57,785 bases of DNA from an uncultured Candidatus Sumerlaeota bacterium. GTDB lineage: Bacteria; CAYMEV01. Shown piece by piece: positions 1 through 57,785 of this stretch. Position numbers and translations under genes: made by a program. The notes under the pieces are model-generated. The model did not search any database, was not told the DNA's origin, and saw only the letters and a list, made by a program, of their open reading frames with translations. The first letter of the stretch is position 1. The number at the start of each line of letters is the position of its first letter. The stretch covers positions 1 through 57,785 of the forward strand of contig CAYMEV010000022.1 in assembly GCA_964389675.1 (NCBI GenBank), given 5' to 3'.

Positions 1-14
1 CTTCTTTTTCAAAT

Positions 15-461
15 TTAAGCTAATTTTGTGTCCAAGATAATTGGTGGCAGTATATCATTATAGCATATTATCAGATCATATGGATTAGCATTTTTATACC
101 TTTCAAAGATAGTGGGGACCGCATTATCTAGTACAATATCCCCAAAAAAAGATTTATATCCAACAAGAAGCCCTACAGGGATACATTCTATTTGTAATGA
201 TTCAACATACATTTTTTTGAAATCTTTTAATATCATTTTTATCTGATCTGATATTTCTTCAGCTTTAATACCCAAATAATATATAATATCAGATTCACTT
301 TTGATAACCATGATTTGATCAAGTTCTATTTTGCAATCATCAATAATTTTCTGATAATTTGTTAGAGTCTGTTTATCTTCATAATGCATACAACCTGTAA
401 ATATAATTATAAATAAAATCATCATGCTTTTTATGTTTATACAATTCCTAGTATCTACCAT
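15..461 (-). CDS. Hypothetical protein, probable lipoprotein
   Basis: ORF track gives 15..536. A hydrophobic stretch ending in a lipobox-like ILFIIIFTGC suggests the real start is ATG 461 or 425. Confidence 0.5.
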   Translation of the reverse strand: MVDTRNCINIKSMMILFIIIFTGCMHYEDKQTLTNYQKIIDDCKIELDQIMVIKSESDIIYYLGIKAEEISDQIKMILKDFKKMYVESLQIECIPVGLLVGYKSFFGDIVLDNAVPTIFERYKNANPYDLIICYNDILPPIILDTKLA

Positions 462-790
462 TAAATTCAATAATGTTAAGATTTTAGTAAACATAAATAA
501 TCTGGTTGGATTTTTCCATTGCTGCTGGAAGTTCATTAAAGGCAGGAAAACGAAACATGGCTAATACGCGAAAATTCATAAAGTAGAAACTTGAAATATC
601 ATTTATCTGTATTTCTTTGATATTTAAACCTCCAATAGTCTTAACATATATTGATTAGCAATATAATAGATGATACATTAGTGCAGAAAATAACGCAGAA
701 ATCTTTAAAGATACATCCCATGTAGACCAACAAAGAATATATCCTTACAATTTAGCTTTTTTTCCTTTTGAGGAATATATACATAATATT

Positions 791-1468
791 TTACCGTCCC
801 TCATGCTGAAAACAGCAATAAATTCTAATATCCCAAAATAGTGCACACGCTAAGTCGCCCAGACCGCCTCCCTCAACAGAGCCCATATTCTGATAGGTAC
901 AGCTCTCACATCTACTATTTGCACCAATAAGGTACATGCAGTATGGCATACCTGTATCACCCTGGCATATTGATGATTGGTCATCTGTATAGTTTTGCCT
1001 TCTATACAAGCAGGGTCCTCTTACAATCCATATATCGTTACAATCAGGAGGACAAGCTCCACTTTGATCCAATACATTTTCTCTATGACCTAAAGGAGGG
1101 CCATTAGAAAGATTTTCCTTGTGTATCATTGCTGCATTAAAAAAATTTTCATCTGCCTGAGTTAAACCATTGTCTTTTTCTATTACTTCAGAAGATGTAC
1201 TAGCAACAATAGCATCACTTGGAGTGAATGGACCGCTGCTCTCTCTAAAAATTGTATTGTACGATATATTTACAGAAAATATGTCTTTGGATAAATCAAC
1301 AGAGATGGCATTTGAAGATAGCGTGTAAAATTTGTTGATCTGATTTCGTTCAGATACTAAAAGTTGTTCTTTGCTTATCAGGAGATGTTTAGTCTGGGCG
1401 TTGGATCTGGTGGGAAAAGTAAACAAAAGGCAGATAAATAGTAGAAAGGCATGTTTGCATGTTTGCAT
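791..1468 (-). CDS. Secreted protein with Cys-rich C-terminal domain; out of frame with its SD-linked ATG
   Basis: N-terminal signal peptide (AFLLFICLLFTFPTRSNA) and 10 Cys in the last 87 aa. Promoter and SD lie upstream. Confidence 0.6.
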   Translation of the reverse strand: MQTCKHAFLLFICLLFTFPTRSNAQTKHLLISKEQLLVSERNQINKFYTLSSNAISVDLSKDIFSVNISYNTIFRESSGPFTPSDAIVASTSSEVIEKDNGLTQADENFFNAAMIHKENLSNGPPLGHRENVLDQSGACPPDCNDIWIVRGPCLYRRQNYTDDQSSICQGDTGMPYCMYLIGANSRCESCTYQNMGSVEGGGLGDLACALFWDIRIYCCFQHEGR

Positions 1469-1484
1469 GTTTGCATGTTTGCAT
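1449..1484. repeat. Tandem repeat (GCATGTTT)x4.5 across the start region of the Cys-rich gene
   Basis: Read directly: GCATGTTT at 1449, 1457, 1465 and 1473, then GCAT at 1481. Confidence 0.95.
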
Positions 1485-1518
1485 TATCATAACTCCTTTC
1501 AATGAAATATTACATTTT

Positions 1519-1546
1519 ATTCTATCATAAAAAGCAGTTATGTCAA
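1519..1546 (-). promoter_or_regulatory. Sigma70-type promoter TTGACA-N16-TAGAAT with TG extension
   Basis: Near-consensus boxes upstream of the GAAAGGAG SD at 1493-1500. Confidence 0.6.
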
Positions 1547-1984
1547 GAATTATTAGAACAAATGATTATGCATAGAAAATTTCCTGTAAAACATAAAAGA
1601 AACCTACAAATTTGAATTAAATGCATTCAGAAGAATTACAGGCCTGTTTGTCTATGGGCAGAAACTTGCAGGATTATATGTCCGGGCCGGTCTTACACCT
1701 GTGATATCAGGGCTTCACAATGGCTATACCATGGGAGCGTTCTCACTTGAAAAAGAGCCATAAGAATGCTGTAAATTTAAATAAAGACAGGGCTTGAAAA
1801 CGATATTTTTTTCTTGTTTTCCGGCCTGTATTAAAAATTGATAATCTTTAAGCCTTTAATTTGAGTATAGTAAAATCCCTGAATAAAAATAATCAAATTC
1901 TATGCTATGAGCAGGATATATTTTGAATTTAATCCATAAATAATCTATTATGTTTAGAGTCAAGGTTATATCTGGAGGGTATAT

Positions 1985-2920
1985 ATGCCTGAAAAAAAGA
2001 GGGCACCGAGAAACAGGACACTGCTGCTGACATATGAGGAAAGGGACAGCCTTCAAAAGAAGATATGTCATGCTGATAAGCCATTGAAAACACAATATAT
2101 CAGGGACAGGATATTTAATGATGACCTTTTTTCAGTTATGGGAAAATTCCCTGATAAGTTTGCTGACCTTATTATTATCGACCCACCTTATAACCTGAGC
2201 AAGAATTTCCATGGCATCAAGTTCAGCCGGTCTGATAATGCCGAGTATCTAAAATATGTAGAAAGCTGGCTTCCAAAAATTGCAGGCATGCTGAAGGATG
2301 ATGGAAGCCTCTATGTCTGTTGTGACTGGGAAAGCAGTACAGCCATTTATCAGGTCTTGAGCAGGCATCTTATCATAAGAAACAGGATAACCTGGCAGAG
2401 AGAAAAGGGAAGAGGGGCAAAGGCAAACTGGAAGAACTGCACAGAGGATATCTGGTTTGCAACAGCCTCTGACAAGTATTATTTTGATATTGATTCAGTC
2501 ATGATAAAAAGAAGGGTCATTGCCCCCTACAGGGAAAATGGAAAGCCAAAGGGATGGCAGGAAACGGATAAGGGTAATTTCAGGCTCACCCATCCTTCCA
2601 ATTTTTGGGATGATATAACTGTGCCATTCTGGTCAATGAGAGAAAATACAGACCATCCTGCCCAGAAGCCTGAAAAACTTATGGCAAAGCTTATACTTGC
2701 AAGCTGTCCTGAGGGTGGCCTTGTCTTTGACCCCTTTTCAGGGTCAGGCACTTCTCTTGTAGCTGCAAAAAAGCTGGGCAGGAGCTATTGCGGTATTGAA
2801 ATAAACACGGAATACTGCCTGTGGGCACAGAAAAGGATTGATATTGCAGAGCAAAACAGGGAAATACAGGGTTATGATGGAGGTATCTTCTGGGAGAGAA
2901 ACTCGAAAAAAAACGGATAA
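1985..2920 (+). CDS. Site-specific DNA methyltransferase, N6-adenine/N4-cytosine, beta class
   Basis: Catalytic DPPY precedes HPAQKP and the SAM-binding DPFSGSGT motif; GGAGG SD upstream. Confidence 0.9.
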   Translation: MPEKKRAPRNRTLLLTYEERDSLQKKICHADKPLKTQYIRDRIFNDDLFSVMGKFPDKFADLIIIDPPYNLSKNFHGIKFSRSDNAEYLKYVESWLPKIAGMLKDDGSLYVCCDWESSTAIYQVLSRHLIIRNRITWQREKGRGAKANWKNCTEDIWFATASDKYYFDIDSVMIKRRVIAPYRENGKPKGWQETDKGNFRLTHPSNFWDDITVPFWSMRENTDHPAQKPEKLMAKLILASCPEGGLVFDPFSGSGTSLVAAKKLGRSYCGIEINTEYCLWAQKRIDIAEQNREIQGYDGGIFWERNSKKNG

Positions 2921-2936
2921 GGAAGCCAAATTTATT

Positions 2937-3983
2937 TTACTGTCTGGCCTGCAATTCATGCATGTCGCTTAAATGCAGCTTGATCAGTTTTTCATAGTAA
3001 TCCATGCTCTCTTCTGCATCATCATCTTCGCATTTAATTACAAAGTTTGCCAGCATAAGAACCCTGCCAATAAAAAAGGCCTCTATTTCCCCTGGATATT
3101 TTACCGGCCATTTTCTCAGAGAGGAATAGCCTTCCTGAAAAGCCCTGTAAAACACTTTCCGCTTCTTATTCTTACTTATATACCATAAGGCAATGGCAAT
3201 ATCCTGTACCGGATATCCCCACATAGCATCTTCAAAATCAAGTGCATAGAATTTCCCCTGATGAACCTTAATATTATCCAGGTGAAAGTCTCCGTGCAGG
3301 ATGATTGGTTTTTCCGTGTTTTCACTGTTATAAAGATCTGCCAGGGCACTTTTTACGATCTCTACACCCTGTTTAAAGAGCTTTCTTCTATTACCGGACA
3401 TATACTCTTCATATTTTTTGCTGAAAATTTCTTCAGGATCCCAGTAAAAAACCCTGTCCCATTTCATTAAAACACTATAGATTTCAGCAGAAGGATGAGA
3501 TTTTTGGAGAAGCTGTTCAGATAAATTATGGATTTTAGCCAGCTTTTTTCCCCAGCTATAGCAATTTTTAATACTGATCTTCCGGGAGAAATTTCTCCCA
3601 TGAAGCCATTCATAAATCATACAGTACCTGGGTTCATCAAGAAAATCAGCATCAACCTCTATTACCAGTTCCTTTTTTCTCGTTTCAACAGGTTTTAAGG
3701 CATTAAAATCAGCAAGTTTGTGAAGCTCAGAAAGCCATGTGTTTGAAGCCTGGAGCTCTGGCAGATTGTGATCACCCGGCCTTGCAATCTTCATAATATA
3801 TTTCTCACCGGATTTTGTTGTTATTGAATACATTACATTGCTGTGTTCTGCATAAAACCTGACTATATCAACATCCAGGTCATAATTCAAAAGTGCTTTT
3901 TCTACGATTTTTTTTAATCTTTTAAGCTTGGTTCTTCTTGATACATTATTAAATTGTTTTAATTCCATTATCCTTCCTTTCAT
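2937..3983 (-). CDS. APH / homoserine kinase type II-like phosphotransferase
   Basis: HGDFHLDN catalytic loop and LDFED Mg-binding motif. Confidence 0.85.
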   Translation of the reverse strand: MKGRIMELKQFNNVSRRTKLKRLKKIVEKALLNYDLDVDIVRFYAEHSNVMYSITTKSGEKYIMKIARPGDHNLPELQASNTWLSELHKLADFNALKPVETRKKELVIEVDADFLDEPRYCMIYEWLHGRNFSRKISIKNCYSWGKKLAKIHNLSEQLLQKSHPSAEIYSVLMKWDRVFYWDPEEIFSKKYEEYMSGNRRKLFKQGVEIVKSALADLYNSENTEKPIILHGDFHLDNIKVHQGKFYALDFEDAMWGYPVQDIAIALWYISKNKKRKVFYRAFQEGYSSLRKWPVKYPGEIEAFFIGRVLMLANFVIKCEDDDAEESMDYYEKLIKLHLSDMHELQARQ

Positions 3984-4158
3984 TTAGCCTCAGATAAACA
4001 AAGCGGCTATTCCGTTTTTTTCAGGTAGAAACCATATAGGAAAGCGGATAAACATCAAGGCTTTGATTCACAGAGGGATTTTATGACTTATAATAATATT
4101 CAGGCAATTTATCAAGTGGCTGGAAGTAGATTTTAGTGCCATATGTATCTGCTCTTTT

Positions 4159-4605
4159 TCACTTATTCAACTCCTCTTTTACCTGTTTTTCCACATAGGC
4201 AAAGGGCAGTTCCTTATTTTCTGCTCCCAGGCTTACAAATGCCTTGGTTAAGTTTTGAGTTGTAGATTCTAATTTTAGCATAAACTCATTATAGATAGCC
4301 TCCCGTTTAGGATCGGTTTCTTCTTTTCCATAAAACAAATTTATTAGATCTTCTATCATCTGATCCATTGCCCACAGTCTCAAATGCAGAAGCTCATGGA
4401 TAATAACCTCTTCATAGTTGCTGACTGACCGGTTAAAGTCATTAAGCAGTAAAATAGCCTGCTGATTACTGTCATCAATCTTAATATCGCCTGATTTCCG
4501 CCACTTCTGACCAACCAGCTGAAGCTTGATATCATAGTCCTGCAGCCTTAAAATCTTCTGCCATTTTCTTAAAATTCCTTCTGCTTTTTTATAGTCTATC
4601 TTCAT
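4159..4605 (-). CDS. Small HExxH zincin-like protein
   Basis: IIHELLHL motif; AAGGGAG SD upstream. Confidence 0.6.
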   Translation of the reverse strand: MKIDYKKAEGILRKWQKILRLQDYDIKLQLVGQKWRKSGDIKIDDSNQQAILLLNDFNRSVSNYEEVIIHELLHLRLWAMDQMIEDLINLFYGKEETDPKREAIYNEFMLKLESTTQNLTKAFVSLGAENKELPFAYVEKQVKEELNK

Positions 4606-5071
4606 ATTCTCCCTTTCTTCAGCATTAAGACATAGAGCAGACGGAAAAGAAAATCAACTTTCGTGCCCTGTCCTTAAATTTTATAAAATTGCTCCAGAAT
4701 ATCAAAATACTGATAATATTTTATCAACATCTTAGAAAACCCTAATAATTTTAAGCAATATTAATTTAAGAATCTACATATTTCTTTTCAAACCGATCAT
4801 TATACAGCATTTTTACCCTGTTTTAAGGCAAAAATTGCAATAGATTCTGAAAAATGTTATATATTCTTCAACTCTATATAATGCTTTAATTCAATTATAT
4901 GCTGATTATACTGTAAATTGGTCTATAGCAGAAAAATTTATGAAAATCAATGCACGGAGTCTCAGGGGAATTATATTTATGAATTAGGAGATATCGCAGG
5001 TCATTTAATTTCTGGATTATTTATGCGGACTGAATAAAAATAAAAAGATGATACTGAAAAGGATGTGAGAT

Positions 5072-6043
5072 ATGGAAGATTTAAATTTTTTGATGATGCT
5101 GTTTCCATTTATTTTTGGTTTTCAGACGAGGATCCCCCCCAATGCAGCATCTCAGGTAACCCATGCAGTAACTTGGCTTGCAAAGGCAGAGAGATTTTAC
5201 GGAATGAACAGCCTTAAGCTGATACCATTCCTGTATGAGCTCAGCTACAGGATGATCCAGTACGGGCCTGACAATTATAAAGGGGCACTTCCCTTACTCG
5301 AGCGTGCTTATAATATACAAAGCGAAAAAGGGACCAGTCAGAAGCAGGGCATTGCAATTGCAATGGCAAGGCTTGGAGAATGCCTGATCTTTACTGGAGA
5401 CACCGTCCGTGCTGGAGACCTGCTGAATAGGGCAGAAAAAATGATGGATGATATTCCTGAAATTGAGGAGCATTTCAGAGGATTGGTACTAACTGATATT
5501 GCTTTTTGTGAAATAGTCAAATCAAATCCCGGGGCAGACCCTCTGATGATCAAACTTCAGATCTCGGCAAACCCTGTTCCTGTCGTATCTCTGCCTTTAT
5601 CAGCTGTAGAGAAGGCCAAAAAGGCAATTGAAATATATAATATTGTGCAGAGCAGGAAATATGGCGAGAGTACCTATAAGCCAGCCAGCCATTTTCAATA
5701 TACTGCAATGATCAGAGCTTTCAACCTTGAGGAGAGTATGAAGGGCGTTTTTGACAGAGCGCTTAAAAGCCTTAGAGAACCTTCATCAGGCGGAGTACAG
5801 AGACAGGGCTGTTTTGTCGCCACAGCTGTTTACGGTTCTTATGACTGTGATGAAGTACTGCTTTTAAGGCGGTTCAGGGATGAAAAACTGCAGAAGAGCT
5901 TTTTAGGCCGTCTTTTTATTTCTGTATATTATAAAGCTGGGCCTTTTTTAGCCGGTATGGCATCAAAAAAGCCCTTAATAAAGCAGCTATTCCGTCTGAT
6001 GCTTGATTTTGCAGTTAGAAACTGCAACTGGCTTTTGGGCTGA
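5072..6043 (+). CDS. TPR-like protein with C-terminal CFI-box-CTERM-like domain
   Basis: TPR-like helices; the C-terminus reads GCFVATAVYGSYD...LRRFRD...GRLFISVYYKAGP. Confidence 0.75.
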   Translation: MEDLNFLMMLFPFIFGFQTRIPPNAASQVTHAVTWLAKAERFYGMNSLKLIPFLYELSYRMIQYGPDNYKGALPLLERAYNIQSEKGTSQKQGIAIAMARLGECLIFTGDTVRAGDLLNRAEKMMDDIPEIEEHFRGLVLTDIAFCEIVKSNPGADPLMIKLQISANPVPVVSLPLSAVEKAKKAIEIYNIVQSRKYGESTYKPASHFQYTAMIRAFNLEESMKGVFDRALKSLREPSSGGVQRQGCFVATAVYGSYDCDEVLLLRRFRDEKLQKSFLGRLFISVYYKAGPFLAGMASKKPLIKQLFRLMLDFAVRNCNWLLG

Positions 6044-6050
6044 AAAACTG

Positions 6051-6075
6051 CCGGTTTTCAAAAAAAAACCGGTTT
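6051..6075 (+). terminator. Possible intrinsic terminator
   Basis: CCGGTTTT/AAAACCGG inverted repeat just after the stop codon, with a short T tail. Confidence 0.35.
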
Positions 6076-6207
6076 CAAGATCGCGATATATTGCAAACAG
6101 CCTGTATTAATGCCAGATACCGCGAAAAAGGAAAAACCGGAAACACTCTACTCAGTATATTGTTAAAGCATTGAAAACAGCCTTTTTTTTGCTTAAAAAA
6201 TTAATCT

Positions 6208-6235
6208 TTGAATATATTGGAATTACAGATAAAAT
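6208..6235 (+). promoter_or_regulatory. Sigma70-type promoter TTGAAT-N16-TAAAAT
   Basis: Lies upstream of the nitroreductase-clpB operon. Confidence 0.45.
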
Positions 6236-6268
6236 AAAAATCAAATTATTAAGAGAGAGGTTCTTATT

Positions 6269-7036
6269 ATGGATAAAATTAAGAAATACAGGAATTTCAT
6301 GAAGTCTAATCTCGGAGGCATGCTTGCCATAGAGACGGAAGTTGATGTTTCAGACCAGCAGAAGGGGCTTCCCAGGCCTGCTCTGCAGAAACCCTATCCC
6401 GAAGACAGCAGGATCATACCGCTGCCTGATTTTGAAGACATACTGCTAAACAGGGACAATATAATTGATATAATAAAAAATAGGCGTTCTCACAGGAAGT
6501 TTAACGGTGAGCCTGTTACATTTAAGGAGCTGTCCTACCTCCTGTGGGCTACACAGGGCCTCCACAGGGTGATTGACAATGATTATGCTTCGCTCCGTTC
6601 TGTCCCATCCGCAGGGGCAAGGCACCCCTTTGAGACATACCTTGTTATAAACAATGTAGATGATCTGGAATGCGGCCTTTACAGGTATCTCCCATTTGAT
6701 AAATCTCTCTTATGGATGGGCAGGATCGAAGACCTTGAGGATAAGCTTGACAAAGCTACCTTAGGTCAGGTGTTTGTCGCAAAAAGCGCTGTAGTTTTTA
6801 TATGGAGCTGTATTCCGTACAGAAATGAATGGAGATATAATATTGGAGGCCATAAGCCCATGCTTATTGATGCAGGGCATGTATGCCAGAACCTCTATCT
6901 TGCCTGTGAAAGCATAAAGTGCGGGACATGCGCTATTGCCGCATATAACCAGATGCTTATTGACCACCTTATCGGTGTGGACGGTGAGGATGAATTTGTC
7001 GTATACCTGTCTCCTGTCGGCAGGATAGATATTTAG
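6269..7036 (+). CDS. SagB/ThcOx-family nitroreductase-fold oxidoreductase
   Basis: RRSHR, RSVPSAGARHPFETY and DAGHVCQNLYL motifs. Confidence 0.88.
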   Translation: MDKIKKYRNFMKSNLGGMLAIETEVDVSDQQKGLPRPALQKPYPEDSRIIPLPDFEDILLNRDNIIDIIKNRRSHRKFNGEPVTFKELSYLLWATQGLHRVIDNDYASLRSVPSAGARHPFETYLVINNVDDLECGLYRYLPFDKSLLWMGRIEDLEDKLDKATLGQVFVAKSAVVFIWSCIPYRNEWRYNIGGHKPMLIDAGHVCQNLYLACESIKCGTCAIAAYNQMLIDHLIGVDGEDEFVVYLSPVGRIDI

Positions 7037-7051
7037 AAAGGAGCTGGAGGC

Positions 7052-9646
7052 ATGAATATCGAGAAGCTTACCCAGAAATCCCAGGAAGCTTTAATGCTTT
7101 CTCAAAACATTGCAATAAATAACGGAAACCAGTCAATAGATGTTATCCACCTTCTTTATTCGTTGATCCAGGACGGGAACAGCCTTGCCTGCAGAATATT
7201 TCAGAAGCTTGAAGTTAACACCGAAAGGCTTTTAAAAGACATAGAGAGTGTGATAGATAAGCTTCCGAAGGTTCAGGGCCTGAGGGAAAACCCTGAGAAC
7301 CTGTATTTATCAGGAGGATTGAACAATCTTATATATAGAGCTGAACAGGAAGCTGTCCAGATGAAGGATAAATTTGTAAGTATTGAGCATATACTGCTTG
7401 CAATGTGTGATGAATCAAAAACTTCCCCTGTAAGCAAGCTTTTTGAAGACTATGAGATCACCAAGAAGAAAATACTTAAAGTACTTGTGGATATTAGAGG
7501 CCAGACAAAGGTTGACTCAAAGAATCCCGAGGAGACATATGAAGCACTTGCAAGATTTGGCAGGGACCTGATAGAGGATGCAAAGAAAAACAGGCTTGAT
7601 CCTGTTATAGGAAGGGATGAGGAGATAAGAAGGGTAATCAGGATACTGTCAAGGAGGACAAAGAACAATCCTGTGCTGATAGGCAGTCCCGGGGTGGGTA
7701 AAACTGCCATAGTCGAAGGGCTTGCAGATAGGATACTAAGGGGAGATGTTCCCCAGAGCCTGAAGGACAAGACTATCTGGGCACTTGACATGGGAGCGCT
7801 TATTGCAGGTGCAAAATACAGGGGAGAGTTTGAAGAAAGGCTGAAGGCTGTTCTGAATGAAGTTGCAAAGTCAGAGGGCAGGATAATCATGTTCATTGAC
7901 GAGATTCACAATATAGTCGGGGCAGGTAGAACAGAAGGTGCCATGGATGCCGGCAATCTTCTGAAACCTCTGCTTGCAAGGGGTGAGCTTAGATGCATTG
8001 GTGCAACAACCACAGATGAGTACAGGAAATATATAGAAAAGGACAAGGCTCTTGAAAGGCGATTCCAGACTGTTATGGTTGAGCCGCCGGATGTAGAGGA
8101 GACTATCTCCATATTAAGGGGATTAAAAGAAAGGTTTGAGGTGCATCATGGCATAAGGATAAGGGATACAGCGCTTGTCCAGGCTGCGATCCTTTCCGAC
8201 AGGTATATTACAGACAGGTTTCTGCCTGATAAGGCTATAGACCTTATGGATGAGGCTGCTTCAATGATAAGGACAGAGATCGATTCAATGCCTGCAGAGC
8301 TTGATGAGCTGTCAAGGAGGTCAATACAGCTTGAGATAGAACTTCAGGCTCTTAAGGCCGAAAAGGATGAAAAATCAAGGGAAAGGCTGAAGGAGATTGA
8401 AAAACAGCTGGCAGAGATAAATGAGAAAATGTCTTTGCTTAAACTGAAATGGGAGGAAGAAAAAACGGTCATATCTCATATAGGCGATATAAAGAAGGAG
8501 ATTGAGACAGTAAAGAAGGAAATAGAGAAATCTGAGAGGGATTATGACCTCAACAGGGCCGCTCAGCTTAAATACGGAAAACTTGTGAAACTTGAGAAGG
8601 ATCTGGAGGAATACGAGAAGAAGCTTGAGAAATACGAAGCGGAAGGAAGGCTTTTAAAAGAAGAGGTAACAGAGGAAGAAATAGCCCAGGTAGTATCAAA
8701 GTGGACAAGAATACCAGTCTCGAAACTGATGGAGGGAGAAAAACAGAAACTTCTCAATCTGGAAGAAATACTTCATGAAAGGGTTGTCGGGCAGGATGAT
8801 GCTATCAGGATAGTATCCAATGCTATTTTAAGAAGCAGGTCCGGGCTGAAAGACCCTAAAAAGCCTATTGCAAGCTGTATATTCCTGGGGCCCACAGGAG
8901 TAGGGAAAACAGAGGTTGCAAGGGCACTGGCAGAAGCTCTTTTTGACAGCGAAAACAATATTGTTAGGATAGACATGTCAGAGTATATGGAAAGGCATTC
9001 TGTCTCCAGGCTTATAGGTGCACCTCCGGGTTATGTAGGTTATGATGAGGGTGGACAGCTTACTGAAGTCATAAGAAGGAAGCCCTATTCGGTACTTCTA
9101 TTTGACGAGATAGAGAAGGCCCATAATGATGTCTTCAATATATTGCTGCAGGTGCTGGATGATGGCAGGCTGACAGACAATCAGGGGCATACTGTTGATT
9201 TTAAGAATACAATTATTATTATGACCTCAAATATTGGTTCTGTTCTCCTTCTTGAAAACTGCACCAAGGACGGCACAATACCTGATAATATTAAATCGCA
9301 GGTATTGAACCAGCTGAAGAACCATTTCAAGCCTGAATTCTTAAACAGGATTGATGAGACAGTAATATTCAACCCGCTGACAGAGGATAATCTTGTTGAT
9401 ATTGCCAGGCTGCAGTTCGGATACCTGTCTGAAAGGATGGCCTCTATGGATTTAAGCCTTGATGTTGATGATGAAGTATACAGGTTTGCTGCAAAAGAAT
9501 CATATGATCCCATGTATGGTGCCAGGCCTCTCAACAGGTATATACAGAATCAGATAGAAACGATTATTGCCAAAAGGATTATTGAGGGAGCTGTCTCTGA
9601 TACTATAAGGCTGAAGATAAAAGACAGCCGCCTGATCGTGGAATAG
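7052..9646 (+). CDS. clpB: ATP-dependent chaperone ClpB
   Basis: Two AAA+ modules ([16 protein letters not shown]), coiled-coil middle domain, 864 aa. Confidence 0.97.
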
Positions 9647-9659
9647 CAGGAAAGTTATC

Positions 9660-12218
9660 TTGAAAAAGCTAATTATTATACTCTTTTTTGTGCTGAGTTT
9701 TCATTCACATGCTGAGCAGGCTGTTGAGTATAATATGTCCTTTGAGCTTGCAGAAAATGGAGTATTTGTTTTTTCTCTTGAGGGAACCGGCAAGGCTGTC
9801 CTGGAGACAGGATTGACAAAAATCCCCATTGTTAAGGGAAGCAGACATAAAAGAAGGTATGTTTTCAATATAACAGCAAAGAACGTAAAATTAAGCCTTT
9901 CTAAATCGCTGGTTCTTTCCGGCATGGATTACTATAAGGCTGACAGGATCCCCAGTGAAGGTTTTGAGCTGGGATCTGCGGAGAATATGGATACCGAAAA
10001 GGACCTTGTCATCAAGGATCCCTTGAAGAAAATAATGAATGAGATCCATTTTCTGAACTTCAGGGTGTATAATCTTGAAAAAGAAAGGAAACTGGCTCTA
10101 TATGTAAATAACATGTTCCACTCATATGTGCCTTCTACCGGGAGGAATAAGTGGTCAGGCAGGATTACGTCCAATATATATGCATATCTTGAAAAGAACC
10201 ATCCGGCTGATATTATAAGCTTTAAGATGATGGGTGATGGTAAGGGCACGAGCGCTGTTATGGTCTCTGATATTGAATTTTCCAGGGGGTATAAGATGCC
10301 CGATGACAGCGAGATTGGCTATATCCTGCCAAATAATATACAGAACCCCAACTTTGCAGTATTCAGCCTTAATGATTACAATCCTGATCTTTATCTATCC
10401 TTCCATCTTTATAATAATACCAGTGAGAACCCGGTTGAGATTGAATTCAACAATAATCCCGTTGAGGTGTTCAAGGGAAGGTCAAAGAAAGATGAATGGA
10501 GCAGTCTTATTTACCTGAAAATACCTGAATGGATGGTTATAAGGGGCAGTAATATAATAATGGTAAAAAACCTGTATAATATGGAAAACAACCTGAAAAA
10601 AGAATGGGGCATAAAGAAGCTTTACCAGTCAAATGAAATAGGCAAGGGTGCATACGGCAAATTCAGTTCGGAGTATAAAAAGCAGTGTTTTTATGACAGA
10701 CTGGTCTATCCCTTAAAAGAGACCGGTAATGATATTATTGCGAATTTTCGCCTCTATAATGTCTCAGGAAAGAATTCCGTAGATGTATTCCTGAATGAAA
10801 CGAAGATCAGAAGTTTTTCCGATATTACTGAAACCGGAGGCTGGTCTGATGACATTGAACTCTTAATCAGAGGAGAGGATAAAGGCAGGGCAGAAAGGGA
10901 AAATATGCTTGTCTTCAGGAGGAAAAAGGAGGGTTCCGACTGGGGAGTTGATTTTAGTCATGTTTTATACAGGTCTGAAATAGAGCCTATAAAGGTTAAC
11001 TACAGGCCGGAGGAAATACCCCTCATAATTGAAAAAAAGCCTGAAAAGAAAGAAAAAACAGACCCTATAATCGATGCTGTCTATATTGCCAATAAAGAAA
11101 TAGAGGCTGAGGTTGAAATAGAAGACAAACAGGAGCCTTCAACAGATCAGGAAATCATGGAAAATAATGAAGGGAGCCTTTTTACATTTGAAACCGTTCC
11201 GGATGAAGCTATGATATTCTGCGGGGGAAACCCTCACTATCCCGGCAGGTTCATAGGTTTCACGCCGTTTTCTCATAAGATAGATATACCGCCCCGAACA
11301 TATATCTATGTGCATATCCCCATGTATGGGAGCAATATATTTTTTCATAACCCTGTTTTTGAGTTTCCCATGTATAAGTATTATTTCAATATAGGCAAAA
11401 TCAGCCAGTTTACGGAAAATCCGATAGTTACAGATGTATTTATAAGTGTTCCTGTGGATTACAGCCTTGTTAACTCGGCTCCATTCATATGTGATTATGA
11501 TTCGGATGGATTTATGGACATTGCTGTGGGGACATCAATGGGGGATATAATTGTAATGAAGAAAGAAGAGGCCTTTGATTATACCGTTTTGCTGGATATT
11601 CTTCAGCTTGAAGGCTATACTTATATTGTCCCTTTTTTCCTGGATTATGACAATGATGGGGTCCAGGATCTCATTGCCGGAACAGAAGAAGGAGAGATCC
11701 TGCTGTTTTCCATGGATGAAAGCGGCAGCTACCTGTTCGTAAAATTTATAGCAGAAGAGCTTATGAAAAGTAATAAGCTTTCAGGAATAGCTCCATATAT
11801 TTTTGATCTTAATTCTGATCACAGAAAGGATATTATTTTTGGTACCAAGTATGGCGGGCTTTTTTACATGCTTAATGAAGGTACGGATGAAGATCCTGAG
11901 TATAAGAGCTTGAAAAGGCTTGAACTGCCTTTTGAAAATCCGGTAAATCTCGTTCCGGCTGTTTTTTTTAATTACAGGGACGGATTATACAGCGTGCTTG
12001 CAGGTACAAGGGACGGAAATTTATTAATGCTGCAGTCACCCAAGATTATTGACAATGAATTAAAATTTGATAATATATCCATATTAACATCTCAACAGAC
12101 AATGAATCTTGGTTTTGATCTTGTTCCCAGGGTTCTGGACTATGATAACAGCGGGTCACATGATATACTTATAGGCAACAGGGCAGGCGAAATCATATTA
12201 GTGAAATATGAAGAGTAA
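9660..12218 (+). CDS. Secreted multidomain protein: three ~115-aa repeats, PEGA-like segment, FG-GAP/VCBS-like repeats
   Basis: Signal peptide; DYDSDG, DYDNDG, DLNSDH and DYDNSG Ca-binding repeats in the C-terminal third. Confidence 0.7.
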   Translation: MKKLIIILFFVLSFHSHAEQAVEYNMSFELAENGVFVFSLEGTGKAVLETGLTKIPIVKGSRHKRRYVFNITAKNVKLSLSKSLVLSGMDYYKADRIPSEGFELGSAENMDTEKDLVIKDPLKKIMNEIHFLNFRVYNLEKERKLALYVNNMFHSYVPSTGRNKWSGRITSNIYAYLEKNHPADIISFKMMGDGKGTSAVMVSDIEFSRGYKMPDDSEIGYILPNNIQNPNFAVFSLNDYNPDLYLSFHLYNNTSENPVEIEFNNNPVEVFKGRSKKDEWSSLIYLKIPEWMVIRGSNIIMVKNLYNMENNLKKEWGIKKLYQSNEIGKGAYGKFSSEYKKQCFYDRLVYPLKETGNDIIANFRLYNVSGKNSVDVFLNETKIRSFSDITETGGWSDDIELLIRGEDKGRAERENMLVFRRKKEGSDWGVDFSHVLYRSEIEPIKVNYRPEEIPLIIEKKPEKKEKTDPIIDAVYIANKEIEAEVEIEDKQEPSTDQEIMENNEGSLFTFETVPDEAMIFCGGNPHYPGRFIGFTPFSHKIDIPPRTYIYVHIPMYGSNIFFHNPVFEFPMYKYYFNIGKISQFTENPIVTDVFISVPVDYSLVNSAPFICDYDSDGFMDIAVGTSMGDIIVMKKEEAFDYTVLLDILQLEGYTYIVPFFLDYDNDGVQDLIAGTEEGEILLFSMDESGSYLFVKFIAEELMKSNKLSGIAPYIFDLNSDHRKDIIFGTKYGGLFYMLNEGTDEDPEYKSLKRLELPFENPVNLVPAVFFNYRDGLYSVLAGTRDGNLLMLQSPKIIDNELKFDNISILTSQQTMNLGFDLVPRVLDYDNSGSHDILIGNRAGEIILVKYEE

Positions 12219-12221
12219 GGA

Positions 12222-13340
12222 GTGAATTCTATGCTGTATTCGAAAGGTTTTCTGGAGGATATGCCTTTCTCCTCCATTTATGCGCTTCTCGCATTTACAA
12301 AGACATCAGGTGTCTTAATCCTGGAGGAGGAACATCTAGCTATTACAACAAAGCTTTACTTCAAGGACGGAATAGTTACATTTGCCTCAACCGATGACAT
12401 AGAGCTCAGGTTATCAGCCCTGCTGCTCAAGAATAATCAGCTGGATATAAACACTCTGAGAGCAACTGAAAAATATATCACCCCTGATAAAAAGCACGGC
12501 CAGATACTTCTCGAAAATGGCCACCTGACTAAAGATGAGCTTTACAACGGCCTTAAGGATCAGATAAAGGAGATAATCCTCAATGTATTTGAGTGGCATA
12601 CCGGGAAGTTTCTCTTTACTCAGCTTGACAAGGAAGAAGTCGGCCTTTTTGATATAGAATTTGAATTTCCAATGCACCACCTCCTTATACTCGGAATAAT
12701 GAGAATCAATTCTTTTCATAGGCTTATGGGAATCTTCGGGGGGATTGATGCGAGATATGTAAGGAAGAATAAGGTCAGTTTTTTCCTTCCTGAGAAGATT
12801 ATACAGAAATATGAAGATATACTGAACTGTTTCAATCTGCCAACGACAATACTGGAGGCTTCACGGAAGATAACCAGCATCAAGCCTATGATATTTCTTA
12901 GAAATGTACTTGTGCTTCTGACTTTCGGATTAATAGAACCGGATAATAAGATTGCGCTAAAGGACAGGGATGAGGGGCTTTCTAAAGTACTCACAGGCTA
13001 CAATGAGCTTTTCAGGCTTATAAGCAGCGAGCTTATTGCAATAAGCAAAGATATAATGATCAGGCTTGAGATGGAAAGCCTTGTAGAAAATACAAAGAAG
13101 CAGTTCCCCTTTTTCAGGTCGAAGATAGGATTTGATGATGATTTTAATCTTACTTCTGGATTTTTGTCAGAAATAGAGCTTCTTCCAATTGATCAGCAGA
13201 AGGAGATACTGTATATGTTTCTCCATACCTGCTTTGAAAGCATATTGAATGTCTACAGGAATCAGATAGATCAGACGAAGTATATTGAAATTGTAGAAAA
13301 TCTTAAAAAGAGACTGGACCGCCTGAAGTTAAATGAATGA
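12222..13340 (+). CDS. DUF4388 (PatA-N-like) domain protein
   Basis: N-terminal KGFLEDMPF..., SGVL, LYFKDG and VFEWHTGKFLF pattern. Confidence 0.75.
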   Translation: MNSMLYSKGFLEDMPFSSIYALLAFTKTSGVLILEEEHLAITTKLYFKDGIVTFASTDDIELRLSALLLKNNQLDINTLRATEKYITPDKKHGQILLENGHLTKDELYNGLKDQIKEIILNVFEWHTGKFLFTQLDKEEVGLFDIEFEFPMHHLLILGIMRINSFHRLMGIFGGIDARYVRKNKVSFFLPEKIIQKYEDILNCFNLPTTILEASRKITSIKPMIFLRNVLVLLTFGLIEPDNKIALKDRDEGLSKVLTGYNELFRLISSELIAISKDIMIRLEMESLVENTKKQFPFFRSKIGFDDDFNLTSGFLSEIELLPIDQQKEILYMFLHTCFESILNVYRNQIDQTKYIEIVENLKKRLDRLKLNE

Positions 13341-14157
13341 AATTCCAGAAACAGTCATTTGCCTTCAGATGGGTATGATCTTTTTGTTTGGATTGGCTTT
13401 TGGCAGTTTTTTCAATGTTGTAATATACAGACTGCCGCTGGGATTATCAATAATCAATCCTCCAAGCCACTGCCCCAACTGTAAGACCCGCATTAAAGGC
13501 TTGCATAATATTCCGGTATTGTCCTATATTTATCTTAAGGGGATGTGCCGTAACTGCAGTTACCCCATAAGTTTGAGATATCCAGTAATAGAGCTTCTGA
13601 CAGGTGTTCTGTTTTTGTCTGTTTACAGGTATTACTATTTTGATTATTATTCAGCTGTTCTTGGAATAGCGAGCTTTGATATGAAGAAGTTCCTCTGCTT
13701 TATTTTCAGCATTATATTCTTTTCTGTATTGCTGATCGTATCACTGATAGATCTTGATCTTTTTATAATCCCCGATATCCTGTCAATTACAGGGACTATT
13801 CTTTTTATCCTGGTAACGCCGGTGGTTTTTAATAAGAGCTTCACCACTGTTATTCTCGGGGCATTGGCAGGATTCATGTTCTATTTTCTCCTGTGGCTCA
13901 TAACAGGAGGGCAGGGGGTGGGGCTCGGAGATGCAAAATTAATGGCAATGATAGGTGCATATTTTGGACTATCCGGAGTATTCCCGGTTATTTTCCTGTC
14001 ATCCCTGATAGGCAGTATAATTGGTATATTTCTGATAGTACTGAGAGGAAAGACCCGCAAAACACCTATTCCTTTCGGTCCATTCCTTGCTCTTGCATCC
14101 TTTATTTACTTTTTTATTTCTGATATATCAATAATTGAAATTCTTGGCCTGAGTTAA
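13333..14157 (+). CDS. pilD: Prepilin peptidase / N-methyltransferase (A24)
   Basis: GSFFNVVIYRLP, two CxxC motifs, GLGDAKL and IPFGPFLA. Confidence 0.93.
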   Translation: MNEIPETVICLQMGMIFLFGLAFGSFFNVVIYRLPLGLSIINPPSHCPNCKTRIKGLHNIPVLSYIYLKGMCRNCSYPISLRYPVIELLTGVLFLSVYRYYYFDYYSAVLGIASFDMKKFLCFIFSIIFFSVLLIVSLIDLDLFIIPDILSITGTILFILVTPVVFNKSFTTVILGALAGFMFYFLLWLITGGQGVGLGDAKLMAMIGAYFGLSGVFPVIFLSSLIGSIIGIFLIVLRGKTRKTPIPFGPFLALASFIYFFISDISIIEILGLS

Positions 14158-14161
14158 TAAC

Positions 14162-14485
14162 TCAAGTACCTCTTCTTTTGATAAGGTATGCCAGAAGGGC
14201 TTTTTCTGCAAATCCCGCAATAAATGCAAAGGCAATACATATACCCAGCATAAAAAAGGATGTAAGCGGTATATGTTTTGCAAAAAGGTCTATTATATAC
14301 CAGAAAACCATGGCGTTAAACGAGATAAAAAGGCCAAGGAGCCCGCAGGTCCACCAGGATTTACTCTTCATTCTGTATGATATGAGCAGGATTGTGACAG
14401 AAAGTATGAGCATGGACAGAGAAATATAAGGGATTATTGCATCCCAGTCCTGACAGGTGATAATTCTGTTTAAAAATTTTATCAT
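14162..14485 (-). CDS. Small membrane protein (about 3 TM)
   Basis: Hydrophobic ORF directly downstream of rnpB. Confidence 0.55.
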   Translation of the reverse strand: MIKFLNRIITCQDWDAIIPYISLSMLILSVTILLISYRMKSKSWWTCGLLGLFISFNAMVFWYIIDLFAKHIPLTSFFMLGICIAFAFIAGFAEKALLAYLIKRRGT

Positions 14486-14493
14486 ATTAGAAA

Positions 14494-14777
14494 TGGGGCA
14501 GGAGAGTAAGCCGGATTCTGTCGTATCTCAAAAGAGATGGATGGTCATTCATCTATGCGGTCCACCCGGAGATATGGACGGGTCATCCTCTCCTGCTTGA
14601 CCTTGCTCCAGACAGGGTTTATAATTTCACTCTTATCACCAGCAAGGTGACAGACATATTTTCTGTTATACTGATCCCCGGAGTTACCTCCGGCAGGGTG
14701 TTACCCTGTGTCATGCCCTATGGAGTCCGGACTTTCCTCTCTTGTTGAATACAAGAGCGACCATCTTTCCTACCCCA
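14494..14777 (-). ncRNA. rnpB: RNase P RNA, reduced type A-like
   Basis: The minus strand carries GAGGAAAGTCCGG and ACAGAATCCGGCTTA (P4). Helices P1-P3, P5-P12, P15-P17 and P19 can be paired by eye. Confidence 0.93.
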
Positions 14778-15501
14778 GACCATTATCATTGTTATTTTCT
14801 TCACTGTAAAGCAAAATTCTGTTACAGCCTTCACAAAAGCATATTTTTTTCTGGGAACGAACCTCATTTATTGTCTGAGGACGAACTCTAATGCCGCATT
14901 GAGTGCATACATGAGAGTCCAGTATGCTTGTAGCAATACCCTTCCTGTTTTTAAGAATGAGATTATACCTTTCGCGGATATCATCCTCAAGGCCGCTGGA
15001 TATCTCTTCACGCCTTCTGGTAAACTCAGCAAGCTTATTTTGATTCTCTTCCAGAATCTTCTTCAGTTCCTCGATCTCCCTGCTGATTATCCTGCCTTCC
15101 TGTACCTGTTTGTGCTCCAGGTGTTTTATGTCAGCCTGCTGGTCTTCTTCGGAAAGCATGAAAAGAATGATTTCCTTTTCGGTATTGTCCTTTTTTTCTT
15201 CAAGAAAGGATACTTCATGCTGTAGAGTGGACAGTTCCTTATTGCTTTTAAGATTCCACCTTTTTGATTCCAGTTCCTTTATCTTGTTTTCAAGTTCTTT
15301 AAGCTCAACATCCTTAAGGTCCTGGTCTATTTTCTGCTGTTTAAGCTTCTGCCTGGCGGTATTCAGTTGTTGTGTAACGGTGTCTAATGTGCTTTGTCTC
15401 TGATTGATCTGAATGGGTATCTCCTGGATCTTCTGATTGATATCGACGATAGCCTTGTCAATATCATGCAGTTCAAATAGAACTTTGTAAGTCTTATCCA
15501 T
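14770..15501 (-). CDS. Coiled-coil protein with C4-type zinc ribbon (DUF164-like)
   Basis: Long coiled coil followed by CTQC...CEGCNRIL. Confidence 0.88.
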   Translation of the reverse strand: MDKTYKVLFELHDIDKAIVDINQKIQEIPIQINQRQSTLDTVTQQLNTARQKLKQQKIDQDLKDVELKELENKIKELESKRWNLKSNKELSTLQHEVSFLEEKKDNTEKEIILFMLSEEDQQADIKHLEHKQVQEGRIISREIEELKKILEENQNKLAEFTRRREEISSGLEDDIRERYNLILKNRKGIATSILDSHVCTQCGIRVRPQTINEVRSQKKICFCEGCNRILLYSEENNNDNGLG

Positions 15502-15554
15502 TATATTTTCCCGTAATAGTAAAGAATATAGAGAACAACTTTTTGAAAGTTAAA

Positions 15555-15627
15555 TGGGCGTACTTGGAATCGAACCAAGGACCATCCGGTTATGAGCCGG
15601 AAGCTCTGCCAACTGAGCTATACGCCC
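15555..15627 (-). tRNA. tRNA with CAT anticodon, probably tRNA-Ile2 (lysidine)
   Basis: GGGCGTATAGCTCAG...CCGGCT-CAT-AACCGG...TTCGA...TACGCCCA. An elongator tRNA-Met occurs separately at 40269. Confidence 0.88.
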
Positions 15628-15647
15628 ACTGAAGAATCAAAACGATA

Positions 15648-16532
15648 CTAGTTATTTTTATTAAAGTTGTCAATAAAATATTCTATCTGTTCAGTGAAAT
15701 CTTTTATTATTACAGCAAGGCTGTTAATTGTATCAAATGAGCCTGTGAATTTCTGGTTCATATCGTTGATTGACTGGTAGTTTCTTGCAAAGTCCTTGTT
15801 AACCGGCTTTATAATATCCAGGACCTTTTCAAGGGTTTTCAGTGAATCACTGTTAATACGGGATGCCCTTTCAATGGAAATGGAATAATCCTTCAAATTA
15901 GAATCAATGATCTTACTGAGCTGTTCAATGTCAGTACGTATCTCCTTCATATTTTCAATAATAAAGGATATATTAAGGCTGTTTGGCTTTTCTTCTTCAT
16001 TGTTAAGGTTTATAATATTATAATTAATATTGGAAATGATATTATTGTGCTTTTTCAGGTTTTTTGCAAGGTTTTCGATCAGGGTGGAAGCATTGTTATG
16101 CTCTGCCAGCACCCTGTTTATATTTGTAAGGAGTGTGTCCAGGTCTTCCTCGATGCTGAAAAGAGAATCCTGATTGAACCTGTTTAATGTGTTTATATTA
16201 TCAAACTCCTGTTTATCCCTGGAAAGCCTGTCCAATGCCTCAGAATTTTCTTTAAGCATATTTCTTGTTTTGGCAAGTCCTTCTTTCAGGGTATCCAGCT
16301 TTTTTCCTGTTGATTCATAGAGTATTTCATAACCCTCATTAGCATACCTGGTTTTTCTGTTTGCTATTATGAAGTATATGAAGCTTATAGCCAGGTTGGT
16401 TAAAATAATGCCTATAAGAAGTATATTAACAATTTCAGGGTCTTCATAGTAAAAATAATAAAATGAAGCAAAGCATACCGACAATAAAAGAGTAATATAA
16501 AAAAGTGATTTGTTAAAATTCCTTATTTTCAT
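15648..16532 (-). CDS. Two-TM membrane-anchored coiled-coil protein, degenerate MCP-like
   Basis: Two N-terminal TM helices then a heptad-rich N/I/S/D region; no conserved MCP hairpin-tip motif. Confidence 0.5.
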   Translation of the reverse strand: MKIRNFNKSLFYITLLLSVCFASFYYFYYEDPEIVNILLIGIILTNLAISFIYFIIANRKTRYANEGYEILYESTGKKLDTLKEGLAKTRNMLKENSEALDRLSRDKQEFDNINTLNRFNQDSLFSIEEDLDTLLTNINRVLAEHNNASTLIENLAKNLKKHNNIISNINYNIINLNNEEEKPNSLNISFIIENMKEIRTDIEQLSKIIDSNLKDYSISIERASRINSDSLKTLEKVLDIIKPVNKDFARNYQSINDMNQKFTGSFDTINSLAVIIKDFTEQIEYFIDNFNKNN

Positions 16533-16664
16533 AAAAAGCGCTCCTAATGCATTCTATATCTCTTCTACAGTAATTTCTGACAAGTAGCAATATAAAAAGC
16601 TCTGGATTATTGCTCTATAATCTTTAGTTTAGACTATTTTTTTTAAAAAATATTACAAATTTAC

Positions 16665-16692
16665 TTGCATCTATGGAAAATGTGTCTATCAT
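16665..16692 (+). promoter_or_regulatory. Sigma70-type promoter TTGCAT-N16-TATCAT
   Basis: Upstream of the PC4-like gene, which has a GGAGGT SD. Confidence 0.5.
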
Positions 16693-16719
16693 CACAAAAA
16701 AATCTGGAGGTATGATCAA

Positions 16720-16962
16720 ATGAGTGATGAAAAGATATTGCACAGGATTGCAAAAAACAACCAGGAGGAGATCATCTTCCGCATTTACAGGTTTAAAAAC
16801 AGGGATTATTTTGATATAAGGACCTATATATCTGTAGTCGGAGAAGTGGATAAAGTCCCCACAAAGAAAGGGGTATCCTTTAAGCTTGATCAGATTGATG
16901 ATGCTATTAAAGGGCTTATGGAGATCAAGAAAACCATTGAAGAGGGTATTGATATTTCTTAA
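16720..16962 (+). CDS. PC4/p15-family ssDNA-binding protein
   Basis: YFDIRTY...PTKKGVSF motif; 80 aa. Confidence 0.85.
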   Translation: MSDEKILHRIAKNNQEEIIFRIYRFKNRDYFDIRTYISVVGEVDKVPTKKGVSFKLDQIDDAIKGLMEIKKTIEEGIDIS

Positions 16963-16974
16963 GATTTTGAAGAG

Positions 16975-16999
16975 TGGGGAGGTGCTTGCCACCTCCCCA
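16975..16999. terminator. Hairpin between convergent genes, likely terminator
   Basis: TGGGGAGGTG-CTTGC-CACCTCCCCA, a 10-bp stem. Confidence 0.7.
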
Positions 17000-17007
17000 T
17001 AGTCTGT

Positions 17008-18006
17008 CTATTTCCAGGAATTAAGGAAATCTTTGAAAGTTGGGGTAAGTACGTCATCAGGGTACTTGGTAATATATGATTCGAGTGATTTCTTTGCTTC
17101 TTCAAGCAATGCCTTGTCTTCAGTTATTTCGGGGTTTGCAATATACTGCAGGACGATCTGCTTGTGTGCTTCCTGATTATTCTCATCAATTTCGAGTGTC
17201 TTCTTAAACCATTCTATTGCCTTGCCGGTATCGGAATCTGAAGTTTGAGTATAAAGGACGCCTATATTAAAAGGTATGCTTGCATCCTTGACACCCTGTT
17301 CTATAGAAAGATCATAGGCTTTTTCCCATATCTGAATGGCTTTTGCAATGTAATAGTCATACTTGTTGAGATCGGTATCTTTCATCTTATTGTATATTTC
17401 ACCAAGGGTTACAAAGCTCGGAAGGTCTTCAGGGTTCAGCTCGGTTACTTTTACGAATGATTTCTCAGCATCTTCCAGCCTGTTGTTTTTGTAAAAGACA
17501 GTCCCCATGCTTTTATATGCCCTGTAAAGGTCTTTTCCAAGCCCTTCCTCGTTTTCGATTGCTACAAGAAACTGCTTTATGGCTTCTTCATCATTACCCT
17601 GTTCGACATAATCAAGGGCTTTATTGTAGGCAGCAGCAGCAACATCCCTTGGAGTAGTGGACATTTCCTGCATTGCTTCAAGGCTTGGCATTACAAAATC
17701 CAGTGTAACGGTATAACCCATTCGTATTTTCTGCTCGCCTTTTATAGTTGCGTAGCCTTCCTTTTCTGCTGTAACAATGAATATATCAGGGGTCAGGCCC
17801 GCGTACTCATATTTGCCTTTTTCGTCAGTTTTGGTCTCTAGAACGGAATCTTCATATTTTGTGTTTTTCAGGGTTATTGTGACATCAGCTACGGGTTCAT
17901 CCTTTTCATCAACAACTTTGCCCTCAATCCTTCCCCTTGTATCTGCAGACAATAAAGGAAGGAATATTAATATCAGGGTAAGAATGCAAAATAATCTCTT
18001 TGTCAT
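17008..18006 (-). CDS. Secreted carboxypeptidase-regulatory-like domain plus TPR protein
   Basis: Signal peptide; GRIEGKVVDEKDEPV...TDEKGKY...AEKEGY; then TPR repeats. Confidence 0.85.
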   Translation of the reverse strand: MTKRLFCILTLILIFLPLLSADTRGRIEGKVVDEKDEPVADVTITLKNTKYEDSVLETKTDEKGKYEYAGLTPDIFIVTAEKEGYATIKGEQKIRMGYTVTLDFVMPSLEAMQEMSTTPRDVAAAAYNKALDYVEQGNDEEAIKQFLVAIENEEGLGKDLYRAYKSMGTVFYKNNRLEDAEKSFVKVTELNPEDLPSFVTLGEIYNKMKDTDLNKYDYYIAKAIQIWEKAYDLSIEQGVKDASIPFNIGVLYTQTSDSDTGKAIEWFKKTLEIDENNQEAHKQIVLQYIANPEITEDKALLEEAKKSLESYITKYPDDVLTPTFKDFLNSWK

Positions 18007-18035
18007 TTATGAATCTCCTTTTCTAATTTATATGA

Positions 18036-19847
18036 CTAATATATTCTTATATCCTTTATTTTCATCTGGATAATCTCTCTGTCATTTTTTATTATGGTTC
18101 CTGGAATAAATGCCGTATCAACCAGTGCATTATCCCTTTTAACATCCTCAAGGTATTTGCCGAAATTAAATCCAAATGCCTGAAACTTATCATTGTTGTC
18201 AGTAAGATCCAGTAGAAGGTGCTTTTCATTTATTACCTTCGGGAAATTTATTACCCTTAAAGCTTTAACAGCAAAAAGCGGCCTGGGGTTTCCACTTCCG
18301 AATGGCGATAGAAGATGCAGCTCTTTTATGAGTCTTTTGTTTATATCACCCAGTTTGATCATAGCATCAATATTAAGGACGCGGGTTGGCGGTTTTCCGT
18401 TGAAGTGGCTTATTGCAGCTTCATTGAGCTTTGATCTTAGAAGAGCTATTTTTTTCTTTTCAACAAATAGCCCTAAAGCCATCTTGTGGCCGCCGAACTG
18501 GATCAGCAGCTTTGATTCTGCATCATTTTCATCACAGATATCCGAAATATTTGAAAAGGCCTGGAAGAGGTCAAATTCATCATCGCTTGAAGACTCCATG
18601 TCCTTGCCAAGGTAGGAATTGTTGAACCCCATATAATAACGGGCACTGCCATAGCCTATATTATCCTTGTCAATGGATATTACACAAGCAGGATAGAGAT
18701 GCCTCTCGGTTAATTTAGATGCAACGATGTCAATTACTCCCTTGTGCCATCCCTCTTTTGCTATAACAATAAATTTATCTTTATAGTATTCATTTTTCTG
18801 GAAAATATCCTCAGCTTCTTTGTAGATTCTTGTCTGAATAGCCTGTCTTGAAAGGTTTATATTTTCAAGCTGATTAACAAGCTCTTCAGCTTCCCTGAGG
18901 TTTTTCGACAGGAGAAGCTTTATGGCCATATTAGCATCATCCAGACGGCCTGCAGCATTGAGCCTTGGACCGATCCGGAAGCTGATATCCTCTGATGTAA
19001 GTTCTTTTGAATTAAGGTTAAGAAGGCTTTTCATAGCCTTCAAACCGGGATTATTTGTCCTTGTTGCCTCGGCAAGCCCCTTTTTTACTATTATCCTGTT
19101 TTCGCCTACAAGCTTTGCCACATCAGCTACAGTACCTATTGCAGTCAGTTCAAGGAAAGGTTTTAAGGAAAAATCAGCTGAAAACCTCGACTTAATGCCC
19201 TGGATGAGCTTGAAAATTATTCCGCAGCCGGCCAGGCTTTTGTCAGGGTAATAGCAGTCCTTCCTCAACGGGTTTACTACTGCATAGGCACCGTGTTTCA
19301 GCGGCAGGTCACCCCATGGTTCATGGTGGTCAGTAATAATGATATCAAGATTAGGTTTCGAGTGCGCATGCTCTACAACATTAAAGGCTGAAATGCCCCA
19401 GTCAGCAGTTATTATCAATGTAACACCCATCTGGCTTGCTGTATCTATGACTTCGAGGGGAATTCCGTCTATGCCCCCCTTTGCCCTGCTGACAATATAA
19501 TAGATCGGTTTTATTTTCATTAAATTGAAAAGGAAAATAAGCATTACTGTTGATGTTATGCCATCCACATCATTATCGCTTATTATAAGGACCCTTTCAT
19601 GCTTCTGGCTTGCTTTAAGGATTCTCTCAACGACCATATCCATATCTTTCATCGAAAAAGGATTGAACAGGTTTGAAAGGTCAATATTGAGGAAATTGTC
19701 AATCTTTGCAGGATCTGTATAGCCCCTGTTTATAAGTATCTGGGAGGCAATAGGGCTCAGGTTGAATTCTTTTGATATATTCTCCTGAACTTCAACATTC
19801 TGCGGGATAATCCTCCATCTAAGCCTGTTTGAATGTATTTCATTCAT
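18036..19847 (-). CDS. recJ: ssDNA-specific exonuclease RecJ
   Basis: DxDVDG, TDHH, GTVADV, PRLNAAGRL, GSAR, GGH and PFGSGNPRP motifs. Confidence 0.93.
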   Translation of the reverse strand: MNEIHSNRLRWRIIPQNVEVQENISKEFNLSPIASQILINRGYTDPAKIDNFLNIDLSNLFNPFSMKDMDMVVERILKASQKHERVLIISDNDVDGITSTVMLIFLFNLMKIKPIYYIVSRAKGGIDGIPLEVIDTASQMGVTLIITADWGISAFNVVEHAHSKPNLDIIITDHHEPWGDLPLKHGAYAVVNPLRKDCYYPDKSLAGCGIIFKLIQGIKSRFSADFSLKPFLELTAIGTVADVAKLVGENRIIVKKGLAEATRTNNPGLKAMKSLLNLNSKELTSEDISFRIGPRLNAAGRLDDANMAIKLLLSKNLREAEELVNQLENINLSRQAIQTRIYKEAEDIFQKNEYYKDKFIVIAKEGWHKGVIDIVASKLTERHLYPACVISIDKDNIGYGSARYYMGFNNSYLGKDMESSSDDEFDLFQAFSNISDICDENDAESKLLIQFGGHKMALGLFVEKKKIALLRSKLNEAAISHFNGKPPTRVLNIDAMIKLGDINKRLIKELHLLSPFGSGNPRPLFAVKALRVINFPKVINEKHLLLDLTDNNDKFQAFGFNFGKYLEDVKRDNALVDTAFIPGTIIKNDREIIQMKIKDIRIY

Positions 19848-19907
19848 TATAAAACCAAAAACTTTCCTATATCATTTATTTTATAATATATGCTAATAAC
19901 AAAAAAA

Positions 19908-20861
19908 TCAATTAAACTTTTTCTTTTTAAGGTAATTATCAAAGGATTTGACCGTTTTTACAAGACCTTCCCTGAGTTTCACCTCAGGATACCAGTTGAG
20001 AAGCTGATTAGCTTTTTGAATATCAGGTTTTCTCTTAACGGGATCATCATCAGGCAATTGTTTATAGACCGTCTTTGAAGAAGATCCTGTAATATCGATT
20101 ACCATTTCTGCAAGCTCAGATATGGTTACCTCTTCGGGATTACCAAGGTTTATAGGCCCGATTGTCTTATCTGTATCCATAAGCAGTAAAAGGGCTTCTA
20201 TCATATCTGATATATAGCAGAATGACCTTGTCTGGCTGCCATCCCCGTATATTGTAAGATTTTCATTGTTGAGAGCCTGGTAAATGAAGTTGGTTATTAC
20301 TCTGCCGTCCTTTATGGCCATTCTGGGGCCATATGTATTGAATATCCTTGCTATCCTGATATCAACATTGTTCTGCCTGTGATAATCCATAAAGAGTGTT
20401 TCTGCTACCCTTTTGCCTTCGTCATAACAGCTCCTTTTGCCTATTGGGTTGACATAGCCCCAGTAGTCTTCCTTTTGTGGATGCCTCTGAGGATCCCCAT
20501 AGACTTCAGAAGTTGATGAAAAAAGTACCTTGGCTTTTATTCGCTTTGCCAGCCCCAGCATATTTATGGAACCCATGACGGATGTCTTTACTGTTTTAAC
20601 AGGATTATACTGGTAGTGGATGGGTGATGCCGGGCATGCAAGGTGAAATATCTCATCTACTTCCAGCAGTATCGGATTGATTACATCATGCCTTATTATC
20701 TCAAAACTGGTATTCTTTTTCAGATGAGATATATTCTGCATGCTCCCGGTATAGAAATTATCCAGGCAAATGACATAATGTCCAAGATCGAGGCACCTTT
20801 CACATAGGTGACTGCCGATAAAACCGGCGCCCCCGGTTATCAAAACAACTTTATGTTCCAT
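19908..20861 (-). CDS. UDP-glucuronate decarboxylase-family SDR
   Basis: [26 protein letters not shown] and YDEGKR. Confidence 0.92.
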
Positions 20862-20869
20862 AACTTATA

Positions 20870-20942
20870 CGACCCCAACGGGTTTCGAACCCGTGTCACC
20901 GGCGTGAGAGGCCGATATCCTAGACCACTAGACGATGGGGTC
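20870..20942 (-). tRNA. tRNA-Glu(CTC)
   Basis: GACCCCATCGTCTAG...TCGGCCT-CTC-ACGCCGG...TTCGAA...TGGGGTCG. Confidence 0.93.
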
Positions 20943-20944
20943 AA

Positions 20945-21015
20945 CTGGGGAGAGAGGATTTGAACCCCTATACCCAAAGCCAGAGTCTGGTGTCCTACCG
21001 TTGAACGACTCCCCA
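20945..21015 (-). tRNA. tRNA-Gln(CTG)
   Basis: TGGGGAGTCGTTCAACGGTAGGAC...CCAGACT-CTG-GCTTTGG...TTCAAAT...CTCCCCAG. Confidence 0.92.
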
Positions 21016-21027
21016 AAAACTTCCAAA

Positions 21028-21055
21028 ATTATATAGATTTCCTAAAACATATCAA
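21028..21055 (-). promoter_or_regulatory. Sigma70-type promoter TTGATA-N16-TATAAT for the tRNA-Gln/Glu operon
   Basis: Consensus -10 box lying 12 nt before tRNA-Gln. Confidence 0.65.
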
Positions 21056-21162
21056 GTAAAATCTTTAAGATATATCATAAAAAATAAAAAATATACAGAA
21101 GGGCTTTCGCACGGCGTTTTTGAACCGACTGGCATTAAAAACCAGCTGTGCAGGGTGGCAGT

Positions 21163-21726
21163 ATGAACAGTATTTCTGAAAAGAACCTGCTTAGCGTGTA
21201 TTCACTTTACGATAAGCTGATCAGCCCTATTGACAGGGTCTGGTCATCCTTTTTAGGCAAGTACGGGGATCATGTCTCCTGCAGGCCCGGGTGTTCATTG
21301 TGCTGTGAAAAAGGCCTTACTTTCTTTCCGGTGGAAGTATTCTATGCAGCTTATCATATCAGCAGAAACAGGGTTCTTCTTTCTGAATTAATCAGAAACA
21401 ACCATAGGGAAAAGGACAGGTGCATATTCCTTAGGGAGAATAAATGTTTTATATATCCTTTCAGGCCCATGCTTTGCAGGACATTCGGACTGCCGGTGAT
21501 GTACCTGGATGGTGAGAGCTATCTATTCGACATATGCGGCAAGAACCTTGAAGGGATGGTCATCGAAGAGCTGGACCTGAAATGTGTATTGAATATGGAT
21601 GCCCTGAACCAGAAGCTTGTGAATATAAACCGTTTATTTTCTGAGATGATGGGAATTGATAAATCTGCAAGATATACTGCTCAAAAGGTTCTTGAACTTT
21701 TGCAGGATACTGGGAGTCACAAATAA
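21163..21726 (+). CDS. YkgJ-family cysteine-cluster protein
   Basis: CRPGCSLCC...CIFL...CFIYPFRPMLCR. ATG 21163 preferred over GTG 21148. Confidence 0.85.
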   Translation: MNSISEKNLLSVYSLYDKLISPIDRVWSSFLGKYGDHVSCRPGCSLCCEKGLTFFPVEVFYAAYHISRNRVLLSELIRNNHREKDRCIFLRENKCFIYPFRPMLCRTFGLPVMYLDGESYLFDICGKNLEGMVIEELDLKCVLNMDALNQKLVNINRLFSEMMGIDKSARYTAQKVLELLQDTGSHK

Positions 21727-21798
21727 TTATTATTTGAAAAGTTAGCAATTATATGATATAGTGGAAATGGTATTCCGAGTTAGGGGATATAGCATTTT

Positions 21799-22524
21799 AT
21801 GACGAAGATAAATGTATTATTTCACGGTGATAAAGAAAAATTTAAGCATGTAAAGGGATTATTTCCGTCAGATAAATTCAGTTTCCATCATATTAATGAT
21901 TTATCTTTTACAGAGTCACAAATAATTGACAAGAACCCGAAGATTGTCTTTATATCCATTCTAAAACAGCAGAAGTTGAATGATATACCAGCACAGGTGC
22001 TTGAAAAGCAAAGGCATATGTCTTACTACTTTTTAATAGCTATCTTATCTGAAGATACTGAATATATGAAAGAACTGATATTAAAAAGCGGGTTTGATGA
22101 TGTTATCCTTGAGCCTTTTACAAAGGAAACAGCAGAGAGGATTGAAGGGCTTATTACTACGCCGAGGCGTGAGATCAGGGCAATACTGGTCCAGGGATGG
22201 GCTATTGAGAATGAGGACAAAAGCTTCTTTTTTGCAAAATCAAGGGACCTCAGCAGGTCCGGTATGATGTTTGAAGCTTCAAAAGACCTTTCTCTCGGGC
22301 AGGAGGTAAAGGTGAGTTTTGTCATGCCGATAATCAAGGAAAACATTACCGTTACCGGGAAAATAGTAAGGAGAATACCACCAGGTGCACAGGGAGAGTA
22401 CACCAGATATGCCCTTAATTTTGTGAATATTCCGAGGTATTCGCAGAAGGTTCTTGACCAATTTTTCCATGAGGAGCAGGTTGATGAAGGAAAATCAGAT
22501 AAAGACAGTATGTCCAAAATGTAA
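21799..22524 (+). CDS. Pseudo-receiver plus PilZ domain protein
   Basis: RREIR (RxxxR) and DLSRSG (DxSxxG); the N-terminal REC-like part lacks the conserved Asp/Lys. Confidence 0.8.
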   Translation: MTKINVLFHGDKEKFKHVKGLFPSDKFSFHHINDLSFTESQIIDKNPKIVFISILKQQKLNDIPAQVLEKQRHMSYYFLIAILSEDTEYMKELILKSGFDDVILEPFTKETAERIEGLITTPRREIRAILVQGWAIENEDKSFFFAKSRDLSRSGMMFEASKDLSLGQEVKVSFVMPIIKENITVTGKIVRRIPPGAQGEYTRYALNFVNIPRYSQKVLDQFFHEEQVDEGKSDKDSMSKM

Positions 22525-22927
22525 AAGCCAGTACATAATAGAAAAGGATAAATCCGGACTGCATTATATCTGCCCGCAGTGCAGTTATAAGATACCCCTT
22601 TATAACAAATTCATTGAGCTTTCAGCAAAGAATTACAGCAAGACAATAGAAGATAATACAGGGGTACTCATTATTGTCTTTGTGGCAGACTGGAGTCAGC
22701 CATCTAAAAACTATGACATCCCTATGAAAAAAATAGCAAATCAGTACTATAATAAAATAAGAATTGCTGTCTATGATATTGCAGAATCAGAAGAGCATGC
22801 AAAAGAGCTTAAAATATTTTCCATCCCGACTATTCTAATCTTTAAGGACCAGAACCAGAAAGAAAGGCTGGAGGGATTCTTTTCCGCTGAAGAACTGTCA
22901 ATTTATATTGAAAGACATCTTTCATAG
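22484..22927 (+). CDS. Zinc-ribbon thioredoxin-fold protein lacking the redox cysteines
   Basis: CPKC...CPQC, then ADWSQPSK at the WCxPC position and SIPT cis-Pro; GAGGAG SD before ATG 22484. Confidence 0.8.
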   Translation: MKENQIKTVCPKCKSQYIIEKDKSGLHYICPQCSYKIPLYNKFIELSAKNYSKTIEDNTGVLIIVFVADWSQPSKNYDIPMKKIANQYYNKIRIAVYDIAESEEHAKELKIFSIPTILIFKDQNQKERLEGFFSAEELSIYIERHLS

Positions 22928-22935
22928 CCGGCATT

Positions 22936-24036
22936 ATGAAACTCTGTATTGATGCAAGACCTCTTCTGGGCAATATGACGGGAATAGCAAACTACGTATT
23001 CCACATTGTAAAAAACATAAGCCAGATTGACCATGACCTTACAATAAAATGCTTTTATGCTTCAATTAGGGCCCGCAGGAAGAAGCTGTTTGCAAATAAT
23101 GATAAAATAGAAGAATACAGGTACATGATCCCCAACAGGCTCCTTAATTATTTCTGGTCCTATGCCGGCCTTCCGAAAGTTGAATGGTTAACAGGGGATG
23201 TTGATGTAATACATGCAACAAACTACTATTATATGCCCCATAAAAAGAAGGCAAGGCTTATAACCACTGTACATGATATAAACTTTTTGAAATACAGGCA
23301 TTTTGCATCAAAGGACATTAAAAGTATCATAACAGGAAGACTAGGCAAATTCCTTATAAAAAGCAATTTTATAATAACCCCCTCCAACAGCGTAAAAAAT
23401 GATATACTGGAATATTTCAGGGACATAGACGAATCTAAAATAAAGCCTATATACCATGGGATTGACCCAATTTACAGCAACCATGAAAGGAATATGGATC
23501 CAATAATCAGCGACGACTATATACTTGCTGTCGGAAGCTTTATACCCAGGAAAAATTTTAATAGGCTTATAAAGGCATTTTCTCAAATCAGCAGTTCTGA
23601 ACTGAAGGATACCAGGCTTGTGATTGCAGGGCCAGTTCCAGGTAAAGTCAGGGCGGATAAAGAAGAATATGCCAGAAAGAATATAATCATCTATGATTAT
23701 ATATCACAGGAAAGCCTGATAAATCTCTATAAATATGCAAAACTGTTTGTAATGCCCTCCCTTGATGAAGGTTTCTGCTTCCCTGTTATAGAGGCACAAT
23801 CCATGGGGATTCCGGTTGTTATTTCTGATATCCCGGTATTTAGAGAAATTGCCGGTGATTCAGCTCTGTATTTTTCCCCCATGGATACTGGAGCCATTGC
23901 TGATAGAATCCTTTATTCCATTAATAATGCTGAACTACGTAAGGATCTGGTTCAGAAGGGCTATGATAATCTGGCCAGGTATAACTGGTCAGAGTCTGCA
24001 AGAAAGCATTTAGAGCTTTATGAAAGATGTTTATAG
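22936..24036 (+). CDS. Glycosyltransferase family 4
   Basis: TVHD, PRKN and PSLDEGFCFPVIEA. Confidence 0.9.
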   Translation: MKLCIDARPLLGNMTGIANYVFHIVKNISQIDHDLTIKCFYASIRARRKKLFANNDKIEEYRYMIPNRLLNYFWSYAGLPKVEWLTGDVDVIHATNYYYMPHKKKARLITTVHDINFLKYRHFASKDIKSIITGRLGKFLIKSNFIITPSNSVKNDILEYFRDIDESKIKPIYHGIDPIYSNHERNMDPIISDDYILAVGSFIPRKNFNRLIKAFSQISSSELKDTRLVIAGPVPGKVRADKEEYARKNIIIYDYISQESLINLYKYAKLFVMPSLDEGFCFPVIEAQSMGIPVVISDIPVFREIAGDSALYFSPMDTGAIADRILYSINNAELRKDLVQKGYDNLARYNWSESARKHLELYERCL

Positions 24037-24039
24037 TCT

Positions 24040-25083
24040 ATGAGTAAAAAGATACTGGTTGATGGAAGGTATATAACAAGGGAAGGGACAGGGATATCAT
24101 TCTATACCAGAGAGCTTATAAGGGTCTTATCTCTCTGCCCGGAAATAGAGCTTACAGTCCTTGACACACCTGACGGAAATGCTCAGTATAGAAATAAGAT
24201 AATTACAAACTATGGCCGGGAAAATCACTCAACCAGCCTGCTATGGTATTCATTCGGCCTTCAGAGGCAGCTTAAGCGTGAGAGGTATGATATATTTCAT
24301 TCGCCTGCATTCAATCTTCCTATTACATCATTCATCAAAAAGACTGTAACAATACACGACCTGACCCCGTTTCTGGTCCCGGAAGGCATGCCTCTAAAGT
24401 TCCGTATTTACCTGAAATATGCAATTATAAATTCAGTAAGGACAGCTGACAGGATACTGGCCGATTCAGAATCTGTCAAAAAAGAGCTGTCGGATATATT
24501 CGGAAAAGAAATTTCTGAGAAAACAGCTGTATGGAGCCCCTTATACAGAGATGTTTCACTTTTCAGGCATTCTATTGAGCCTAAAGATATGTATATTCTC
24601 TTTATCGGCAATATGCTTAAAAGAAAAAACCTTGAAATGCTCCTCGATATATTCCCTCATATACAGGAAAAATTTTCCGGTATAAAACTCAAAATTGCAG
24701 GTATTTCTTCAAAAGGGATAAGTAAACCAGGAATAGAGTTCCTGGGATATGTTGACGAAAAGCAGAAAGAGGAGCTTTATAAAAAGGCGTTATTGCTCGT
24801 AGCGCCATCAATCTATGAAGGATTCGGTATTCCCATCCATGAAGCCTTCTTTTATGAGACTCCTGTTCTTGCATCTGATATACAGGTACATAGGGAAACG
24901 GGAGGGGATGCGGCAATTTATTTTAATCCACGAGATCCCGATGACCTTCTGGGTAAAATGGTAAACCTCCTTTCTGACAAAGATCTCAGGAAAACCTGTA
25001 TGCAAAAGGGTATTATACAGCTTCAAAGGTATAAGGAGGACTATTGCCCTGATGATTTATGGAAAATATTTTTACAGCTTTAA
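24040..25083 (+). CDS. Glycosyltransferase family 4
   Basis: TIHD, RKN and PSIYEGFGIPIHEA. Confidence 0.9.
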   Translation: MSKKILVDGRYITREGTGISFYTRELIRVLSLCPEIELTVLDTPDGNAQYRNKIITNYGRENHSTSLLWYSFGLQRQLKRERYDIFHSPAFNLPITSFIKKTVTIHDLTPFLVPEGMPLKFRIYLKYAIINSVRTADRILADSESVKKELSDIFGKEISEKTAVWSPLYRDVSLFRHSIEPKDMYILFIGNMLKRKNLEMLLDIFPHIQEKFSGIKLKIAGISSKGISKPGIEFLGYVDEKQKEELYKKALLLVAPSIYEGFGIPIHEAFFYETPVLASDIQVHRETGGDAAIYFNPRDPDDLLGKMVNLLSDKDLRKTCMQKGIIQLQRYKEDYCPDDLWKIFLQL

Positions 25084-25131
25084 AAAAATAATTTATTGTT
25101 AATATAAATTTTTTAAAAGGAGATTTATAAA

Positions 25132-26241
25132 TTGACAGAGAAGAAATATGCAGATGTCAAAAGCCTTAAGGATTTTGTAAGGTCAATACTTATTAAACTC
25201 GGAGTGCCGGATGAAGACAGCGGGATAACCGCAGATGTCCTTGTTCTTGCTGACAAAAGAGGCATAGGATCTCATGGTGTTGCAAGGCTGAAAAGGTATA
25301 TAGACGGAATTAAATCAGGAATAATGAAACCTGCAGCGCATGTAAAAATTATTAAGGAAACGCCTGTATCCATGGTGATTGACGGCGGAGACGGCCTCGG
25401 TCAGGTGGTAAGCTTCAATACCATGAACAGGCTTATAGAAAAAGCCAGAAAGAGCTATATGGCTTTTGCATCCATTCGCAACAGCAATCATTATGGAATA
25501 GCCGGATACTATTCAATTATGGCCTTAGAAAAGGACATGATAGGGATATCCATGACAAATGCAGCTCCCCTTGTGCTTCCAACACACGGAAGGAATGCGG
25601 TCTTTGGCACTAATCCTATTGCTGTAGGGGTTCCATCGAACAAGAAGACTGCATTTCTCCTGGACATGGCCACATCTACAGTTCCCAGGGGAACGCTGGA
25701 GGTTTACGGCAGACAGGATAAGAGGATCCCTATTACCTGGGCAACTGACCATGAAGGTGTTGCTACACAGGACCCCAAGGAAGTCCTCAAAAACCTCCTT
25801 GAAAGAAAGGGGGGGGGCCTTCTCCCTTTAGGGGGCTCTGAGGAAGAGACAGGCGGGCATAAAGGTTTCGGGCTTGCAATGGTTGTCGAGATACTATGCT
25901 CAATCTTTTCAGATGGCAGTTTCGGCCTTGATGTATATAAGGAAAAGGATAAACCATCCGGTGTCTGCCATTTTCTCGGAGTTATTAATCCTGCAGCATT
26001 TGCCGGGATAGAGTCCATAAAGGAAAATACTGCACGCTTTATTGATATGTGTCATAACTCTCCCAGGGCAAAGGGGCAGGATTACATCTATTTTCCCGGT
26101 GAGAAGGAATATGATTTTTCTCTTAAATACAGTGAGTCTGTTCCTGTTGGCGATGCTGTTTTTAAGACACTTGAAAGTATATCGGGGGAGTTTGGTGTAG
26201 ATATGTTTAGATATAAGACCTGCAATGAGGGAAAGGAGTAA
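25132..26241 (+). CDS. Ldh_2-family (type 2 malate/L-lactate) dehydrogenase, probably malate dehydrogenase
   Basis: GIGSHG, NSNHYG, GTNPIA, DMATS and GHKGFGL; adjacent to sucCD. Confidence 0.88.
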   Translation: MTEKKYADVKSLKDFVRSILIKLGVPDEDSGITADVLVLADKRGIGSHGVARLKRYIDGIKSGIMKPAAHVKIIKETPVSMVIDGGDGLGQVVSFNTMNRLIEKARKSYMAFASIRNSNHYGIAGYYSIMALEKDMIGISMTNAAPLVLPTHGRNAVFGTNPIAVGVPSNKKTAFLLDMATSTVPRGTLEVYGRQDKRIPITWATDHEGVATQDPKEVLKNLLERKGGGLLPLGGSEEETGGHKGFGLAMVVEILCSIFSDGSFGLDVYKEKDKPSGVCHFLGVINPAAFAGIESIKENTARFIDMCHNSPRAKGQDYIYFPGEKEYDFSLKYSESVPVGDAVFKTLESISGEFGVDMFRYKTCNEGKE

Positions 26242-26245
26242 TATT

Positions 26246-27388
26246 ATGAACATATATGAATTTCAGGCAAAAAGCATTTTTTCCGGGTTCAATATACCTG
26301 TACTGCAGGGGGAGGTCGCCGGGAACGCCCAGCAGGCAGTCAAGATAGGCAACAGGCTCGGTTATCCGGTTGTGGTTAAAGCCCAGGTCCATGCAGGAGG
26401 AAGGGGGAAAGCAGGCGGGGTTAAGGTAGCACATGACTCCTATGAGCTTGAAAAACACTCTGAAGATATCCTTAAGCTTAAGATAAAGGGGCTCAGTGTA
26501 AATTATCTTCTGATAGAAAAGGCTGCGGAGATCGATAAGGAATTTTACCTCGGCCTCGTACTTGACAGAAACAGCAGGAGAATAGTAATAATTGCAAGCA
26601 AAGAAGGGGGAGTAGAGATAGAGGAGGTTGCAAAGAACACGCCTCACCTGATATACAAGCAGTATATAGATGTAGAATACGGACTTCTTGACTACCAGGC
26701 ACAGCTTGTCGGGTTTGAATTTTTTCCTGAAAAGGAAAAGGCTTTTGCCGTTGCAAATATACTGAAGTCCATGTACAAGATATTTGTAAAAAAGGATGCT
26801 ACCCTTCTGGAGATCAATCCTCTCGTAATTGCAAAAAATGGCCAGATAATTGCTCTGGATGGCAAGATAAACTTTGATGACAATGCACTGTCAAGGAATC
26901 CGGATATCGGGGAGTTTGCCCTCATAGATAAAAATGATGATGTGGAAAGGTCTGCCAAGGAGCACGGATTGAGCTTCATACCCCTTGACGGCAACATAGG
27001 ATGCATGGTTAACGGGGCAGGGCTTGCAATGGCTACGATGGACATAATAAAGAAATATGGCGGAGAACCTGCAAACTTCCTTGATATAGGAGGCAGTTCG
27101 AATCCACAGAAGGTCATAAAGGCATTTGAAATTATCCTTGGAGACAGGAATGTCAGGTCAATATTCATAAACATATTCGGGGGAATAACAAGGTGTGATG
27201 ATGTTGCAAAGGGAATTATCAGCGCCTTTAACCAGATGAGCATTGATATACCGATAGTGGTAAGGCTTACAGGAACAAATGCAGATATTGCAAAAAAGAT
27301 ACTATCGGAATCTCCACTTATAAGTGCATCCACCATGAGTGAAGGTGCAAAAAAGGCAGTAGAACTCTCGCAGAAAGGAGTCAATTGA
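26246..27388 (+). CDS. sucC: Succinyl-CoA synthetase beta subunit
   Basis: MNIYEFQAK, KAQVHAGGRGKAGG, NGAGLAMATMD and NIFGGITRCD. Confidence 0.96.
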   Translation: MNIYEFQAKSIFSGFNIPVLQGEVAGNAQQAVKIGNRLGYPVVVKAQVHAGGRGKAGGVKVAHDSYELEKHSEDILKLKIKGLSVNYLLIEKAAEIDKEFYLGLVLDRNSRRIVIIASKEGGVEIEEVAKNTPHLIYKQYIDVEYGLLDYQAQLVGFEFFPEKEKAFAVANILKSMYKIFVKKDATLLEINPLVIAKNGQIIALDGKINFDDNALSRNPDIGEFALIDKNDDVERSAKEHGLSFIPLDGNIGCMVNGAGLAMATMDIIKKYGGEPANFLDIGGSSNPQKVIKAFEIILGDRNVRSIFINIFGGITRCDDVAKGIISAFNQMSIDIPIVVRLTGTNADIAKKILSESPLISASTMSEGAKKAVELSQKGVN

Positions 27389-28257
27389 TGAGCATACTTT
27401 TAGATAAGGATTCAAGGGTAATAGTCCAGGGAATTACAGGCAGGGACGGTTCATTCCATACAAGGAGGATGAAGGCATACCATACAAACATAGTAGGTGG
27501 GGTAACACCGGGGAAGGAAGGAAAGGATCTGGACGGAATACCTGTCTTCAACAGTGTAGAAAAGGCAGTAAAAGAGACAGAGGCAGACATATCTGTTATC
27601 TTTGTTCCTGCACACCGGGCAGCTGATGCTGTTTTTGAGGCTGCAGGCTCCGGTATCAGCCTTATAGTTGTAATTTCTGAAGGTATTCCAGTCCTCGATA
27701 TGGCAAAGATTATCCCCTATCTAATTAAATGCAATGCAAGGATGATAGGGCCAAATTCTCCAGGGATGATATCCCCGGAAATAGGCTCTCTCGGCATATT
27801 TCCTACCAGTATAGTCAAAAAGGGGAGCATAGGCGTGATATCCAGATCAGGTACCCTTACATATGAGATAGTGCACAATCTCAGTTTATCCGGCCTTGGC
27901 CAGTCAACCTGCGTCGGTGTGGGAGGAGACCAGATAATCGGAATGCGCTTTATTGATTACCTTGAGCTTTTTGAGAAGGATCCCCAGACAGAAGCTGTCG
28001 TACTCATAGGGGAGATAGGTGGGACCGACGAGCAGGAGGCTGCCCGCTATATAAACAGGAATATGACCAAACCTGTTGTCAGCTTTATAGCAGGCAAAAC
28101 TGCCCCTCCGGGAAAACGAATGGGGCACGCAGGTGCTATAATATCAGGCGGCGACAATACTGCACAGGCAAAGATACAGATACTCCAGGACAATCAAATA
28201 AAGGTGATAAATGAACCAGGGGAAATAGGGGACGCTGTAAGAGCCCTTTTATCCTGA
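27385..28257 (+). CDS. sucD: Succinyl-CoA synthetase alpha subunit
   Basis: VIVQGITG, SRSGTLTYE and RMGHAGA phospho-His motif. Confidence 0.96.
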   Translation: MMSILLDKDSRVIVQGITGRDGSFHTRRMKAYHTNIVGGVTPGKEGKDLDGIPVFNSVEKAVKETEADISVIFVPAHRAADAVFEAAGSGISLIVVISEGIPVLDMAKIIPYLIKCNARMIGPNSPGMISPEIGSLGIFPTSIVKKGSIGVISRSGTLTYEIVHNLSLSGLGQSTCVGVGGDQIIGMRFIDYLELFEKDPQTEAVVLIGEIGGTDEQEAARYINRNMTKPVVSFIAGKTAPPGKRMGHAGAIISGGDNTAQAKIQILQDNQIKVINEPGEIGDAVRALLS

Positions 28258-28302
28258 AAAATCAGGCATTTCCCGGTTTTTATCAAAAGAGTTGTTCTTA
28301 AG

Positions 28303-29253
28303 GTGATGAGAAGAAATCAGATATATTTATGGCCAGCCCTGGTGCTGCTAATAGCAGTTTTGCTATTAGCAGTATCTTATCTCACGCGGCCCTGTCTCTA
28401 TTTCTGGAAAATGGAAGCAAAGGGCAAAACAGTATATATGCTCGGGACAATCCATGTATTTAGTCCTGAATTAGCAGACAGGATCGATAAAAAAATAATT
28501 CAGGCATTGGAGAACTGTGATCTGATTCTAATTGAGCGAATCGATCTTAAAAGAGAGGGCTATTTCTATCCGCATGGGGATTCTTTGATTAATCACCTTC
28601 CAGAAGAGGATTATGATCAGATGAAGAAAATGATAGCCGGTGTGAATCTGGATATTGAGGATTATATTCAATACAGGCCGGGCCGGTTTGAGCAGGCAAT
28701 GCGCATCTTAAGCGCACAGATATTTGGATATTATGATTATTACTGGGATGGCGTGGACTTATATTTTTTTAATATGGCAGTAAAAAAAGGCTTCAGGTAT
28801 GATGCTCTGGAACAAAAAGACCATTATGCAGAATTTATTGAAAGCGATCTATCCGAAACTGAATTAGGCTATTATCTTGTACTAAGAATGCAATATTTAT
28901 TTGGAGAGGGAGATGAAATAAAGGAGTCATTAAATTTCATGATGGACAGCTGGCTGGATCTATCACTTGATGAATATCGGGAAAAGATAGAACAGGAAAG
29001 AAAGGAATTGGTGCCTGAAGAAAAAAAAGAGCTGGATGAAATAGTATCGGAAAAATACAGGATTATAAACACAAAGAGAAATATAATTATGGCAGATAGA
29101 ATTGAAGAATTTTTAAATTCAGATAACTGCACCAATATATTTGCTATGGCAGGTGGTGCTCATTTTGCATATGAAGACAGCATAATTGATATCCTCCGTG
29201 AGAGGGGTTATAAAATAAAGAGGATTAAAAGGTCCCTGCCCTGGCCATTTTAA
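28303..29253 (+). CDS. TraB/GumN-family protein
   Basis: N-terminal anchor, YMLGTIH, GVD, KRNIIMA and AGGAH. Confidence 0.85.
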   Translation: MMRRNQIYLWPALVLLIAVLLLAVSYLTRPCLYFWKMEAKGKTVYMLGTIHVFSPELADRIDKKIIQALENCDLILIERIDLKREGYFYPHGDSLINHLPEEDYDQMKKMIAGVNLDIEDYIQYRPGRFEQAMRILSAQIFGYYDYYWDGVDLYFFNMAVKKGFRYDALEQKDHYAEFIESDLSETELGYYLVLRMQYLFGEGDEIKESLNFMMDSWLDLSLDEYREKIEQERKELVPEEKKELDEIVSEKYRIINTKRNIIMADRIEEFLNSDNCTNIFAMAGGAHFAYEDSIIDILRERGYKIKRIKRSLPWPF

Positions 29254-29492
29254 TTGCAGGAAATTAATATGGTTAGAAATGCAATTTTAGAAAACTTCTA
29301 TAGACTCATCAGAAAGCATTTCCTGCGATTATTAAGAATTCAAGCATCTATGCAATATATTATAAGGGTTTGAATTTTACAGACCAATTTTTTGAGATTT
29401 GAAATGGAGGGTTAAGATTGATTTTGCTGTCTGTTAGTATAAATTATTCAGTTGAGCCACATTTCTGGATAACAGCGTAATAAGGAGAGATC

Positions 29493-30467
29493 GTGGAAGT
29501 CAGAGCTCTGAAAAAATCAGATGTTGATGTGCAGGATATAGCCAGGATTACTTATGAAACAAGCAAACAGTATTTACTTGCAGAGAATAAGAATCAATCT
29601 GTGATTCTCGAGGAAATCACAGAAGGTATAGCAAAAGACTGCTATGATCTTATATTCATTGCAGAGCTAAACGGAAGGACAGTTGGCTGGCTGGCATTAT
29701 ATGAGATGATGAATTTCAATACCGGTCATATCTGGAATTGGCATCCAGCAGTACTTCCATGTGAAAACGAGAATATATGTGCCAGCAAATTGATCAGAGC
29801 AGCCTTATCGCATCTGAATGAATCGGGATTCCATAAAGTAACTATCGATTTCATTGTTACTGATAAAAATGAACCATATCTATCCAAATATTTAGATTGG
29901 TATTCAAATGCCGGAATAACTGAGAAGTTTGAAGAAAAGTATTATGTGAAAAACCTCAACGAAGAGCCTTTTGAGGCATATATCCCTGATGGATATTCCA
30001 TTGGCTATATTTCGAAGGCAAAATTAGATGATTTATATAATTGCTGGTCGGAAATTTTTTCTTTTTCTTCTGATCAATTTATCATGAGTTTAGATGCAGA
30101 GGGAAGAAGGTCCTTTTTCCATGAAAGCTGGAGCAGGGAAAAACCAATGATAGATGAAGCGTCTTTGACCCTGTACCATAAAGACAGATTGATCGGTTTC
30201 AGCCGTTTTTTACCGATATATGAATCATCAGATGGCCATTTAGCCCCTATAGGCATCCTTCCTGAATATCGACGGAAAGGATTGGGCCGGGAACTGCTTA
30301 AATTAAGCATGCTAAAACTAAAAAAGCTGCACTATAAGACAATAAGCTTTTTTGTAAGCTCGAGTAATAAAGATGCTATTTCTTTCTATGAAAACCTCGG
30401 TTTTACATATAAAAGCAGAATTATTGCTTTATCCGGTTTTATTGGCCCGGAATTTACATATACCTAA
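29493..30467 (+). CDS. Tandem GNAT acetyltransferase
   Basis: ILPEYRRKGLG and NKDAISFYENLGF. Confidence 0.85.
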   Translation: MEVRALKKSDVDVQDIARITYETSKQYLLAENKNQSVILEEITEGIAKDCYDLIFIAELNGRTVGWLALYEMMNFNTGHIWNWHPAVLPCENENICASKLIRAALSHLNESGFHKVTIDFIVTDKNEPYLSKYLDWYSNAGITEKFEEKYYVKNLNEEPFEAYIPDGYSIGYISKAKLDDLYNCWSEIFSFSSDQFIMSLDAEGRRSFFHESWSREKPMIDEASLTLYHKDRLIGFSRFLPIYESSDGHLAPIGILPEYRRKGLGRELLKLSMLKLKKLHYKTISFFVSSSNKDAISFYENLGFTYKSRIIALSGFIGPEFTYT

Positions 30468-30730
30468 GATCTCATACTATCATAATAAACAATTCTTTTA
30501 TAGGGCCTAAGGATAATTTAGATAAAATTTTTATTTCTTATAATATAGATCCTTTACGTATTTATTCTAATCTAATTAAGATTAACCTTGGATTGGCTGA
30601 GTTTGGAACCTTAAATAATTGCTGTAGAAATAAATGCTTTTTTATGAGCTTGAGCTTAAAAGAAAAAATTTATAGACTATAAGCGAATTGGCTATTATTT
30701 TGAATATCAGATAAACAGGAAGGGATTGGT

Positions 30731-31666
30731 ATGATCAGTATTGTTGCTCCTGTATATAATGAAAGCGAATCACTCGGGCATTTCTATAAAGCTCTCTGTG
30801 ATGCTCTTGAGAAAATAGATGACAGGTCTGAGATCATATTTGTGGATGATGGCTCAGAGGATAAGAGCAATGAAATAATAAGCCGCTTCATCATGGATGA
30901 CTCCAGGGTCAGGCTTATCCAGCTCTCCCGTAATTTTGGCCACGAGGCTGCAATGCTTGCAGGTATTGACAACAGTAATGGCGATGCAGTAATCGTAATG
31001 GACTCTGACCTCCAGCATCCCCCGGAGCTTATTTGTGAGATGGTTTCCCAGTATTCTGCGGGTTTTGATGCTGTCCTTATGAAGAGGGAAAATGATGGGA
31101 AAAATGGTGGCCTGAAAAACTTCTTCCCGCATATTTTCTACAGGCTATTTAACAGGATCTCCAGGATAAAGCTTGAGGAAGATGCGAGTGATTTTTTCCT
31201 TATATCCAGAAATATAGCAGATGTCCTGAAAAATGATATGAGGGAAAGGACAAGGTTCTTAAGGGGGCTGGTGCAGTGGTGCGGATTTAACAGGAAAACC
31301 CTTTCATTCAGGCCGAATGCCAGGTCATTCGGCAAAAGCAAGTATAATATGTTCAGGCTTCTAAGCCTTTCGGTGGATGCAATCTTTTCCTTCTCTACTG
31401 CCCCCCTGACTTTTATTATATATATAGGCCTGTTTCTGTCAGGATTTGCCTTTTTATACATTATCTATGCAGTAGTAATGAAATTTACCGGTGTTTCAAT
31501 CGAGGGATGGGCATCCCTGCTGGCTATGTTTGCACTGCTTTCAGGCTTCCAGCTTATAGCTACAGGGGTGATAGGCAAATACATCGGCATAATTCTGCTG
31601 GAGGCAAAGCACAGGCCGGTATATATTATAAAAAAAACAGTCAATACCGGGACAGATAAAAGATAA
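30731..31666 (+). CDS. GT2 polyprenol-phosphate glycosyltransferase (GtrB-like)
   Basis: PVYNE, DDGSED, SRNFGH, DSDLQHPP and two C-terminal TM helices. Confidence 0.92.
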   Translation: MISIVAPVYNESESLGHFYKALCDALEKIDDRSEIIFVDDGSEDKSNEIISRFIMDDSRVRLIQLSRNFGHEAAMLAGIDNSNGDAVIVMDSDLQHPPELICEMVSQYSAGFDAVLMKRENDGKNGGLKNFFPHIFYRLFNRISRIKLEEDASDFFLISRNIADVLKNDMRERTRFLRGLVQWCGFNRKTLSFRPNARSFGKSKYNMFRLLSLSVDAIFSFSTAPLTFIIYIGLFLSGFAFLYIIYAVVMKFTGVSIEGWASLLAMFALLSGFQLIATGVIGKYIGIILLEAKHRPVYIIKKTVNTGTDKR

Positions 31667-31885
31667 ACCTCTTTTTGATAATTTATCCGGTCCAAGCTTC
31701 ACGCATTTCTTTTTCAAAGCTGATTTTATGCGGATTTAGTTCTTTATTTCATTTCAATTCAGTAAAACAGCCGATTTTTCTTAGGCTTTCTGAGTATTGT
31801 GCTGAAAATATAAATTATTTGATTTGAAATTAATTATCTGTTAGAAAAATAATATAGTTTGTACTAAATAAGGAGGATTTTTTAT

Positions 31886-32731
31886 ATGAGAGAAATTGAT
31901 GCATCCTTGATTACCAAGGAAGTCAGCAGGATGTGCATGAAAGCCAATTATACCCTGCAGAAAGATATGGTTGATGCCATCAACGAAGCGCTTGATAAAG
32001 AAGAATCACCTGTGGGAAAGGATATTATAAAGCAGCTCAAGCAGAACATGGACATAGCTGAAAAGAATGACTGCCCCATATGCCAGGATACCGGTGTAGC
32101 GGTATTTTTTGTCGAGCTTGGCCAGGAGGTTCATATTATAAAGGGCGGTTATGAGGACGCTATAAACGAGGGTGTAAGGATAGGCTACAGGGATGGATAC
32201 CTTAGGAAATCCATGGTTGACGACCCTGTCTTTACAAGGAAAAATACAACGGACAATACTCCTGCTGAGATATATACAAGGATAGTCGAGGGCGATAAGA
32301 TAAAGATAACCTTTGTTCCCAAGGGAGGCGGAAGCGAGAATATGAGTGAAGTAAAGATGATGAAGCCTGCCGACGGCATTGAGGGGATAAAAGACTTTGT
32401 TGTCGAGAGGGTCAGAAAGTCCGGAGGCAATCCATGCAATCCGATTATCGTTGGCGTAGGCATAGGCGGTACATTCGAGATGTGTGCAATGCTTGCAAAA
32501 AAGGCTGCAATAAGAGACCTTAATCAGAGGAATAAGGATCCCAGGTACAGGGATGCGGAGATTGAGCTTCTCGAAAGGGTCAATAAACTCGGAATAGGCC
32601 CGATGGGAATGGGAGGCAGGATTACATCGCTTGCTGTAAATATAGAGACTCATCCGTGCCATATTGCTTCCATGCCTGTCGCTGTCAATATACAGTGTCA
32701 TGCAAACAGAAGAATGCAGGTAATACTATAA
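31886..32731 (+). CDS. Fe-S fumarate hydratase class I, alpha subunit
   Basis: CQDTG, KGGGSEN, GNPC and QCHA. Confidence 0.93.
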   Translation: MREIDASLITKEVSRMCMKANYTLQKDMVDAINEALDKEESPVGKDIIKQLKQNMDIAEKNDCPICQDTGVAVFFVELGQEVHIIKGGYEDAINEGVRIGYRDGYLRKSMVDDPVFTRKNTTDNTPAEIYTRIVEGDKIKITFVPKGGGSENMSEVKMMKPADGIEGIKDFVVERVRKSGGNPCNPIIVGVGIGGTFEMCAMLAKKAAIRDLNQRNKDPRYRDAEIELLERVNKLGIGPMGMGGRITSLAVNIETHPCHIASMPVAVNIQCHANRRMQVIL

Positions 32732-32745
32732 AAAGGAGAATAAAC

Positions 32746-33303
32746 ATGGCTGATATAAAAAGACTTACAACACCATTGAGTGAAGAAGATGTATCAAAAC
32801 TGAAAATCGGTGACAGCGTACTCTTAAATGGCATCATTTATACAGGAAGGGATGCTGCCCACAAAAGGCTGGTCGAACTGCTGAAAGAGGGAAAGGAGCT
32901 TCCCATTGATATCAAGGGGCATATAATGTACTATGTAGGGCCCAGCCCTGCAAAGCCGGGCCAGGCAATAGGAAGCGCAGGGCCAACGACAAGCTACAGG
33001 ATGGATCCGTATTCACCTGTCCTGATGAAAATGGGGATGAAGGGTATGATAGGTAAAGGCCCAAGGGGAGAAGAAGTAAAAAAAGCAGTTAAAGAATATA
33101 AAGCTATATATTTTGCAGCAACAGGCGGAGCAGCAGCGCTTATTGCAAACAGCATTAAAAAAGCCGAAGTCGTCCTGTATGAGGACCTTGGAGCAGAGGC
33201 TGTAAGGAAGCTTACTGTTGAAGACTTTCCATGCATCGTGGCAAACGATATCTATGGCGGTGATATATACCAGGAGGGTATTGACCAGTATGCTTTGAAA
33301 TAA
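32746..33303 (+). CDS. Fe-S fumarate hydratase class I, beta subunit
   Basis: GRDAAH, GPTTSYRMD and DLGAEA; AAGGAG SD before ATG 32746. Confidence 0.93.
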   Translation: MADIKRLTTPLSEEDVSKLKIGDSVLLNGIIYTGRDAAHKRLVELLKEGKELPIDIKGHIMYYVGPSPAKPGQAIGSAGPTTSYRMDPYSPVLMKMGMKGMIGKGPRGEEVKKAVKEYKAIYFAATGGAAALIANSIKKAEVVLYEDLGAEAVRKLTVEDFPCIVANDIYGGDIYQEGIDQYALK

Positions 33304-33391
33304 GAGAAGCTCTTATTTTTATAGACAAAGATAATTTTTATGATAATAAAGAAAAACATTAATATTGTGAAAGGGGCTATAGTAAACAAAA

Positions 33392-33661
33392 ATGGCAATT
33401 GATAAGGAACAAAAAACTAAGTTAATCCAGGAATATGCTACCCATCCCGGGGACACAGGATCGCCTGAAGTACAGATCGCGATTATTACGCACAGGTTGA
33501 AATATTTGAATGAGCATTTTTCGCAGCACAAAAAGGATCATCATTCAAGAAGGGGCCTTCTGAAGCTCGTATATAAGAGGAAAAATCTGCTCTCATATCT
33601 GAAGAACAAGGATATTTACAGGTATAAGGCCATTATTGAAAAGCTTGGTATCAGGAAATAG
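33392..33661 (+). CDS. rpsO: 30S ribosomal protein S15
   Basis: [10 protein letters not shown] and [14 protein letters not shown]. Confidence 0.98.
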
Positions 33662-33663
33662 TA

Positions 33664-35766
33664 ATGCATAAATTTGAATTAGACTTATACGGGCTTCCCA
33701 TAGTTGTTGAAGTAGGGGAAGTTGCTACCCAGACGGATGGCAGTTGTTTAGTGTATTATGGTGATACTGTTGTATTATCAACGGTAGTGTCTGAGCCAAC
33801 GGAAGAGATAATGGATTTTCTCCCGCTGATGGTTGAATACAAGGAAAAGACATATGCAGCGGGAAGAATACCCGGGGGATTTATAAAAAGAGAAGGGAAG
33901 CCAGGCAATAAGGAAGTACTGATCTCAAGGATGATAGACAGGCCGGTAAGGCCAATGTTCCCTGACGGGTATGCAGACAATACCCAGCTTGTTTCCACTC
34001 TTCTTTCTGCTGATCCCAATTATGGGGTCGATGTTGCTGCAATGAACGCATCGTTTATTGCTCTTCATATTTCAAATATCCCGTTTAACGGGCCTTTGGC
34101 AGCAGTGAAGATTGGATGCGTCGAGGGTGAATTTATTATCAACCCTACCTATGCTGAACTTGAAAAAAGTTCCATGGAAGTTGTCCTTGTCGTATCTGAT
34201 GATGCTATAATTATGATTGAGGCATCTGCCAGGGAGATTGATGAGGATCTTATGTTGAGGGCACTTAAATTCGGCGCTGAAAAGGCTAAGGTCCTTCTGG
34301 ATTTTCAGCATGAGATCAGGAAACAGGCAGGCAAAGAGAAAAGGGAGTTTAAGGCGGTTGATTTTAATCTGGATGAGGGTATCCGCAATGAGTTAATTGG
34401 CATTATCGGTGAAAATGCAAAGATTATAAACAGCATGCCTCATAAGCTTGAAAGGGCAGGAAAAATCAATCTGTTTAAAAAGGAGATCGCCTCCAGGTAT
34501 GAGGCTCTGATAAATGAGGATCCCTTCAATAAGACAAAGATCCATAATTTTATAGAAGAGCAGATATCCCTTGATATGAGAAAAAGGATACTTGAAACGG
34601 GGGTAAGGATTGATGGAAGGAAATGCAATGAAGTAAGGCCTATTAATACCAAAATAGGATTTCTGCCGAAAACCCACGGATGCGCCATATTCAAGAGGGG
34701 TGAAACCCAGGTGCTTGCCGTAATTACTTTCGGAAGCCCGGGAGATGAACAGAGAGTGGATTCTATTGAAGGAGAAGATAAAGAAACATTTATGCTTCAT
34801 TATAATTTTCCTCCATATTCTGTACATGAAGCAAAACCTTTAAGGTTTACAAGCAGGAGGGAAATAGGCCACGGTAACCTGGCAAAGATGGCTGTAGCGC
34901 CTCTTCTGCCTGATTATGAGTCCTTTCCCTATGTAATAAGGGTAGTATGCGAGGTTCTAGAAAGCAATGGCTCATCCTCGATGGCATCAGTTGCTTCCTC
35001 ATCGCTTGCCCTTATGGATGCAGGCGTCCCTGTAAAAAAGCACATCGCAGGTGTAGCCATGGGACTTATAAAGGATAATGACAACTGGGTTGTCCTTACT
35101 GATATTCTTGGGCAGGAGGATCATCTCGGAGATATGGATTTTAAGGTTGCAGGGACTGTGGATGGTATTACAGCTGTACAGCTTGATGTCAAGATACCTG
35201 GAATTAACGATGAAATACTGAAAAGGGTTTTTGATGACGCTAAAAAGGGAAGAGAACATATAATAGATATCCTGACCGCTGCAATTCCCGAACCAAGAGC
35301 TGAACTGTCTGAGAATGCACCGAGAATAATTACAATAGAGCTTAAAAACGGTGATAAGATCAAGGATATTATCGGTCCTGGCGGAAAGGTGATCAAGAAG
35401 ATGGTAGAGGATTTTGGTGTTGAAATAAATATTGACAACAGTACAAACACAGTAAAGATATACGGCTCTGATATGGAGATGGCAAAGGAGGCCGAGCAGG
35501 CTATAAGGGACATAGTAAGGGAGCCTGAGGTCGGAGAGATTTATGAGGGGAAAGTTGTCAAGATAGCATCCTTTGGTGCATTTGTTGAGATACTCCCCGG
35601 TGTATCAGGGCTTCTTCACATATCAGAGATTGAAAACAGAAGGATTGCATCTGTGGAGGATGTACTAAAAGAGGGTGAGATTGTAAAGGTCATTGTTCTT
35701 GAGATTGATAAAGCAGGCAAGATCAGACTCAGCAAAAAAAGGTTGGATGAGCCGAAAAAAGATTGA
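33664..35766 (+). CDS. pnp: Polyribonucleotide nucleotidyltransferase
   Basis: RREIGHG, ESNGSSSMAS, DMDFKVAG, KH and S1 domains; follows rpsO. Confidence 0.97.
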   Translation: MHKFELDLYGLPIVVEVGEVATQTDGSCLVYYGDTVVLSTVVSEPTEEIMDFLPLMVEYKEKTYAAGRIPGGFIKREGKPGNKEVLISRMIDRPVRPMFPDGYADNTQLVSTLLSADPNYGVDVAAMNASFIALHISNIPFNGPLAAVKIGCVEGEFIINPTYAELEKSSMEVVLVVSDDAIIMIEASAREIDEDLMLRALKFGAEKAKVLLDFQHEIRKQAGKEKREFKAVDFNLDEGIRNELIGIIGENAKIINSMPHKLERAGKINLFKKEIASRYEALINEDPFNKTKIHNFIEEQISLDMRKRILETGVRIDGRKCNEVRPINTKIGFLPKTHGCAIFKRGETQVLAVITFGSPGDEQRVDSIEGEDKETFMLHYNFPPYSVHEAKPLRFTSRREIGHGNLAKMAVAPLLPDYESFPYVIRVVCEVLESNGSSSMASVASSSLALMDAGVPVKKHIAGVAMGLIKDNDNWVVLTDILGQEDHLGDMDFKVAGTVDGITAVQLDVKIPGINDEILKRVFDDAKKGREHIIDILTAAIPEPRAELSENAPRIITIELKNGDKIKDIIGPGGKVIKKMVEDFGVEINIDNSTNTVKIYGSDMEMAKEAEQAIRDIVREPEVGEIYEGKVVKIASFGAFVEILPGVSGLLHISEIENRRIASVEDVLKEGEIVKVIVLEIDKAGKIRLSKKRLDEPKKD

Positions 35767-36196
35767 AGTAGTTTTTGAAAAGATCGATAAAAGGGTCATT
35801 ATACCCTGCAAAATGTCAGACGGGTCATCAGGATATGATATAAGGGCATTTCTTGATGAACCCGTTATTATCCCGCCAAAAAAAAGCGCTGTCATATCTA
35901 CAGGCCTTAGATTAATGATCCCAGACTGCCTTGAAGCTCAGATAAGGCCGAGAAGCGGTCTTGCAATGAAACATGGCATTATGGTGACAAACTCTCCCGG
36001 GACCATTGATTCGGATTACAGGGGTGAAATCAAGATTCTTCTTTTTAATTCAGGAGATGAGCCCTTTTTGATCAGCAATAATGACAGGATAGCTCAGATG
36101 GTCTTCAGTTATGTTCCTGACATAGAGATCAAGGAAGGCAAGGTTGAGGATACCTCAAGGAATTCCGGAGGATTTGGAAGCACAGGGAGAAAATAA
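35747..36196 (+). CDS. dut: dUTPase
   Basis: GYD, RPRSGLA, GTIDSDYRGE, RIAQ and GGFGSTG. Confidence 0.95.
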   Translation: MSRKKIEVVFEKIDKRVIIPCKMSDGSSGYDIRAFLDEPVIIPPKKSAVISTGLRLMIPDCLEAQIRPRSGLAMKHGIMVTNSPGTIDSDYRGEIKILLFNSGDEPFLISNNDRIAQMVFSYVPDIEIKEGKVEDTSRNSGGFGSTGRK

Positions 36197-36199
36197 AAA

Positions 36200-36225
36200 A
36201 AGATGCTGTCGGCCGACAGCATCTT
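36200..36225. terminator. Perfect 26-bp palindrome; terminator for the minus-strand tRNA operon, possibly bidirectional
   Basis: AAGATGCTGTCGG|CCGACAGCATCTT, with an A-run on its left that gives a U-tail on the minus strand. Confidence 0.8.
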
Positions 36226-36232
36226 AATCCTA

Positions 36233-36306
36233 CGTCCCCAAGGGGATTCGAACCCCTGTCGCAGGCGTGAAAGGCCTGTGTCCTGGGCCATCTAGACGAT
36301 GGGGAC
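36233..36306 (-). tRNA. tRNA-Glu(TTC)
   Basis: GTCCCCATCGTCTAG...CAGGCCT-TTC-ACGCCTG...TTCGAAT...TGGGGACG. Confidence 0.94.
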
Positions 36307-36311
36307 TCTTA

Positions 36312-36384
36312 TGAGGTATACCGGGCTCGAACCGGTGACCCTCTGCTTAAAAGGCAGATGCTCTACCGCCTGAGCTAATACCTC
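36312..36384 (-). tRNA. tRNA-Lys(TTT)
   Basis: GAGGTATTAGCTCAG...TCTGCCT-TTT-AAGCAGA...TTCGAG...ATACCTCA. Confidence 0.94.
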
Positions 36385-36452
36385 ATTTTAAGCATCACCT
36401 TGGCTGCAAGCTAACTTTCTATACTATAGATGAATTATTGTCAAAAAAAAAA

Positions 36453-37769
36453 TTAGCCTTCTGCAAAATTAAATGCTTCCTTCAGCTTTAATTCCCTGAA
36501 TATTGTCTGGTCTCTGCGGGGGCCTGTTGATACAATCAGCACAGGAGTGCCTGTGCTGTCTTCAATAAATGATATATAATCCCTTAGGTTTAAGGGAAGG
36601 TCATCATAATCGTCTATACTGGTAATATCCTCATTCCAGCCTTTAAACTCACGGTAGACAGGTGTAACCCTGTCAAATATATCTTCAAGAAGGTCGATCT
36701 CTTTAATAGTTGTATTTTTGTATTTATAGGCCGTGCATACCGGTATCCTGGATAGGCCTGTCAGGACATCCGGCTTTGTTAATGCAAAGCCGTCAAAACC
36801 ATTTATCTGACTGCTGTACTTGAGCAATACCATATCCAGCCAACCGCATCTTCTCGGCCTTGCTGTGGTAGCACCGTATTCGCCTCCCTTTTCCCTGAGA
36901 TGCCTTCCGCTTTCATCTTTAAGTTCCGTGGGAAAAGGGCCATTGCCAACCCTTGTTGTATATGCTTTAGCGACGCCAAGTATTGTGTCAAGCATCCTTG
37001 GAGGAATGCCGAGGCCTGAAAATATGCCTCCTGATATGCAGGTGGAACTGGTTACATATGGATAGGTCCCATGGTCTATATCAAGAAGGCAACCCTGTGA
37101 TCCTTCAACTATGACTGTCTTATTGGCTTTCAGGGAACTGATAAGGTATCTGGAAGAATCAATTATATATGGCTTTATCCTCTGCCTGCAGTCTTTCAGA
37201 TAGTTCAACAGTGAATCATTTTCAGCTTCAACAGGATAATTATAATGTGCAAGTATTACTTTTGATATGGATAGCAGAGATTCCAGCTTTGCCTTCAGTT
37301 CATTATCATCAAGGAAAATATCGCATATTCTGAGCCCTTTGCGAAGAGCCTTGAATGCATATGTGGGCCCTATGCCCTTCTTTGTGGTACCTATATTCCC
37401 TTTATTAATAATGCTTTCAAGTGCTGAATCAATATGCAAAAACAGGGGGAGTGCGAGGTGAGCCCTGGAGCTGATGAATACCCTGTCTTTTATATCTATT
37501 CCCCGCTTAGTGCAGGATTCAAGCTCCTCAAAAAACGCATCTATATTTACTACCATGCCATTGCCAAGGATACTTACCTTGTCTTTTGATATTACTCCGG
37601 AGGGAAGCAGATGAAGGATGAATTTTTCATCTCCGATCACAATTGTATGGCCGGCATTGTTCCCTCCCTGATACCGGGCCACTATATCCGCCTGTCTTAT
37701 AAATATATCGACAATCTTTCCTTTTCCCTCATCACCCCATTGTGAACCCAGAACAGCAATTGAAGGCAT
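36453..37769 (-). CDS. purA: Adenylosuccinate synthetase
   Basis: QWGDEGKGK, GGNNAGHT, GTTKKGIGP and RPRRCGW. Confidence 0.97.
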   Translation of the reverse strand: MPSIAVLGSQWGDEGKGKIVDIFIRQADIVARYQGGNNAGHTIVIGDEKFILHLLPSGVISKDKVSILGNGMVVNIDAFFEELESCTKRGIDIKDRVFISSRAHLALPLFLHIDSALESIINKGNIGTTKKGIGPTYAFKALRKGLRICDIFLDDNELKAKLESLLSISKVILAHYNYPVEAENDSLLNYLKDCRQRIKPYIIDSSRYLISSLKANKTVIVEGSQGCLLDIDHGTYPYVTSSTCISGGIFSGLGIPPRMLDTILGVAKAYTTRVGNGPFPTELKDESGRHLREKGGEYGATTARPRRCGWLDMVLLKYSSQINGFDGFALTKPDVLTGLSRIPVCTAYKYKNTTIKEIDLLEDIFDRVTPVYREFKGWNEDITSIDDYDDLPLNLRDYISFIEDSTGTPVLIVSTGPRRDQTIFRELKLKEAFNFAEG

Positions 37770-37881
37770 GGCATTCTCCTGTATGAATTAATGAAAGAAT
37801 GCTAAAAGAATATGGTATTTTAGTCAATGAATTTTAATTAATATATTTACAAAATGCCCTTTTAAAATTATCCTTTTGAAT

Positions 37882-38835
37882 ATGATGTTAAGTGTTCATG
37901 GCTCAGGAACAGCCTCTTTAGTAAAGGAAATGATTGTTTCTCAGTTCAGGTCGCTGAGCATTCCGCATTTTGATGATATAATAGAATATCTTTCAGGATC
38001 CTTCGGGTCATTCTTCAGAAGCAGGCTTCTTATTGAAATGTCAAGGATGCTCGGTACACTGGATGAAATTAAAATAACACTTTCTTCAAGCATTGAAATT
38101 CTTCATTATGCAACGCTTCTGCATGATGATGTAATCGATAACTGCACATACAGGAGAAAGAATCACTCATTGAACTCACTGTTCGGAGATAAGGCCGCCA
38201 TACTTGCAGGAGACATCCTTTTCGGCCTTGCAAGCAGGATGATAATCATGACTGGGAAGACCTGCCTTTATAAATATGTTGTGGACACAGCTCTCAGGAT
38301 GTCTGAAGGGGAGGTAGTTGAACTGCGCCTGCAGGGGAATACCGGTCTTGCCCTAGATGATTATCTGAGGATTATTGATGATAAGACAGGAAGCCTGTTC
38401 GGACTGACTTTCCTATTTGCATCATTTAACGGCGGGGAAATTGATGACAGATTTTATAAAAAAGGAGTGGAATTTGGCAGATATTTCCAGATAATTGATG
38501 ATAGTAAGGATTATATGCTTGATTTTAAGAATAATACCAAGCCTGTTTTCAATGACTTTTCATCAGGAACTATGACCTATCCGCTTATTCTGCTTATGGC
38601 AAGCGCTGATCAAGATGAAAATGCCTATTTAAGGGAGAGGTTCGGGAAAAGCATACCAGACAGGGACATCGATTATATAAGGTCTTTATTTCAAAAATAT
38701 CAAATTTTCAGCCTTATATTAGAGGGGATGGACAGGAAGCTTGAGAACATATTCCGCGAGCTTGGATTTGCAAAGCCTGACAGGTTTAATCCTATAATCC
38801 TGGAAATGCTTAACAAGGTAAAAAATGTGAGGTGA
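37882..38835 (+). CDS. Polyprenyl diphosphate synthase-family protein
   Basis: LLHDDVID (FARM), RR, GD, KTG and FQIIDDSKD (SARM). Confidence 0.85.
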   Translation: MMLSVHGSGTASLVKEMIVSQFRSLSIPHFDDIIEYLSGSFGSFFRSRLLIEMSRMLGTLDEIKITLSSSIEILHYATLLHDDVIDNCTYRRKNHSLNSLFGDKAAILAGDILFGLASRMIIMTGKTCLYKYVVDTALRMSEGEVVELRLQGNTGLALDDYLRIIDDKTGSLFGLTFLFASFNGGEIDDRFYKKGVEFGRYFQIIDDSKDYMLDFKNNTKPVFNDFSSGTMTYPLILLMASADQDENAYLRERFGKSIPDRDIDYIRSLFQKYQIFSLILEGMDRKLENIFRELGFAKPDRFNPIILEMLNKVKNVR

Positions 38836-38843
38836 GAAATTTT

Positions 38844-39836
38844 ATGCATGAAGCACTGTTTTACTCCAGAGAAAAAGAAAAAAGGGTAAAATGCGGTATC
38901 TGTCCTAACAACTGCCTCATTAACGATGGCAGCAGAGGTTTATGCAAGGGCAGGCTGAACGAAGAGGGCATACTCTATGCGGAAAACTATGGAAAGGTGG
39001 TTACTGCCTCAATTGACCCTATAGAGAAGAAGCCGCTCTACCATTACTATCCCTCAGAATACATACTTTCAATATCGACTTATGGATGCAGTTTCTCCTG
39101 TCAGTTCTGCCAGAATTCAGAACTTAGCCAGAATATTATAAATACTGGCTATACAGAGCCTGATGATATTATCGGCCTTGCATTGAGGAAAAGAAGTTTC
39201 GGTATTGCATACACCTACTCAGAACCTCTCGTCTGGTATGAATATGTCCTTGATTGTGCTAAACTGGCAAGAAAGAACGGGCTTAAGAATGTTCTTGTAT
39301 CAAATGGATATATAAATCCTGAACCGTTGGAACAGCTGATTGAATATATTGATGCTGTCAATATAGATATAAAGTCCTACAGTGATGATTTCTACAGGAA
39401 GTACTGCGGAGGCAGGCTTGAACCGGTCCTCAATTCTGCAAGGTCCTTCTATGCAAAAAATGTACATATTGAGATAACAAACCTTATTATACCCACCCTG
39501 AATGATTCTGCACAGGAGCTTAAAAAGCTTGTTGACTTTATACATGATGAGCTTGGAAGTGATGTCCCCCTGCATTTTTCGAGATACTTCCCTAATTACA
39601 GAATGGATATTGACCCTACTCCCTCAAGTAAGCTGAAAGAGGCCTATAAAATTGCAAAATACAAACTTGATTATGTATATCTTGGTAATCTGCACAGCGG
39701 TGAAAAGTACAGCAATACATACTGTCCATCATGCGGAGAACTGCTTATTAACAGAGCCTTTTACAGCGCACGGAAGGTTGGCCTGTCAGATGCTAAATGC
39801 AGCAAATGCGGAGCAAAGATAAATGTCATCGGGTAG
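38844..39836 (+). CDS. AmmeMemoRadiSam-system radical SAM enzyme
   Basis: N-terminal C..CP..C, DPIEKKPLYH, CSFSCQFCQN, YTYSEP, LHFSRYFP and a C-terminal CPSC...CSKC. Confidence 0.9.
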   Translation: MHEALFYSREKEKRVKCGICPNNCLINDGSRGLCKGRLNEEGILYAENYGKVVTASIDPIEKKPLYHYYPSEYILSISTYGCSFSCQFCQNSELSQNIINTGYTEPDDIIGLALRKRSFGIAYTYSEPLVWYEYVLDCAKLARKNGLKNVLVSNGYINPEPLEQLIEYIDAVNIDIKSYSDDFYRKYCGGRLEPVLNSARSFYAKNVHIEITNLIIPTLNDSAQELKKLVDFIHDELGSDVPLHFSRYFPNYRMDIDPTPSSKLKEAYKIAKYKLDYVYLGNLHSGEKYSNTYCPSCGELLINRAFYSARKVGLSDAKCSKCGAKINVIG

Positions 39837-40287
39837 GGCAAAAACAGCTGAACCTTTTTTAATGCTGAAGTACCAGAAATTCAGTTTTATAATAAACGGA
39901 GCTTTCATTAAAGAAACAATGATAGACTCAGAAAGAATAGGCCTTCCGAACCTGAGATACCCGTTTGACAGTATAACCGTAAGAAAAGACCGGGTTTTTC
40001 CTGTTCTTAACCTCGATGAAAAATTGAGTATTAATGACAGGGGCTTCTTCCCGTTTTTCCTGTTCATTGAAACAGCCAAATGCCGCTGCTGTATAAATTC
40101 AAGCAGGCTGCCGGTGATATTTCATGATTTTTTCATGCTTGAAAAGATTAAAAGCCTTGTCTGTTTCGATATCTACAAAAAGGGAGATGAGCTTTTCTTT
40201 GATATTATACCTGACGAATTATACCGCGCATCGGAGAATAATTTCAAGAGGCTTTCAGATGAGGCTGATGGCGGCACAGGGATTTGA
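39823..40287 (+). CDS. Hypothetical protein, possibly degenerate CheW-like
   Basis: Fills the gap and overlaps the upstream gene; the ITVRKDRVFPVLNL segment resembles CheW. Confidence 0.4.
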   Translation: MSSGRAKTAEPFLMLKYQKFSFIINGAFIKETMIDSERIGLPNLRYPFDSITVRKDRVFPVLNLDEKLSINDRGFFPFFLFIETAKCRCCINSSRLPVIFHDFFMLEKIKSLVCFDIYKKGDELFFDIIPDELYRASENNFKRLSDEADGGTGI

Positions 40288-40342
40288 ACCCCGGACACCA
40301 CGGATATGAGCCGTGTGCTCTAACCAACTGAGCTATGCCGCC
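40269..40342 (-). tRNA. tRNA-Met(CAT), elongator type
   Basis: GGCGGCATAGCTCAG...CACGGCT-CAT-ATCCGTG...TTCAAAT...TGCCGCCA; paired G1-C72. Confidence 0.92.
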
Positions 40343-40356
40343 ATTAATTGAAAATC

Positions 40357-40384
40357 AATATATGATTAAATGCAAAACTGTCAA
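40357..40384 (-). promoter_or_regulatory. Sigma70-type promoter TTGACA-N16-TATATT for tRNA-Met
   Basis: Perfect -35 box; -10 box lies 14 nt upstream of the tRNA. Confidence 0.6.
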
Positions 40385-40469
40385 TATAAAAATGAAAGCC
40401 TGGCAGAGATGCTTTCTTCGCCTTAATTATCTACCCTGTTGGGCTTAATCTGAGAACAGGGATTTCCTG

Positions 40470-42116
40470 TTATTTTTTCGGTATGACCTTCTCGATGGTT
40501 TCCTTGCCCCCAAGCATTCTCAAAAGCTCTGATTCTCTTCTGTCACCCTCAAGGTGCTTTGAGGTAATTACCGGATAATTGTCCTTAATGCTTTTTTCGA
40601 TGTAGATATGGTGTTCGGAGTATTTCGCTATCTGCGGCAAATGGGTAATTGCTATTACCTGACTGTCTGAAGCCATTTCCTTTAATAATACTCCAATCCT
40701 GTTTGCAGTTTCACCTCCTATACCATTGTCAATCTCGTCAAATATGCTTATAGGCTTATTTTCACAGGTCCTGAAGACATTTCTTACTGCCAGGGAAATC
40801 CTTGACAGTTCGCCACCGCTTGTTATCTGGTTCAGGGGAAGGGGCTGTATATTAAAATGGGGGGAATAAACAAACTCAATACTGTCCCTGCCGTTTAGCG
40901 TATACAATGATATATTATCAGCATGGCTGAATAATATGTCAAAAACTGCATTATCCAGGCACATCTCCTTAAGTGTCCCTTTTACGCCCTCTATGATTAT
41001 CCCAGCTGTTTTTTCCCTTTCATGCGATATATCGGCAGCTTTATCGTTAATTAATTTTTCAAGGCTAAGCAGTTCATTCTCCAGCTTTTCCAGGTTTGTA
41101 TCAGTGTTCTTAAGCTCTGAAAGCCTTCTTTCTGCAGATTCCATATATTCTAATACCTCAGTTTCGGAATCACCGTATTTTTTAAAAAGGTTTTCCAGAG
41201 TATTCATCCTTTCTTCCAGAAGGTCCAGGCTTGATTCCGGATCATCTGCCATAAGGCTGTCCTCGATGGTCTTTACTATATCCTGGATCATATAGTAGAA
41301 TTCATTCAGTTTTTTGGGATATTCTTTTAAGGCAGTTATATATGAGGAGAGATTTTCTATATCGCTGACTGCAGAGCTCAGCCGCGTATAGATGCTGTCA
41401 TCCGCCTCATAGAGGTTTTTTAGTATATTATCCTTCAGCCTGGTTATTATTATCATATTCTTCTGAATTTTTCTCTTTTCCTTTAAAGATTCATATTCTC
41501 CGTTATTGATCCTGGATTGCTTTATCTCATTGATCTCATATTCAAGGTTGTTTATGCTTCTCTCTCGCGAATGCTTATCCTGCTTTATTGTCTCAATTTT
41601 TTTCTTTAATTGATGGTAATGCCTGAAAAGTTCCTTATATTGATTAACAAGCCTTTCTGTCTCTGGTGATAAGCTGTCCAGAATACTGAGCTGATAATCA
41701 TTATTGAGCAGAAGCTGGTTCTCATTCTGCCTGTATATCTCGAATATAAATGGCGCAATTTTTTTCAGCAGATTACTGCTTGCAGGTATATCGTTGATGA
41801 AACTCTTTCTTTTATTTGAAGAGGTAAGCGATCTCCTGATGATAATTGTATCTCCTTCTATTCCATAATCCGCCAAAAGCTCAGATATTCTGCTGCCTTT
41901 GGCTGTTTCTTTGATTGTCACAGATACAAGTGAATCTGTATCCCTGTTCAGTTTGTAAGATTCATAGAAGGGATGCCCTATACAGGTCTGTATGGCTTTA
42001 ACAAGAACAGATTTCCCTGCACCGGTTTCGCCGGTAATTACATTGAAACCTTCCTTGAAATCAATATCCATCTTTTCTATCAGAAGGAAGTTTTTGATGT
42101 AAATATTAGTAAGCAT
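40470..42116 (-). CDS. recN: DNA repair protein RecN
   Basis: GETGAGKS, SGGELSR, IFDEID and ITHLPQIA; follows nadK. Confidence 0.94.
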   Translation of the reverse strand: MLTNIYIKNFLLIEKMDIDFKEGFNVITGETGAGKSVLVKAIQTCIGHPFYESYKLNRDTDSLVSVTIKETAKGSRISELLADYGIEGDTIIIRRSLTSSNKRKSFINDIPASSNLLKKIAPFIFEIYRQNENQLLLNNDYQLSILDSLSPETERLVNQYKELFRHYHQLKKKIETIKQDKHSRERSINNLEYEINEIKQSRINNGEYESLKEKRKIQKNMIIITRLKDNILKNLYEADDSIYTRLSSAVSDIENLSSYITALKEYPKKLNEFYYMIQDIVKTIEDSLMADDPESSLDLLEERMNTLENLFKKYGDSETEVLEYMESAERRLSELKNTDTNLEKLENELLSLEKLINDKAADISHEREKTAGIIIEGVKGTLKEMCLDNAVFDILFSHADNISLYTLNGRDSIEFVYSPHFNIQPLPLNQITSGGELSRISLAVRNVFRTCENKPISIFDEIDNGIGGETANRIGVLLKEMASDSQVIAITHLPQIAKYSEHHIYIEKSIKDNYPVITSKHLEGDRRESELLRMLGGKETIEKVIPKK

Positions 42117-42975
42117 TGCCAATTCCCCAGTGAAGCTTTTCCTTTAATATTTCATAATAATTCCAGCTTTCAGCATGGATAATCTTTATAGGTTCTGAAG
42201 CGGCCCTTACTGTAAGGAGCATATCATCTTCAATAGAATGGGCGACCTGCCCGTCTGATGTTACGATCAAGTTTTTGTGATTTCCTGTCAGGTTTATTGT
42301 TACTATTGAATCTTCAGGAATTACCAGAGGCCTGTGGGTAAGGCTGTGCGGTGAGATAGGGGCTATAAGCAGTGCTTTTACCCTCGGGTTTATAATAGGG
42401 CCGCCGACAGAAAGGCTGTATGCAGAGCTGCCTGTTGATGTTGATATTATTATGCCATCGGCTATATATGTAGCCAACGGCAGGCTGTTTATATAGCAGT
42501 CAAGTTCTGTGACCCTTGCAACAGTCTTGTTTGTTACCACAATGTCATTGAGTGCATAATTTTCATGGAGTATATTACCATCTTTTGATATTATTCCCTT
42601 AAGCATAAGCCTGAAATCCATTATAAAATTTCCTTCAAGTATTTCTGCAAGTGCAGTGCATATTCTGTCAGCTGAGATTTCCGTAAGAAATCCCAATCTT
42701 CCAAGGTTGACCCCTGCAAGCGGAACATCATGCCCGTAAAGCAGCCTGGATGCATAGAGGAAAGTTCCGTCACCGCCGAAGATAATGCATAGATCTATCT
42801 CTAGCGGAAAATTATCGATATCTGTCTTATCCATAACAGGAAATAGGGATGAAATATAGTCAGTAAGGATTATCTCTGAACCATGCTTCCTGAGTATTTC
42901 AAAAACCTTTTTATAGAGATCTGTATATTTTGCTGAGTTATTTTTGGCAATTATTCCAACCCTTTTAAATATCAT
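42106..42975 (-). CDS. nadK: NAD kinase
   Basis: GGDGT, NLGRLGFL, LND and STSTGSSAYSLSVGG. Confidence 0.95.
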   Translation of the reverse strand: MIFKRVGIIAKNNSAKYTDLYKKVFEILRKHGSEIILTDYISSLFPVMDKTDIDNFPLEIDLCIIFGGDGTFLYASRLLYGHDVPLAGVNLGRLGFLTEISADRICTALAEILEGNFIMDFRLMLKGIISKDGNILHENYALNDIVVTNKTVARVTELDCYINSLPLATYIADGIIISTSTGSSAYSLSVGGPIINPRVKALLIAPISPHSLTHRPLVIPEDSIVTINLTGNHKNLIVTSDGQVAHSIEDDMLLTVRAASEPIKIIHAESWNYYEILKEKLHWGIGNAY

Positions 42976-44159
42976 TGTTTAGACCCCCCTTTTAGTAAAC
43001 TTAACAGCAATGTTGAGACATGCAGTATTGGGATATCACTTTTGTACCGGTGCACACCATCGGCAAGCCTTAGCATGCACAACGGGCAGCTTGATATGAT
43101 CTGTGCGGGGTTATTAAACTTTTCAACAGCCGTCTGCAGTATAGATAGTGAAAGGCTGTTGTTTTTGACAAAGAAGCTGCCGCCTCCGCCACAGCAGGAA
43201 TCTACTGTACTGAACAATTCTCCGAAAATATCATCAAGGATATCCCGTGCTGAATTCACAGGGTGTTTACCGGTGAAATGACAAGGCTGATGGAATGCGG
43301 TCTCTTTTTTTTCTTCAGATTTGAAAAGGTGCTTAAAGCTTTTTAAAACAGCTGAGATATCAACCACCTTTTCTTCATCAAAACCATACCATTCTATCAG
43401 GGATGTCCTGCAGGTGGGACATGTTGTGATGATCTTCTTATGGGGCGTTTTTGAGAATATTTCAAGGTTCCTGCTTTTCACTTCTTCAGCCTTTTTATCA
43501 AAGCCGTTATAATATAGGGGAAACCCGCAGCAGGAAAGCCCTGCAGGTATTATAAATGGTATTTTGAGCATATTCAGCAGAGAGATGGTATCCCTCGTTA
43601 TTTTTGAGAGTATGAGATTACTCCCGCATCCGGGGAAATATAGATATTCAGGGAGTTTGCCAAGCTCGTTCTTTATCTCCTTTTTAAGATATGCAGGCCT
43701 GTTATAGTAGTTTGGGAATATTCTGGAGACAGGGGTTTTAATAAGCTTCATATAAAAGAAGCTGCTGTCGGAATATTCTCTTGTAAACAGGGCAAATAAT
43801 TCCTTTGGAAAGATCCTGCTCAATCTGGTAAGTATATCAACATTCATGAGTGCATTTGAGATAAGTCTGTCTGACAGGCTCTTTTTAATCTCCCTGGCCT
43901 TTATCATGGAAATCAGGTCAAGGTACTTGACATCTTTCTCGCAAACACCCCTGCATCTCAGGCATACAAGGCATTTGTCAAGGCTGTCTTTCATATCCTG
44001 GGCTATAAAAGAATCATCATTCAGCATATCGAAAAGAGCTACACGTCCCCTTGAGGAATATATCTCATCTCTCAGCTGTATGTATACAGGGCAGACAGAG
44101 AGGCACCGGCCGCATTTCACGCACTCTGATATCATGTCATTAATTATATTGTCTCTCAT
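42972..44159 (-). CDS. Fe-S binding oxidoreductase subunit (GlcF / CCG-domain family)
   Basis: Two CxxCxxCxxxC motifs and two CCG domains. Confidence 0.85.
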   Translation of the reverse strand: MRDNIINDMISECVKCGRCLSVCPVYIQLRDEIYSSRGRVALFDMLNDDSFIAQDMKDSLDKCLVCLRCRGVCEKDVKYLDLISMIKAREIKKSLSDRLISNALMNVDILTRLSRIFPKELFALFTREYSDSSFFYMKLIKTPVSRIFPNYYNRPAYLKKEIKNELGKLPEYLYFPGCGSNLILSKITRDTISLLNMLKIPFIIPAGLSCCGFPLYYNGFDKKAEEVKSRNLEIFSKTPHKKIITTCPTCRTSLIEWYGFDEEKVVDISAVLKSFKHLFKSEEKKETAFHQPCHFTGKHPVNSARDILDDIFGELFSTVDSCCGGGGSFFVKNNSLSLSILQTAVEKFNNPAQIISSCPLCMLRLADGVHRYKSDIPILHVSTLLLSLLKGGSKQ

Positions 44160-44518
44160 TGTTCCTTCCTTATCACAAAAGGCTTGGGAATATATTTTTT
44201 CCGTAATCTTTTTATTTTTGCAGGTTTGCTGAAAAGGTCGGCTGTAAGCCTGTTTTCTCTGTACCGCTGTATATAATCCCTTATAACCGGATTTATGAAA
44301 ATATTTTCCAGGTCAAACAGGGATAATGCTTCAATAAGTATGATAAATTTCTCAGTCTCTGTGAGCGTGCTGGCGATATAGAGCCTCTTTTCATCCTTTA
44401 GAATGCAGTAACCGTTGACATTCAAGCATTCTTTGAAAACCTCCACTTTGATTTTATCAAGAATCTCAAGGCAATAATCAATTAATCTGGGAAGTTCATA
44501 ATGTTTAGTTGTTACCAT
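44156..44518 (-). CDS. Hypothetical protein
   Basis: First gene of the minus-strand operon; overlaps the next start (ATGA). Confidence 0.65.
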   Translation of the reverse strand: MVTTKHYELPRLIDYCLEILDKIKVEVFKECLNVNGYCILKDEKRLYIASTLTETEKFIILIEALSLFDLENIFINPVIRDYIQRYRENRLTADLFSKPAKIKRLRKKYIPKPFVIRKEQ

Positions 44519-44609
44519 TTCCAGCTACCTGTTTATTAAATACATGTTAGTACTAATATATAAAATTATCAAAAAAAAAGCATAATATCATATTATTAGT
44601 CATTTTTAA

Positions 44610-44639
44610 TTGACAATAATATAATTTGGGCTTTAATAT
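44610..44639 (+). promoter_or_regulatory. Candidate sigma70 promoter of the RiPP-like cassette (TTGACA followed by TTTAAT or TAATAT)
   Basis: Perfect -35 box at 44610-44615; the -10 box is ambiguous (16 or 18 nt spacer). Confidence 0.4.
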
Positions 44640-44656
44640 CTTTTTTTTGAAAAAAT

Positions 44657-45484
44657 ATGAAAAATAAAGGCACAAACAGCATTTTCTTATCAATAGGAAA
44701 GGTGGCAGTCAGGATTAACGGCCTGAGCGACAGGTTGTACAATGACGCCAGTATCCGATATACCCATTTTATCCAGAAACATTGCCCTTCGGGTCAGACA
44801 GCTGCTGATATCAATATAACGCTCCTTAGAAGATTCATATCTGACAAGCCTCTGGATCCTGTTCTTTCTGAGGAGAATGGAATCATATCAATTAAGAGAT
44901 ATGATTTTGAAGGGAAATATGATATTTCAAATGGTGTCCTTGATATATCCATGTTTGAAAACGTCTATTCCCTTGATGCAGTGCTGAGGATCCTTTATTC
45001 GTACTATCTGGCTATGAACGGGGGATTTATGATACATTCTGCTGGAATAGTAATAGACGATGAAGCTTATGTGTTCTGCGGACAGACCCTTCATGGAAAA
45101 TCCCACATAATAAAAACCACCGGCGAGGGGCTGTTGCTTTCTGATGAAATAACAATTATCAGAAAGATTAAAGGGGATTTCCACGTGTTTGGAACACCGT
45201 TCTGGGGAGAGTTTGCAGTGGGGGGGGTTAATTCAGGTTTTCACCTTGAACAGCTTTATTTTTTGCATACCGGAGAGGAAAATTCTATACAGGATATCTC
45301 TAGCATTGAAGCAGTTCAGAAATTATTATCAACAATTCTTCTTTTTATTAATGACAAAAAAATAAATGATATTATATTTGATACAATCACGGAGATTGTG
45401 AACAGTGTTAATTGCTACAAGGTTATCTACAATCAAAAAGATGATATATGGAGGGAGATAAAATATGGCAGTAAGGCAAGATAA
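44657..45484 (+). CDS. HPr-kinase-related P-loop protein (ScmC / lasso-kinase-like)
   Basis: IHSAG, Walker A GQTLHGKS, LLSDE and GTPFWG. Confidence 0.75.
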   Translation: MKNKGTNSIFLSIGKVAVRINGLSDRLYNDASIRYTHFIQKHCPSGQTAADINITLLRRFISDKPLDPVLSEENGIISIKRYDFEGKYDISNGVLDISMFENVYSLDAVLRILYSYYLAMNGGFMIHSAGIVIDDEAYVFCGQTLHGKSHIIKTTGEGLLLSDEITIIRKIKGDFHVFGTPFWGEFAVGGVNSGFHLEQLYFLHTGEENSIQDISSIEAVQKLLSTILLFINDKKINDIIFDTITEIVNSVNCYKVIYNQKDDIWREIKYGSKAR

Positions 45485-45839
45485 AACTAATCTAGCAAAA
45501 AAAGACACACATCTTGATGCACTTTCAAAGAAAAAAGCCGATATTCTCACAAAGGTTGTAAAGAAGAACGAGGATATTGCATGGAGAGTGCTGGAAGGTG
45601 AAGTAATAATAATAACGCCCGAGGATTCAGTTCAGCATTACATGAACGAAGTAGGATCAACAATATGGGGATTTGCCGATGGAAAAAGGACTGTCCAGGA
45701 GATTATTGAACTCATGAAGGCAGAATACAAGGAAAATATTGAAAAGAAGCTTGTAACCCCCGAGGAGATCGAAACAGACGTTATCTCTTTCATAAGCGAG
45801 CTTTCCTCAGAAGAGAAGAAAATCGTTACCCTGGAATAA
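45465..45839 (+). CDS. PqqD-family RiPP recognition element
   Basis: WRVLEGEVII, MNEVGSTIWGFADGKRTVQEII...EY and ETDVISFISEL. Confidence 0.88.
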   Translation: MAVRQDKTNLAKKDTHLDALSKKKADILTKVVKKNEDIAWRVLEGEVIIITPEDSVQHYMNEVGSTIWGFADGKRTVQEIIELMKAEYKENIEKKLVTPEEIETDVISFISELSSEEKKIVTLE

Positions 45840-45844
45840 ATTCC

Positions 45845-46939
45845 ATGGGAAATGACCAATATATCACAACAGACTCAATAAATGAATATCTTGAATCAAA
45901 ATCCTGGGAGCATTTGATACCATTAAACGCCTCTTTTGAACTGACATACAGATGCAATGAAAGATGCATACACTGTTATGTTGAGTCCCCTTTTGATGAT
46001 AAAGAGCTGTCCACCCAGGAAGTTAAAAGGGTCCTTGATGAACTCGCGGAGCTTCAAACCCTGCAGATCACATTTACTGGCGGGGAAATATTTGTAAGGA
46101 AGGACATTAAGGAGATCCTCCAGTATGCCAGGAATTTGAAATACAATATCAACATAAGCACCAATGGTATACTCATTGACGAGAGGATGGCTGATTTCCT
46201 GAAAGAGAAAATAAAGCCATGGGAGATAGGAATCAGCCTGTACGGGTCCACACCTGCAATTCATGATGCTGTAACACAAGTTAAGGGTTCATTTGAAAAG
46301 ACAGTAAAAGCCATAAAGATACTTAGGGAAAGGAATATCAGGACAAAAGCCAAGATAGTTATCATGTCAATAAACTATGATGACTATAAGAATATAAAGA
46401 AACTCACTGAGGAACTGGGAGTAAAGCACCTTATTGATTTTAACATTACACCGAAGACAACCGGGGACTTATCTCCTCTTGACCTGAGGATAAGCGACGA
46501 AAGGATTCAGGAATTTATATTTAATGAGGCTATCGGGCTGGAGATATACACCATGGACAAGGAAAGGTATGAAAAAGAGACCAAACTTAAGCTTGACGGT
46601 TATCTGTGCAAAGCCGGCAACAATTTCATAAATATTACTCCCTATGGTGAAGTAACGCCCTGCATACAGTGGTATTATCCTGTAGGGAACATAAGGAATA
46701 ACAGCCTGCATGATATATGGTACAATTCCGAAAAGTTGAATTATATCAGAAAACTGAAAATAAGGGATATAGAAAAATGCAATAAATGCGAATACCTGGC
46801 ATACTGCAACAGATGTCCGGGTGTAGCACTCCTGATTGACGGAGACAGCTTTGGAATATCGACTCTTTCATGCCGATATGTTGATAATATTAAAGCAGTT
46901 ATTGAAAAGAAATATAAAAAAAACCTGATTCCGACCTAA
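45845..46939 (+). CDS. Radical SAM / SPASM domain peptide maturase
   Basis: CNERCIHC, TGGE, and a SPASM domain CKAG...GEVTPC...GNI...CNKC...CNRCPG...C (7 Cys). Confidence 0.92.
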   Translation: MGNDQYITTDSINEYLESKSWEHLIPLNASFELTYRCNERCIHCYVESPFDDKELSTQEVKRVLDELAELQTLQITFTGGEIFVRKDIKEILQYARNLKYNINISTNGILIDERMADFLKEKIKPWEIGISLYGSTPAIHDAVTQVKGSFEKTVKAIKILRERNIRTKAKIVIMSINYDDYKNIKKLTEELGVKHLIDFNITPKTTGDLSPLDLRISDERIQEFIFNEAIGLEIYTMDKERYEKETKLKLDGYLCKAGNNFINITPYGEVTPCIQWYYPVGNIRNNSLHDIWYNSEKLNYIRKLKIRDIEKCNKCEYLAYCNRCPGVALLIDGDSFGISTLSCRYVDNIKAVIEKKYKKNLIPT

Positions 46940-46948
46940 ATATTCCAT

Positions 46949-47539
46949 ATGAACAATAACAGAATCCCCCCTGCCTCTCTGGTAAAAGAGGCAATAAAAA
47001 AATCAGGAAGGTTTGAGATTACTGCATTGGGTTCCAGTATGACCCCTATCATATGGCACAGAAGCAGGGTCCTCCTTGACTGGGTTGAGCCTGAAAAGAT
47101 TAAAATTGGAGATATAATTGTCAAAGGCATAGACTATAAATATATAATACACAGGGTTATCAGAATATTGAAAAAACCGGATGAAGAGGGTAAAAATATA
47201 TTTATTTTTATTACAAAAGGAGATTTTCTTACACGGCCTGACCCATTCTATGATGCTGATGAATATCTTGGCAAGGTCTCCAGTATAAGCAATAAACTAA
47301 TAAGTTTCAATCCCAACACTGTATCGCAACCTTTAAGAAGGCTTTGTGTCTGGTTTTCGCGCATAGGTTCATTTTTTGACAGGTACTTTAGTTTTATTTA
47401 TAAATTAATTTACAAAATTAGAATTTTACAGATATTTTATAGAACAGTTTTCTCATTTCCCGTATTATTAATAAATACGGCAGTATTATTCTATTATTTC
47501 TTAAGGAGATGCACATGGAAAAGAAATCGGGAATTATAG
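46949..47539 (+). CDS. S24/S26-family peptidase (Ser-His, SipW-like)
   Basis: GSSMTP, GDII, IIHRV and TKGD; hydrophobic/basic C-terminal tail. Confidence 0.82.
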   Translation: MNNNRIPPASLVKEAIKKSGRFEITALGSSMTPIIWHRSRVLLDWVEPEKIKIGDIIVKGIDYKYIIHRVIRILKKPDEEGKNIFIFITKGDFLTRPDPFYDADEYLGKVSSISNKLISFNPNTVSQPLRRLCVWFSRIGSFFDRYFSFIYKLIYKIRILQIFYRTVFSFPVLLINTAVLFYYFLRRCTWKRNREL

Positions 47540-49680
47540 GCAGCATATTGAAGAGCAGTTTTGCTTTTGGAATTATAGTGGGTATTATTGAAGGTGTCAC
47601 AGTTCTGCTTCAGAGTTTAATATCCTCTCCTATGAGGGTAACAGGTGACACACTTGAGAGCATATTGAAGATTCTGTACATGGCGGTTATAAGCAATGTC
47701 TTATTCATTATTATAATGAACTTTACAGTCGGAATGATTTTATATCTTATACTCAGAAAACTTCTCAAGCAGTATGCCAATTATACATTTATCTTTGTAT
47801 CAGGATTTTTTATGGCATTCAATATCCTTTCATATGCCTTTACTACAAGTTATATAATCAATCAGATTTCCCATCCGCTCCCCTTATTCGTGCTTGCAAG
47901 GACAGCTTTTTATTCAGTACTTGTTTCAATCGGAGCAATTATCCTTTACAGATATATTGTAAGCAAATGGGGATGGGAGAAGGCTATAAGGGTTTTCATC
48001 TCGCTTGCTGCGCTTCTGCTTGCGACTATACCTTTTATCCTCCTTATAAACAGGATATATATACCATTTTCATTATCACTAAAAAGCCTTCTTGTGAATA
48101 TTGTCATTCTTATTGCCCTTTTGATATCCTATTTTCTAATGTCATGGATTTACCGGATATTATCAAAGAAATATAAAAAGACATTCATGATTGAGAATCC
48201 TTTAATACCGGCAGTTATGTTCCTGCTGCTGTTAAGCCCTTTTATATACAGCCTTATGGCAGGATCAGACCTGAACCTAAAACCTAAAACAGACCCTGAA
48301 AGGCCCAATGTTGTATTGATATCAGTAGACACTCTCAGGGCTGATGCACTTAAATGCTATGGCAACGAGAAGACAGATACAAATAATATAGACAGTGTTG
48401 CCGCTCAGGGCATAAGGTTCCAGAATGCATATTCACAGGCTCCATGGACCCTGACATCAATAGGGAGCTTCATGACAGGGCTTTATCCAACTGTAAACGG
48501 GCTTAACAAGCCTCTCTTAAGGCTTGATTCAAACAGGGAGACAATTGCAAAGGCGTTCAGGAATGCCGGTTATAATACCGTAGCAGTTGCTACAAATGGA
48601 TGGAACAAGCAAAATTTTGGAATGGACCTTGGTTTTGAGAACTATAATTATCAGGGTGATGCGATGTGGATATTATCATTCAATCATAGCCTGTGGAACA
48701 GGATGTTCATATTTATTTCAACAAAGATCTTTAAGAGCAATGTTATGTACAGTGCCTATAACCCTAATGAAGCCAAGGTTGTAACTGACATCTCCATTAA
48801 AAAACTGGAGGAGTATAAAGACAGCAATTTCTTCATGTGGATACACTACCTTGATCCCCATGATCCGTATACGCCCCCCAGGGAATATCAGAAAAAATTC
48901 TCAAAGGGATATAAGGGCCGATATATGACAAGTTCGGGACGGGTTAACGGATTCAGGACAGGGATAATGCTTGAGGAAAAAGATAAAGCACAGATAGAAA
49001 ACCTTTATCTTGCTGAGGTAGAATATACAGACCGGGAAATAGGGCGTATTATTGACACATTAGATAGGCTGAATCTTGGAGAAAACACAATTGTAGCCCT
49101 GATAGCAGACCATGGAGAAGAGTTCTGGGAGCACAATGGTGTTACCCATGGGCACTGCCTCCACTGGCATCAGCTTCATATACCCTTTATTCTCAGGTGG
49201 AAAGGCAATATTGAACCAAAAGTGATAGAGGACAGGGTAGCACTTCTTGACCTGAAACCCACACTCCTTTCGCTTTGCGGGATACAGGCCGGAGAGATCA
49301 TGCAGGGTTTTGATCTCAGCAGTGTCATTAGAAACGGGGACGAGGATCTGAAGTTAAAACTGAAGGAGAGGGATCTGTATGCTGAGGCATTGATATATTT
49401 TGAGGAGCAGAAGAGCGTATATGATGATAATTATAAATATGTATATTCTGAAGTGACACATAAGGAAGAGCTTTATGACCTGAAAAATGACCCTCTGGAA
49501 AAAATGAACATAATTGCTTCGGAAGAGGAACTGGCCCAGAAATACAGGGATTCAGTAGGAGAATGGCGTACAGTAAGTGAAAACATTGCCGGTACCCTTC
49601 CCAAAGAGGATGCTGATTCAACATCCCACCTGGATGAGGAGACTCTTCAGCAGCTCAGGGCATTGGGCTATATAAATTAG
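47515..49680 (+). CDS. Membrane-anchored sulfatase-like hydrolase/transferase (alkaline phosphatase superfamily)
   Basis: About 7 N-terminal TM helices, then PNVVLISVDTLRAD, APWTLTS, DPHDPY, ADHGE and a C-terminal LRALGY; AAGGAG SD before ATG 47515. Confidence 0.88.
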   Translation: MEKKSGIIGSILKSSFAFGIIVGIIEGVTVLLQSLISSPMRVTGDTLESILKILYMAVISNVLFIIIMNFTVGMILYLILRKLLKQYANYTFIFVSGFFMAFNILSYAFTTSYIINQISHPLPLFVLARTAFYSVLVSIGAIILYRYIVSKWGWEKAIRVFISLAALLLATIPFILLINRIYIPFSLSLKSLLVNIVILIALLISYFLMSWIYRILSKKYKKTFMIENPLIPAVMFLLLLSPFIYSLMAGSDLNLKPKTDPERPNVVLISVDTLRADALKCYGNEKTDTNNIDSVAAQGIRFQNAYSQAPWTLTSIGSFMTGLYPTVNGLNKPLLRLDSNRETIAKAFRNAGYNTVAVATNGWNKQNFGMDLGFENYNYQGDAMWILSFNHSLWNRMFIFISTKIFKSNVMYSAYNPNEAKVVTDISIKKLEEYKDSNFFMWIHYLDPHDPYTPPREYQKKFSKGYKGRYMTSSGRVNGFRTGIMLEEKDKAQIENLYLAEVEYTDREIGRIIDTLDRLNLGENTIVALIADHGEEFWEHNGVTHGHCLHWHQLHIPFILRWKGNIEPKVIEDRVALLDLKPTLLSLCGIQAGEIMQGFDLSSVIRNGDEDLKLKLKERDLYAEALIYFEEQKSVYDDNYKYVYSEVTHKEELYDLKNDPLEKMNIIASEEELAQKYRDSVGEWRTVSENIAGTLPKEDADSTSHLDEETLQQLRALGYIN

Positions 49681-49694
49681 AAAGGAAGATATAT

Positions 49695-50516
49695 ATGCTT
49701 AATGAAAAGCAGATTCTGAAACTTCTTGATAATGTTATCAAAAAAGTGGAGATTGCATCAAGTTATGTGAGATTTGCTTTTGACAGCTACACTACATTTA
49801 ATGATGTAGTGGCAAAGGGAAAAGCTGATTTTGTAACCCAGAGCGATATCAAGACGCAGGAAATCCTTATCAATGAGCTGTCGCCCCTCATAAAAAATGC
49901 TGATATACTTGCTGAAGAGGGCAATATAAGCCTGCTTCAGGAGGGAAAATGGGAATATCAATGGGTAATTGACCCCATTGACGGGACATCCAATTTTATA
50001 CACAAGTTTCCATTTGTAGGGATCAGTGTCGCATTAAGGCACTGTGAACAGGGCCCGGTCCTCGGAGTAATCAGTAATGTGATACTCAGGGATGTATATT
50101 ATGCGACCAAAGGGCAGGGTGCCTATAAAAATGGCAAAAGGCTTGCTGTCTCCAGAAAGGACAATCTAAGGTCATCCTTTCTTGCAACAGGATTTCCTTT
50201 CAGGCACCCGGAGATCATACCGAGGTATGCGAAGCTTTTTGAGGCTGTGATAAGCAAGGTAACAGGACTGAGAAGGGCAGGCAGTGCAGCAATAGACCTT
50301 GCATTGACAGCTGAGGGAATATTTGACGGTTTCTTTGAATATGGCCTGAAACCGTGGGATGTTGCTGCAGGTATTCTTATGGTCAATGAAGCAGGGGGAA
50401 AGGTAACCGGATTTTCTGATAATCAGAATCCCCTCTTTGATGGCAGGATAATAGCTACAAACGGAATTATCCATAAATACCTGCAGGAAGAGATATTAAG
50501 AATATTCAATGAGTAA
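49695..50516 (+). CDS. suhB: Inositol monophosphatase-family protein
   Basis: AEEG, WVIDPIDGTSNF, GSAA and WDVAAG. Confidence 0.92.
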   Translation: MLNEKQILKLLDNVIKKVEIASSYVRFAFDSYTTFNDVVAKGKADFVTQSDIKTQEILINELSPLIKNADILAEEGNISLLQEGKWEYQWVIDPIDGTSNFIHKFPFVGISVALRHCEQGPVLGVISNVILRDVYYATKGQGAYKNGKRLAVSRKDNLRSSFLATGFPFRHPEIIPRYAKLFEAVISKVTGLRRAGSAAIDLALTAEGIFDGFFEYGLKPWDVAAGILMVNEAGGKVTGFSDNQNPLFDGRIIATNGIIHKYLQEEILRIFNE

Positions 50517-53109
50517 AAAGAATCTGTATATTATTGATGGCAATTACATAATATACAGATCCCACTATGCCCTGATCAATCTGAAAAACAGCTCTGGAAT
50601 GCATACAGGAGCTGTTTTCGGGTTTTTAAAAACCATAATAAAGGTAATTTCGGATAAATACCCGCATTACCTTATAATTGCTTTTGACAGCAAGGAAAAA
50701 ACATTCAGGGATCATGTGTATACAGATTATAAAATCAACAGGGCACCCATGCCCAATGAAATCATTGAACAGATACCCATTATTCTTGAGATACTGGACA
50801 GGCTCGGTATCAGGTACCTCATAAGGGATGGATATGAAGCTGATGATATTATAGGGAGCCTTACGGAATTTGCATCCTCGAAAAACCTGAAATCCTATAT
50901 TATTACCAGAGATAAGGATATGATTCAGCTTATGGGGGATAATACAGAAATACTCTACTGTGATGAGAAATGGGAAATAATAGATGATAACTGGGTATTG
51001 AACAAATTCGGCATACAGCCCGGCCAGATAGTAGATTATCTCTCGCTGGTGGGTGATTCCTCCGATCATGTCCCGGGAGTAAAAGGCATTGGGCCAAAAG
51101 GGGCCCAGAAGCTTCTTAAGGAATTCAGCAGCCTGGAAGAGATATATGATAATATTAACAGGATAAATGACCAGAAGCTTTCAAATAAGCTTCTTCAGGA
51201 AAAGGATAATGCATTTCTCTCTAAATCCCTTGTAACCATAGTCAGGGATTTAGAGATTGATATAGATACCGATTCACTTGCTGTTGAAAACATAAATTAT
51301 GAAAATATCTATGATATTCTTGAGGAAATGGAATTTTTCTCCCTTATTAAAGAGCTTAACCTGAATCGCCAGGAGACAAAATCAATCAGCTTTGAGGCTG
51401 TCAATTCACATAAAAGCTGTAAACAGCTGGCCGATAAGATCAGAAAAGCCGGTTTTTTTGCATTCCTTTCTGAACTGGACAGCGCTGCAGGTGAAATATA
51501 TACTGCTGTAACAACTGACGGTACAAAATGTAATCTGCTCAAAACAAGTTCAAAACCGGACAATGCATCTGATCTTGAATCAGAAGTTTCTGATAGTCTA
51601 TGCGGGATCCTTGGTGATGCTGATATCCTGAAGGTTTCATATGAACTGAAGGACACTTCAAAGCTAATATCACCTCAAAACATGTATATTAATATTTTTG
51701 ATACTGGAATAGCATTTTCTCTTCTTGACCCGGATTCAAACACCAGTCTCGAAAATCTTGCACTCAGGTATCTGAAAAGGGAGCTGAAAGATGATGAAGC
51801 AGGCCAGGATCAGCATATGCTCCTGTGCAGAAAGGCATGTGCAATCCATGACCTCTGGAAAATAGCTAAAGACCGGCTCAAAAAAGAGGATCTTTCAAAG
51901 ATATTCTTTGATATAGAGATGCCTCTAATCAGAATTGTTGCTGAAATGGAAAGGTACGGGATAAGGATAGATACCTCTCTCTTAAAAGACCTTGAGAATA
52001 TCATCCTGGAAAAAATAAGGGAAACTGAGGCAGAAATATATGATATAACAGGTTTTGAATTTAATATTAATTCAACAAAGGAGCTTCAGGATATACTTTT
52101 TAATGTGCTTGACCTGAAGGGCAGAAAAAAGGGGAAAACCGGCTATTCCACATCTATTGATGTTTTAAAGGAGCTTTCAGCAAGCCACCCTCTGCCCCGG
52201 AAGATCATAGAATACAGGTCTCTTGCAAAGCTGTTGAATACCTATGTAACGGTTCTTCCATCCCTTGTTGACAGAGAGACAGGAAGGATACATACAAGCT
52301 TCAATCAGAAAAGCATAATTACAGGAAGGCTCTCCTCAAGCAGTCCAAACCTGCAGGCTATACCCATAAGGGGTGAGCTGGGCTCCCAGATAAGGAATGC
52401 TTTTATATCTTCAGACGGCTACAGCCTTATATCAGCTGATTATAGCCAGATCGAACTGCGGGTGCTTGCACATTTTTCACTTGATCCTGTTTTGATAGAA
52501 GCATTCATGGAAGATAAGGATATCCATACAATTACAGCTTCTGCCCTTTTTGCATTTGATGAATCAATGATAACACCTGCCATGAGGAGAACTGCAAAAG
52601 CTGTAAACTTCGGAATAATCTACGGTATCACACCTTTCGGCCTATCAAAGCAGATAGGTATCTCTCAGGCTGAGTCAAAGCACTATATCCGGCTTTTCTT
52701 CAACAGGTATAAAGGTGTAAGGGTATTTATAGACAGGATTATTGAAAAAGCAGCGAAAGATGGATATGTAAAGACACTTTACGGCCGTAAAAGGCCTGTC
52801 CCCCAGCTAAATTCTGCGAATTCAGCAATGAAGAAATTCGGGGAGAGGATCTCAATCAATACAATTATCCAGGGGACAGCCGCTGAAATCATCAAGATAG
52901 CAATGATAAATCTCTACAGCAGTATACAGAACAAGGAAATTGATGCAAAAATGATACTCCAGATACATGATGAAATTCTGTTTGAGGTAAAAAATGAATA
53001 TGTTTCCGATTTTATCAATATAATCAGGAAAGATATGACAGAAAATTTCAGCCTTAATGTCCCCCTTAAGGTCAATATCAACTATGGAAAGAGCTGGGGT
53101 GAAATCTGA
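50509..53109 (+). CDS. polA: DNA polymerase I
   Basis: 5'-3' exonuclease domain (YEADD, GDSSD, GIGPKGA); polymerase motifs DYSQIELR, AKAVNFGIIYG and QIHDE. Confidence 0.96.
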   Translation: MSKKNLYIIDGNYIIYRSHYALINLKNSSGMHTGAVFGFLKTIIKVISDKYPHYLIIAFDSKEKTFRDHVYTDYKINRAPMPNEIIEQIPIILEILDRLGIRYLIRDGYEADDIIGSLTEFASSKNLKSYIITRDKDMIQLMGDNTEILYCDEKWEIIDDNWVLNKFGIQPGQIVDYLSLVGDSSDHVPGVKGIGPKGAQKLLKEFSSLEEIYDNINRINDQKLSNKLLQEKDNAFLSKSLVTIVRDLEIDIDTDSLAVENINYENIYDILEEMEFFSLIKELNLNRQETKSISFEAVNSHKSCKQLADKIRKAGFFAFLSELDSAAGEIYTAVTTDGTKCNLLKTSSKPDNASDLESEVSDSLCGILGDADILKVSYELKDTSKLISPQNMYINIFDTGIAFSLLDPDSNTSLENLALRYLKRELKDDEAGQDQHMLLCRKACAIHDLWKIAKDRLKKEDLSKIFFDIEMPLIRIVAEMERYGIRIDTSLLKDLENIILEKIRETEAEIYDITGFEFNINSTKELQDILFNVLDLKGRKKGKTGYSTSIDVLKELSASHPLPRKIIEYRSLAKLLNTYVTVLPSLVDRETGRIHTSFNQKSIITGRLSSSSPNLQAIPIRGELGSQIRNAFISSDGYSLISADYSQIELRVLAHFSLDPVLIEAFMEDKDIHTITASALFAFDESMITPAMRRTAKAVNFGIIYGITPFGLSKQIGISQAESKHYIRLFFNRYKGVRVFIDRIIEKAAKDGYVKTLYGRKRPVPQLNSANSAMKKFGERISINTIIQGTAAEIIKIAMINLYSSIQNKEIDAKMILQIHDEILFEVKNEYVSDFINIIRKDMTENFSLNVPLKVNINYGKSWGEI

Positions 53110-53157
53110 TTTTTTTATTGACCAATCCTTTTCTTTTGATATATATGATTTCAACAT

Positions 53158-53232
53158 CGGGGCGTAGCGCAGCCTGGTTAGCGTACCTGCCTTGGGAGCA
53201 GGGGGTCGGAAGTTCAAATCTTCCCGCCCCGA
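53158..53232 (+). tRNA. tRNA-Pro(TGG)
   Basis: CGGGGCGTAGCGCAG...CCTGCCT-TGG-GAGCAGG...TTCAAAT...CGCCCCGA. Confidence 0.95.
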
Positions 53233-53245
53233 TTTTTATTTTAGA

Positions 53246-53319
<74 letters not shown>

Positions 53320-53330
53320 TGAAGGTTTGT

Positions 53331-53404
53331 GGTGAGAGTAGCTCAGCTGGTAGAGCACTGGGTTGTGGCCTCAGCGGTCGTGGGTTCGATCCCCATCTCT
53401 CACC
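53331..53404 (+). tRNA. tRNA-His(GTG)
   Basis: G-1:C73 pair; anticodon arm CTGGGTT-GTG-GCCTCAG; TTCGAT T-loop. Confidence 0.94.
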
Positions 53405-53595
53405 CTTTTTTTTTATCTGTATTATTCCTCAAATTTACATCAGACTGCAGTTCATAATGGATAATTCAGGATCTCTTATGTAATATACAGGACAGAGATC
53501 CTGATGATTTAAAATTGGCGGTTCTTTTTATCTTATTTAAATTATTAAACAGGGGTCTGCAAACCTAATTTTTATCAGATTTTATTTTTAAAGTG

Positions 53596-53621
53596 TTAAC
53601 CATAATGGAGTGTTGTTCGTT
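53596..53621 (+). promoter_or_regulatory. Candidate ECF sigma promoter (TTAAC-N17-CGTT)
   Basis: AAC at 53598-53600 and CGT at 53618-53620, just upstream of the ECF operon. Confidence 0.45.
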
Positions 53622-53656
53622 TTAGCTTATGATAATACAAAAAATGGAGGATACAG

Positions 53657-54088
53657 ATGGGAATTACAGAGAATTTAATGATCGTACTGAATACATTAGT
53701 AGTATTTGCTTTTTTGTCCTGGGTTTTTAAGGTTATTCTGGAATGGCGAAAACTAAAGCATAAAAACCAGCTGCACAACAAATTGGTAGACAAATACAGC
53801 AATGTGGAGGAACTGAACGAATTTCTTAAATCAGAGAATGGGATCAACTTTTTTAAGTATCTGTCAGTAGAGGGTGTAGTACCGAAAGAAAGATTGATTA
53901 TATCTATATCAAGGGGAATCATCGCCGGATTTTTAGGTTTTGCCTTTTTAATTCTGGGCCAGATCTTCACAGAAGAAACCGAGTTTTTTGTTGCTTTTGG
54001 CATTCTTATAATTGCATTGGGGCTTGGATTCCTGGTATCTGCTTTTGTATCAGTTAAGCTGAGCAAAAAATGGGGTATCATTGACTGA
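53657..54088 (+). CDS. Membrane protein (3 TM) heading the ECF operon
   Basis: GGAGG SD; hydrophobic segments; overlaps the sigma gene. Confidence 0.7.
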   Translation: MGITENLMIVLNTLVVFAFLSWVFKVILEWRKLKHKNQLHNKLVDKYSNVEELNEFLKSENGINFFKYLSVEGVVPKERLIISISRGIIAGFLGFAFLILGQIFTEETEFFVAFGILIIALGLGFLVSAFVSVKLSKKWGIID

Positions 54089-54722
54089 ATCGGTAAGAAA
54101 GGGAGTGGTTTCATCGGGCGTAAAAGCCGGAAAGTCAAAAAAAAAGCCAGGGGAAGGATTTTATATAGAAAATCCTTCCCATTTAGGTACAATCGAAAAG
54201 ATGGATATCATTCCCGACGAACCTGAAGATGAAGAGAAGAGGTTTGAATGTTTTTATGAGACACATTCAAAACGATTCTGGTATTTTATCTTAAAAATCT
54301 GTGGAGATGAATCAATGGCTGATGATATTTTTCAGGAATCCTATTTCAGGTTCTTAAAAGCAGATCCCCGTGGGATGGCTGATTATCAGCTAAAAGCTTA
54401 TCTGTATAAAATTGCAGTCAGGCTGATTATCGATCATAGAAGAAAGATCCATCTGGAGGAAAAATCGATTTCCAGCCTTAAGGAAAATGAGGGCAAAAAG
54501 CCTGATATTTTGCTCTCCATGGATATGGACAATCTGTTTAAGCATTTGAAACCGGAAGACCGGACGCTGCTATGGCTGGCATATATTGAGGGGTATTCCC
54601 ATCGGGAGATTGCTGATATTATCGGGAAAGGAGAGAAGACTATCAAGGTAAATCTGTACAGGGTGAGGAGAAAATTTGCCGGGATATTGAAAGCAGGAGG
54701 ATACGATGGAGATTTATTATGA
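54081..54722 (+). CDS. ECF RNA polymerase sigma factor
   Basis: ADDIFQESY, YLYKIA, EGYSHREIA and TIKVNLYR. The start may instead be ATG 54201. Confidence 0.92.
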   Translation: MTESVRKGVVSSGVKAGKSKKKPGEGFYIENPSHLGTIEKMDIIPDEPEDEEKRFECFYETHSKRFWYFILKICGDESMADDIFQESYFRFLKADPRGMADYQLKAYLYKIAVRLIIDHRRKIHLEEKSISSLKENEGKKPDILLSMDMDNLFKHLKPEDRTLLWLAYIEGYSHREIADIIGKGEKTIKVNLYRVRRKFAGILKAGGYDGDLL

Positions 54723-55243
54723 GAATATTTAACAAAAAATGCGATCACGAAGCGGATATTATAAAAGCATATTTTGAAAATGATCTAACCGATGCACAGA
54801 AAGCACATATAAGAAGATGCAGGAACTGTCAGGATGCTGTTGCAGTTTATAGCTGGATGAAAAAATATGATGATCTTAATGAGGGATTTTCAAAAGGGGG
54901 AAAAATTCTACCTTCTGCAGGAGATGTATTGATAAGAGCCAGAAACAGGCAGGCATCAAAAATAGAAAAGATAAATAAAATGATGAAATTTCTTAAATTA
55001 GCACAGGGTGCCGTTATATTTTGCTTTGTATCAGGGGCGATTTTCTTGATTGCCGGAAAAGCAGATCAGATAAAATCCCTTGTCTGTAATGCTATATTGG
55101 AGTGCTCTCCTCTAAGCAATTTATCATTGTTTTTCAGTGCTCTGACAAAATCACTGCCATTTCTTTCAATTCCTTTTGCATTGATTTTCTTTCTGTTTCT
55201 GAATTATTCTATCTTTTCATTCTTCTATCCGGAAAAGACCTGA
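54719..55243 (+). CDS. Zinc-binding anti-sigma factor (ZAS) with TM helices
   Basis: HIRRCRNC (HxxxCxxC); ATGA overlap with the sigma gene. Confidence 0.8.
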   Translation: MRIFNKKCDHEADIIKAYFENDLTDAQKAHIRRCRNCQDAVAVYSWMKKYDDLNEGFSKGGKILPSAGDVLIRARNRQASKIEKINKMMKFLKLAQGAVIFCFVSGAIFLIAGKADQIKSLVCNAILECSPLSNLSLFFSALTKSLPFLSIPFALIFFLFLNYSIFSFFYPEKT

Positions 55244-55294
55244 TATTACTTTTTGCCGGGGATCTGTTTTCCTCTTTCCAGATGTGAGGGTAAC

Positions 55295-56623
55295 TTATTC
55301 CTTTTTTCCTGTAAACCATTGGTCAAGATTAATAATCTGATGCATCAGCACTGCAATGATTGTTGAAGTAGGGAGAGGGTCTGTAAAAAAGGCCTGTATA
55401 AAATGGGGAGCGCGTGCATACAGAGATGGCAAAAAGCCGGTACTCAATCCGAAGAACAGAGAAATTCCTATTACAAATGTCTTGCGCGGGTCCCATTTTT
55501 CATTGAACATCTCAATCAGGCCTGTGCAGATCATGAAACAGCCTGAAAATATTACTGATGCACCAAGAACAGGCTTTGGCATTACTGAAAGAGCCAGCAG
55601 CAATTTTGGGAAAAAAGCAAGAAAAGTAAAAATAATGCCTGCTGTAAAGCATATCCATCTGCTTGTAATCCTGGTAGCAGCAGCAAGCCCTATATTGCTC
55701 GAAGATGTATCAACTGCCATGCCGCCTAAAACACCGGATAATAAAGTGGATAATCCGTCAGTCATAAGTCCGTTCCTAAGCGGTTTGAAATTCAGTTTTT
55801 TCAGGTCAGGTTCAGAAATCTTCTGGGCAGCAAGCAGATTTCCAAATGATTTTATGGATCCGCTTATACCCACTACCAGAACCGGCAAAAGCAGCTTCAG
55901 GTCAAATTTTATATCCAGAAATTTAGAGCTGTAGCTTGGAAAAGCAAACCATGAGCTTTCTTTTACTATTAATAAATCATGCATATAATCCGGTACAAGG
56001 ATCAAGGCAGTGATCCATCCCGCAATCATTCCTATAAGAAGGCAGTACATCTTGAGAAAGCCCTTGCCCCATACATTGCTTAAAACCATGATCATCAATG
56101 TTATAAATCCAATCAGGATTGCATTATTGTTGATTGAATCTTCAAAATAAGCAATACCGAAAAAGGAAGAGACAGCACTGCTGATCACACTGATACCTAC
56201 CATGGCAACAACGAGGCCTACTATATACCCTGGGAATACCCTTTTTAATTTTTGAATCAGAGGAGCCATTATCATTTCGATAATTCCAGCGACAATTATA
56301 ATGCCTCTCATCAGGGGCAATCCGCCAGTCCAGGCAGCTGAAAGGGATAGGCTGAAATAGGATGGACCGCATAGATTAGGACAGAGGTAACCTGAGCCAA
56401 GGTACCTGAATCTTAGAGACTGCAGGATAGAGCCAATTCCTGCTGAAATCATTGAAAATGCAATTAAGGCTGAAGTAAATTCAGGGGAAGCATTCAGCTG
56501 GCTTGCAAAAATGATCGGCAGGGTAAGGGACATTACCATGAGCATAATATGCTGGAAAGACAGTGCAAGGAGATGACCCGCAGGGGGGATCTCATTCAGT
56601 GAATATTCATATTTTTTTGCCAT
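55295..56623 (-). CDS. NCS2/NAT nucleobase permease-family transporter
   Basis: QH motif in TM1, multiple TM helices, SNIGLAAATR signature and PKPVLGA. Confidence 0.88.
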   Translation of the reverse strand: MAKKYEYSLNEIPPAGHLLALSFQHIMLMVMSLTLPIIFASQLNASPEFTSALIAFSMISAGIGSILQSLRFRYLGSGYLCPNLCGPSYFSLSLSAAWTGGLPLMRGIIIVAGIIEMIMAPLIQKLKRVFPGYIVGLVVAMVGISVISSAVSSFFGIAYFEDSINNNAILIGFITLMIMVLSNVWGKGFLKMYCLLIGMIAGWITALILVPDYMHDLLIVKESSWFAFPSYSSKFLDIKFDLKLLLPVLVVGISGSIKSFGNLLAAQKISEPDLKKLNFKPLRNGLMTDGLSTLLSGVLGGMAVDTSSSNIGLAAATRITSRWICFTAGIIFTFLAFFPKLLLALSVMPKPVLGASVIFSGCFMICTGLIEMFNEKWDPRKTFVIGISLFFGLSTGFLPSLYARAPHFIQAFFTDPLPTSTIIAVLMHQIINLDQWFTGKKE

Positions 56624-56642
56624 AAATTATCATCCTGTTTTA

Positions 56643-57569
56643 TTAATTAAACGGAGGCTGGGGCAGGTCGGTTATTGCAGCAATATAAATCTCTTTCCCC
56701 TCGAGTAATTGTTTGCGGATATACAGGCATTTTTTTATAAGCTGCCTTTTATAGCGATTCCTTGCCATAATGATCTCCCATGCATAATCTTCCTTTTCAA
56801 GTTTCTTTAAAGCGCTCTGGACAGGTTTATGGCCGGCTTCATCAACAAATTCCAGAATATTAAGTTCAGCAGTGGTGTGAGCGACAACAGGCTGGACAAT
56901 GAACCTGCCGGAAGAATCAAAGATAAAAACACGAATATCCCTGAAATTGAACTGTGAGCGGGGATCTTCAATAACCTTCAGTGCATCGGTTCCCTCTGCT
57001 TTTATGAGATCTGAAGCACTGTCGACAATGATCCTTATAAATTCCCTTTCTTCATGTGGATAATCAATCCCACCCCCGACAAAAAGCTGGTCTCCTTCAG
57101 GTGTCCTGATTTTGAAATGGCATGAAGATTTTGGGATAGGATAGATTTTCCCCGGCTCCCACCAGAAATAGTGTACCCAGGCATGAGGATTGTTCTTATT
57201 GTTTAATGCCTCAATCACCAGGTCTGTTATCTTTTTTCCGCTTTTATCTTCTATCTCGGAGAGATTTTTCCCCTCCAGTTCAGGCATTCCAACATGAAAT
57301 ATATTGGTTCCATTCATATCATAGACATAAAAATAATAATCCGCGGGATCCCTGGTGAACATTTTTCTCTCGCCATTATAGCCTTTGAGGCATTCTTTCC
57401 CCTGTTTCTCAATTATCCGGGATATCTCATAGATATATTTAACCAGGTTTCTTGTATCATTGTACTGGTAAATGGTGAGATCAATATCAGATTTACTGTC
57501 TGTGCAATTAGTAAAGGCAGATAAAAAAGCCAGGATAACCACCATTGCTGTATATCTTATTCTGGACAT
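56643..57569 (-). CDS. Stand-alone tandem Cache-domain lipoprotein
   Basis: Lipobox-like AFTNC; two Cache-like repeats (YFYVYDMNG...EGKNL...DKSG...WVHY; VFIFDSSG...DEAG...WE); no TM or output domain. Confidence 0.78.
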   Translation of the reverse strand: MSRIRYTAMVVILAFLSAFTNCTDSKSDIDLTIYQYNDTRNLVKYIYEISRIIEKQGKECLKGYNGERKMFTRDPADYYFYVYDMNGTNIFHVGMPELEGKNLSEIEDKSGKKITDLVIEALNNKNNPHAWVHYFWWEPGKIYPIPKSSCHFKIRTPEGDQLFVGGGIDYPHEEREFIRIIVDSASDLIKAEGTDALKVIEDPRSQFNFRDIRVFIFDSSGRFIVQPVVAHTTAELNILEFVDEAGHKPVQSALKKLEKEDYAWEIIMARNRYKRQLIKKCLYIRKQLLEGKEIYIAAITDLPQPPFN

Positions 57570-57646
57570 GCGTTTTTCCTTTATTTCTTAAATTTTATAA
57601 AGAAAACTGAAAAATTCCATACAATGAAGGCAAAAGATACATTAGA

Positions 57647-57674
57647 ATCATAATTTAGCGAATTCATCTGTCAA
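57647..57674 (-). promoter_or_regulatory. Sigma70-type promoter TTGACA-N16-TATGAT
   Basis: Near-consensus boxes upstream of the Cache-permease operon. Confidence 0.6.
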
Positions 57675-57691
57675 TAGAATTATTTTCATAC

Positions 57692-57785
57692 TCAATCTGG
57701 GTGTTTTGTGGATATACTGGATGTAAGGCTTCTTATAAGAAAAGACGGGTCATCCTTCATCATGAGCAGTATCATTCTGCTTTTT
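57692..57785 (-). CDS. Possible 3' end of a gene entering from beyond the window
   Basis: Open frame KSRMILLMMKDDPSFLIRSLTSSISTKHPD ending at TGA 57692-57694. Confidence 0.3.
   Translation of the reverse strand, partial: KSRMILLMMKDDPSFLIRSLTSSISTKHPD

Follow-up and report, generated by a model that had tools for sequence, protein, structure and literature searches.

Is the very compact RNase P RNA encoded at this locus the working RNA of its host, and how unusual is it for a bacterium to dispense with P13, P14, and P18 together? These questions were raised by a sequence-only reading of the window (the whole 57,785-nt stretch of DNA that was analyzed, from an uncultured Candidatus Sumerlaeota bacterium), which described a type A RNA of ~284 nt on the minus strand, took the combined loss to be unusual for a bacterium, and suggested that it might mean greater dependence on protein. 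We addressed them by combining covariance-model alignment, comparison with the sister species and with public sequencing runs, inspection of the protein partners, and surveys of RNase P RNAs in genomes and metagenomes. We conclude with great confidence that the locus is the single functional rnpB of the organism and that it encodes a bacterial type A RNA of ~282-286 nt from which the P13/P14 and P18 peripheral layer is missing.

The cmscan match of the RNA to the bacterial class A family RF00010 (RNaseP_bact_a) scored 184.7 bits, where the gathering score is 100 (E 4e-58), and covered the full model (positions 1-367 of 367). This was the single RNase P match in an Rfam scan of the whole window and the only match to RF00010 (1/1) in the host genome (G000; 3.57 Mb in 58 contigs, 93.8% complete). 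RF00010 was also the top-scoring family of its clan for this RNA, and the P10.1 element of type B was absent. Within the alignment, the block of 44 model positions that follows GUGAA and holds P13/P14 received no bases, which removes from the S-domain the stacked helices that are a hallmark of type A relative to type B; the block of 24 positions that follows the 3' strand of P15 was equally empty, and with it went P18 and its P8-docking GNRA loop. What the RNA keeps is the catalytic core, the GGU of L15, the J11/12-J12/13 module, L8, and a GUAA L9. P4, its flanking conserved strands, J18/2 (AUAGAUGAAUG), the GGU, J11/12 (ACAGAAAAUAUG), and GUGAAA fitted the bacterial consensus with high posterior probability; both conserved-region strands (GAGGAAAGUCCGG and ACAGAAnCCGGCUUA) were aligned at top posterior, with seven P4 pairs around a bulged U (U46), a nucleotide of conserved status.

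A helix map of the RNA contained 85 pairs, none of them non-standard, and placed 170 of the 286 nt in pairs when P4 and a possible 3-bp P6 are included. The helices comprise P1 (9 bp), P2 (7), P3 (7), P4 (3+4), P5 (4), P7 (4 plus a U-U), P8 (5), P9 (6), P12 (2+6), P15 (4), P16 (5), P17 (4), and P19 (5); P10/P11 is present, and the P15-P16-P17 arm is kept together with its GGU strand. All the helices named in the sequence-only reading were located, and its description of a compact type A RNA held in every respect apart from 1-3 nt at the ends (14494-14777 as against 14491-14776): the bacterial class A model fitted best, neither P13/P14 nor P18 was placed anywhere within the sequence, and the P12 loop, said not to be a GNRA tetraloop, is indeed a UUGCU pentaloop. 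Judged by the ends of P1, the mature RNA would span ~14495-14776 and measure about 282 nt. The features of the locus are collected in Table 1.

Table 1. Features of the rnpB locus, in window coordinates, and of the rnpA start region, in coordinates of the contigs named.
Feature	Position	Strand	Evidence or remark
rnpB, RNase P RNA, bacterial class A, reduced form	14491..14776	-	RF00010 184.7 bits, helix map
P1 GGGGUAGGA/UCCUGCCCC	14776-14768 / 14503-14495	-	helix map
P2 GAUGGUC/GACCAUC; P8 CAGGG/CCCUG		-	helix map
P13/P14 junction: GUGAAA (14630-14625) straight into P11/P10 3' strands (UUAUAAACCC)	14615..14630	-	44-position block empty
P18 junction: P15 3' strand GACC plus GC, then AUAGAUGAAU (J18/2) and P2 3' strand	14547..14562	-	24-position block empty
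P4 5' strand AAGUCCGG with bulged U (core, CR-I), pairing with 14508-14514	14727..14734	-	top posterior to invariant GAGGAAAGUCCGG
P4 3' strand CCGGCUU, within ACAGAAUCCGGCUUA (CR-V)	14508..14514	-	cmscan, helix map
L8 loop UAACA on P8, candidate L8-P4 contact (predicted docking)	14699..14703	-	model consensus gUAACg
L9 GUAA (GNRA) tetraloop on 6-bp P9, candidate L9-P1 strut (predicted docking)	14684..14687	-	helix map
J11/12 ACAGAAAAUAUG, S-domain module with GUGAAA 14625-14630	14655..14666	-	high posterior to model ACAGAAAacAgA, GGGUGAAA
Short P12, 2+6 bp (2+7 if U125-A143), UUGCU pentaloop	14631..14654	-	helix map
P15-P16-P17 arm	14559..14602	-	cmscan, helix map
GGGUG joining strand with GGU for tRNA 3'-CCA	14563-14567	-	cmscan, helix map
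Candidate P6, 3 bp: L17 loop GACCC (CCC 14580-14582) with GGG 14716-14718		-	predicted from complementarity alone
P19 hairpin AUCUC-UUUU-GAGAU	14525..14538	-	helix map
Putative sigma-70-like promoter, TTTACA-17 nt-GATAAT	14782..14810	-	consensus match only, 10/12 positions
CT398-like coiled-coil/C4 zinc-ribbon gene, 243 aa	14770..15501	-	PF02591 32.9 bits, PF24481 22.1 bits
107-aa ORF, no Pfam match	14162-14485	-	begins 6 nt past modelled rnpB 3' end
rnpA A10 region, G000	1484-1515 of L034 (contig C16)
rnpA A10 region, G001	~1790-1755 of L075	-

The host belongs to a GTDB phylum of two species in one genus (G000 and G001), and the sister species provided the closest comparison. The G001 homologue is 284 nt long, has the same layout and the same two junctions, and differs from the window RNA at 29 of 286 positions (~90% identity by blastn). 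These changes hit seven pairs: six carry double compensatory changes (three in P3 and one each in P9, P12, where C-G becomes U-A, and P19, where A-U becomes C-G), the seventh goes from U-G to C-G, and none is broken. The remaining 16 changed positions are all unpaired. In public runs, a relative ~91% identical over 14507-14740 was present in two RNA libraries of one hypersaline-lake study (X6 and X7). It has four or five indels of 1-2 nt, none of which falls at the P13/P14 or P18 junction, and four further double compensatory changes in P9 (14692/14679, 14691/14680, 14690/14681, and 14689/14682); a change at 14612 would leave A-C in place of the A66-U165 pair of P7 and so weaken that helix. 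This covariation is drawn from three closely related sequences, one of them known just as a list of differences; among the loci retrieved by the junction pattern described below, L061 alone was a further member of the lineage, and it repeats the G001 version.

Contigs from public runs were compared over 14200-15600, a comparison that cannot show RNA ends. In a DNA run that belongs to another study, a 444-nt Logan contig matched the window without any difference over 14285-14728, a stretch that includes both junctions; the marine-sediment RNA library X5 yielded a 185-nt contig identical to 14585-14769, entirely within rnpB. Presence in an RNA library is by itself no proof of transcription. The contigs from X5-X7 cover rnpB and not the coding flanks (14200-14490 and 14777-15562), and the uncovered parts prove nothing. 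Short, high-depth contigs at 14710-14740, with two or three mismatches, were attributed to other organisms, the P4 strand being universally conserved, and set aside. An assembly artefact was likewise considered and rejected, given the same layout in G001, the recurrence of the G001 version on a metagenome contig (L061), and the identical DNA contig from a separate study. We conclude that the RNA is real and under selection.

Its protein partner is of ordinary size. In G000, rnpA (PF00825, 59.1 bits) lies between rpmH and a yidD-like gene and has an open frame of 113 aa; the match covers model positions 3-107 of 109, and since the frame ends right after the domain there is no extension or extra domain. 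The domain's frame stays open without interruption in G000 and G001 alike, and an RNR-like stretch is kept. HARP (PF08745) gave no match in G000, with a positive control in four genomes. Pop5 (PF01900) and Rpp29 (PF01868), the two archaeal subunits searched for, were not found in G000 either, with positive controls in four archaea, and PRORP (PF16953) matched neither G000 nor any control. Because the genome is 93.8% complete, these proteins are to be read as not found rather than as proven absent. The genome gives no sign of further proteins that would help, and the greater protein dependence suggested at the outset is a possibility of a biochemical kind.

The start of rnpA is anomalous. The RnpA frame holds no ATG, GTG, or TTG before codon 68 of the open frame in G000 or codon 79 in G001, and in the control genomes G015 and G070 rnpA has canonical starts. 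Another frame begins at an ATG that shares bases with the rpmH stop (TAATG in G000, TGATG in G001). It reads MRFVLKKK in G000 and MRFYLKKK in G001 and after eight codons meets a run of 10 A, past which, in both species, the -1 frame carries on into the RnpA domain. The N terminus would read MRFVLKKKNIIRHQSDF... if the mRNA gained one A or the ribosome slipped by -1, and the arrangement may reflect a programmed -1 frameshift or transcriptional slippage at the A10 run. Alternatively, translation might begin at ATT or ATC immediately after the run, or both assemblies might share one homopolymer error. A search for homologues of the RnpA domain returned one candidate, and none was scored. A broader reading, which we put forward as speculative and think rather doubtful, is that RNase P has been remodelled in this two-species phylum into a minimized type A ribozyme, bacterial in its core and archaeal-like in outline, served by a single RnpA that is made by recoding at the conserved A10. 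If so, recoding could set or autoregulate the ratio of RnpA to RNA, and the RNA would offer a natural means of asking if RnpA alone suffices for productive tRNA binding by a bacterial S-domain that lacks P13/P14. Passages of PMC2615603 leave a question of that kind open for the archaeal S-domain.

The genomic setting of rnpB is ordinary, chromosomal, and housekeeping: beyond the zinc-ribbon gene its neighbors are a tRNA gene (15555-15627), recJ, and a prepilin peptidase gene. The TAG stop of the zinc-ribbon gene (14772-14770) falls within the 5' strand of P1, an overlap of 7 nt; G001 reads CAG at this position, so the gene must end elsewhere there. The synteny of a Zn_ribbon_9 gene and rnpB recurs in the unrelated genome G015. 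The putative promoter, which lies inside the 3' end of the zinc-ribbon gene and probably drives rnpB, stops 5 nt short of G14776, where P1 begins, and its -10 element GATAAT is invariant in G001; transcription may perhaps begin at or close to the mature 5' end, so that the RNA would be a primary transcript. On the other side of rnpB, the product of the 107-aa ORF looks hydrophobic as read from the sequence, and a weak terminator-like hairpin (14445-14430) lies inside that ORF.

How common is the double loss? An RF00010 search of 151 genomes, one per family across Bacteria, matched 147. The shortest full-model matches were 241 nt in G015, 284 nt in G001, and 286 nt in G000, followed by RNAs of 292-330 nt; the window RNA is thus among the shortest sampled, its layout ranking second shortest among the full-length matches of the 151 genomes, and its 185 bits compare with about 250-345 typical of the survey. 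Alignments were examined for the 13 remaining RNAs no longer than 330 nt. Two lacked both blocks (G015 and G070, the latter a 0.8-Mb genome), seven lacked only P18, whose absence is thus frequent, three only P13/P14, and one P15-17. Two further loci, L039 (G003, partial, at a contig end) and L040 (G018, 487 nt), are outside the inspected set. With P13/P14 absent also from G029, G074, and G139, besides G015 and G070, these helices are typical of type A RNAs and not universal. The double loss occurs in at least 3 of the 147 families, a lower bound because the inspection was confined to short RNAs and longer ones could combine deletions with insertions.

A strict pattern for the junction signature retrieved nine loci from 185,579 species genomes, and because it misses G070, G002, and G139, for example, its counts are lower bounds. 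Eight of the nine were best matched by RF00010, including those of G015 (L041) and G001 (L045), both of which were identified by contig and blastn and not by a rescan; the ninth was archaeal. The pattern match is the only RF00010 match in G151, G152, G154, and G155, and G153 has two. Among metagenome contigs the pattern matched 14 loci, eight of them assigned to the bacterial model, four to the archaeal model, and two (L060 and L067) without an RNase P match at gathering score; both of the latter run to the contig end. L064, L070, and L060, which are reduced RNase P RNAs or truncated pieces of them, show the double-deletion signature and adjoin arrays of two or three tRNA genes. As they may be phage copies, the metagenome loci were not counted as cellular lineages.

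The same double loss thus characterizes the sole RNase P RNA of at least six other genomes (G015, G070, G151, G152, G154, and G155). The RNA of G015 (L077 7703-7943; G015:C10:27702-27942) is 241 nt long, scores 126 bits, and lacks P13/P14, P18, and also the P8/P9 block. No other RF00010 match occurs in its genome, which is 1.9 Mb and 100% complete, and the RNA sits in a housekeeping setting, among genes for tRNA-Met, tRNA-Val, a Zn_ribbon_9 protein, RNase H, mraZ, mraW, and a PBP, with rnpB between RNase H and mraZ. Since the loss of P8 would remove the L8-P4 contact, which a passage of PMC8457005 describes as ubiquitous in bacterial P RNAs, this RNA is more unusual than that of the window. 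A search of the literature on RNase P RNAs without P13, P14, and P18 found nothing on the lineage of the window. The combined loss is not new for bacteria, and the suggestion that it is unusual was not borne out as worded: it is found in the at least six other genomes given above, and for CPR bacteria it is already in print, in a passage that calls it "not unusual" (PMC8172020). The reduced form is uncommon but recurrent in bacteria, and its architecture is not new.

We propose that the RNA assembles with the ordinary small RnpA and would process pre-tRNAs as RNase P usually does, by cleaving their 5' leaders. The metal-binding active site would be formed by P4 together with the conserved strands that flank it, the GGU of the P15/16 joining strand could pair with the 3'-CCA of tRNA, and the S-domain J11/12-J12/13 module would read the T/D-loop elbow, as the J11/12 and GUGAAA module of the type A S-domain does. 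None of the nine tRNA genes in the window encodes CCA, though the RNA keeps its GGU strand, so a GGU-CCA contact would need CCA addition before 5' processing. Passages of PMC8457005 and PMC2615603 list L8-P4, L9-P1, and L18-P8 as the interdomain contacts of bacterial type A RNAs and treat P18 and P13/14 as a second helical layer that stabilizes the stretched fold. Here the L18-P8 and L14-P8 struts cannot form, and the domains would therefore be held only by L8-P4, by the GUAA L9 on a G-C-rich P1, and by RnpA. P1 starts with four G-C pairs, and we infer that the RNA may rely on its L9-P1 strut. Li et al., in passages on this point, note that bacterial P RNAs without L18-P8 appear to compensate through a stronger L9-P1 and that archaeal RNA may depend on the same contact (PMC2615603).

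We were concerned that an additional, unrecognized protein cofactor might replace the missing struts, as archaeal proteins do. The layout equals that of archaeal type A RNAs, which, according to passages of PMC2615603 and PMC4919922, work with several proteins and are poorly active alone; the former also presents the archaeal S-domain as limiting without its proteins and discusses P13/P14 as possibly required. The candidate would be the zinc-ribbon coiled-coil protein, whose gene overlaps P1 and has a counterpart of the same family just upstream of the 241-nt rnpB of G015. However, bacteria whose RNase P RNA is of full size, for example actinobacteria, commonly have a zinc-ribbon gene next to rnpB too, and in so far as they do, the neighborhood does not single out reduced RNAs. 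G000 yielded no Pop5 or Rpp29, and other bacteria with the double loss carry an ordinary rnpA. We regard such a cofactor as improbable, though the best surviving of the alternatives, and retain a reduced type A RNA working with RnpA as the preferred reading.

It is very unlikely that the RNA is a decaying relic in a cell whose tRNA 5' ends are processed by a protein-only enzyme, HARP or PRORP-like. Such replacement has a precedent in Aquificaceae, where a passage of PMC8172020 describes protein taking over from RNase P RNA, and the noncanonical start of rnpA could be taken as a sign of decay. But all the conserved core strands are intact, the changes between the two species are compensatory with no pair broken, HARP was not found although its control was positive, and the RnpA domain is open and uninterrupted in both species with its RNR-like stretch kept. 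Equally hard to sustain is a phage or mobile-element copy in place of the cellular RNA. Some metagenome pattern loci do adjoin tRNA genes (L060, L064, and L070), but the window rnpB is the only RNase P RNA match of its genome, its flanks are housekeeping (recJ, prepilin peptidase, the zinc-ribbon gene, and a single tRNA), and it holds the same position relative to the zinc-ribbon gene in G001, in an alignment that reaches into the flank. Finally, horizontal acquisition of a true archaeal type A RNA can be dismissed with similar assurance: the RNA does pass the cut-off of the archaeal family RF00373 over the full model (116.1 vs 84 bits), as only 4 archaea of 14 control genomes did, and the junction pattern also matches archaeal RNAs (L044, L059, L066, L068, and L071), but the RNA scores 68.6 bits more with the bacterial model, keeps the bacterial GGU strand and a bacterial-consensus J18/2 (UAGAUGAAUG), and has a bacterial RnpA as its partner, with the archaeal proteins Pop5 and Rpp29 not found.

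With the reading of a single, reduced, bacterial type A RNA retained, loss of the whole peripheral layer (P13/P14 and P18) is not confined to the tiny-genome CPR bacteria or to Archaea. It marks the only RNase P RNA of a bacterium that has a genome of free-living size (3.57 Mb) and belongs to a barely sampled phylum, and of several other, unrelated bacteria. RNAs of ~282 nt with an intact core, GGU, P12, and P15-17 are natural scaffolds for asking how much bracing a one-protein RNase P needs. For annotation, reduced RNAs score low and can pass the archaeal cut-off, and could be misannotated where families are not made to compete within the clan. The understanding of RNase P is unchanged by the finding.

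Compared with bacterial type A RNAs at large (RF00010; E. coli M1 RNA and Thermotoga maritima P RNA), the window RNA shares the full model match, P1-P12, P15-P17/P6, the bulged U of P4, the GGU, J11/12-J12/13, L8, and the RnpA partner. Unlike them, it lacks P13/P14 and P18 and with these the L14-P8, L18-P8, and L13-P12 struts, its P12 is short with a non-GNRA pentaloop, and it is ~90 nt shorter than the 367-position model. P18 is reportedly missing from type A RNAs of Aquificales, and it is lost in those of Chlorobi. These P18-less RNAs keep P13/P14, unlike that of the window. With them the window RNA has in common the loss of P18 and a retained, possibly strengthened L9-P1, a contact treated in passages of PMC2615603. 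Archaeal type A RNAs (RF00373; e.g., Methanothermobacter thermautotrophicus), which in the wording of a passage of PMC4919922 "lack the P13/P14 and P18 regions", have the same outline; the host here, by contrast, is a bacterium with RnpA in which Pop5 and Rpp29 were not found.

The published bacterial precedent is that of Lui, Nielsen & Arkin (2021, PLoS Comput Biol; PMC8172020). In the passages of that paper on CPR RNAs, the RNAs often fall below Rfam thresholds, UGG/GGU is missing in 23 of 35, some are without P12, P15, or P16/17, and one is described as "missing P12, P13, P14, and P18". The window RNA, in contrast, scores well above threshold, keeps its GGU, P12, and P15-17, and resides in a 3.57-Mb genome. 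The other bacterial RNAs identified here, in G015, in G151 and G152 ("Bdellovibrionales" MAG chromosomes), and in G154 and G155, show the same empty blocks or junction signature and share with the window RNA just short blastn matches in the conserved core. The Bdellovibrionales RNAs, at 332-358 nt, carry insertions in P12 and P19, and that of G015 is without P8/P9, both unlike the window RNA.

Follow-up and report, generated by a model that had tools for sequence, protein, structure and literature searches.

A cassette of candidate peptide-modifying enzymes

The window analyzed here is a stretch of 57,785 nucleotides of DNA from an uncultured Candidatus Sumerlaeota bacterium. At positions 44657-49680 we confirmed five open reading frames on the plus strand, together with the motifs noticed in them previously, downstream of a candidate promoter:

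44610..44639, plus strand: candidate sigma-70-type promoter, TTGACA-18-TAATAT (consensus match alone)
44657..45484, plus strand: ORF1, ScmC-family (HprK/PEPCK-fold) peptide kinase, 275 aa; PF27840
45465..45839, plus strand: ORF2, stand-alone RRE of the PqqD family, 124 aa; PF05402, E 1e-11
45845..46939, plus strand: ORF3, radical SAM/SPASM maturase, 364 aa; Radical_SAM and SPASM matches
46949..47539, plus strand: ORF4, SpI/S26-like leader peptidase, 196 aa; TIGR02228 just under cut-off
47509..49680, plus strand: ORF5, 7-TM sulfatase-fold protein, 723 aa; Pfam Sulfatase, E 6e-50

As described in an earlier, sequence-only reading of this DNA, the genes overlap or are 5-9 nt apart (gaps of -20, +5, +9 and -31 nt), and suhB (+14 nt) and polA (-8 nt) continue on the same strand. 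That reading also placed a single candidate promoter ahead of all five genes. While a TTGACA-18-TAATAT element does occur at 44610-44639, it is among 45 consensus matches in the scan against 32 +/- 6 expected, which makes it a candidate and no more.

The kinase gene product has the HPrK-like motifs attributed to it (His127, the P-loop GQTLHGKS, and SDE), is placed in PF27840 (family name ScmC) by precomputed Pfam assignment and is predicted to adopt a PEPCK/HPr-kinase-type fold. Its P-loop is deviant at Thr144, Leu145 and His150. We rejected the idea that the enzyme is dead, given that the catalytic residues His127, Lys148, Ser149 and Asp163 are kept, dN/dS is 0.08, and BsfK remains active with G166A, a change of the equivalent P-loop Gly (PMC10368454). 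When PDB sequences were searched with a profile of the kinase, only weak P-loop matches came back, and no kinase relative was found in the viral contigs searched. The protein encoded by ORF2 is the sole discrete RRE found in the genome.

The radical SAM enzyme carries the predicted seven-Cys SPASM domain (Cys255, 273, 312, 315, 321, 324 and 343) and is 17-23% identical to SkfB, SuiB, CteB-type enzymes, PqqE and anSME, none of them a close relative. The clade that contains it has a support of 0.978, and the other enzymes there derive from loci or genomes in which long-core precursors occur. The enzyme's family is present in 52 of 401 sampled genomes. The Ser-His S26 peptidase also held up: Ser30 and His68 are conserved in 60/60 relatives, as is Asp92 (60/60), completing a triad. 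This protein, the only S26 of its family in the genome, scores 48.8 bits against the archaeal-type signal peptidase I model TIGR02228 (cut-off 51.85), and has no N-terminal TM anchor and one C-terminal hydrophobic segment (167-185). By analogy with LppS (see below), its most fitting reading is that of a leader peptidase facing the cytoplasm, and not that of the enzyme of the cleavage at the membrane that had been suggested. ORF5 has seven predicted TM segments, in line with its earlier description as a roughly 7-TM sulfatase-fold enzyme.

To what extent these genes occur together was surveyed from two sides. Among 80 kinase loci, the RRE is found in 77, the radical SAM enzyme in 73, the S26 peptidase in 58 and a nucleotidyltransferase (NTase) in 23 (32 by clustering); about two-thirds of these are related Acidobacteria-type loci, so the counts overstate independence. 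From the radical SAM side, a partner lies within 1.5 kb in 26 of 28 loci and the RRE adjoins the radical SAM gene in 25. Of the proposed five-gene association, then, kinase, RRE, radical SAM enzyme and S26 peptidase do travel together widely, and the sulfatase is retained, among these loci, only in a same-genus relative, G001. The four genes thus form a real and widespread set that would modify a small peptide. Together with the scores of the radical SAM enzyme, which fail to reach the cut-offs of all listed models, those for heme and cofactor enzymes included, this co-occurrence agrees with the RRE-dependent peptide-maturation cassette proposed earlier; a non-peptide SPASM enzyme devoid of co-occurring partners, the picture that would speak against it, is not what we found. 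In line with the earlier argument against a lasso locus, the B2 transglutaminase-like peptidase (PF13471) has no match in the genome, and the cassette lacks a lasso cyclase, YcaO and pqqB/C. An ABC exporter is likewise missing from the cassette, and no exporter is among the conserved neighbors of the 80 kinase loci.

A probable precursor peptide on a second contig

The sequence-only reading had inferred an RRE-bound substrate and missed the specific peptide gene that lies on another contig, C2, as part of a small module:

C2:141686-141901, plus strand: precursor peptide gene, 71 aa; sole genome match to the precursor family
C2:141971-142798, minus strand: second ScmC kinase, convergent with the precursor gene; canonical P-loop
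C2:142900-144189, plus strand: NTP_transf_5 nucleotidyltransferase; PF14907 at C2:143020-143820

The C2 open reading frame led to a precursor family with members at 59 of these 80 loci, usually directly after the radical SAM gene. In the genome under study it is the only strong match to this family (E 1.5e-13; next best 0.15). The gene has a ribosome binding site and a terminator, a dN/dS of 0.11 and 82% identity to its counterpart in G001. An RNA library yielded a contig of 274 nt with 0 differences from the gene; this is one contig from one run, carrying neither strand nor level, and may reflect DNA carry-over. In the same search neither the kinase gene nor the NTase gene was covered by RNA, which we did not count as evidence. 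No promoter was called upstream of the precursor by promoter scans, which are uninformative; two TTGACA boxes in this region are kept in G001. The NTase adjoining the precursor is the one NTP_transf_5 protein above cut-off in the genome. It had been omitted from the proposed five-gene system and belongs to it, whereas the sulfatase probably does not.

The precursors share several features. A C-terminal Ser is present in 30 of 32 thinned precursors and in 46 of 47 long-core precursors; the model used to collect them partly covers short C-termini, and among 12 peptides picked by eye outside the model set 8 end in Ser. All 83 precursors have at least two Cys in the core, a property partly built into the selection, and in the thinned set (n=32) two Cys are positionally anchored, one at core +5 and the other 7 residues ahead of the C-terminus. 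The idea that the last Cys keeps an odd spacing from the end failed, as the long-core precursors most often have a spacing of 8 (33/47). A short core, of 22 residues, is that of the Acidobacteria precursor L002. NCBIfam models matched none of six precursors and Pfam none of two.

A precursor separated from its enzymes is not peculiar to this genome. Among nine tested genomes with no precursor beside the cassette, seven carry one elsewhere and two yielded none. One of 18 genomes with a match, L127, proved false, the match lying inside a Clp-type gene. The same two-locus split is found in G001, and a third member of the lineage, L189, has the precursor with its convergent kinase. In L199, whose radical SAM enzyme is the best match after that of G001, the four genes of the window occur in the same order and are followed by three long-core precursors. 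As far as sequence can tell, the missing substrate is the 71-residue peptide on contig C2.

Relation to known systems

The closest characterized system is the LPP family (linear polyphosphorylated peptides; lppA-K-B-S-D-N) of Paenibacillus alginolyticus (Popov et al. 2026; PMC13381572). For the kinase, that paper gives a sum of 67 under TIGR04249 across its SSN-1 loci. Both systems have a discrete RRE, a kinase resembling HprK, an NTP transferase and an archaeal-type SpI leader peptidase, with S30/H68/D92 here and catalytic S29/H68/D93 in LppS when compared by residue spacing. The LPP leader consensus, YxxPxVLxHQxIxFETxxS (PMC13381572), shares YxxPx[VI] and FET with the C2 peptide, in which the spacer is two residues shorter and without HQ and the Tyr is at -14 instead of -16. 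In contrast to LPP, the present system adds a radical SAM/SPASM enzyme and has a core with 2-4 Cys. While LPP is phosphorylated on Ser3 (PMC13381572), core position 3 is Leu in the C2 peptide and in 24/32 thinned precursors and Ser in 0/32, with a near-invariant C-terminal Ser instead. There is no MsbA-like exporter in the window cassette, the C2 module or the conserved neighbors of the 80 loci, and the present system occurs in many lineages outside Bacillota and is split over two loci here. The earlier description of the system as undescribed is thus limited to its radical SAM-containing form, since the kinase, RRE, SpI and NTase core was characterized in 2026 as LPP; for that form our literature search found no paper, nor a product described for the radical SAM family.

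SynChlorMet (TIGR04248-TIGR04252; PF27840), also uncharacterized, combines a ScmC-family kinase, a PqqD-like protein and radical SAM/SPASM chemistry as well. Going partly by model names, that cassette has two radical SAM enzymes, the ScmE/ScmF pair, and a ScmA precursor, as opposed to the one radical SAM enzyme in the cassette here. Scores fell far short of all the cut-offs (ScmC 31.9 bits against 125, ScmD 26.8 against 100, ScmE 141.7 against 400, ScmF 83 against 400), and the ScmA model TIGR04252 had no genome match at E <= 1 and matched no precursor. Kinase-tailored lasso peptides (paeninodin; pseudomycoidin, PMC6993621; Bsf, PMC10368454) resemble the system in the YxxP leader, discrete RRE, HprK-like kinase with H-G-GKS-DD/DE and NTP transferase, but the macrolactam cyclase is absent from both loci, which have the radical SAM enzyme and SpI instead. 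Sactipeptide and ranthipeptide maturases (SkfB, CteB-type 5why/5wgg, PapB) share the radical SAM/SPASM fold, a Cys-bearing core and RRE dependence; they differ in identity (<=23%, below all cut-offs), and here the RRE is a separate protein and the partners are a kinase, SpI and NTase.

Proposed pathway and alternatives

We consider it probable, from their sequences, that the two loci form one RiPP pathway, with the enzyme half in the window and the substrate half on C2. The loci are complementary, with one of each component; gene content, co-occurrence, peptide selection and the RNA-library contig are observed. The RRE would very probably bind the YxxPxI leader of the C2 peptide, as demonstrated for LppB (PMC13381572). 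In modeling, the complex of S26 peptidase, RRE and leader scored 0.70 against 0.44 for the best control, a level that 116 of 157 solved complexes attain and that 2 of 215 mismatched pairs attain as well, although this three-chain job used custom alignments, unlike the calibration. At least 68% of the contacts are common to the runs, with a partner pLDDT of at least 53, and the pass may stem from a resemblance to RRE-leader complexes with solved structures (9x8z, 9x90, 5v1u). By analogy with LppS, there is a good chance that the RRE-guided peptidase would cut after Phe-Glu-Thr, at Thr17, and release a 54-residue core.

Conservation and the precedent of C-terminal Ser phosphorylation in paeninodin and pseudomycoidin (PMC6993621) suggest that a ScmC kinase would likely phosphorylate the C-terminal Ser. 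The C2 copy, with its canonical P-loop, is the likelier Ser kinase, and the copy in the window would be an additional or modified one; a kinase tree addressing recent duplication of the C22, C2 and C3 copies gave support of 0.25-0.74 and no resolution. A further kinase paralog is on C13. The NTase could perhaps add a group such as a hexose to the phosphoserine, modeled on the PsmN-dependent hexose of the same lasso peptides. On balance, we favor a radical SAM enzyme that would cross-link the core via one or both anchored Cys, most likely through thioethers closing a variable Gly/Ser/Thr-rich loop. The product would then likely be a Cys-cross-linked peptide with its last Ser phosphorylated.

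The same cassette and substrate may operate with no thioether, a less probable reading that nonetheless carries real weight: the radical SAM enzyme would epimerize, form a C-C or Lys-based link, or oxidize or decarboxylate the C-terminal (phospho)Ser, leaving the Cys pair as a disulfide or metal ligand. Its top NCBIfam scores are to AhbD (E 4.5e-43), ScmE, NirJ2 and mycofactocin MftC, of which AhbD and MftC are decarboxylases, but all are far below cut-off. Lys occupies core +7 in 17/32 thinned precursors, and an eighth SPASM Cys (position 262) occurs in 19/54 related enzymes; the auxiliary-cluster site is thus not open in all of them, a point against the cross-linking step. The two or more core Cys of 83/83 precursors, partly a product of selection, and the anchoring of two of them argue against this reading, and since W, F or Y is found in just 41/83 cores a link to an aromatic residue cannot hold for the family as a whole. 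We regard as unlikely a further possibility, a new RiPP class with a variable-loop scaffold, where a loop of ~5-60 residues is bounded by a fixed leader-proximal Cys on one side and a fixed Cys-x(4-7)-Ser tail on the other, the radical SAM enzyme acts on a kinase-made C-terminal phosphoserine (e.g. Cys-to-terminal-residue link or decarboxylation) and this lineage splits the work between the P-loop-altered operon ScmC and a canonical ScmC beside the separately transcribed precursor. No report of a radical SAM enzyme acting directly on such a phosphoserine was found in the literature searched.

It is improbable that the cassette is RiPP machinery for some other substrate, with the C2 peptide left to the kinase and NTase beside it or to a second, RRE-fused radical SAM/SPASM enzyme with a weak PqqD-like N-terminus (C7:72786-74342). 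The genome is 93.8% complete, so another substrate, which could also be a protein, might be missing from the assembly. The C7 enzyme, however, scores 1.8e-44 on the family model, where the window enzyme reaches 1.2e-131, and is not part of the family clade, the sole discrete RRE and the family S26 are in the window, and in L199 these enzymes are encoded in cis with a precursor of this kind.

Decoration of the product outside the cell by the membrane sulfatase-fold enzyme, giving a surface molecule as the sequence-only reading envisaged, found nothing in its support as a proposal and is very improbable. The 31-nt overlap with the S26 gene is kept in G001, a sulfatase lies 4.5 kb away in one of 38 metagenome precursor loci, and LPP clusters are located in capsule loci (PMC13381572). 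Another sulfatase-fold gene is present 230 nt past the C2 NTase. Against this, a sulfatase adjoins the cassette in 1/80 kinase loci and, among the kinase- and radical SAM-side loci examined, in none but those of G001, the genome has 12 further matches to ORF5, and in this genome as in G001 the gene continues into suhB. Its restriction to a same-genus relative indicates that the sulfatase is probably a passenger, a co-directional neighbor outside the system, which the sequence-only reading had itself allowed for. Finally, a heme or cofactor enzyme (AhbC/D, NirJ, PqqE), or an anaerobic maturase of the sulfatase two genes away, is scarcely credible despite AhbD being the best NCBIfam match, as the enzyme reaches no such cut-off (AhbD 148 bits against 500, PqqE 114 against 381, NirJ 129 against 515, anSME 69.4 against 349.45), the RRE adjoins it in nearly all loci chosen by the radical SAM gene, and the sulfatase active site shows a Thr motif and lacks CxPxR, the sole [CS]xPxR match lying in the N-terminal TM region.

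Returning to the two-locus pathway, a substrate, a likely cut site and a likely phosphorylated residue are now named, which makes it testable. If true, it would connect radical SAM chemistry with the SpI-type leader peptidases of RiPPs, whose first description dates from 2026. Because precursors are often encoded far from their enzymes, mining based on gene neighborhoods misses such systems.

Genes that belong to the cassette

The five ORFs of the window cassette (44657..49680, +), with their spacing and motifs, were borne out by ORF positions, Pfam/NCBIfam profiles and alignments; they encode, in order, an ScmC-type kinase, an RRE (PqqD), a radical SAM/SPASM enzyme (rSAM), an S26 (SpI-like) peptidase and a sulfatase-fold protein. 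The promoter proposed ahead of them proved, in a consensus scan, to be a consensus match without statistical weight. The host, G000, is an uncultured bacterium, and among 40 'relatives' only G001, a member of the same genus, shares a rank with it below domain.

A kinase alignment gave 91 relatives in species genomes, 80 of which were retained for locus comparison. Within up to 10 kb of the kinase we found an RRE in 77/80 loci, an rSAM in 73/80, an S26 peptidase in 58/80 and a nucleotidyltransferase (NTase) in 23/80 (32 by clustering). Because about two thirds of these are related Acidobacteria-type loci, co-occurrence was retested starting from the rSAM. Its profile had matches in 52 of 401 genomes (E <= 1e-75), G000 and G001 included, and the best 30 of the 52 left 28 loci once these two were set aside. 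A partner gene lies within 1.5 kb of the rSAM in 26 of the 28 (RRE 25, kinase 19, S26 11, precursor 10, NTase 5). The co-occurrence of five genes that the sequence-only reading set as a check holds for the kinase, RRE, rSAM and S26 genes and fails for the sulfatase, which is present in 1/80 kinase loci (L001, from G001).

Other genes were seen in and around these loci. A CBM96 and beta-propeller protein of ~770 aa (L037:12127-14430 and homologs) occurs in 27/80 loci, its gene typically placed between precursor and S26; by eye, several of the distant precursors L100-L103 and L106 seem adjacent to a gene of this kind. At L172:2-253 the end of a lasso-B2-like transglutaminase gene (by eye) precedes an RRE-kinase-rSAM-peptide-NTase series, where it possibly replaces the S26 peptidase. 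In the window, a 120-aa ORF divergent to the cassette (44156-44518, -) has no Pfam or NCBIfam match; a DUF6249-like membrane protein (53657-55243, +; match below cut-off) is followed by an apparent ECF sigma factor and anti-sigma (labels by eye); and an 852-aa protein of secreted appearance, with FG-GAP repeats at its C-terminus (9660-12218, +), is encoded immediately 3' of clpB.

A candidate precursor on a second contig

G000 contains three further kinase paralogs besides the window copy, on contigs C2, C13 and C3. The relevant features are:

C2, 141686-141901 (+): precursor ORF, 71 aa, the candidate substrate; adjoins the C2 kinase paralog
C2: PF14907 nucleotidyltransferase; adjoins the C2 kinase paralog
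C13, 87440-88255 (L083): ScmC paralog, Walker A motif lost; 80% identity in G001
C3, 119692-120498 (L082): ScmC paralog, canonical P-loop; preceded by signalling-type genes

With the C2 ORF as query, related peptides were recovered in 59/80 kinase loci, mostly directly after the rSAM, and the ORF is the sole strong match to this family in G000. The window and C2 loci complement each other: by genome-wide profile search the window holds the only discrete RRE and the only S26 of the family in G000, and C2 holds its only precursor and only NTase above cut-off. G001 is split over two loci in the same way. The precursor gene has a AAAGGAGG RBS and a terminator hairpin of 14 pairs, both retained in G001, and the peptide is 82% identical between the two genomes with a dN/dS of 0.11 (four enzymes, 65-77%). 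The RNA search (one marine-sediment RNA run) yielded a single 274-nt RNA-library contig, carrying no strand or level information, that matches the peptide gene and short flanks (L081:7652-7925) with 0 differences. Upstream of the precursor, C2:139468-141165 (L081:5469-7166) encodes a radical SAM protein bearing a PDZ-like segment; it turned up in none of the 80 kinase loci.

Among 83 distinct precursors (2 hits without the motif were left out), 81 have a C-terminal Ser, all 83 have two to four core Cys and 41 have a W/F/Y aromatic. In a thinned set of 32, with core identity below 55%, the C-terminal Ser is found in 30, Cys at core +5 in 29, Lys at +7 in 17 and Ser at +3 in none, and the last Cys stands 7 residues from the end in 15 and 5 residues in 8. 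Peptides chosen by eye outside the collection behind this set end in Ser in 8/12 cases, and complete ORFs from metagenome loci in 46/47; in these 47 the distance from last Cys to end is 8 residues (33), 7 (7) or 13 (6). The G000 peptide carries Cys at positions 22 and 64, and its last residue is Ser71. Precursors are expanded in genome G128 (L130, L134-L139; 10 matches, three-Cys Tyr-rich cores), and six stand in tandem at L210.

The sulfatase profile had no match beyond G001 in the kinase, rSAM and other loci compared ahead of the metagenome scan. The window sulfatase-fold protein has a Thr motif, lacks the catalytic CxPxR and has 12 further matches within G000; its gene continues into suhB in G000 and G001 alike. 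A TPR and sulfatase-fold gene also lies just beyond the C2 NTase (C2:144421-146778; L081:10422-12779), and therefore each half of the system adjoins one. Because G000 has those 12 paralogous matches, the two neighbours may be a chance pairing.

Proposed pairing of the precursor with the window enzymes

A kinase locus without a precursor was found in 21 genomes. Nine of the 21 were tested for a distant precursor, which was present in seven and not found in two. Related precursors also turned up at 38 loci in a scan of metagenomes, among them L199, where kinase-RRE-rSAM-S26 stand in the window order and are followed by three long-core precursors; at L189 the precursor and convergent kinase arrangement recurs. 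After G001, the best matches of the window rSAM are those of L199 and L212 (328 and 322 bits; next 278), and in a FastTree phylogeny the other members of its clade (support 0.978) belong to loci or genomes where long-core precursors occur.

Modelled as a complex, S26, RRE and leader reached 0.70 versus 0.44 for the best control, with run agreement of at least 68% and partner pLDDT of at least 53; the mark applied is reached by 116/157 solved pairs and 2/215 mismatched pairs. Modelled contacts run from leader Tyr4, Pro7 and Ile9 to the RRE, and from peptidase residues 23-31, Ser30 included, to the peptide. The pass may stem from likeness to solved complexes, because RRE-leader complexes have already been solved.

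The rSAM model (pLDDT 92.5) is nearest to SkfB, SuiB, CteB-type enzymes, PqqE and anSME at 17-23% identity, and the protein reaches the cut-off of none of the NCBIfam models listed. Its seven SPASM Cys are retained in 50-54 of 54 relatives and an eighth in 19/54. The window kinase (pLDDT 90.4; PEPCK/HPrK fold) retains His127, Gly142, Lys148 and Asp163 and deviates at three positions kept in 78-80 of 82 relatives, with a deviant loop common to four close homologs. The C2 and C3 paralogs have canonical loops and the C13 paralog has none; judged from its sequence, the latter appears to be a conserved pseudokinase. Neither RRE nor precursor was found near the C13 or C3 copies. Genomes G332 and G179 (L145, L146) likewise carry a deviant-P-loop ScmC alongside a canonical copy; they encode the rSAM twice and have 2-3 precursors at scattered sites, a parallel to G000. 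Contig C7 (72786-74342; L187:4787-6343) encodes another rSAM/SPASM protein, which shows a weak PqqD-like domain and carries a Gln-Pro-Ala-Thr repeat at its N-terminus, and no precursor is evident around it.

Relation to known systems

The linear polyphosphorylated peptide (LPP) system is described as comprising SpI, an RRE, a kinase of HprK-like type, an NTP transferase plus an exporter of MsbA-like type, with a leader consensus of YxxPxVLxHQxIxFETxxS, cleavage after Thr-1 and phosphorylation at Ser3; 'radical SAM' does not occur in the main text of that paper and 'Radical_SAM' appears once, as a supplement column head (PMC13381572). The cassette would work like the LPP pathway plus an rSAM, but falls outside LPP membership, with neither Ser3 nor an exporter here, and it stays below the cut-offs of SynChlorMet, the NCBIfam cassette with an ScmC-type kinase. 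In work on related enzymes, an HprK-like kinase motif is given and earlier lasso phosphorylations are placed at a C-terminal Ser (PMC10368454), PsmK phosphorylates a C-terminal Ser and hexoses depend on PsmN (PMC6993621), and PapB is able to join Cys to a C-terminal residue in non-natural substrates (PMC12373016). The paper PMC13692751 concerns a different system. We found no paper on this rSAM-containing system; subscription journals and bioRxiv supplements, outside the search, may hold a description.

Overall, the system is real and, from the sequence comparisons, appears to be a sister to LPP that includes an rSAM, divided here between two contigs. It is widespread and directly testable now, and characterised counterparts exist for most of its parts.
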